A stretch of 64,000 nt of DNA, taken from NCBI GenBank assembly GCA_002269645.1, contig NIVC01000524.1:124001-188000 (forward strand), given 5' to 3'. Positions 1-64,000 of this stretch are shown piece by piece. The first letter of the stretch is position 1. Each line of letters begins with the position of its first letter. This DNA is from Macrostomum lignano (Eukaryota). The notes under the pieces are model-generated. The model was not told the origin of the DNA. It saw only the letters and a program-made list of their open reading frames with translations, and did no database searches. A program made the position numbers and the translations under genes.

Positions 1-579
1 ACTTTTTATTACTGCTTCATCGATCATATTAGTAGTATGCATAGATTATTATACATCTCATGAGCATATTGTTTTGTGAAATTAATCTATTCTTTTAAAA
101 GTTTCACTAATAACTTTGACATTTTCGAGTCTGCTTTTATTGTCGCTGAGCTCGCTGCTTCGAATTTTGCTCTCAGTTTTATTTAACTAAACTTTTATAG
201 ATGAGTAAAATTGTAAATAAAATAGTATTTGGATCGGATTTTCTATGTTGATAGAAGGGCACTTCTAAACTGAATTAGTCTGAGCTAAATGTGCAAACTG
301 CAGCTAGCGCTACTCATATCAGTAGCGACGCCACAATTTAACATAAATAATTATTGGACTGTATTTAAACTGTGCTTGAGATTGTAATAATTTGTTTGTG
401 ACCGTTGCTGCACTATAAATATACGTAGTTTGTAATAAGATGCGTTTTTATTAAATCTGCATTACTGCGTCCCGCCGCCCAATCACTGGGGAGGAAATCG
501 CGTCAGTACCCCACCCAATGCGCCCGTGCCCTGCTTTGCTGCTGTCAATCTGACCTCCTTTGTAGAGAGATCTATCTGA

Positions 580-1212
580 CAGAGGGGAAGGCTGGAGATT
601 AGATCAGGGAGGAGAGAGATGAACGGGACCGGAAGGCTGGAGATTAGATCAGGGAGGAGAGAGATCTACGGGAGAGGGGGGAAGGCTGGAGATTAGATCA
701 GGGAGGAGAGAGATCTACGGGAGAGGGGGAAGGCTGGAGATTAGATCAGGGAGGAGAGAGATCTACGGGAGAGAGGGGAAGGCTGAAGATTAGATCAGAG
801 TGGAGAGAGATCTACGGGAGAGAGGGGAAGGCTGGAGATTAGATCAGAGAGGAGAGAGATCTACGGGAGAGAGGGGAAGGCTGGAGATTAGATCAGAGAG
901 GAAAGATGGAAAGGCTAGTGATTAGATCAGAGAGGAGCGAGATCTATGGGACCGGAAAGCTGAAGATTAGATCACGGAGGAGAGAGATCTATGGGAGAGC
1001 GGGGAAGGCTGGAGATTAGATCAGGGAGGAGAGAGATCTATGGGAGAGAGGGGAAGGCTGGAGATTAGATCAGGGAGGAGAGAGATCTACGGGAGAGGGG
1101 GGAAGGCTGGAGATTAGATCAGGGAGGAGAGAGATCTACGGGAGAGAGGGGAAGGCTGGAGATTAGATCAGAGAGGAGAGATGTACAGCAAAAGGGGAAA
1201 GGCTAGAGATTA
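580..1212. repeat. Minisatellite, ~48-49 bp purine-rich unit (GAAGGCTGGAGATTAGATCAGGGAGGAGAGAGATCTACGGGAGAGGGG), about 13 copies
   Basis: Unit starts recur at 681, 729 and 778, read directly from the sequence. Confidence 0.95.
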
Positions 1213-1715
1213 GATGATAGGAATTTTTATATTGAGTTGAGGATTAACTGAGAGCTGATCAGAGGCTTTTAATATCGAGATGAGGGCTGCACTGTCCCAC
1301 GGGGCAGTGCAGCCGAAATCGCGACAAAATGAAAAAAATATTATAAAGCTGCTGTCACCACATCGTTCACATGTGAACACCCAAGTGTATTCGTTAGAGA
1401 CTCCCGACCGAGCAAGCTTTACTGCAATATATTGATAAATTTGTCTGCCAGGGTTCTTAGCATAAGTTAGCATCTTGCAGTTTAAGAGCAAAATTGTTAT
1501 AAAACCAGTATTTAGAGGGAAAATTCCCTCGAGTATTTTCACATGCATCGGATACATGTCTGCAATAAAACGGAAAGCAAAAAAAACAAATTAAGGCAAA
1601 GCAGTACCTATGCGTCTCTCATGTAGCAAAATACAGATCACAGAAGTCTTCACATCAACAGAAATCAAAATTGTAGCACGCAGTAAAGAGTTGCGGTGCG
1701 GCCTTTTCACAACAG

Positions 1716-3093
1716 TCACGCGCATTTCCACAGAATGATGGCCATGTTGCCGCCGAAGAACATGTACATGAGGTTTTTCAACTCGTGCGTGATCTCGAAT
1801 CCGTAGCCTTCGCCGACTACCGCGTGCCAGGCCGGCCCGAACTTCTTGTCCATGCTGTCCTTGATCATGCGTGCTGCCGACTGTGGAAGGATATTTCGAA
1901 GCGTATGTTATATTCCTATTGCACTACTCATTATTAGTAGGCGACCAGATAATCTTTACCTCGTTGTTTGATGCGAATTTTTCGCACGCGGTAACGCAGA
2001 GCTCCATTGCTTCTGTTCGCATTTCTTCGTTCATGTCGGAATACTGCGTAAGAGGGAAGAGATTGTTCAAGAGTAAAATTGTGTGTTTGAATGGGAAATT
2101 AATTCCGAAGATCTGATAAAACAAATTGAAACTATCAAACAATAAAATTTAACGTAATTAATCTATAAATTTTTATTGATGGTCCTAGAAGTTTGAAAAA
2201 AGGCAACAATTCAGCAAACAATACATTGAAGCAGAAAGTTGAACAGGTTATTATCATCATAATTAAGCACTTGCATTCGTGTAATTATTATTGTTAATTA
2301 GGTTCAAAAAAGATATCTCATAAGTGCTAACTTGGCACCTGGGAGGTTCCACTTGATAAAGCTGTTCAATAATAACTTTAATACATAGAATTAGATGACT
2401 TGACTGTAAAATCAATCTAATATCTAAACTCAAAATAAGATATATGTATACAATTAGCATAACCAATAAGATGTTTTTTGTTCTGTGCTTTTTAAGTTTC
2501 TATGATTATGCCAAAACAAAAAAAATAGAAAAAAATTATAAACTTTAGTACATTAAGTTTTTAAAAACCTCTACATTTTAAATATTTAAAAGTAGATTAA
2601 CACTGTGTTCTATTGCTATCTTTAAATGTTTTTACAAATTTATTGCACCAATCGAGTGAAGTGAATGTTATAGCTATTTTTCTTTTATAGTTTATACTTA
2701 TAGCAGAAACAAAAAATGATTAAAAGAATACTCGTATCTTGTGCTTTAAAGATAAATTATTATTGATTTCCTAATTTTCGTAGTCTTTTTATTATAACTG
2801 AAACACGCGTATTAAATTTTAGCAATACTGTTTTTACAAAAGCTAATAAACTATGGGTCTTTCCTTACGCTTTAGGGGAATATTTCTAATATATTTATTA
2901 CATGTTAAAGCAAAGCTATCCTTATTAAAAATATAGACTATCTAGAGTAGACTAAATATAGAAGTATAAATACTATTTTGCCCACATCAAAGAAAAAAGG
3001 TGTAATTCGAATACAAATATTTCTTACTCGAACAAGAGGATATGTATGCACGCGGCGACTTTCTTCAGCCTTCTTCTCTCCCTCCTCTGCCAT
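1716..3093 (-). CDS. DNAL4: Axonemal dynein light chain 4, 104 aa; exons 3093-3028, 2043-1960, 1880-1716
   Basis: Three phase-0 exons with GT-AG introns give MAEEGEKKAEESRRVHTYPLVR/YSDMNEEMRTEAMELCVTACEKFASNNE/SAARMIKDSMDKKFGPAWHAVVGEGYGFEITHELKNLMYMFFGGNMAIILWKCA*. This closely matches the DNAL4 sequence as recalled (PLVRHSDM..ELCVTACEKF..MDKKFG..WH.V.GEG.GFEITHE..WKC). Confidence 0.95.
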
Positions 3094-3211
3094 TGTTAGT
3101 ATTTAATTTGTATATCTTAAAAGCTGAAAGCGTTGCTGCAGGCAAAGCGGGTTAAGTTCAACTGTTCGGCTGATAAATTTTGTAAAGCGAACATTTAAAT
3201 AAAAAAACGCC

Positions 3212-3225
3212 GTTGCCGTGGAAAC
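3212..3225. promoter_or_regulatory. RFX X-box motif GTTGCCGTGGAAAC, ~120 bp upstream of the DNAL4 start codon
   Basis: Matches the 14-bp X-box pattern (GTTGCCATGG(C/A)AAC type) and lies in the proximal promoter of a ciliary gene. Confidence 0.7.
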
Positions 3226-3994
3226 AAAAGTTAAAACAAAAGTGGAGCTTCAGACAAAAGCAGCTGAAGTACTTCATTTATATTGATTTAAACTGCTAGC
3301 TTGATAAAATTAAATCTTTAAAATGAAGTTACAGATGTCTGTATTTGTTTAAAAGACCACGCTTGCAACTAATTTTATATTCTAGTGCCTCCATGCTACT
3401 ATTAAGTTTTTTTTATTGAAATGGTGCTTCAGTTAGAAATACAGTTTTTTACTGGATCAGCAGGTGTTCCGTGCTCTTTTCAAATTCAAGCAATCGATTA
3501 TAAACCATGAATAAACATTAATTCTCACATGTTTCATATATAGAATTATGGACTCACTACAGTCATGTACAGTTCTGCATGTTAATTCAATTGAGTTAGC
3601 AGAATTGAGCAACAATCAATTCATTTACGCGTTAAAGACTATATAATAATCATATTTCTGGTTTCTTATTAGTTCGATCTTTACGGCTGTAATTGATTAT
3701 CTCGTGATCGAAAGCATATACATGTACGAGCGTGATTGCAGCTCCGTCAAAAAGATAAATAAGAACGTATGAGAAAAAATTGTGTCAAACATCAACATTA
3801 TTTTAAAGCAAATGAAAGACATGTTTTGCAGGAACTTATAAAAAACACTCTCGTTATGAAATCACTTTCAATCAAGCTCTAGCTGTGTGTGTGGCATGAA
3901 ACACATGTGAATGGACTAATAGCTCTAACAGTACATGGCGCGTTGCTTTTCTCCCTATTTACAATTGCTGCTCTGCAGTTTTCTCAGAAAAAGG

Positions 3995-4246
3995 CTACAA
4001 TGAAGTCGAATTCTCTTCAAATTGCTTAACATGCAGCACAACTATCTGCTTCTGCTGCTGTTGTTTTTGTTGCTGCTCTTGCTGGGTAGGATTTGGTTGC
4101 TGAGCCGGCTGCTGCTGCGGCTCCACCCGACGGGAACCTTTCCGGTGTCGGTGGACGCCACAGGCCAGTCCCACTCCGGCCAGGCCGAGAAAGAATCCCA
4201 GCACAGACAGGCCGATGATAAGGCTGAGGTTGGGTGGCTGCATCAT
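3995..4246 (-). CDS. Possible small single-pass membrane protein or terminal exon (83 aa ORF: hydrophobic segment, basic stop-transfer motif, Gln-rich tail)
   Basis: LSLIIGLSVLGFFLGLAGVGLACGV followed by HRHRK. GC-rich and exon-like, but no upstream exon in a compatible phase was found. Confidence 0.35.
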   Translation of the reverse strand: MMQPPNLSLIIGLSVLGFFLGLAGVGLACGVHRHRKGSRRVEPQQQPAQQPNPTQQEQQQKQQQQKQIVVLHVKQFEENSTSL

Positions 4247-4305
4247 CGGATGCTGGGCATCTGATAGAGGTGCCGACGGGGCGGTGATTGTTGAGTGCTT
4301 TCTTC

Positions 4306-4306
4306 C

Positions 4307-4363
<57 letters not shown>

Positions 4364-4380
4364 GCCTGTCTGTCTGTCGC

Positions 4381-4463
<83 letters not shown>

Positions 4464-4480
4464 GCCTGTCTGTCTGTCGC

Positions 4481-4543
<63 letters not shown>

Positions 4544-4615
4544 GCCTGCTTGCCTGCCTGCCTGTCTGTCTGTCTGTCTGTCTGTCTATCTGCCTGCCTG
4601 CCTGCCTGCCTGCCT
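4306..4615. repeat. (TCTG)n / (GACA)n microsatellite
   Basis: Tetranucleotide array read directly. Confidence 0.97.
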
Positions 4616-5459
4616 TCCTGTATGGGTGTACTGCATGTACAGTACAATGGCGCTGACTTTCTACTCGTCATGCTGGTATGTACAAATTGTACACTCGATC
4701 TGTGCCTTAAGCGCTGGCTTTCAGTGGCGAAAATCGCACAACCCGGCCAATTTTCGTGCACACAATTGCCCCAAATCAATTTGACCGCTTATGGAACCGA
4801 ACCCTGGGGGTTTATCGCTGAGCTGCTCTGCCTCAGCTCCACACGGCTTACACAGTTACAGCACAGGCTAGGCAGCCGGTGAAAAGTTCTCGTCGCGAAG
4901 AATCCAGCAGCTGGCACCAGCGAGTTCATTGCTCCGCCATCGGCTGCTGCATGCAGTTTCCGTACGATTTTGCTGCGTGCGTCGCTCCAATCCGGCGGAG
5001 GAATGAGCGGGGCGCGAGGCCGCGGTTTTATCCTGATTTATGCAGCTGCTGCGTTGTTCAATAGAGCAGATGTCTGCCTATATGCACACTCATTAGCCAT
5101 TCAGATCACTGCAGCATCCCCCCGGTCTTTGTTTTCCCTTTCGCTGAGCCCGATTGCAGGCACTGTTTTGAGCAGGCTTGAGCTGCATGGTGGGGGGGAA
5201 TGAAAAATAGCAGGTGGCTCACAAAATTTCACGTAGATGGGATTAGTAGAATTGCAAATTAGACAAGCGTTGCATGGCAGCTGAACCCGCTACTACAGTA
5301 ATCAAGTAGAGCTAGGCTTGGCAGTACAATGTAACGACATTGTGGCAACGATGTAAAGGTTAATTAATGATGTGCAGTTAGAGCAGCGAAAGTGCAAGTC
5401 GATCTCGATGGCGCCAAAATTAATTTAAAATGTAGCGTTGAAGTACAGATGATGCCAGA

Positions 5460-6890
5460 ATGAGGATGGCGCCAATATGAATGAAGATGGCGCCAATATG
5501 AATGGGGATGGGCGCCAAAATGAGTGAGGATGACGCCAATATGAGTGAGGATGGCGCCAAAATGAGTGAGAATGGCGCCAAAATGAATCAGGATGGCACC
5601 AAAATGAATGAAGATGGCGCCAAAATGAATCAGGATGGCACCAATATGAATGAGGATGGCGCCAAAATGAATGAGGATGACGCCAAAATAAGTGAGAATG
5701 GCGCTAAAATAAGTGAGAATAGCGCCAAAAAAGGTGAGAATGGCGCCTAAATAAGTGAGAATGGCGCCAAAATGAATGAAGATGGCGCCAAAATGAATCA
5801 GGATGGCGCCAATATGAGTGAGGATGGCACCAAAACGAATAAGGATGGTGCCAAAATGAGTGAAAATGGCGCCAAAATGAATGAGGATGGCGCCAAAATG
5901 ATTGAGAATGGTGCCAAAATGAATGAAGATGGCGCCAAAATGAATCAGGATGGCGCCAAAATGAGTGAAAATGGCGCCAAAATAAATGAGGATGGCGCCA
6001 AAATGAATCAGGATGGCGCCAAAATGATTGAGAATGGTGCCAAAATGAATGAAGATGGCGCCAAAATGAATCAGGATGGCGCCAAAATGAGTGAGAATGG
6101 CGCCAAAATGAATGAGGATGGCGCCAATATGATTGAGGATGGCGCCAAAATGAGTGAAAATGGCGCCAAAATGAATGAGGATGGCGCCAAAATGAATCAG
6201 GATGGCGCCAAAATGATTGAGAATGGTGCCAAAATGAATGAAGATGGCGCCAAAATGAATCAGGATGGCGCCAAAATAAGTGAGAATGGCGCCAAAATGA
6301 ATGAAGATGGCGCCAAAATGAATCAGGATGGCGCCAATATGATTGAGGATGGCACCAAAACGAATAAGGATGGCGCCAAAATGAGTGAGGATGGCACCAA
6401 AACGAATATGGATGGCGCCAAAATGAGTGAGAATGGCGCCAAAATGAATGAGGATGGCGCCAAAATAAGTGAGGATGGCACCAAAACGAATAAGGATGGC
6501 GCTAAAATGAGTGAGGATGGCACCAAACCGAATCAGGATGGCGCCAAAATGAGTGAGAATGGCGCCAAAATGAATGAGGATGGCGCCAAAATGAATGAGG
6601 ATGGCGCCAAAATAAGTGAGAATGGCGCCAAAATGAATGAAGATGGCGCCGAAATGAATCAGGATGGCGCCAATATGATTGAGGATGGCACCAAAACGAA
6701 TAAGGATGGCGCCAAAATGAATGAGGATGGCGCCAAAATAAGTGAGAATGGCGCCAAAATGAATGAGGATGGCGCCAAAATAAGTGAGAATGGCGCCAAA
6801 ATGAGTGAGAATGGCGCCAAAACGAATGAGGATGGCGCCAAAATGAGTGAGGATGGCGCCAATATGAATGTCGATGGCGCCAAAATTGAT
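5460..6890. repeat. 21-bp minisatellite (ATGAATGAGGATGGCGCCAAA and variants), ~1.4 kb
   Basis: 7-aa periodicity (MNEDGAK) in the ORF track and direct reading. Confidence 0.96.
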
Positions 6891-7698
6891 TTTGGTGGTT
6901 TACATGTGATGAACCTCAATTGTGCTAAAGTAGACTGTAGCAAAGGAGAATCAGCAGATAAATCTAAACGTTTAAATTTTGTCATGCCGGCAGCTGTCCC
7001 GATCCAAGCCTCTCACTTTATAAAATTTATAGAACAATATTATCCGGTGGAGAGCATCTTGCAAGTTTGCAGTGGGTAAAATCCTTTATAGACTGATATT
7101 TATCATGTGAAGATTTATAAATTTATTTATGCATACGACAGAAAAGAATCTCAAACGACAAACGAAAAAAGACAGACGACACATAAAAACACGGAGACAA
7201 AACAGAAAATGTTTCATAAAAAAATACGCAGATTAGCTGACTAAAAACAACAGCAGTATTAGTGAGTATAATATGTAAAATATTGCCAATATACAATTAA
7301 TTACAAGCGACTAGTAAACTGTGTGCGCATATATATTAATAAGAGTAGTCAATAAAGCCATGCAATGCGATTTTTTTGCGACTCTTGATAAAATCCGTGC
7401 GAAGTTATTAATATTGCACAATTAAATTGCGATCAAAACACGATACGAATTCGTATACTACTGACACAGTAGCTTAAAGTAAGTAGTGCGGTTAAGAAAA
7501 TAAAATTCGTTTAAACGTGGGCAATAAGCCAGGCTGCTTAAGCAGTGCAGTTTAGTGCAGTTCAAGGTGCACAAAATGCAGCCGGTCTCTGCTAGCTTTA
7601 GACAAAACATGTAAGCAAGCTGTTGAGTTATGCAGAGAAAAGTAGGAACTCACGTTTTCAGAATAATTAGCTCAGTAACCAGTCTAACAATTAGTTTA

Positions 7699-8292
7699 GG
7701 CAACCCCGATATCTGAGGTGCGGCAACCCCAATATCTGAGGTGCGGCAACCCCAATATCCGAGGTGCGGCAACCCCAATATCCGAGGGAGTGGCAACCCC
7801 CAATATCTGAGGGAGTGGCAACCCCCAATATCTGAGGGAGTGGCAACCCCCAATATCTGAGGGAGTGGCAACCCCCAATATCTGAGGGAGTGGCAACCCC
7901 CAATATCTGAGGGAGTGGCAACCCCCAATATCTGAGGGAGTGGCAACCCCCAATATCTGAGGGAGTGGCAACCCCCAATATCTGAGGGAGTGGCAACCCC
8001 CAATATCTGAGGGAGTGGCAACCCCCAATATCTGAGGGAGTGGCAACCCCCAATATCTGAGGGGTGCGGCAACCCCAATATCTGAGGGAGTGGCAACCCC
8101 CAATATCTGAGGGAGTGGCAACCCCCAATATCTGAGGGAGTGGCAACCCCCAATATCTGAGGGAGTGGCAACCCCCAATATCTGAGGGGTGCGGCAACCC
8201 CAATATCTGAGGGGTGCGGCAACCCCAATATCTGAGGGGTGCGGCAACCCCAATATCTGAGGGGTGCAGCAACCCCAATATCTGAGGGAGTG
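7699..8292. repeat. 24-25 bp minisatellite (GGGAGTGGCAACCCCCAATATCTGA)
   Basis: Direct reading. Confidence 0.95.
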
Positions 8293-8675
8293 TCAAGTCT
8301 GTGCGGTAATTTTAATTGACAAACAATATTGATATTGTTAGGTTAAGAGTTGAGTATAACACATAAAATACTACACAGTAATACTAAGGAATAATTAGGA
8401 TGCAAAACAAACATAGAAATTTGATTCAATTCGCATACAATGGCCCCAGAAATACACAAGCAGAGCTCAACAATTGAGTGCCTTATTAAATTAGCATGAT
8501 AATAATAATAGCAATTCACATGCAAAATAACAGCAATCTGTAATTACAAAAAAACACAATAATTTAAACTGTCCGAATTAAAAACAGACATCTCTTGATT
8601 GACTGACAGATAAATTGTTACAAAAAGCATGCCGGTTAAATCCAAATCCAACAACAAGTTCTGAATATGCAACAG

Positions 8676-28210
<19,535 letters not shown>

Positions 28211-30145
28211 TTAATTTCTGCAATCAGATGATTATTAAGCAGGTCCAGCAGTGGTGCAAAATTTTATTTATGTTTTAGTTCCAAGAAATATTTTAATTAG
28301 TTGTCGTGAAATTGAAATGCCATTTGTGCAGCTACTCATATTAGAATATTAAATTGAGATTAAATTCTGATAAGTAGAAACTGTACATTTATATATAAAA
28401 ATTTTTTGAGTTTTGAAATGAAGTACATTAGATACAAATGGGTGTTTTGCATTAGTATAGCTGTAGCCTATAGGAATAGAATGCCATGGCAGCTATGATA
28501 AATTTTGGTAAGGGGCCATAGCCTAAATAGTCTAACATAGCACTCTTATATGCTAATAGCCTAGGCTTAATTCCAAATGTGGTCACATTAATTCAAGGCA
28601 ATTAATGCCTTTGAAGGCCAACCCCAAGGCATAGTGAGGTGTATATGCCTCAGTTGGATTCATGACTTTTATGTTAGTGGTTTGATAATAGCAAGGCAAA
28701 TAGCCAAAAGTTTTGTAATATGTATCTATTGTAAAATAAACAAATATACTAATAAACAAATGATGTTAAAATGTATTACAATAAAATACAGAACATTAAA
28801 ATGAGGGTCTTGTTTCACCATTCATGTCCCATACAATGAGCACTTGCATAATTTATTAAAAATATCTTAAAGGTTTTTAAAATATTATAAATACTTTAAT
28901 TTTAAACTGAATTAAATTATGTTTTATTTTCTTTATTTTATGTATACATGTTTATTTAGTGGCGCGTGCCAAAAAATTTTCATGCGCTCTGTGTGCAACA
29001 GTTTTGGTAATGACAATTTTATTATTTTAAACTGAATGTCTCACAATGATAGCAAAATGTACATAGTAATCTTTTTGTATGTCTGAAATAAGGAGAACAA
29101 TTTTTTGTGTGATGCAGTACAATTTTAAGGCATTTATTTATATGATAAATTATATAATAAATACAAACCATAGTATTGTGGCGGCCAGACTACGTGACCG
29201 GCAGCACCAGTGCAGCCGCACTGGAAACCCCCCGCCTCTGTCTAGCTGAGGTGGGGTGGGTGCGCGCCAAGCTAGCCGGCTTGCTAAGCAAGGGGGGTTG
29301 GCGTAGCCAATCACGCCACGCCACATGTGCGCACCTCCCTCGGCCCCTCAATAATCTCGCGCTGTTTTCACTTGTATAAATATACGCGCAATGCAGTGCA
29401 ACATCTTCGCTGCCATTCCATCTATTGAAACTAAAAGGCCTTCCGCCTCAGTATTTTGTTTAAGTGTTTCTTTTTTGTTTCTTTAAATTGTGTCTTGCAT
29501 GAATTATTAATGCAAGCTTAAGTATCCCTTGCTTACCTAGTTTATTATGGATAGTTTCTTTTTTGCATTTTAAATCCCTTGTTAAAATTATCTCTCAATT
29601 TACATTTGTTTTTTCCCACAAATATAAATCAACCATTTCTGTTTTCTATTTTTTATTCCTAGCTTAATAATTGCATATTTTTATTTGCTACTTTTACTTT
29701 ACTCAACTGTACTTTACTACATTGTATTAAGCTTAGTTTTTGGTATTTTCTATAAAAATGGAATGGAAAATTGCATTTCATGGTAGAATTTTAGGATGCT
29801 TATTTTGTAAAGTCAGGATGCAATTTTAAGGCTGATGTGCATAGCCTGCCATAGGAAAATCTGAAAATTTAAGACTAGATTTTTAATTTTCTTTCATATT
29901 ACAATTGGCAATTGGCAAACCTGTGGAGAATTTGTTCCACTGGGTTGCTTGCAACATGAACAATGTGCAGGTCAGTCATAGGTTGTTGCTTAGTTAAGTA
30001 AAATTAGTTAGGATTAGTAGCATAGGACTAGTTATTTCAGGCTTATTGAACCCCTATGACCCAATACTACAGGAGATTGTCAGCTTCGCATGTGCCGTGC
30101 TGAGCCAGCCCTCCAGAAGCTGCACACTAGCATAGCTGCCACCTA

Positions 30146-30434
30146 GATACATGCACAATCTCCAAAATTTGGTTGGCCATGCAACTTAGTTTTAACAAAA
30201 AATGCAATGTAGTTTTTGGCCAAAAATGTGAATTACATGTAAAAGAAACCCTAAAGCAAAATTTACACAACTTTGGGTAAACAGCAGGAGTAACCTTGAC
30301 TGTCTTATTAAGGCAAAATGCCTCATTATCTACTTAGTACTACTTAAGTATTTATTTGGGTGAGCATTTTTGCGACTTACCTTGGTTGGCTGCCAAATTG
30401 GTTGGCTGGATCAGCCGACTGTTGCACATGTATG
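30146..30434. mobile_element. Old, internally deleted ~290 bp relative of the 32933-35241 element
   Basis: Ends GATACATGCACAAT and GTTGCACATGTATG. The internal sequence aligns by eye to both ends of the younger element, with CpG transitions. No intact TSD. Confidence 0.7.
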
Positions 30435-33400
30435 GCCCTGCACATGAGCTTTGTGGTGCACATGGAGAAGGGCACCCATGCCAGCATTGGCAAGGTGAAC
30501 TGCACCCTTGCTGTTGTGATGGACATAGCTGCTGCCACGGAGCTTGTGGTAGCAGAGGACATTCTCCTGGCTGTGGAGGAGTTTACTGTGTCACCCGAGG
30601 TTTGGCTTCTTGCAAAATAGGTGGCGAGGTTTCTGCACCTAGGGTGCCAGCCTCTCGCACAGGTAATTCTCTGTTCTATTCAACAGGATCCTAAACATTC
30701 TAATGCCCAAAATTCCTGGATTGGTGGAACCCATTTGAAAATTCCATATATCTTGACATTGCTGCTAATCCCTGCACTGCACTTGGGTCACTAGAAAAAA
30801 AATATGAGTACTCATCCTGTGAAATTTCTAAATTCTGATGCAATTTTTTAAACCTGTTTGCAGCAGGTACCTGGAGAAGTATGTGTGTGCCATTCACAAG
30901 GTCATGCAGTCTGGGATTGGCTGGGATGACTGGCTGTCACCACCAGTGAATGGCGCGATCGTTGCTGTGACAGTCATTGAAAGACCTAAGTTGAGCTGCA
31001 ACCTTGGTCTGCATCTTGAGGTGAAGATGCAGTCCAGCAGCCAGGTGGTGACGAAGCTCAATGAGGCTACTGTGTATGCCTCAGCATACAGTGACCGGCA
31101 CTTTTATGGTGCCATTGGTCAAGATAGATGTCGGCTCCTTGACTTCTTGCTCCATTAGGGTAGCAATGGTAGGTCAAATAACTTGAAAAATTGTCAATGT
31201 CTCTACTTCAAATGCTCTTAAAGCTACATAGCAGACTTACATACTAAATAAGTTTTTGGTTTGGCACTATGCCCTGTCCACATTTAACTCCCAATCGCCT
31301 CCCACATCATTCTATAGAGGCCATGGTAGAGTCCTTCTACTCCATGATGTGCTCCTAGCAGAAACACAGTGGCCAGACAAATGTCACCCTCTAGAGGTAG
31401 ACAAAACTGCAGTGGATACTGCCACCAGTTGGCAGCAGACTGCCAAAGCCTACTGAAGGCTGCCTAGGTGTACTATGAAGGGGACTTAGCACACGGCATT
31501 GATCCCCACTGTAGCCTCTTCTTCAAAGACATCCGGGCTACCACCTACAATGTCAGCAAGCTGGTTGATAAGCAGTCTCTTCTGCACTTTTGCTGCCTAT
31601 TTGTTGGGTGCTTAGAGGAGGCGGAGGTTGACCAGGAGGACAAGGACATGCCTGACCACCCTCCCCCCTAAGCACTGAGCTCATAAGTTGTAGTGTAGCC
31701 ACGCAGCTAACAGCAGACCAATGGACACTTTGCTTAACTTGTTTTAACTATTGCATGTTCTTCTCCTTTTCCTAACAATCCAAATTGGCTTAACTTGTTT
31801 ATGGAATTATGGTATCTTTCTAGACTTTCCTGCTTTCATCTATCAGACACTGGAAACTCCTCTCCCTACCCCTCCAGGTCATTCAGCTTGGTGTGCATGG
31901 GTGGATATATGATATAACCTCCCACATACGGTGTGCAAGGGCAAAAATTATTTTTGTATGCATAGAGCATACTTGGGACTATAGGGTATAATCAATTATT
32001 ATAAATAAACTATTACTTTTTAGAAATGACAAAATATTTTATTATTGGAAATTGCAAAGTACTTTTTATAAAAAATTAAATTAAAATATTACTTAAAAAA
32101 TATACAAATATAATATCTTCCAAATTAAACTATTAGAAATAAGAATGATATTTTAAATTATATATTTTTATGCTAAGAATTTTTGCCAATTTATTTTCTA
32201 TTGGTTTTTATGTTAGGCATTTATAGTTATACCAAGGCTGATTTAAGACCAGACCTATACTATGCACAGAATCTGGCATAAGTTTAGCAATAACAAAATG
32301 GCCTATATTTAACAACTATTTGATGATTATATTCAGTTTGATGACTAAAGAATTTTCCTTTCAAGATATATACAATAGGCCTATCTATAGGCAATTTTCT
32401 TCTTTTGTTTGTTAAATTAATTTGAACACGTTTGAACATGAATAGTACTAAGTTTAAATAACAAAAAGTGATAACAAATTGTTAGGTATTTTGAGTAAAT
32501 AGATATTTTAGGTATTTAGGTAATTGATAACAAAACAATAATTTTTATTATTAAATTATTAAACTATAATTATTTAGGACAGGATTTTATTTTGTTATAA
32601 CAAAAGTAAAGAATTTGTTGTTATAACAGGTATTTTGTTATAAATTTTTCAAACAAAAAAAATTAATTTAACGAACAAAAGAGGAAAATTGTCCATCTAT
32701 ATTACATAACAAGATAGTTAGCTTTAAGGCCTATTGTACTAATTAATTTATATAAAAGGAAAAAAAGTGCAACATTGCCAAATGTCAAAGGATACCAATA
32801 GCAACTACAAATATGCCAATGAAAAGAACTGTCTTAATATTATATCTGTAGACACTACAAATATAAATACATATATAATTTCAAATATACCAAGTTTTGC
32901 TCATTTTTAGGGACCTATATTAATCTCAGGACCATACATGCGCAACTTCTGAAATTACGCTGGCCGTGCGACTTAGTTTTCAATAAAAAATGCGACTTAC
33001 CTATGAAAGAGCCAAGCAAAAACTTTAGGTAAACGGCAGGAGTAACTATGACCATATTTTTTAAAGCTAAATGCCTCGCCAGCTAATTAGTGCTGTGTGC
33101 AGATTCCGCGTTTTTATAACAGCTAATCAGTGTCATCTAGTGGCGGCATGAAGCAATTAGTAAATTGTCAGTACAGTGTAGTGAGCATACTACAAAAGTC
33201 ATGATTCATGAATGTCCAGAAGTAAGTGAAGTGAATACAGTGTGACCTATAGCTCAAGAACGATTTGCTAGACGATTTGGCATGGAAGATGAGAGCCCTG
33301 ATTCAGATGGCTCATCAGATGCAGAATACGAATCCAGTAGAGATACAAGCTGTGAAAACCCACAGATTTTTAAACCACTGAATTCTAATTCCCGGAACTA

Positions 33401-34039
33401 TTTTTGCATAGATTCTAAATTTGAAGTCATGCTCAAACAAAAACTTGTTAACAGTTAGGAAAAAGGCAAAGATGGGAGTAATGCATGTTAAACTAAGATT
33501 TGAGGCCTTTGCAAATTCTCTCCATTCCTCAATCTTCTCATCCTCTTTTTCTTTTCTCTCTCATCCCTTATCCCTTCTCTCTTTCCTCTCCTCTCTCCTC
33601 TCTTTCCTCTCCTCTCCTATCTCTTCTGTCTCCTCTCTACATTCTTATCTCTCCTCTCGTCTCTCCATTCCACTCTACTCTCTCATCTTATCTTCCCTCT
33701 CGTCTCTCTCCACTCTACTCTCTCATCTTATCTCTCCTCTCTTTTCTACTCTCTCATCTCTCCTCTCTTCACTCTCCTCTCATCTCCTCTTTATCCTCTC
33801 TTCTCTCATCTACTCTCTCCTCTTTCCTCTTTCCTCTCTTCTGATCTCATCCATCATCTTTTCTTTCCTCTTTCCTCTAATCTCCTCTTCTCTCTCATCT
33901 CTTTTTCCTCCCTCAGCTTTTCTCTCCTCTTCTATCTTTTCTCCCATCGCATCGCTCGCCTCTCCTCTGTTTGCTTATCTCTAATCTTCTATTCCCTCTA
34001 CTTTGAAGTAAGAAAATATGCACATATTTTTGCTGAAGA

Positions 34040-34283
34040 TAAGAGGAGAGAAGAGGGCATTGAGGAGAAAGGGTAGAGAGAAAGGGGGAGAAGAGAGGAG
34101 AGTAAAAATGAGAGGAGAGAGAAGAGGGAAAAGGGGGGAGAGAGAAGAGGGGAGGCAAGGTAGAGAAGAAGAGAGAGATGAGAGTTGAAGAGACACCAAC
34201 CTTGCTAATTAGGAAGTTTCAAAGAACCCGAGGGGCAAGGGCCAGATAGAGGGGCTTCGCGAGCCGGAGTTTGCCAACCCCTG
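34040..34283 (+). mobile_element. Dispersed short element, copy C, nested inside the 2.3 kb transposon
   Basis: GA-rich tract, GAAGTTTCAAAGAACCCGA core, and an end at GTTTGCCAACCCCTG followed by CTCCAGAG. Confidence 0.6.
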
Positions 34284-34439
34284 CTCCAGAGTTTAAGAAA
34301 TCAATGGGAAACTGTTGACGCAGGCTTCTGATTTCAAAGATCTTGTCTGTGGTTGAAGGCTTCTATTCTGTTTTTGCTCTCCTGCCACACTTGCACCTAC
34401 TACCCCCTGATTGCCTCTGATTGTGACTTTCTTCCCTCT

Positions 34440-35050
34440 TATTGCGACTTAGTTGCTTCTTTTTGCGACTTACCTAATCCTTTTGCGACTTACCTAATCC
34501 TTTTGCGACTTACCTAACCCTTTTGCGACTAAAAGACTTACCTAATCCTTTTTGCGACTTACCTAACCCTTTTGCGACTTACCTAACCCTTTTGCGACTT
34601 ACCTAACCCTTTTGCGACTTACCTAATCCTTTTTGCGACTTACCTAATCCTTTTGCGACTTACCTAATCCTTTTGCGACTTAGCTGATCCTTTTTGCGAC
34701 TTACCTAATCCTTTTTGCGACTTACCTAATCCTTTTGCGACTTACCTATCCTTTTTGCGACTTACCTAATCCTTTTTGCGACTTACCTAACCCTTTTGCG
34801 ACTTACCTAACCCTTTTGCGACTTACCTAATCCTTTTTGCGACTTACCTAATCCTTTTGCGACTTACCTAATCCTTTTGCGACTTAGCTGATCCTTTTTG
34901 CGACTTACCTAATCCTTTTTGCGACTTAACTAATCCTTTTGCGACTTACCTATCCTTTTTGCGACTTACCTAATCCTTTTTGCGACTTACCTAACCCTTT
35001 TGCGACTTACCTAACCCTTTTGCGACTTACCTAATCCTTTTTGCGACTTG
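34440..35050. repeat. 20-21 bp minisatellite (TTTTGCGACTTACCTAATCC) inside the transposon
   Basis: Direct reading. Confidence 0.95.
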
Positions 35051-38000
35051 TTTTTTTTGTTGTTTTTGTTTTTTTTGTTTCACCATTTTCCCTGAACTGC
35101 TCTTTCTTTCGCTTTCCTCTTGCCTTTCTTGGTTCTTGTGTTTTTCTGTTTTTGGTTGACTCAATTTTGCGACTTACCCCTGGTCAGCCACGATTTACGG
35201 TGGCCGGATTGGCCAGGTCGGCCAGCAGTTGCGCATGTATGCTCAGGACCCACATTATAGCAAAAAATTTAATAAAATGCATAGGCATATTACTTCATTT
35301 TGCTTGCATGTAGGCCTATAAAATATAATAATAAGTCTGACACAGTGACAGATAAGATTGTTCTAATAATTTCTATCAATATATTAAAAGACTTTAGCTA
35401 TAGCCAATTGCTTCACTTGTGAAGTTGTACATTATACAAGTTAGGTTAAGGTCTAATTTCCTCTAAATTTTAATCTTAAGATTCTACTAGATAACATAAT
35501 AAGGGTTTATATTTGTAGTAGGGTTTAATGGATATTTTTTATATTCATACTTTATCTATTTTAGAGAAAAAAAAGAAAAAATAATAAACTGATATCATGA
35601 TTGATCATGCGCACTATTTTCAAACACAAAAATTCTACATCATGATGATTCTGATTCCGATCCTACAAAAAATGTTACAATTGAGGTGGGGGTGGAGAAG
35701 ATTTTCTTGGAAATTGGTCGGTTTTGAAAATTTGCTGACACAAAGTGGGGGCAAAGTCAAAACGAGGGCATCGCGAGTTTACACCATTCAAACTTTGTAA
35801 AACCAAATTGTATCTGTTTTCTAATGAGTATGGCCGGTTAAATCTTGCATTCAACTGTGAATTATAAATAATTTTACTATAATCTAAGTAAAATTAGTCT
35901 TTTTCGCTCCTCTAAAAGACAAAATATGTCCTTTTCAGCGATAATTTTTTTGGCGGAAATTCAACCACGTTGAACACGTGTGAAAAAAATTCTATATAAT
36001 TTACAAATGAAGGGCTAAAAATGTAGGAATTAATATAGATGGTGAAAGTTTTGAGTTAATTTGCACTAAATGCATGCATGAGTAATGCTTTATTTGTATA
36101 AACCTTACTGTAGTTCGAATATTCTTCGTTTTGGTAGTAAACATTGATTATGACATCCCACCTATATGCTCATATGAGAATATGTTAAAAACTAATCTAA
36201 ATTGATGTATCCAATTGGATTATTCACTTTTACATTTTAGAAAATAATTTAGCATAAAATCGATGCTTTTTATTGAAAAAGCCTAATATATTACTTATTG
36301 TATAACAATTCTATAACAATATAAAAATACTTTTTAATAGTTAGAGAGCACAAAGTGATTTTCTCCAGTAGTCTGTTACATCAAAATGAATAATTGCCAG
36401 CTTTTAGAATTGAAATATGTTATTGCACACCTATTAAGCTTGAAGCATTTTTTTCTTTACTAAATGGTACTCTTTGTTGGCTCTTAAATGCCATAAATGT
36501 TAGTTTTTGTCATGATTTTTTTCTCCGGAAGCCTACTGTGTGGAGCATGTACAATGAAAAGCTTAGATATTTCATCAAGGCACTGCAAAGAACCCTATAA
36601 AGAAGCATTTTTTTGGCTTTGCAGCAGGGACAACCTAATATAATTTTATTGCCATTTAATGTATAATTTGTAATGAATTAGGCTTTAGTTTTTTTTAATG
36701 ATAGTTATTATGCTTATTTCATACTGAATAAGTTGAGGTAAATTTTGTAAAAATTACTTTAAACATCTTTTTATTGACCATCACTTAAATTTTTTATGAC
36801 TAGCAATTCTAGTCTAAGATCACCAGATTAATCAGATTTCCCTTACTAACACCAAATAATCAGGTCTGATTGACTTTAAATTTACTTTAAATTCATTGGT
36901 CTGCTTAACTGACATCAGATTTACCTAGGATCAATAATTTTGGGGCATCATGAAGGTTATAGCATTGTAACAGACTATGTAATCATGCTTAAATAACTTG
37001 GAACTCATAATTTAATATCTTGAAATCTGCATGGTGCTAGAATCCTATTGGAATAGAAAGAAGACAGCAAAAAATACAGACAAAGCGTTCACTCATTATC
37101 TCTCTAATAATAAAATGTTCATCTCCACAGATGTACCTTTCAGCTGTTCGGAAACAGAATGAAAATAAAAATCGCTACAAATCGCTACACGCAGCAACAA
37201 CTTGTGTCGACATAATTGACAACCATTGTAGAGAACCCCACCTCTTATGTTCGGCGGGTAGTCGATCAGAATCCAGTCTGGCGCATCGCTGCAAGTTGGA
37301 CTCTGTCACTCAGCTTTGTTCGACACAAGCAGATTTTGAGCACAGTCTGGCAGTATGCTGCACTTCAGTTTCAGCAGGGCCAATCTGAGCTGCTCGAGCA
37401 GAGTTTGAGAACACTGCATGGCAGTATGTGCTGCCTTATAATTACTTTTACGTTACAATTTGGCCTCTTTTGTATCGAATTTTCTGCGTTCGCTCTGGCA
37501 TGAGAGTACGAGCCCTCTTCAGCGTGGTAGCGTTGTAACGTTCTAGCTTTGAAAGCTAGGATGCTTTTTTCGACTATAGCATACTCCTTATACAATTAAT
37601 AAGTGCGTACATAGCTCAACCAGCTATGTACAGTGATGTGTGGCTGCCAGCAGCCACGTATTAGTTTATGGGTATATGCTTGGCTTACAGACCCACAATT
37701 GATAGACTGCAGGAACAAGCGCGAAACGATTGACGAGCTCTTGCTTAATTTCAACAAATATACGAGTAAACGAGCCTACGATTTAAAACACGACTTCCCA
37801 AACACATTGATCTGATAATAAAAAGTTTTATTAATAAAGCAGCATCAGCTCAAATATTTTAATCTATGGCCATGGACGTATAGAGCAGTCTGCACAGACC
37901 AGAACAGAAAATCAATATGGCTACCTCAAGAAGGGTAAAAAAGATATCTGGGTGGGGGCATGGTTATGCTCCTATCCAAACAGTTTCAATACAAATGTGA

Positions 38001-41000
38001 ATCTCACAGAGCTCTAAATGAAGCTCTTAATGCCTCTTGATTTAGTGAAAAAGATGAACAGGCAACAGAAATAGGTTTTAGAATTTTTAGGCACAAGTAA
38101 TAAATTCCTGAAGCAGAAGTTTTATTAACTTAAATGCAAAACAAGATTTTTGGTATAGCCACTAGGCCCATACAATAAAACACACTATAAAACATAAGGT
38201 TCTAAAAAGGTGTGTCTTGTGGTCTGAGAGAAAATGTAGGCCACATAGCCACCAGAATCTTGGGTGCCAGAATCCAAAAGTAGCAGCGCAGCACCTGAAC
38301 CAGTTGTGGGCAGAAGTGGCCTGCTAGGTGCAGGAGTCGCCAACATTGCAACAGGTTGCTCAGACAGATCAGGTTGGTTCATGGAGAAAGCACTAGACTC
38401 ACTCAACCAAATGTAAAGGTAACATACAGCAAGTCCACCAGTTTCATTGTTTAAGTAAGGCCTCAGGTTTAGAGCTCAGAATGAAAGGCATATCATAAAA
38501 TGCAGTTGAGAAGATCTCCCAAAGAAGTCCTGGCATGGCATAAATTAAAGTGAAAAACATTTAACATATTTTACTTACATTTAAGTCTAAAAAACTTCTA
38601 CTAAAGCAAGTTAAGAATTTATTGGTATATTAAATATACAATAGTATAAAAGGAAACACTCCTGCTAGGCATTTAAAGCCAGTTTGTAAACAATAAAATA
38701 TATAATAAAATAATGCTATATACTAATTTTTTAAAAAGCAAATATATCAGGTTTTGCATTTTTAACTTTTAACATGTTCTAAGTTCTTAAAGCTCATAAT
38801 GTGAGTTTTAAATGAAATAAATGTAACAAAAAATGCAAATGAAAACATATTGCAATTATACATTTTAAAGAATAGTGCAAGCCACATTTTATATAGCTTT
38901 TTACATTGCAAATTATATGAAACTAGAAAGTTAAAGTTTAAAAAAAGTTATTACCTGTTTTACTTGCTACTTGTTAATTATTTAGCAATTTAAATTATAT
39001 ATATACTTAAAAGTGCATAGTGATGGCTATAATAAACAGTATCATTATCAGTAATCATAAGGTAGATTATCACTTAGCTAAGGCCCAATGCCATTGGCAA
39101 TGGCTTTTGTAAAAAAGCATATATCAGTTTCAAAGTAATTCTAAGCTGTAAAGCTGTACAAAATTTTATATTTACATTATATTTTTTATTACTACGTCAT
39201 TAGCAAAAAATCAAATAGGCCTAAGACACGGACAGTTAAATATAAATAGCAATCTGAACTAGACTACAAATTATGCCTCAGAACAAAAATATAGTTAAAC
39301 AAGAGCGTGGGTGGATAAAGCTATTTTATAAAAAAACTTGATAGACACATTTATTTGTCATTCTATTCAGTAAAATTATTTAAACCTCAGTCTCATGAGT
39401 CATTTGCCTATTCATAAGCCGTGGCTTATAAAATAAAGCATATATCTAGAATCCTCGATCGATTATTGTTCATAAATTAGATAAGCAGAAAATTGATGCT
39501 AGACGTTTGCAATGCTTGAAATACAGAAGTCAGTAATCAATATCTAAATCTCATATTTAATTCAATCCAAAAAAGTTTGCTGATATTTCACATCCGTAAG
39601 AAGAACCAGGCCAAACATCAATAATAAAGTACTTATTAACATGAAACTGATAACTAAATTAACGAGAGTATTTCAGAACACAAACAGGCGCGACGTAAAC
39701 AAAGTAAGCAGTTAAACAAAATCCAGCTTAATATTTATTTAAAAAATATCTATTGCAATATTTAACTATTTTTTTTCAGATAAAACTACTTTTACGGGTT
39801 TGTATAAAACATTTATTTTTAGAATACTATATTTAGTTTCTGATTCTGCGTCCGTACAGTTCCGTAAAAGTAAAGATTAACAAATGGGTAGGAAATTTAT
39901 TAAGAGGTGTATTTTGTGCTTAAAAAATGTTTTTTGAGACCACTTAACGGAAATATAAAAAATTGTATAAAAAAATACCAATTGAAACAACAATTTTTTT
40001 TTCTCCATTTTCTGACTCCCCAGTTTTGACTTTAACCGAGTGAGGTGGGGCGGATTCCTCGTTTGAATTTCCGTCGAATGTTGAGTTCGCACGAATAAAA
40101 CCGGAAAAATCGCGCAGACGAATCTCAACAGGAAAAATCTTTCTCCTTTTACTCCGGCTGCCGGGTTCTCAAGTCCGGGGGGAGGGTAGTCGTAATTGTA
40201 GCAGAGCGGTCGTTTAGCGGCTCGGGTCGTTCAAAGCGATGAAAAAAACCGGAGATTTCTGACTCCGTAAATTAATGCGCCGATGTGTTGAACTGGTTAC
40301 TTTCAGTTGGGTAGTTGCTGCCACCACGGTAATTTACGTATTACGGAACGGATAAGTCTCAGAGCTTTCTTTGAGATGAGAGCTTTGGTTATTTTATGCC
40401 CCACGGGCAAATGATTCAAGAGAAGCTATGGCTCAACGAATGAAATTAAAAGCTAATTTGAGGATGTCGGTTTATTATGGTAACTTAGTTAAGATAATAG
40501 CAGGCGAACACTGAATAAAGTTAATATTACTATTATGTAGACACTCGAGATGGATTCGCTCTTGCGGCGCCGGGGCGCTAAACTAATTCAATAAAAATAT
40601 TACCACTAATTTAATGAATCAAAGCTTACTAGTTGAGGAAAACGGAATACGGAAAGGAACGGTAGGGGTGAGAAAAAAAACGGAAGGAAGGGGAAGGTAT
40701 GAGGAAACTGGGCACAACAATTAGCAGAATAAATACCCGAAAGGGGGCTGACAAGTACTGGAAGCAAACGCTGGGCAAACAGAAATTCACGGGATGGACC
40801 GGCTCAAAAACATTGGGACACAGGGCGGATAACAAAAGTTCAACGAAGGGACGACAAAAAAACAGCGAAGGGACGCGACCAGGCCACGGAAGGGAAAGGG
40901 AGCTGGGCAGACGATGGACAAAAATTTGGGGTGAAAAGACAGTGGTTGGGTCAGTAAATTAAAGTTTTGATAGCGCTTAAAAATTATTAAAAACTGAGTC

Positions 41001-41264
41001 CAAACAATTACTGTGGCATCCCGCCTGCCCCACAATCATTTTAATTAAAAAAATGTTTTTTAGAAATTTTTCTACAAAACCGTAAACTAAGTTAAACAAA
41101 GAACTTTAAATTAATATGACATAAATGACGATCAAAACATTTTTACTTTAATAATTTGTTCTTTATTAACTTTTTTCTATGAAATAATGCACTTGTTAAG
41201 AATTTATTTTAAAAGGTCCTTTGATCAGAATTTTTGGATAGAAAGGCGTGATTTATATCGCATT

Positions 41265-42418
41265 TATATATATATAGCGACGCAGAGAGTAGCACGGACA
41301 AAAAGAGATCTAGCTAGTCTTTGCGCGGACGCGTTCGCAGAACAACCGAGAGGGGCAAGTGATGGAGGACTGGGGGCTGAGCCCGATGGCCTGCAACTCA
41401 GTCAGAAACGTATTATTTAGCGTCACAGTTCGGCCTTGGCCATGCGGCGCAGGCGCTCAGTGGGCTGATGCAGGAGAGCCAGCGCCAGAGAATTTTGCTC
41501 GCCGCGGCCGTGGCTTCTTAGGCAGTTGGCCAAGTAACATCTGACGGCGTTTACGGATAGTGCAGCTGAGCGCGGGAAGACCAACGCGAGGATCGACATC
41601 AGGTCCTTGGTCAGCACAGTAGATCAGGGTAGTGTACGCCCAGGGCATAGCGGAGCAGCGACCTGTAGTGAGCATCCAGCGCTTGCTGTCCGTCGCAGTC
41701 ATTGGCACAGCCTCCATGCCATATAGGAGAATCGGCTCAACGGCAGTGCGGAAAATTAGGCGCATCTCGTCGTGAGCGGTTGAATTGAAGACGCTCCTGA
41801 GCAGCCGCACGCCAAGCCTGAATCCTCCTGTCAGAGACAATGGTGTCGGGGCTCAAGACAAGGGAGCCGAGGTAGCGGAAGTCCTCGCACACCTTGACGA
41901 CTTCTCCATTTGGAAGGGCTAGCGCAAGTTGCAGTGCCCACGTGGAGCACCTCAGTCTTGGATGCGTTGATTACCAAGCCAACTCGAGTGCCCTCTTCGT
42001 AGAGTCTATAGACAGAGCCCGTTGGGCAGCAGCCGGATCGCGACACAGAAGGGCAATGTCGTCAGCATAGGCGAGAGCAGGCAGCGAGACGGCGGATGTC
42101 GGGAGCTTCGGCGTGAGACCAGCACATATATAGCCATCATCTTCACGCAGGCATCGGCGAAGAACATAGTCTACCACAACAATGAAGAGTAGTGGAGCCA
42201 GCGTGTCGCCCTGAAGGACGCCGGAAGTTGTGCTGAATTCTTCAGTGGGGCCGTCGCTCGACTAAACAAACGCTCTTGAATCGCTGTACAAGTCCATAAC
42301 AGCAGTTACAAGTTCGGAAGGAACGCCATAGTAGGACAGAATCCATGGGAGTGCATGGTCTGTCAACTGAGTCGAAAGCTTTGCGGAAGTTGACAAAATC
42401 AATTGAGATGGAGCGCTA
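41265..42418 (-). mobile_element. 5'-truncated, frameshifted non-LTR retrotransposon (RTE-like) reverse transcriptase remnant
   Basis: Minus-strand motifs IDFVNFRKAFDSV, GVLQGDTLAPLLFIVVVDYVLR, LAYADDIALL, GLVINASKTEV and IFRTAVEPILLYGME are spread over several frames. A (TA)n run marks the 3' end near 41265. Confidence 0.88.
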
Positions 42419-42419
42419 A

Positions 42420-43155
42420 ATCTCCTGGTGCTAAAACCCCTAGTGCAAAAGCCCCTGGTGCTAAATCTCCTGGTGCTTAAGCCCTTCGTGCTAAATCTCC
42501 TGGTGCTAAATCTCCTGGTGCTAAATCCCCTGGTGCTGGCGCCCCTGGTGCTGGCGCCCCTGGTGCTGGCGCCCCTGGTGCTGGCGCCCCTGGTGCTGGC
42601 GCCCCTGGTGCTGGCGCCCCTGGTGCTGGCGCCCCTGGTGCTGGCGCCCCTGGTGCTGGCGCCCCTGGTGCTGGCGCCCCTGGTGCTGGCGCCCCTGGTG
42701 CTGGCGCCCCTGGTGCTGGCGCCCCTGGTGCTGGCGCCCCTGGTGCTGGCGCCCCTGGTGCTGGCGCCCCTGGTGCTGGCGCCCCTGGTGCTGGCGCCCC
42801 TGGTGCTGGCGCCCCTGGTGCTGGCGCCCCTGGTGCTGGCGCCCCTGGTGCTGGCGCCCCTGGTGCTGGCGCCCCTGGTGCTGGCGCCCCTGGTGCTGGC
42901 GCCCCTGGTGCTGGCGCCCCTGGTGCTGGCGCCCCTGGTGCTGGCGCCCCTGGTGCTGGCGCCCCTGGTGCTGGCGCCCCTGGTGCTGGCGCCCCTGGTG
43001 CTGGCGCCCCTGGTGCTGGCGCCCCTGGTGCTGGCGCCCCTGGTGCTGGCGCCCCTGGTGCTAAATCCCCTGGTGCTAAATCCCCTGGTGCTAAATCCCC
43101 TGGTGCTAAATCCCCTGGTGCTAAATCCCCTGGTGCTAAATCCCCTGGTGCTAAA
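42420..43155. repeat. 15-bp minisatellite (GCCCCTGGTGCTGGC, flanked by CCCCTGGTGCTAAAT variants)
   Basis: Direct reading. Confidence 0.97.
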
Positions 43156-44214
43156 TCAGATATTTTTTCAAAACAATTACCGTCGTCAGTCTCAGACCAA
43201 ACGCAACAGCCTCATAATCCTTTCGGAAGTCCAAAAGCCGCACGAATTGTCAATTTAGTGATCAAGAAACTTGAAAAAATCTGAAATCTTGATGGCTACT
43301 ATAGTATTTCTGTACGATACGGTGATGCCATTGATAATTCTGCTGGAATGGCTACGTTCCGGACATCTGCTTGGTCTACATATCGTAGCCGATCAGTCCC
43401 AAAAGGAATTAAGCGCCGGCAAATGGGGAAGATGTTTCTCATTTTCGACCCTCTTGCATTTTTATGCATATTTATGTCCCCCCGGGAGAGCAGCTCGTGA
43501 ATTTAACTCCCGATATGCAAAATAAGAATTGAAAATTGTTCCATAGGGACAAATTTCTTGCTAAATTAAAGGTCTCTCAGCTCCGAAATTAGGCATATAG
43601 TTGTTAAAAGTTTTCGCCGGGACAGTCGAATCACGAAAGGGGATTGCATGTACAATCCAAGTGCGTATCTCGCGCGTGCAGGCAGTTAAAACCAGTCAGC
43701 GCATTTCGTTCTTGCGGCCTCGATCATTCCGGTTCTAGCTTAAGCTGTCGTGTAGTGGAAGTTTAAAGTGGCTCCCCCCTACCCCAGTGTCCACAGCTTG
43801 TTAGCATACTAAATGGACTCTTGAGAATTGCCAAAAAACCGATCAGTCTTGGCTGAATGTTTTTTTGTGCTCCGATCATGAGACTCTGCACGCCCTCAAA
43901 CTGCAGTAAAAATGACATGCGCTGTCCCAGATCGATATGTCATACACTGCCTCGCGCTTTCTCAAGGACGGAGATCCAGATATGTTCTCCGCATTCACAC
44001 TAATAAACTGGCTAAGTGCACCATTTAGCAGATTACAGTTTATTACTCGCACTTGCGTCTTTACGAGCGTAATTGGCAGAAATTGATATGAAATTTGTAT
44101 CACTATCGGTTTATTGGGTCACAGTCCACTTCGGTAACAAATGATGGCCTCTTCGTAACAGTATATTTTTATTCTATGTTGCAAAAAAAACTTTAAAGAA
44201 ATTGACTAGCTGTT

Positions 44215-44765
44215 ATCGAAGTGGCTGCTACCGAAGTGGGTGTTACCGAAGTGGGTGTTACCGAAGTGGGGGTTACCGAAGTGGGTGTTACCGAAGTGGG
44301 TGTTACCGAAGTGGGTGTTACCGAAGTGGCTGTTACCGAAGTGGGTGTTACCGAAGTGGGTGTTACCGAAGTGGGTGTTACCGAAGTGGGTGTTACCGAA
44401 GTGGGTGTTACCGAAGTGGGTGTTACCGAAGTGGGTGTTACCGAAGTGGGGGTTACCGAAGTGGGTGTTACCGAAGTGGGTGTTACCGAAGTGGGTGTTA
44501 CCGAAGTGGGTGTTACCGAAGTGGGTGTTACCGAAGTGGGTGTTACCGAAGTGGGTGTTACCGAAGTGGCTGTTACAGAAGTGGGTGTTACCGAAGTGGG
44601 TGTTACCGAAGTGGGTGTTACCGAAGTGGCTGTTACCGAAGTGGCTGTTACCGAAGTGGGGGTTACCGAAGTGGGTGTTACCGAAGTGGGTGTTACCGAA
44701 GTGGGTGTTACCGAAGTGGGTGTTACCGAAGTGAGTGTTACCGAAGTGGGTGTTACCGAAGTGGA
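44215..44765. repeat. 15-bp minisatellite (GAAGTGGGTGTTACC)
   Basis: Direct reading. Confidence 0.97.
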
Positions 44766-45314
44766 CTGTATTCCTATATTGCTGGCTTTCGACGATGGCA
44801 GAAAAAATGTTTCTATTATAAATATAAACAAAAAGTTTTCTTCCTCATAACAGAATTGGCGTGCACTTTCTGCTAAATGTGAATGTGTATTCTGAAAACA
44901 AAAATGATTGCATCGTTTCGAGAGTGCCTGGTGCTGGCTGGGGGCTGGCCTAGTACGTATTACGCACCTATGCTTTCCTTGGCATTCTCGATTGAGAGTG
45001 ACTGTTGCAGAAATTGCAAACATCGCTCTGCCCGTGGAAAGAAGACGGTTCAACGCGCATGTGCGGTAAGGCAGCTTAACTAGAAAATGGATGAACTTAC
45101 AAATATGCGAGAGGGCAGTCAAGCAAGGTCTTTTCAGGTCCACCGGGTTGGTTCTGCATGTATCTTTGGAGCGGCGCAGCTTGGAGCTTTCTCATTGGCC
45201 ACAGGCATTCATTTGCTTCGGTTTTCAAGACTTATAAAAAGCGAAACCGCGCGTCTGCAACAGCTCAAAGCAGAGCAGCCGCCTGTCCTGAAATTATAAA
45301 CTTCCAACGGAAGA

Positions 45315-46604
45315 ATGCCGGACTTCATCATTGTTGGCAACGGTTCGCATGAGTGCGAAAATGCCACGGAACAGAATGAGCAATACCTGGCTAACAACCC
45401 TATGCTCAGGCCCTACTATGGACTGATGATAGGCCTGACTCTGACCAACAGCCTGCTCAACTTTGCCTGCCTGATGGCGTTCCAATCGATGAGGCCTAAG
45501 CGTCGGTTTAACTTCCTGCTGGCGCGACTGTCTCTGGCGGAGGCCATGTTCCAAGTAAGTAGTTCGCCCCCGTCGAGCCCCTCAACGGAAGAGGGTCAAT
45601 GAAGACTTTTGTTCTGTTTTTGAGGTTTTATCATTGATTCTGTTGCCTGACCGCATCAATGACCGCAGGCGGTCTTCTGCTGCAACCAGGTCTTGGTGCT
45701 GGCCATGGACTCCAACCGGCTGCTGCTGCCCAACCGGCACCTGGCGGTGGCCGTGGCGGCCCTCGGGCCAATAACGCTGTTCCTGGGCACCGCGTTGCAC
45801 GTCTCTAGGAACTGGGCGGTGGTGCTGATCGGCCGGCACCGCTGGCTGGCCGTGGCCCGATCCGACCGTCCGTCAGTGGAGGAGGCCTGCTCAGCCAAGG
45901 ACTGTCGCCTTCTAGCTGGCGGACTCGCCCTCTGCGCCGTCGCGGCCCTGCCGAGACTGTTCGAATTCCAGCCGGTGGTGTGCGAGCCCGCCAGTCAGGT
46001 GACTCACGTCGACCCGTTGCTGATTGGCTCGCAGGCCTATCGGCTGGCCTACCTGGGTGGCCTGCTGTGCCTGTTCCAGAACGCCGGCCCCATCATTTGC
46101 CTGGCCTTCTTCAGCCTGGACTTGGCCCGCCGCCTGGCCAAGCAGGGCCGGCGCCGGCTGTCGGTGCTCGGCCGGCAGAGCGGCCGCCGGGCTCCCTGGA
46201 GCTCCGGCAATCGGACCGTCCTGCTGCTCTGCCTGCTGTTCTGCCTGTGCGAGTGGCCCACTCTGCTGAAGAGCCTGGACCCCGGCACCGTCCTAGGCAA
46301 AGCCGTTGCTTTCGTTGCCAATCTGCTCACCTGCTTGGACTCGTCCTTGAACATCCTGGTGTACCACTGCTCGCACAAGGGCTTCGGTCTGGCTCTGACG
46401 GACCTGCTGTACGGATGCTGCTGCTGGTGCCGGGGCGACTCGGCGGAGAGGCGCAGATCGCGCAGTCGGAGCCTCAGCGTTGCCAGCGGAGTGCGCAGGC
46501 AGTCGAAACTGCATCAGCTGCGGCAGCAGCAGCAGCAGCACAGCCGGCTTTCACCTCACGTCGCGAACGGTCGCGAGCCCAGCATCGAGTTGCTGTCAAT
46601 CTGA
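45315..46604 (+). CDS. Rhodopsin-class 7TM receptor, peptide (FMRFamide-receptor-like) type, ~391 aa; exons 45315-45554 and 45669-46604 (alternative in-frame acceptor at 45690)
   Basis: N-terminal N-glycosylation sequons (NGS, NAT) and seven hydrophobic segments. TM3 end LIGRHRWLAV, TM4 ALPRLFE, TM6 LLFCLCEWP, TM7 NLLTCLDSSLNILVY. Donor CAA/GTAAGT at 45555. Confidence 0.82.
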
Positions 46605-47634
46605 TCGATTGCTGGGCTGTACAATCTACACAAGCACTGTTATTAGTTTTAAAACCTAAATTAGGAAGTACATTACTGACGAATGGCCTTGAAAAAGCTT
46701 GGAATGAGGATCACCTTGATATGTTGCTCTGTTGTAACTCATTTCTGCACCGCTACTAATAATGATGAAGGGTCCAGTCTCATGTCCGTATTGCTGTCTT
46801 TTGCATAAGTGTTTAGTTTTTCCCCATATAATACTTTTTGCTCTTTGTCCAGTGCCGTCTTTTCTGTCAGAACCGCAAGCAATTTGCTATACTAAATTTT
46901 TCACACGTCTCGCTGGGGGTTGCAACAACTCTCTGTCGTCAGGGCTCAAGGAGGTACCTCATCAAGCCTCGATATTGTTACGTTTCCATAAAAAATGCAA
47001 ATGACAGGTAATTGAAAAGTGAAATTTTGAGGAAATTTTCAACAACACCTTGCTAATTGGCTGCTGGTGATTTATTAATGACTGACTGACTCATGCACCG
47101 GCCCACCCCAATGCTCAGTTGGTACAAACAATGTCAATAGGAATTAGTATCAATTATAGCAGCATTCAGTTGTAAACAGGAAAGCAGAAATCAAGCCCAC
47201 TTGGTTGGACCCGTTGCTCGTTTTGTCCCGTTCAAGATTTTTTATTCTAAAAATAACCGATTGATTTGCGCTTCCCATTGCATTCCCAATTGCTGGGTTG
47301 GGGCCTTGGCTTAGTTGGCATTCTTAGGATCAGTGCTAGCTGAGGTTAGGGTTAATCGAGGTCACTTATTCGATATAATATCAGACAAGATCAAGCACGA
47401 GGCAGCAGATAAATTACATGTATCCGAATGTTGCGAAATTCCAGAATTTTGCAATTTTGGTATTCCGCGCGAGTACAATAACACTCTCTTCTTAGTTGTC
47501 TTTTAGTTTTGATGTTTGACAAGCTGCAAAACCAGCCAGTGATTCTTGCGTTCTTATAAAAAGTGCACAGTGTACTTTATTTTATTTTCGAAACCATTTT
47601 ACAGCGATCATGATAAATCTAGAACTCCCCTGGA

Positions 47635-47895
47635 CAGGTGGAAGAAAGCCAGAAGTCGGGAAGGCCAGGGACTCCTAGAATTCTGTTGGCCTGGAAGCAA
47701 GTCGGGAAAGCCAGGGACTCCTAGAACTCCAATGGTCTGGAAGCAAGTCGGGAAGGCCAGGCAGGGACTCCTAGAACACTTCTGGACTGGAAACAAGTCC
47801 GGAAGGCCAGGGACTCCTAGAACTCCAATGGTCTGGAAGCAAGTCGGGAAGGCCAGGCAGGGACTCCTAGAACACTTCTGGACTGGAAACAAGAC
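47635..47895. repeat. Hierarchical tandem repeat (~30 bp subunits within ~93 bp higher-order units)
   Basis: CTGGAAGCAAGTCGGGAAGGCCAGG..GACTCCTAGAA recurs, and a long block is duplicated. Confidence 0.85.
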
Positions 47896-48904
47896 GTCGG
47901 AGCTTTTCTCGGTTTCCAGGAAGACGTGCCTACAGTTACAAGTTTCTTATTAAGTTGGGGTGTTAAAGAACTTTACCTTAGTTGATCTATAGAGCAGGTA
48001 ATTTTGTCAATCCACTAAGCTTATCAAAGACTACAGGGGGCCCTCGGAATCTGGGATCAATCAGTAGGCAGATAAGCCACATTCAATGTTTATTCAATCC
48101 TCTTTCGGGATTTTTCTCTGTAGGCATTGGCATCATGCCTACCCTCTCTCTCTCTTTCTCCTTTTCCTTCTCTAAAATGATTTGCCTCTACAATTGCGCA
48201 AATAAATGAGGATATTTTCAACCGTTGCATTCCTCCCTCATCTGGGATGTGGCTAGTGCAGTAGAGAGATACAGGAAAAGGTCAGTGTCGGAGACTGACT
48301 GACAGAGGGCTTGTGCGCTGCGATCCTCAGAATCCCATCTATAAGTTTCCAATCAGATTCTGTTTGGCGTTTGTTCGAAAGCCCCACGCTTCCGAGCAGA
48401 TGGATGAATGGATGATATGATCTGTAATTGTCGTTTCTGATGTTGCGATTGTCCGGATGATCGGGATTAACGAGATTAGCTGCCACATTGAGGCGGAGCT
48501 GATGTTTGAGCATTAAGTATTTATAATAGGCCAATTTGATTTATGCTCTGCATGTTTACTTAGGCATCTCAGCAGTTTTATCAGCCTGTGTAATTCGAGT
48601 ATTATAGTATATGTTAAATAGAACGTTTACTTAGCTGTCTGACTGTGTCACAAGTACAACAGAAGTGGAATGACGAAGCTACTGTCCGGTGGAGCTAGAA
48701 AACTACACTAAATGTTTGTATTTTTATCATAATTTAATAGTTATCGCGTCCTGAATAGAGAAGAAAACGGCCTTCTTGAACTTTAGGTAGATATAATAGT
48801 TGCAGTTTCAATAGGATCATAATTTTGTCTCTATAGGGGTTTTTTATTATGCTGATTTCAAATTTGAGCTTCATTTTCTGTAGCTTAAAGCCAACCACCG
48901 GGAT

Positions 48905-49225
48905 ATGGGAAATGGGGGGTTTTAGGGTGGGGAGAATCTTCATGGGGATTGATTTTATGTACCTAAACTTCAATAGAGGTATAGGGGTCTATTGAAGATT
49001 AGGTAGATAAATTCAGAGACTGAGGGGGTGGGGGGCAAGTCTCGGGGGGGGGGGCAAGTCTCAAGGGGGGCTGACAACTACCAACAACTGAGGTATGAGG
49101 AATGGGGGGTGTTAGGGTGGGGAGAATCTTCATGGGGATTTATTTTACGTACCTAAACTTCAATAGAGGTATGGAGGTCTATTAAAGATTAGGTAGATAA
49201 ATTCGGAGACTGAGGGGGGGGGTCC
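48905..49225. repeat. ~120 bp direct duplication (about 48908-49030 and 49098-49218) flanked by G-runs
   Basis: GGGTGGGGAGAATCTTCATGGGGATT..GTACCTAAACTTCAATAGAGGTAT..GAGACTGAGGGGG appears twice. Confidence 0.85.
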
Positions 49226-50027
49226 TAGGGGGAAAATTGAAATGAAGCTTAAAAATTCAACAAGTTATCAAAACCACAACCATGGAGAAAAAATTATAAT
49301 CCTATTAAAACTTATTGATATTAGCAGCTGTAGTTACCTTCGGAATGGAGACAACGCAGATTAGTAGAAATTAGTATAGGTAAACAAGTAAAGAATGTAC
49401 GGCTAGTAGTAATCAACAATGAGAGAATGACAGCGAATCAAAACGCAGGTGGTGAGGGGCGGGTGGCAAACCGTGAGTCAGCATTTTTAAAACAGTAAAC
49501 TGACGTGGCACTCTCGCTGCACTATAACAGATTGAGTGATGAAAAATTAGAATAGACATTATTTTTTTCAGAGATAAAACTCGAATGTTCGATATGTTTT
49601 TTTAGAATGATTTTATCAAATTTTGGAAAATATTTACATTAGAAAGTTATGATTCTAAAAAAGTTCAACTTTCAAACACACAATTCTCCGAAATGGCTTG
49701 GATCAAATTAACACTAGTTATTTAGGAGATTAACAAATCGACCTCCTGTTACCTCTGAAGGTAATTTTTTGCAGTTTTTTTGCTTTTTTATCATTTTGAA
49801 CAGCCTCTAAGACTCTGGCGAAAGTTTCAGAAAAATTGGAAAATGGGAAGTATTTTACGTACCTAAAGTTCAAGAAGCCAAGAAAACATGTCTATGGTAA
49901 AACTCCACTAGTCTGGGCCACACGAGCTCCCAGCAATCTGGGCGCACAGCCGACATCTACGAGTGTCATTGAAGCATCTGTGCTCAAAGCTCAACTCCTT
50001 TAGTTGATCCAACTGTCCTAGATAAAG

Positions 50028-51159
50028 ATGCCCGAGTCCGAAAATCCACCAGAGCAAAGCAGTGCTGCCCAACGGGCCGAGACGAAAACATTAAAAGAGG
50101 AAAATAGAAAGCTGGAAGAAGTTGCACAGGAAAGCAAAGAGAAAGAGAAAAACGAACGAATTGCCGACGAAAAAGAAGACGATGAAAGAAAAAATGATGC
50201 CCTCATTGAAGATAGAATGCAAGAGCTTGATGATGAGGACAAAGCAAAGAAGCTGAGCAACGTGATGGAGACAGCCGCTGACACGGGTGCTAGGGTTAAT
50301 TTTCGAGGCGCAATGCCCATTGACAACCTGGACTACAATGAGCAGGTCAAACAGCAGGTGAGGCACATTGTCTTTGTTGGGTAAACATCAACCAGAATAA
50401 ACAGTTTCATGCAGCACACAAAACTGAAGCAAATGGAGACGTAACTGACATTGCGGCATCCTGCCATTGCTTACTGAAGAGTTAGGGGACATTGCGGCAT
50501 CCTGCCATTGCTTACTGAAGAGTTAGGGGACATTGCGGCATCCTGCCATTGCTTACTGAAGAGTTAGGGGACATTGCGGCATCCTGCCATTGCTTACTGA
50601 AGAGTTAGGGGACATTGCGACATCCTGCCATTGCTTATTATTAGAGAGTTAGGGGACATTGCGGCATCCTTAACTTGCTGGCACTGTGACAGTCTATCTA
50701 GTCTGGATTAGCTAAATCCGCATCAACCAGTCCATAGACCACCTGGAGCAGCTGCTGGCCAGCAACGAAATGTCTGCAGTGCGCGGTCTCACCTGGCTGG
50801 TTGCGGCCCCATCCTGCCTGGACGCTGTGCTCACCGAGCCGCAGGTCGAGACCGAATTAAGAAACCATCTGATTGTGTCGCTAGTTGCCTGGGCGGTGCT
50901 CCTGATGTCCGGCTCCCTGCTGCTCGTCACCGGCTTCTTTCAGGCGCCGCGCTTTGTCGGGTACGCGGCTGGCGGCTGCGTGTGTCTGGCCTGTCTGGCC
51001 TTCGCCTGGCCCATGTTCGCCCCGGCGCCGCAGGAGTTTGCAGGCCACCTCACCGCGCCGGTGCTGCCGCCTACAGGACTGCGAGCCGCCCTGAACATGC
51101 AGCAGTGGGTGCTGCTGCTGGCTGGGGGCCGGGAGGAGCTGCAGGATTTGCTGTGCTGA
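50028..51159 (+). CDS. Unrecognised membrane protein, ~252 aa (charged N-terminal region plus two TM segments); exons 50028-50357 and 50731-51159
   Basis: Phase-0 intron CAG/GTGAGG..CAACCAG/TCC joins two ORFs in frame. Exon 2 is GC-rich. TM segments LIVSLVAWAVLLMSGSLLLVTGFF and FVGYAAGGCVCLACLAFAWPMF. Confidence 0.7.
50447..50670. repeat. 41-bp minisatellite (GACATTGCGGCATCCTGCCATTGCTTACTGAAGAGTTAGGG) in the intron
   Basis: About 5 copies, direct reading. Confidence 0.95.
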
Positions 51160-51237
51160 ACCGGCTTGTGAAACCGCAACAGGAATTCGAATATCGCTGC
51201 ACTCAGCTCACAGCAATTCTGCATTCAGCAATTCAGC

Positions 51238-51960
51238 ATCAACACACTCAGCTTCATCACACTCAGCTTCATCACACTCAGCTTCAACACACTCAGCTTC
51301 ATCACACTCAGCTTCAACACACTCAGCTTCATCACACTCAGCTTCAACACACTCAGCATCATCACACTCAGCTTCAACACACTCAGCTTCAACACACTCA
51401 GCTTCAACACACTCAGCATCATCACACTCAGCTTCAACACACTCAGCTTCAACACACTCAGCTTCAACACACTCAGCTTCAACACACTCAGCTTCATCAC
51501 ACTCAGCTTCAACACACTCAGCTTCATCACACTCAGCTTCAACACACTCAGCTTCAACACACTCAGCTTCAACACACTCAGCTTCAACACACTCAGCTTC
51601 AACACACTCAGCTTCATCACACTCAGCTTCAACACACTCAGCTTCATCACACTCAGCTTCATCACACTCAGCTTCAACACACTCAGCTTCAACACACTCA
51701 GCATCATCACACTCAGCTTCAACACACTCAGCTTCAACACACTCAGCTTCAACACACTCAGCTTCAACACACTCAGCTTCATCACACTCAGCTTCAACAC
51801 ACTCAGCTTCAACACACTCAGCTTCATCACACTCAGCTTCAACACACTCAGCTTCATCACACTCAGCTTCAACACACTCAGCTTCAACACACTCAGCACA
51901 CTCCTGCACTCAGCATCATCACACTCAGCATCATCACTCTCAGCATCATCACACTCAGTA
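51238..51960. repeat. 15-bp minisatellite (CACACTCAGCTTCAA/CAT)
   Basis: Direct reading. Confidence 0.97.
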
Positions 51961-52881
51961 TACACTAAATATTTGATTGCATCATATCAGTCTTCACGTA
52001 AATAGTTTTGCAATTAGAAGTATAAATAATTATTTCCCTATTATGACTATTACTAAGCAGCACCGGATTTCCACGGCGCACTAGCGGTTCAGTTTGAGAT
52101 TCGCGCTCAATATCGTATCTTTTTTACTTCTGAATTGCAAACGAAGTAATTGCGTGTTGTGTCTGAGGTAGAAAGACTTAGAACAGACAATGATGAAGCA
52201 AATTTTACACCAGTACGTAAACAATTAAAAGCAGCAAAATGTAAAAAAAATCAAGCATCGCATTTTCCAAGCCGATATTCCCTGTTAAAATCGCCTTCCT
52301 TCCTAGTTGAGTAGAGAACGGAAGAATTGTTTAGTTTTATTAGCATCGCAGAAATTTAAAAGTTATACCCGAATTTATCTACTGCGGTTAGTAGCGCGCA
52401 AAGTTTTTCGCCGCAGTAGTGATCCAGATGTAGAATTCCAGATTTAGATTTAGTAAGATTTTCGTTGGATAATTAAATATTTTGGTTATAAATAAGACTA
52501 AGAATTTAACTACAAAGAATAGGCTTCGTATTCTCTCAGCGGGTTCTATTTTGGTTCATAGTTCCATATAGCATGACAAATCCACTTGTCAACGAGATTA
52601 CTTTTGTGCGTTGATTCAAACGCTTGGCCATAGAAATCTATGGGCCGTTCCGTTTGCATGTCCACACTGTTCGATGTAGCACAACAGAACCTATGCTACA
52701 GTTTCTTCTGAAAATATCTATGGTAAAAAATAGTCCAAAATCATGCAATAAGATAGATGCGACGAAGCTGGAGAGAGTATACAGTATGCTTAAGTACTTC
52801 TAGCCTGAACCCGCGGACATTCCAGCAAAAGCGCTTGAAGATAAGATGGGCTCAGGTGAAAAATTCTATCTTTCAATAGTA

Positions 52882-53490
52882 TACTGTCCGTCAAAAGTTC
52901 TGGAACCCTTGCTACGATGTCTTCTAGCGGACATAATTTCAGTCCGTTTCAATTGTAACTTTATTCAAATGAAAGCTGCGGATCTCAGCTCCATGATGTG
53001 GTCAAGAAAAAGTTTATTCGAAGGAGAGCGTGTGAACAGGCCAGTGTTATGTACACAATGGTTTATAGAAAAAAAGTGAGGAAAAGACAAACAAGCAATT
53101 GTTTTTTACTCTTTTTTACTCTCCCATGAAAGCTGACTGCACAAGAATCCATAAGAGCCTGTTGATTTCAACACAAGTTTTGGCCATAGACTAATGTTAG
53201 CCAGGCTGAACACTGCGCGCAAACCGATTCCTTCCCATGTGTGTTTGCTCCATAGACTCAGCAACCATAGACAATTGCTTGTTTGTCTTTTCCTCACTTT
53301 TTTTCTCTAACCTTTATGTACATAACACTGGCCTGTTCACACGCGCTCCTTCGAATAAACTTTTTCTTGACCACATCATGGAGCTGAGATCCGCAGCTTT
53401 CATTTGAATCAAGTTACAATTGAAACGGACTGAAATTATGTCCGCTAGAAGACATCGTAGCAAGGGTTCCGGAACTTTTGACGGACAGTA
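52882..53490. mobile_element. Tc1/mariner-type MITE, 609 bp, with ~220 bp inverted arms and a TA target duplication
   Basis: TA|TACTGTCCGTCAAAAGTTC...GAACTTTTGACGGACAGTA|TA. Arms at about 52882-53103 and 53271-53490 are near-perfect reverse complements. Confidence 0.88.
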
Positions 53491-54805
53491 TAACTTTCAA
53501 TTTGTTTTATTTTCAATAGTTAGTAACTTGTTCTAGTTCTCGTGCTTGTTAGTGTTCTTGCTGCACAGAATGAGAGAATCTCAATAGATGCGGAGCATAT
53601 TCAGGGTCCTGATGAGGGTTGACTGCGACCCCTTGTTCTGGCCATAGACAGTTGCAGTCATCCCTAGATGGGCCACTCCAGCCACCTATCCGCAGCACGA
53701 AAACCCCGGGGTTTTAACCATAGACTGTAGCTTCTACTGCTCTCAAGCATTAGCAGTAGCAGCTGGTGTCTGTGGCCCTAACCCCTGGGTTTTCAGGGCC
53801 TCGGAGACGGCACATCCGGCACGGCCTTCATCCATGAGACGGCAGCTATAAATATTAGTGACAAATCTCGGTAATATAAGAAGAGTTTGCCAATTTTTGC
53901 CAGGATAAAAAACCCGTTTTAACTTGTCGCTTGTCACACTATTCACTCGCACGATATCAGTGCCATCAGTGTGTGGGGCGGTTTGACTTTGTCTCTTTCA
54001 ATGCTTGTGAGCCTAAATATAGGCTGCAAAAAAGCTATATTTAGCCAGCTAAATATATATTTGTTTATGCATACCAATGCCACTGATTGTGAATTTTCAT
54101 AAGCCATTGAAGTAATCATTTGCAGTTCGTATACTAAGTATACCTCTTCGTACGATAAAATAATGCTTTGAAAAAGAAGATTTTGTGTTTATTTAAATTT
54201 TTGTAGACACAAGTTTAAGTAAATGAAAATGGAATGAAATTTAATAAATTTAATGAATATTCTTATTCTAATAATGAGCTGAACTTGACAACTTAGCTTA
54301 CTGAACTCTGTACTATAACTAATATTTTCGAAAATCAGGTTAAAGATTGAAAGTGCGAGCATTTATAACACGGGTTTGGTGCGAAAAATGTGCAAAAATA
54401 GTTATAATCTGCGGTTGGTGCAATAAAAGATTGTTGATAAAAATAGGTTACCATGTAGTAAATGTACGCACCCTGAAGCAAAGAGGTGTACGAAGTTGAA
54501 ATAGCGAAGGCCTGAGCTCTGTATTGTTGTACTATCTATACAAAGATAGTGGCATTCCCCGTGAACCTTGCTACATTATAATCGTGGCGGAATACGCGTG
54601 AAAAAAATGACGCACAAATGTAGAATTCGCATTGCAACCCGGAGGGCAGAATGTGTAGAGAACTTGCACAACTGAGAGGAACAATACAGAACGGAGAGGC
54701 AGAGATGAAGCTTCTGGAGTCTGAGAACATGCCTGTATACGCTATACCCCTTTAGGCTGCTGCTGAGTGAATTTCTACAGCTAAATGAGGGACAGAGGAC
54801 AGAAG

Positions 54806-55351
54806 TCAGTGCATACCGCTGCGCAAGCGGTGACCAGTGGGCTCGTGCAAGATCACTCGGCACTCTCTCGGTCGCAGCTCCGTAGCCAGACGGTAGACTG
54901 ACAGGCCTCGACAGGTTCCAACAAACTGGTAGGTTGGAACGGGCATCGGCAGCGACTGGCAGCTGTACTTGCTGAAAGGCAGCATTGAATTAATAGGCTT
55001 TGAGCGGCTCAAGCAGGTGGTGTCGTAATAGGCAGGCGTGAGCAGGCTCGGGTCATGCATGAGGCAGGTTCGCTTGCTGCAGAATCCATCGTGGCCTGTG
55101 TGGTCCTTGCAGCGGATGACTCTCTTGCCGCCTCCGTTGACGCTGTGCTTGTTGGAGTCGGCCGTCAGGATGCCTCCATCCTGCAGGTGCTGGTCGTACA
55201 TGTCCGAGCACAGGCGGCGTACTTTGTCGCGCAGGATGATGTCGCTGTTTCTGCCTCTGGTAGGGAGGCTGGAACCCTCATCTGGTATCCACAGCAACAG
55301 GAGGATCAACGAAACCAGCAACATCTGCAGCCTCGGAAGCTGGATCTCCAT
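54806..55351 (-). CDS. Secreted cysteine-rich protein, 181 aa, single exon; tentative divergent IL-17/PTTH-type cystine-knot
   Basis: Hydrophobic signal peptide (LLVSLILLLLWIP), 8 Cys, GC-rich CpG-normal ORF in AT-rich surroundings. The family assignment is by eye only. Confidence 0.75.
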   Translation of the reverse strand: MEIQLPRLQMLLVSLILLLLWIPDEGSSLPTRGRNSDIILRDKVRRLCSDMYDQHLQDGGILTADSNKHSVNGGGKRVIRCKDHTGHDGFCSKRTCLMHDPSLLTPAYYDTTCLSRSKPINSMLPFSKYSCQSLPMPVPTYQFVGTCRGLSVYRLATELRPRECRVILHEPTGHRLRSGMH

Positions 55352-55914
55352 GAATTTTATTTACTCGTGTGAGAAGTTGTAGCCGAGCTTGTTGTTTTGA
55401 TCTGCTTGAGAACAGATTACTGCAATCATTTTTATGCAACCCGCTGTCGGCAAACCCGCGGGTTGCCAAGTGGTGTCCTGTCGCGTCAGCTCACTTTGAC
55501 GTGGCTCAGTTCTTTAGCTGCCTTAGCCACGCGTGGCGGGCTATATTTAACAGGCGCGTCCTGGTTGGCATGCAACTAAAAATAGCACCGATGCACACTT
55601 CTTGCAAGCTATGCGGCAGGACTACATTTGAACTATTTTTAGTAAAAAAATGTTATATTAAGAATAAACGAAATGTATTAGACCTTTTTTACTTTGTCGC
55701 TGTTGAACTGTCCAACTGAATGAGGTACTGTCTGTAGGCTTTAGCACCCGATATCTTACCCAGTTTTTACAAAGTTTTTCGGAGTGTCCATATCGTGTGA
55801 TATAGACTAAAAAAGACAAGAATAGAAGCCACTATGGCTTCAGATTCAAATACGTGTATTTTATGTGCTAAATCAACTATTCACTTGAAATTAAAGAGAA
55901 AACTTGGGGCGGAG

Positions 55915-56255
55915 AAGGGAGAACCGGGATTCCCCTACCGGGATTCCCCTACCGGGATTCTTCCACCGATTCTCGCACCGGTGGGGAGAATCCTGGTGCG
56001 GGAATCCCAGTGGGAGAATCCCGGTGGGGATCGAGAATCCTTGTGGGAGAATCCCGGTGGGGGATCGAGAATCCTTGTGGGAGAATCCCGGTGGGGAGAA
56101 TCCTAATGCGGGAATCCCAGTGGGAGAATCCCGGTGGGGGATCGAGAACCCTTGTGGGAGAATCCCAGTGGGAGAATCCCGGTGGGGGATCGAGAACCCT
56201 TGTGGCAGAATCCCGGTGGGGGAGAATTCTAGTGCGGGAATCCCAGTGGGAGAAT
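55915..56255. repeat. Irregular minisatellite built on GGGAGAATCCC / GGGATTCCC cores
   Basis: Direct reading. Confidence 0.88.
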
Positions 56256-56684
56256 CTCGTTGTCTTGCCTTTATACGAGGCCCTGAATTCACTTTCATCT
56301 TTGCCTGTTCTTTCGCTAACAAAACTTTGATTTATGCGCAGTGACGAGGTTCAAACAAGTTGTGCAATAGAATTGCGAGTCGAGTGAGCTGTAATAATAT
56401 CAATTACAGTTTGGTCATTTAATTTGTTTGTTTTACAACCGATGCATAATTGGTCTCGTGCAGTTGTACATTGTCTACCGGTATTTGATTGGCAGCCTAT
56501 ACAACTTATACTGCACTGAGAAATTTGTAGTGACTCTGCTTTAAATTTCTCACTCAATGTTCGCAATCCATTTTAGTATATGGACTAGCAATCTACGCCC
56601 CCCCCCGTTGGGGAGCAAACAAAGAATGTAATAATTTTTTTAATTAACTAAACCTTAACTTTTGACCTCAGACTTTATAACTTA

Positions 56685-57010
56685 GCAATTCTCCCCCAAG
56701 CCTTGCTGTCTCAGCAATTCCCCCCAAGCCTTGCCATCTCAGCAATTCCCCCCAAGCCTTGCCATCTCAGCAATTCCCCCCAAGCCTTGCCATCTCAGCA
56801 ATTCCCCCCAAGCCTTGCCATCTCAGCAATTTCCCCCAAGACTTGACATTTCAGCGATTCCCCCCCCCAGACTTGACATCTCAGCGATTCCCCCTCCAAG
56901 ACTTGCCATCTCAGCAATTCCCCCCAAGATTTTACATCTCAGCAATTCCCCCCAAGATTTTACATCTCATCAATTCCACCCAAGACTTGATATCTCAGCA
57001 ATTTCCCCAG
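56685..57010. repeat. 27-28 bp minisatellite (AGCAATTCCCCCAAGCCTTGCCATCTC)
   Basis: Direct reading; copies diverge towards the right. Confidence 0.9.
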
Positions 57011-57834
57011 AGCAAGCAACCCCCCATATAAAGCAAGTAACCCCAGATAGCTAGTAGTAAATTGACAACCAAACCCAGGGGCCCGCAGCCAGTGGTCTGG
57101 CACGCCGTTCTTTATGTGCCAGCGTCCCAGGCTCAATTCCAAGTTCGGGTTGGGTCTTCTCGTGCAATTAACGTCCTTGAGGGCCAACCCCCAAGGCACA
57201 GTGAAGTGTTCATACCTAGCGATAAATAAGTTAGGCCGCTATACACTCCTGTGAGCGTGTGGCTGTGTGTATCACTGCGTAAGTATCCGCGCATTTGTGT
57301 GCCTGCTCAGTGGGGTTGGCGGAATGGGCAAGTAATTCCCTCGTGCTGGTTGTATGACACTGTTGCTTAAAATTCACTGGGTGCAGCAGCTTCACGTCTC
57401 TAACTAATGTAACTAAAATAACCAGGGCGTGTCTCCTTACTCATGCTAGCGTCCGGCTATTCTATTCTTCTCTTGCCGTTTTCTTGTCAGATTTCTCTGG
57501 AGCACTCTAAATTAAATTCCGATTTCTAACTCTTATAACAATCAGTCTGACTTTTTTGCTGCTCGCATGCTGTATATGAATACTTGAATCTTCTGCCGAA
57601 ATTAAAGCTTGGCCATACATGCAGCTCGTAGATCAATACAGTAATCAGCATCATGGATGAAAGAATATAACTGGATTGCTCATTGACTCTACCAATTTGG
57701 TCTCCTACTACCATATAGACAAATGCCCGCAGCTACAAGTACCATGGTAGATGAAGCAAAAAATTAAGGTTTTTAATAATTTGATAGTAAAAACTACAAA
57801 GGTAGAAAAATACAACTTTTGGTTAAGACGATCG

Positions 57835-58088
57835 AGATGAGAGATGAGAGGAGAGGCGAGAGATGGGATGAGAACAAAAATAAAACCAGAGAGAAGAGGA
57901 GAGAGAGGGAAGAGGAGAGGAGAGAGAGAATAGAGGGCAGAAAAGAAGAGAAGGAAGAGAAGAGAGGAGAAAAAGAGCTGAGCAGAGACAAACCGTGAGC
58001 AGGCCGGATTGCTATTTTGAAGTTTCAAAGAACCCGAAGGTCGGATTGAGAGGCTTCGAGGGCCGCGGGTCGGGGTTTGCAGACCCCG
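57835..58088 (+). mobile_element. Dispersed short element, copy D
   Basis: GA-rich tract, conserved core at 57989-58065, and an end at GTTTGCAGACCCCG followed by TTCTAGAG. Confidence 0.65.
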
Positions 58089-58264
58089 TTCTAGAGTCTT
58101 TAAGGCTTATCTTCAAATTAGTGTTTCACCGAAATAGCTCGTAAAATATGTAGAAATGCAATTTTAACTGAATCACTATAATTAGAAGCATTGAACCAAA
58201 AAATCATTAAAACCTCGATAGCAAATAAGCCTGAAAAAACAGAACAAACTGCATAGTCCAAAGC

Positions 58265-58296
58265 CATGGACAACTAGAGTACTCTAGTTGTCCATG
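58265..58296. repeat. Perfect 32-bp palindrome CATGGACAACTAGAGTACTCTAGTTGTCCATG
   Basis: 16-bp arms with no spacer; flanks TCCAAAGC and CCCAAAGC. Confidence 0.95.
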
Positions 58297-60345
58297 CCCA
58301 AAGCATTAATGAAAACAAAATCTCAATTCTCAATCCAACCCGTTTCAATCTCGCTGGCAAAGCAGACTCTTAGATGCTCCTTCGGCAGCTCAGTATTCTA
58401 ATTTTTACTGTCCCAAAAATGATTCTCAATTCGGATTAAAACCTGACAAACTGGGAGGGTAGCTCACTTGATAGCGATTTAGAGGGCCAGGTACAACTAA
58501 ATTTAAATGTACAGTGAAGCTTTGAAAGTGCCAACCGCGCCTGCACCCCAGCGCTTAGTGGTACGAAGAACTTCCCTGTCTTATTGTACATGGCCTGCAA
58601 CATTGGCCTGCATGGCGTTTATTCTTCTGGCGAATGAACAGTTTAAAATTATACACGTACATGTACTTTTACCCCCATGCTAATATTTGATTTCACTGCC
58701 CCCGAAATTAGCTGTTTTTCTGTGTGCATTCTTCAAACTCGAGTCAAGAGTGTGGTACTTACTCTAAAGTAAGGACGCTACTCTCAATTCTATTAGAGTC
58801 AATTCTATAGTCAATTCTATCTATTCTATTCTATTCTATCAGAAGGCCATGCAGACAGGAATTTAATTACATTGGTCATATCGGCATCGCCAGTAAATTT
58901 ATATTTTAAAGAACGCCTATCACTGGATGTTGCTTCGCCTTAGATAATTTCGGCCTAGAAAAATCCGATTTCTCGAAAAAAAATCATTCGTCTTCATGAT
59001 TACAATTCAGTCGTCATGTTCGTATATTTTAATGGCCAGCCCTGGGTTGTCAGTAAACTTTTTTTCTATTCCTAGACCTTTGTACCTTATAAGAAGAAGG
59101 AATAATTGCAAAGCTTCCACGACAAATCTTTAGTAGAAAAGGCCCTGATCCAAAACTGGCAAAATGTCCGTGATGTTCACAATTTATACTTACAAACTTT
59201 CGGGTTGTTTAAAAAACTCGTTAAAACAAATCAAAATAGACAGTACCAAATTAAAAAAATAAAGCTGCAAGTAAACTATTGAAATTTTGCTAAAGCTTTT
59301 TTTACGTTCTGTAGTGTTTTATGTTTTATACCATATTTGCGTTTTCATGCTTCTATGACATCCAGCTAATAGTGGCGTTTTGATTTTTAAAATTCTTTAT
59401 TTTCAAAAGAAGCCAATCTGGCTATTTGTTATGAAGTTTGCTGCGATATGCAAACTTGTATCATTTGTTGCCTTCAATTTATAGTGTGAATCTTATAGCC
59501 ATCGTAAAACGTGGTTCATTCGAGTTTCTACTCTCTATGTAACATGATAGTTTCGAGCTAGGTCATTAAAAAAAACGTTTTTGCAAAAATCTGAGCATTG
59601 GAGGAAAAGTAATATAATATTGTCATAGAAATTCTTACTCTTGTGATAATCTAAAGAAATTCATATCGTACAGTATATCTCTGTTACAAATAATTTACTC
59701 TTAGCGTTTTAATCCATAACACATTAATTTCTAACTTTTTAGAGTTTTTTATTCCTTCAGTTTGTTTTTTAGTAAGTAAATATATATATTGACTATTCTT
59801 TGCAAATTTTCATTTTTAAGAGAACTACAAATTATTTGTCTCTTACTTGTCGGTTGTCTTGGTTCAACTTTATGACGCATAAATGGTTTTTATTAGCGTT
59901 ACTATGTATTTTTGAGAAAGGACAACAGCTTTGGTAATATTGATATATATGCGCTAGTAATGATTAACATCATGATTATATTATGTTATTTTTTGCTATA
60001 GTTTTTTTTAATCTAAAACTTTAAATAATATTAAAGATCAAAAATTAAATTTTATAAATATGTCGAGATAAAAATTGGAAGGTCTCCAAATTCGTTGATA
60101 AATTTTTGAAGCCTAAAATTCTAAATACATTTTATTTTGTTATTAACTGATTTTGCTTTTGCACTGGTTATAGTAATATTAATCTTTAATTGTTTAGCAT
60201 GTGTTCATGAATGCCTAAAAAGTTGCATTAAACTGGTTTGGAAGAAGCGCAATTGTTTAAACGTAATGAAAAAATGAACTTGTCAGAACTAAAAATTTAA
60301 TTTTATCATTTTTTAAATCCCTAATTCTATTTGCTTTTTGCAGCC

Positions 60346-64000
<3,655 letters not shown>

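What the first reader, a model, noticed from the sequence alone, without database searches (positions are those of the whole stretch)
54806..55351. Candidate divergent IL-17/PTTH-like secreted cystine-knot signalling protein
Seen: signal peptide, 8 Cys (48, 81, 91, 96, 113, 131, 147, 164), and a GKR processing-type site at 75-77. The C-terminal half reads C..HDPSLLTPAYYDTTCL..KYSCQSLPMPVPTYQFVGTCRGLSVYRLATELRPREC. Known: invertebrate IL-17 domains follow roughly C-P..D.NR.P..I.EA.C..C.PV...VPVL....C.G...Y......V.V.C.C, and PTTH/Trunk are related proteins released from precursors. Inference: the spacing of DP/P, the YSC..PVP strand, C.G..VY and the late Cys fits this fold, but the final Cys of the CxC pair is missing, so the disulfide wiring would be novel. 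This is the best candidate here for an undescribed cytokine or hormone.
Basis: partly seen in the sequence, partly recalled or inferred. Interest (0 to 1): 0.75.

Follow-up and report, generated by a model that had tools for sequence, protein, structure and literature searches.

The report
Divergent IL-17-like secreted flatworm protein
An unannotated single-exon gene of the flatworm Macrostomum lignano encodes a small secreted eight-cysteine protein whose core weakly but specifically resembles invertebrate interleukin-17 cytokines. This makes it a plausible, still unproven, flatworm signalling ligand.

Summary
Window 54806-55351 (-) is an intact 181-codon ORF with a signal-peptide-like N-terminus, Cys at 48/81/91/96/113/131/147/164 and GKR at 75-77. 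It looks like a real gene. GC3 is 0.75 against 41-42% GC in the flanks. An intact, indel-free copy lies in a homeologous contig. A 35%-identical paralogue (Mlig027775g1 and two near-identical Mlig031341 copies) sits in a transcript-based annotation and keeps all eight Cys.

The window is Macrostomum lignano, and no gene is annotated at this locus.

Pfam, PDB sequence search, AlphaFold2 (pLDDT 42-45) and Foldseek gave nothing. A profile of the family does align in register with an invertebrate IL-17 alignment: hhalign probability 84%, P 7.5e-6, score 34.7, against 11.3±2.2 for 300 column shuffles. It matched no other cystine-knot family. Knot Cys 1, 2, 4 and 5 are kept and Cys 3 and 6 are both missing, which is the published "T1C" IL-17 pattern and therefore not new wiring.

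The match is weak in absolute terms. Held-out genuine IL-17s score 40-88 bits, the paralogue about 20 (the same as Bombyx PTTH) and the candidate about 7. The GKR site is not conserved.

Verdict: probably a highly derived IL-17-type secreted ligand. Membership, fold, transcription and receptor are unproven.

The parts
54806..55351 (-). Complete single-exon CDS, 181 codons plus TGA stop. It is not annotated in GenBank Mlig_3_7.
   Evidence: ORF list. GC3 0.75 against flanks at 0.41-0.42 GC. Intact homeologous copy at L002 4024-4569. The exact protein is absent from the 15-billion-protein collection. No gene is called at the equivalent place in L002.
55268..55351 (-). Residues 1-28: predicted signal peptide, with cleavage inferred after GSS28.
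   Evidence: Read from the sequence: charged n-region, 15-residue hydrophobic core, small residues at -3 and -1. AF2 places a helix at 6/7-20. The paralogue also has a hydrophobic leader. No signal-peptide predictor was run.
55106..55267 (-). Residues 29-82: N-terminal region with a predicted helix (35-56), conserved Cys48 and Cys81, and the non-conserved GKR at 75-77.
   Evidence: AF2 secondary structure, pLDDT 66-70 over residues 41-60. The alignment with the paralogues shows GKR replaced by GNAT.
54860..55105 (-). Residues 83-164: IL-17-type cystine-knot-like core. Proposed assignments: Cys91 = knot Cys1, Cys113 = Cys2, Cys131 = Cys4, Cys147 = hairpin Cys, Cys164 = Cys5. Cys96 is an extra cysteine.
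   Evidence: hhalign of the family profile against the invertebrate IL-17 alignment: probability 84.1%, P 7.5e-6, 81 columns. AF2 predicts a beta-hairpin at 138-147/150-159 with pLDDT about 60-64.
54809..54859 (-). Residues 165-181: C-terminal tail. ILHE and the terminal H are shared with the paralogue, which has a 13-residue insert here.
   Evidence: Alignment A2. The shared tail argues that the stop codon is genuine and that no downstream exon is missing.
55429..55436 (-). TATA-like CATAAAAA, about 80 nt upstream of the ATG. It is a possible core promoter and this is inference only.
   Evidence: Read from the sequence. The 500 bp upstream are 97.4% identical between the two genomic copies. 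No transcript data are available.

Best explanation
The ORF is a real, unannotated, single-exon gene of Macrostomum lignano. It encodes a secreted protein of about 153 residues after signal-peptide removal.

It belongs to a small family so far seen only in this species, made of two paralogue groups that are 35% identical. The C-terminal ~80 residues of the family are most likely a strongly derived IL-17-type cystine knot.

Inferred disulfides: Cys91-Cys131 (knot pair 1/4) and Cys113-Cys164 (pair 2/5) tie two beta-hairpins together. Pair 3/6 is lost, as in the T1C pattern. Cys48, 81, 96 and 147 form two further bridges.

By analogy with IL-17 ligands, the protein would act as a secreted dimeric ligand for a cell-surface receptor. 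That would be an IL-17R-type FN3/SEFIR receptor if the flatworm has one, signalling in immunity, wound response or neuromodulation.

Shown: the ORF, its codon bias, its intact second copy, its paralogue, the conserved Cys framework, and the specific in-register profile match to invertebrate IL-17. Inferred: the fold, disulfide pairing, dimerisation, receptor and biological role.
For: **Gene reality.** Searches cover the frame, GC3 and the indel-free second copy. Searches cover paralogue P0001 (Mlig027775g1) and the Mlig031341g1/g2 copies, with all eight Cys invariant. The GenBank annotation is transcript-based, so the paralogues are transcribed (PMC5730564).

**IL-17 likeness.**
- An HMM of 35 invertebrate IL-17 domains (sequences from PMC4517768 S1) gives P0001 20.4 bits. 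None of 2000 composition-preserving shuffles reached this (maximum 13.6). The candidate scores 6.9 bits, reached by 8 of 2000 shuffles.
- hhalign of the family profile against the IL-17 alignment gives probability 84.1%, P 7.5e-6 and score 34.7 over 81 columns. The reversed query scores 12.7. Three hundred column shuffles give mean 11.3, sd 2.2 and maximum 19.9.
- The same register appears for each phylum alone. Probability stays at 75-81% when any one phylum is left out.
- In the reverse direction, 11 of 35 IL-17s exceed the 99th percentile of shuffles against the family HMM. The best is C. elegans T22H6.1 at 18.9 bits.
- NGF, Spaetzle, PTTH, noggin, TGF-beta, PDGF/VEGF and the glycoprotein-hormone alpha and beta chains all give probability 0.2% or less and 1.3 bits or less. 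The comparator sequences were checked with Pfam.
- Cys3 and Cys6 are missing together, which is a known IL-17 subtype.
- The AF2 hairpin at 138-159 coincides with IL-17 strands 3-4.
Against: - Pfam IL17 (PF06083) does not hit the candidate or any paralogue, even at E<=10. The PDB sequence and profile searches were empty.
- Genuine IL-17s held out by phylum score 40-88 bits. P0001 scores 18-22 and the candidate 3-9. Bombyx PTTH, a different family, scores 21.6.
- The signal rests largely on the Cys framework. With Cys masked, the hhalign score falls to 15.6-19.8.
- The candidate alone reaches only 2.7% probability, so the link is transitive through the paralogue.
- AF2 confidence is low (pLDDT 41.7 and 45.1) and Foldseek finds no knot fold.
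- No transcript is annotated at this locus or at its homeologue.
- dN/dS between the two copies is about 0.5 from only 10 differences, so it does not demonstrate constraint.
- I could not check whether M. lignano has an IL-17R/SEFIR receptor.
Confidence: 0.5

Rival explanations
1. It is a lineage-specific, fast-evolving secreted cysteine-rich protein with another fold and job, such as a gland, adhesive, seminal-fluid or antimicrobial product. Its likeness to IL-17 is then a coincidence of Cys spacing and beta-rich composition.
For: - Only one relative was found among 1.84 billion representatives, and it is from the same species.
- There is no Pfam, PDB or Foldseek match.
- Masking Cys removes most of the hhalign score.
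- The family scores 20-60 bits below genuine IL-17s.
- UniRef names one paralogue 'DUF19 domain-containing'. This shows that Cys-rich profiles can pick up this family at borderline level.
Against: - Composition-preserving and column-shuffle controls never approach the real scores.
- Sixteen real cystine-knot proteins of other families score 1.3 bits or less against the family HMM.
- The register is identical for four phyla taken separately.
- Non-Cys matches (DP after Cys1, RVL before the hairpin Cys, G-x-x-Y after it) fall in the published IL-17 motifs.
- The DUF19 name is not reproduced by the Pfam copy used here.
Confidence: 0.3
2. It is an intact but silent or decaying duplicate. The ORF is a recent relic of the paralogue family and makes no functional product.
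For: - The transcript-based GenBank annotation has no gene at the homeologous locus.
- The exact protein is in no collection.
- Substitution rate in the ORF (1.8%) is close to that of the flanks (2-3%), and dN/dS is about 0.5 from 10 changes.
- The locus lies among minisatellites.
Against: - At 35% identity to the paralogue the duplication is old. Even so, the frame, the signal peptide, all eight Cys and the shared tail survive in two separate genomic copies.
- GC3 bias is retained.
- There are no indels in the ORF against 13 in 1.8 kb of flank.
- The submitted annotation excluded transcripts overlapping repeats, so absence from it is weak evidence.
Confidence: 0.12
3. It is a PTTH/Trunk/noggin-type or neurotrophin-type cystine-knot ligand acting on a Torso-like receptor tyrosine kinase, or acting as a BMP antagonist.
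For: The invertebrate IL-17 HMM scores Bombyx PTTH (21.6 bits) as high as the paralogue. PMC11087794 treats Trunk/PTTH and IL-17 as related. An assignment somewhere in that wider group is therefore conceivable.
Against: - hhalign of the family against PTTH, noggin, NGF and Spaetzle gives probability 0.1% and scores 8-12, which is shuffle level.
- The family HMM gives PTTH -0.6 bits.
- There is no CxGxC or CxC motif.
- Only one PTTH sequence and no Trunk sequence were available, so this test is thin.
Confidence: 0.04

Closest known systems
Invertebrate IL-17 ligands of the T1C disulfide type (PMC11087794), for example oyster EKC32654, pearl-oyster 72074.t1 and C. elegans F25D1.3/T22H6.1
   Same: - Secreted, with the domain at the C-terminus.
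- Knot Cys 1, 2, 4 and 5 and the hairpin Cys align in register.
- Spacing from Cys1 to Cys2 is 21 residues.
- Cys 3 and 6 are absent.
- DP follows Cys1, and G-x-x-Y follows the hairpin Cys.
   Different: - There is no Pfam IL17 hit.
- HMM scores are 20-60 bits below genuine members.
- The NR[IYF]P and EA[RK]C motifs are lost.
- There is an extra Cys96 inside strand 1, and Cys48 lies in a predicted N-terminal helix.
- No receptor is known in flatworms.
Hypothetical proteins BOX15_Mlig027775g1 and Mlig031341g1/g2 of M. lignano (PAA67157.1, PAA72845.1, PAA93834.1)
   Same: These are true paralogues: 35% identity, E 2.3e-6 in 1.84 billion proteins, all eight Cys, DPSLL.P.Y, KP, F.G.C.G.SVYR.A, an ILHE tail, and a single exon.
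   Different: - They have two more Cys (RCTC and EECD) and a 13-residue C-terminal insert.
- They carry an N-glycosylation sequon where the candidate has GKR.
- They are annotated from transcripts, which the candidate is not.
PTTH / Trunk (insect cystine-knot neurohormones)
   Same: They are secreted cystine-knot ligands. PTTH resembles IL-17 profiles to the same weak degree as this family does.
   Different: There is no direct similarity to the family (probability 0.1%, -0.6 bits). PTTH keeps the terminal CxC.
Crustacean female sex hormone (CFSH), an IL-17-domain hormone of decapods
   Same: It is an example of an IL-17-type knot used as a hormone, with about eight Cys and a precursor peptide. 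PMC11087794 reports that it binds shrimp IL-17R. The other points are from my own knowledge.
   Different: It was not compared here because no sequence was to hand. It is restricted to arthropods.
DUF19 (PF01579), the UniRef name of paralogue P0004
   Same: It is a Cys-rich extracellular domain. The name appears in UniRef.
   Different: The Pfam copy used here gives no hit to any paralogue or to the candidate at E<=10.

Membership tests
IL-17 (Pfam PF06083) | Match to the curated family HMM at or above the gathering score (24 bits) | tested here: not met
   There is no hit at E<=10 for the candidate or for P0001, P0003 or P0004. Human IL-17A (110.8 bits) and a T1C-like oyster IL-17 (32.6 bits) pass in the same tool.
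IL-17 (invertebrate T1 type) | Profile-level similarity to bona fide invertebrate IL-17 domains | tested here: inconclusive
   hhalign gives probability 84.1% and P 7.5e-6, far above the shuffles. However, HMM scores are 20.4 bits (paralogue) and 6.9 bits (candidate), against 40-88 bits for held-out true members.
IL-17 (invertebrate T1 type) | Knot cysteines in register (1/4 and 2/5 kept, 3/6 optional as in T1C) | tested here: met
   Cys91, 113, 131 and 164 align with Cys1, 2, 4 and 5. Cys147 aligns with the hairpin Cys. Cys3 and Cys6 are both absent. The definition is from PMC11087794. The pairing itself is inferred.
IL-17 (invertebrate T1 type) | Two-hairpin cystine-knot fold | tested here: inconclusive
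   AF2 gives pLDDT 41.7 (single sequence) and 45.1 (4-sequence MSA), pTM 0.40. Only the hairpin at 138-159 is moderately confident. Foldseek against the PDB finds nothing at E<=0.001.
IL-17 (invertebrate T1 type) | Secretion signal | tested here: met
   An N-terminal hydrophobic leader is read from the sequence and is predicted helical by AF2. No dedicated predictor was run.
IL-17 pathway | Cognate IL-17R (FN3 + SEFIR) and CIKS/Act1 adaptor in the same genome | not testable with these tools
Literature searches found no report of SEFIR or IL-17 in flatworms.
PTTH / Trunk / Noggin (PF05806 clan) | Profile similarity and a terminal CxC knot motif | tested here: not met
   hhalign gives probability 0.1% against Bombyx PTTH and human noggin. 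The family HMM gives -0.6 and -1.0 bits. There is no CxC in the candidate. Only one PTTH sequence and no Trunk sequence were tested.
Neurotrophin / Spaetzle, TGF-beta, PDGF/VEGF, glycoprotein hormones | Profile similarity and the CxGxC / CxC signature | tested here: not met
   All give probability 0.2% or less and 1.3 bits or less. The comparator sequences were verified by Pfam.
Prohormone with dibasic processing | Conserved KR/RR cleavage site separating the propeptide from the mature domain | tested here: not met
   GKR 75-77 aligns to GNATVT in the paralogues. Conserved Cys48 lies on the 'propeptide' side.
DUF19 (PF01579) | Match to the family HMM | tested here: not met
   No hit at E<=10, despite the UniRef name of P0004.

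The most novel reading that the evidence does not exclude
The gene and its paralogues form a flatworm-specific branch of the IL-17/Trunk-PTTH cystine-knot ligand superfamily. The branch is too diverged for curated models to detect. It would supply Platyhelminthes with an IL-17-type cytokine or hormone that no study I could find has reported. Because M. lignano supports transgenesis and RNAi, the role of such a ligand in wound response, regeneration or immunity could be tested directly.
Probability: 0.3. Interest if true: 0.6.

Novelty: new variant of a known kind. Interest (0 to 1): 0.4.

Why it matters
IL-17-type ligands are described from cnidarians to vertebrates. The comparative papers I could read do not mention flatworms.

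If this family is the flatworm version, it would show how far a cystine-knot cytokine can drift while keeping its Cys frame. It would also give a transgenic, regenerating model animal a candidate ligand for experiments.

On the practical side, a transcript-based annotation missed an intact small secreted gene lying among minisatellites.

If the likeness is coincidental, the finding reduces to one more orphan secreted Cys-rich protein of one species.

Tried and rejected
**Searches that found nothing useful**
- Pfam on the candidate and the three paralogues at E<=10: no hit.
- PDB sequence search with the protein and with the two-sequence profile: only chance hits or none.
- Word-indexed search of 5.8 billion protein clusters with the protein: nothing. 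With the profile it returned only P0001.
- The second phmmer hit, P0002, is a 2139-aa protein of repeated modules. It matched on short 'YDPSVLQP'-type stretches and I rejected it as spurious.
- tblastn for further paralogues in the window, L001 and L002: none.
- Paper searches for the Mlig gene identifiers and for IL-17 or SEFIR in flatworms: nothing usable.

**Structure**
- AF2 on the single sequence and with a four-sequence MSA: low confidence. Foldseek against the PDB gave only meaningless matches.

**Ideas checked and dropped**
- A possible downstream exon after Cys164 (a weak GTGATC donor). I rejected it because the tail ILHE...H is shared with the single-exon paralogue.
- The bacterial promoter/terminator scan is irrelevant for this eukaryote.
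- dN/dS between the two genomic copies has too few differences to decide anything.

Full report
**1. What is there**

The minus strand of window 54806-55351 carries an ATG-to-TGA ORF of 181 codons. Its translation has Cys at 48, 81, 91, 96, 113, 131, 147 and 164 and GKR at 75-77. The first 28 residues (MEIQLPR, then a 15-residue hydrophobic core, then PDEGSS) read as a signal peptide. This is my reading of the sequence and no predictor was available. AlphaFold2 makes residues 6/7-20 helical.

**2. Organism and setting**

The window is metazoan and full of minisatellites, with no tRNA or Rfam hits. It carries prominin-like exons and a CCDC40 exon. The CCDC40 ORF is 99% identical to protein P0005, which maps to Macrostomum lignano assembly GCA_002269645.1, contig NIVC01001392.1. 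That contig stretch (L002) is not the window itself. It is a 94-97% identical second copy of window 49.6-64 kb. This fits the redundancy of that neopolyploid assembly (PMC5730564). The candidate sits in an intergenic stretch of both copies. In L002 no gene is called there, and the exact protein is absent from the 15-billion-protein collection.

**3. Is it a gene?**

GC is 58% inside the ORF and 41-42% in the 500 bp on either side. GC at codon positions 1/2/3 is 0.53/0.46/0.75, the pattern of the window's other exons, which have GC3 0.66-0.86.

The L002 copy (4024-4569, minus) keeps the same 181-codon frame. It differs at 10 nucleotides, of which three are synonymous single changes, five are nonsynonymous single changes, and two fall in one codon. 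There are no indels. By contrast, 1.8 kb of flank holds 13 indel events. The substitution rate is about the same as in the flanks, and dN/dS of about 0.5 rests on too few changes to prove constraint.

The stronger argument comes from an exhaustive phmmer search of 1.84 billion representative proteins. It finds one real relative, P0001 (E 2.3e-6, 35% identity over residues 44-157). P0001 is the M. lignano hypothetical protein BOX15_Mlig027775g1. It is single-exon and has two near-identical copies, Mlig031341g1 and g2. All eight Cys of the candidate are invariant in the alignment. So are DPSLL.P.Y, KP, F.G.C.G.SVYR.A and the C-terminal ILHE...H.

An old duplication that still keeps the frame, the leader, the Cys frame and the tail points to a functional protein family. 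The shared tail also rules out a missing downstream exon. The GenBank annotation of this assembly was built from transcripts only, and it excluded transcripts overlapping repeats (PMC5730564). The paralogues are therefore transcribed. The lack of a model at the candidate locus is only weak evidence against its expression.

**4. Standard family and fold tests**

Pfam gives nothing for the candidate or any paralogue, even at E<=10. PDB sequence and profile searches are empty. AlphaFold2 gives pLDDT 41.7 without an alignment and 45.1 (pTM 0.40) with the four available sequences. Only an N-terminal helix (35-56) and a hairpin (138-147/150-159) reach pLDDT 60-70. Foldseek against the PDB returns no match better than E 0.58.

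**5. Direct test of the IL-17 idea**

I took 35 invertebrate IL-17 sequences (nematodes, annelid, molluscs, Daphnia, sea urchin) from the S1 Dataset of PMC4517768. I aligned their domains and compared them with the flatworm family.

- *HMM of the IL-17 domains.* P0001 scores 20.4 bits, and none of 2000 composition-preserving shuffles reaches that (maximum 13.6). The candidate scores 6.9 bits, reached by 8 of 2000 shuffles.
- *Profile against profile.* hhalign of the five-sequence family alignment against the IL-17 alignment gives probability 84.1%, P 7.5e-6 and score 34.7 over 81 columns, covering candidate residues 83-164.
- *Controls.* The reversed query scores 12.7. Three hundred column-shuffled queries give mean 11.3, sd 2.2 and maximum 19.9.
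- *Robustness.* Each phylum alone gives the same register, with P between 3e-4 and 5e-3. Leaving any one phylum out keeps probability at 75-81%.
- *Reverse direction.* Against the family HMM, 11 of 35 IL-17s exceed the 99th percentile of their own shuffles. The best is C. elegans T22H6.1 at 18.9 bits, again in the same register.
NGF/BDNF/NT3/NT4, Spaetzle, Bombyx PTTH, noggin, four TGF-beta members, VEGF/PDGF, glycoprotein-hormone alpha and beta chains, and human IL-17A/F all give hhalign probability 0.2% or less and 1.3 bits or less against the family HMM.

**6. What the alignment says**

IL-17 Cys1 (the 'CPW' cysteine) falls on Cys91, which reads CPV in the paralogue. Cys2 falls on Cys113, with the canonical 21 residues between them. 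Cys4 falls on Cys131, the hairpin-turn Cys on Cys147 (followed by G-x-x-Y as in IL-17), and Cys5 on Cys164.

Cys3 and Cys6 are both absent. PMC11087794 defines exactly this as the T1C type: loss of pair 3/6, with pairs 1/4 and 2/5 still tying the four strands. Several reference IL-17s also lack the final Cys. One of them, oyster EKC32654, passes Pfam IL17. The 'novel wiring' is therefore a known subtype.

Cys48, 81, 96 and 147 would make two further bridges. All pairings are inferred.

**7. Calibration and caveats**

When each phylum is held out of the IL-17 HMM, its genuine IL-17s still score 40-88 bits. P0001 scores 18-22 and the candidate 3-9. Bombyx PTTH, a different family regarded as related to IL-17, scores 21.6. 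The flatworm family therefore lies as far from canonical IL-17 as PTTH does.

Masking Cys reduces the hhalign score to 15.6-19.8, still in register but near the top of the shuffle range. The candidate alone reaches only 2.7% probability, so its link to IL-17 runs through its paralogue. UniRef names one paralogue 'DUF19 domain-containing', which I could not reproduce. That name is a reminder that Cys-rich profiles give borderline matches.

For these reasons I do not file the protein as a member of the IL-17 family. I call it a strongly derived IL-17-type knot candidate.

**8.

The GKR site is not conserved, since the paralogues have GNATVT there. It also has a conserved Cys on its N-terminal side. 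Two other dibasic pairs (45-46 and 93-94) occur in this basic protein. Prohormone-style release is therefore unsupported. PTTH/Trunk likeness is not supported either, although only one PTTH sequence and no Trunk sequence could be tested.

**9. Mechanism**

The most likely picture (about 0.5) is a secreted cystine-knot ligand that is dimeric like other IL-17-type ligands. It would act on a surface receptor, and its role in immunity, wounding, regeneration or neuromodulation is unknown.

The rivals are:
- an orphan secreted Cys-rich protein of another fold, such as a gland, adhesive, seminal-fluid or antimicrobial product (about 0.3);
- an intact but silent duplicate (about 0.12);
- a PTTH/Trunk/noggin- or neurotrophin-type ligand (about 0.04).

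I could not test for IL-17R/SEFIR genes in M. lignano. The IL-17 comparative papers I read and the paper searches I ran turned up no report of IL-17-pathway genes in flatworms.

**10. Verdict**

This is a real, unannotated small secreted-protein gene of M. lignano. The claims of new disulfide wiring, GKR processing and PTTH likeness are not borne out. Interest is moderate. It would rise if transcription, the fold and a receptor were shown.

Noticed in passing
window 52880-53492: A foldback or MITE-like element with 195-nt arms (52880-53074 and 53298-53492) that are 95% complementary and 223 nt apart. It is exactly the stretch missing from the homeologous copy L002, so it is an insertion difference between the two genomic copies.
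   Followed up: partly
window 4.2-4.9k, 5.8-7.1k, 7.6-8.3k, 9.0-10.5k, 11.0-14.3k, 15.0-15.5k, 18.3-19.0k, 21.0-22.4k, 24.0-28.2k, 42.4-43.3k, 44.2-45.1k, 51.0-52.0k, 55.9-57.0k: Many long minisatellite arrays produce multi-frame repeat 'ORFs' of up to 1079 aa on both strands. This fits the 15% simple and tandem repeat content reported for M. lignano.
   Followed up: no
window 45693-46604 (+): A 303-aa ORF with the highest GC3 in the window (0.855) and hydrophobic segments, but no Pfam hit. It is probably an exon of an unassigned membrane protein and looks GPCR-like by eye only.
   Followed up: no
window 16664-21199 (-): Three large ORFs, two of which have Pfam Prominin matches (profile positions 401-495 and 744-799). 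These are exons of a prominin-like gene interrupted by tandem repeats.
   Followed up: no
window 60909-63110 (+): A CCDC40 exon, 99% identical to P0005 of M. lignano and 58% identical to oyster CCDC40. It was used to identify the organism.
   Followed up: yes
L002 402-1588 (about window 50.0-51.2k): The only other gene annotated near the homeologous locus encodes a 252-aa product with no Pfam hit. It abuts or overlaps the repeat array at window 51.0-52.0k, so its coding status looks doubtful.
   Followed up: no
P0004 (PAA93834.1), paralogue locus: UniRef names this paralogue 'DUF19 domain-containing protein', although it differs from P0001 by one residue. The Pfam copy used here finds no DUF19 match or any other match.
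   Followed up: partly
L001 581-3711: The paralogue Mlig027775g1 lies 1.3 kb downstream of a cytochrome P450 gene. The candidate locus shows no shared neighbours with it within the sequence held.
   Followed up: no
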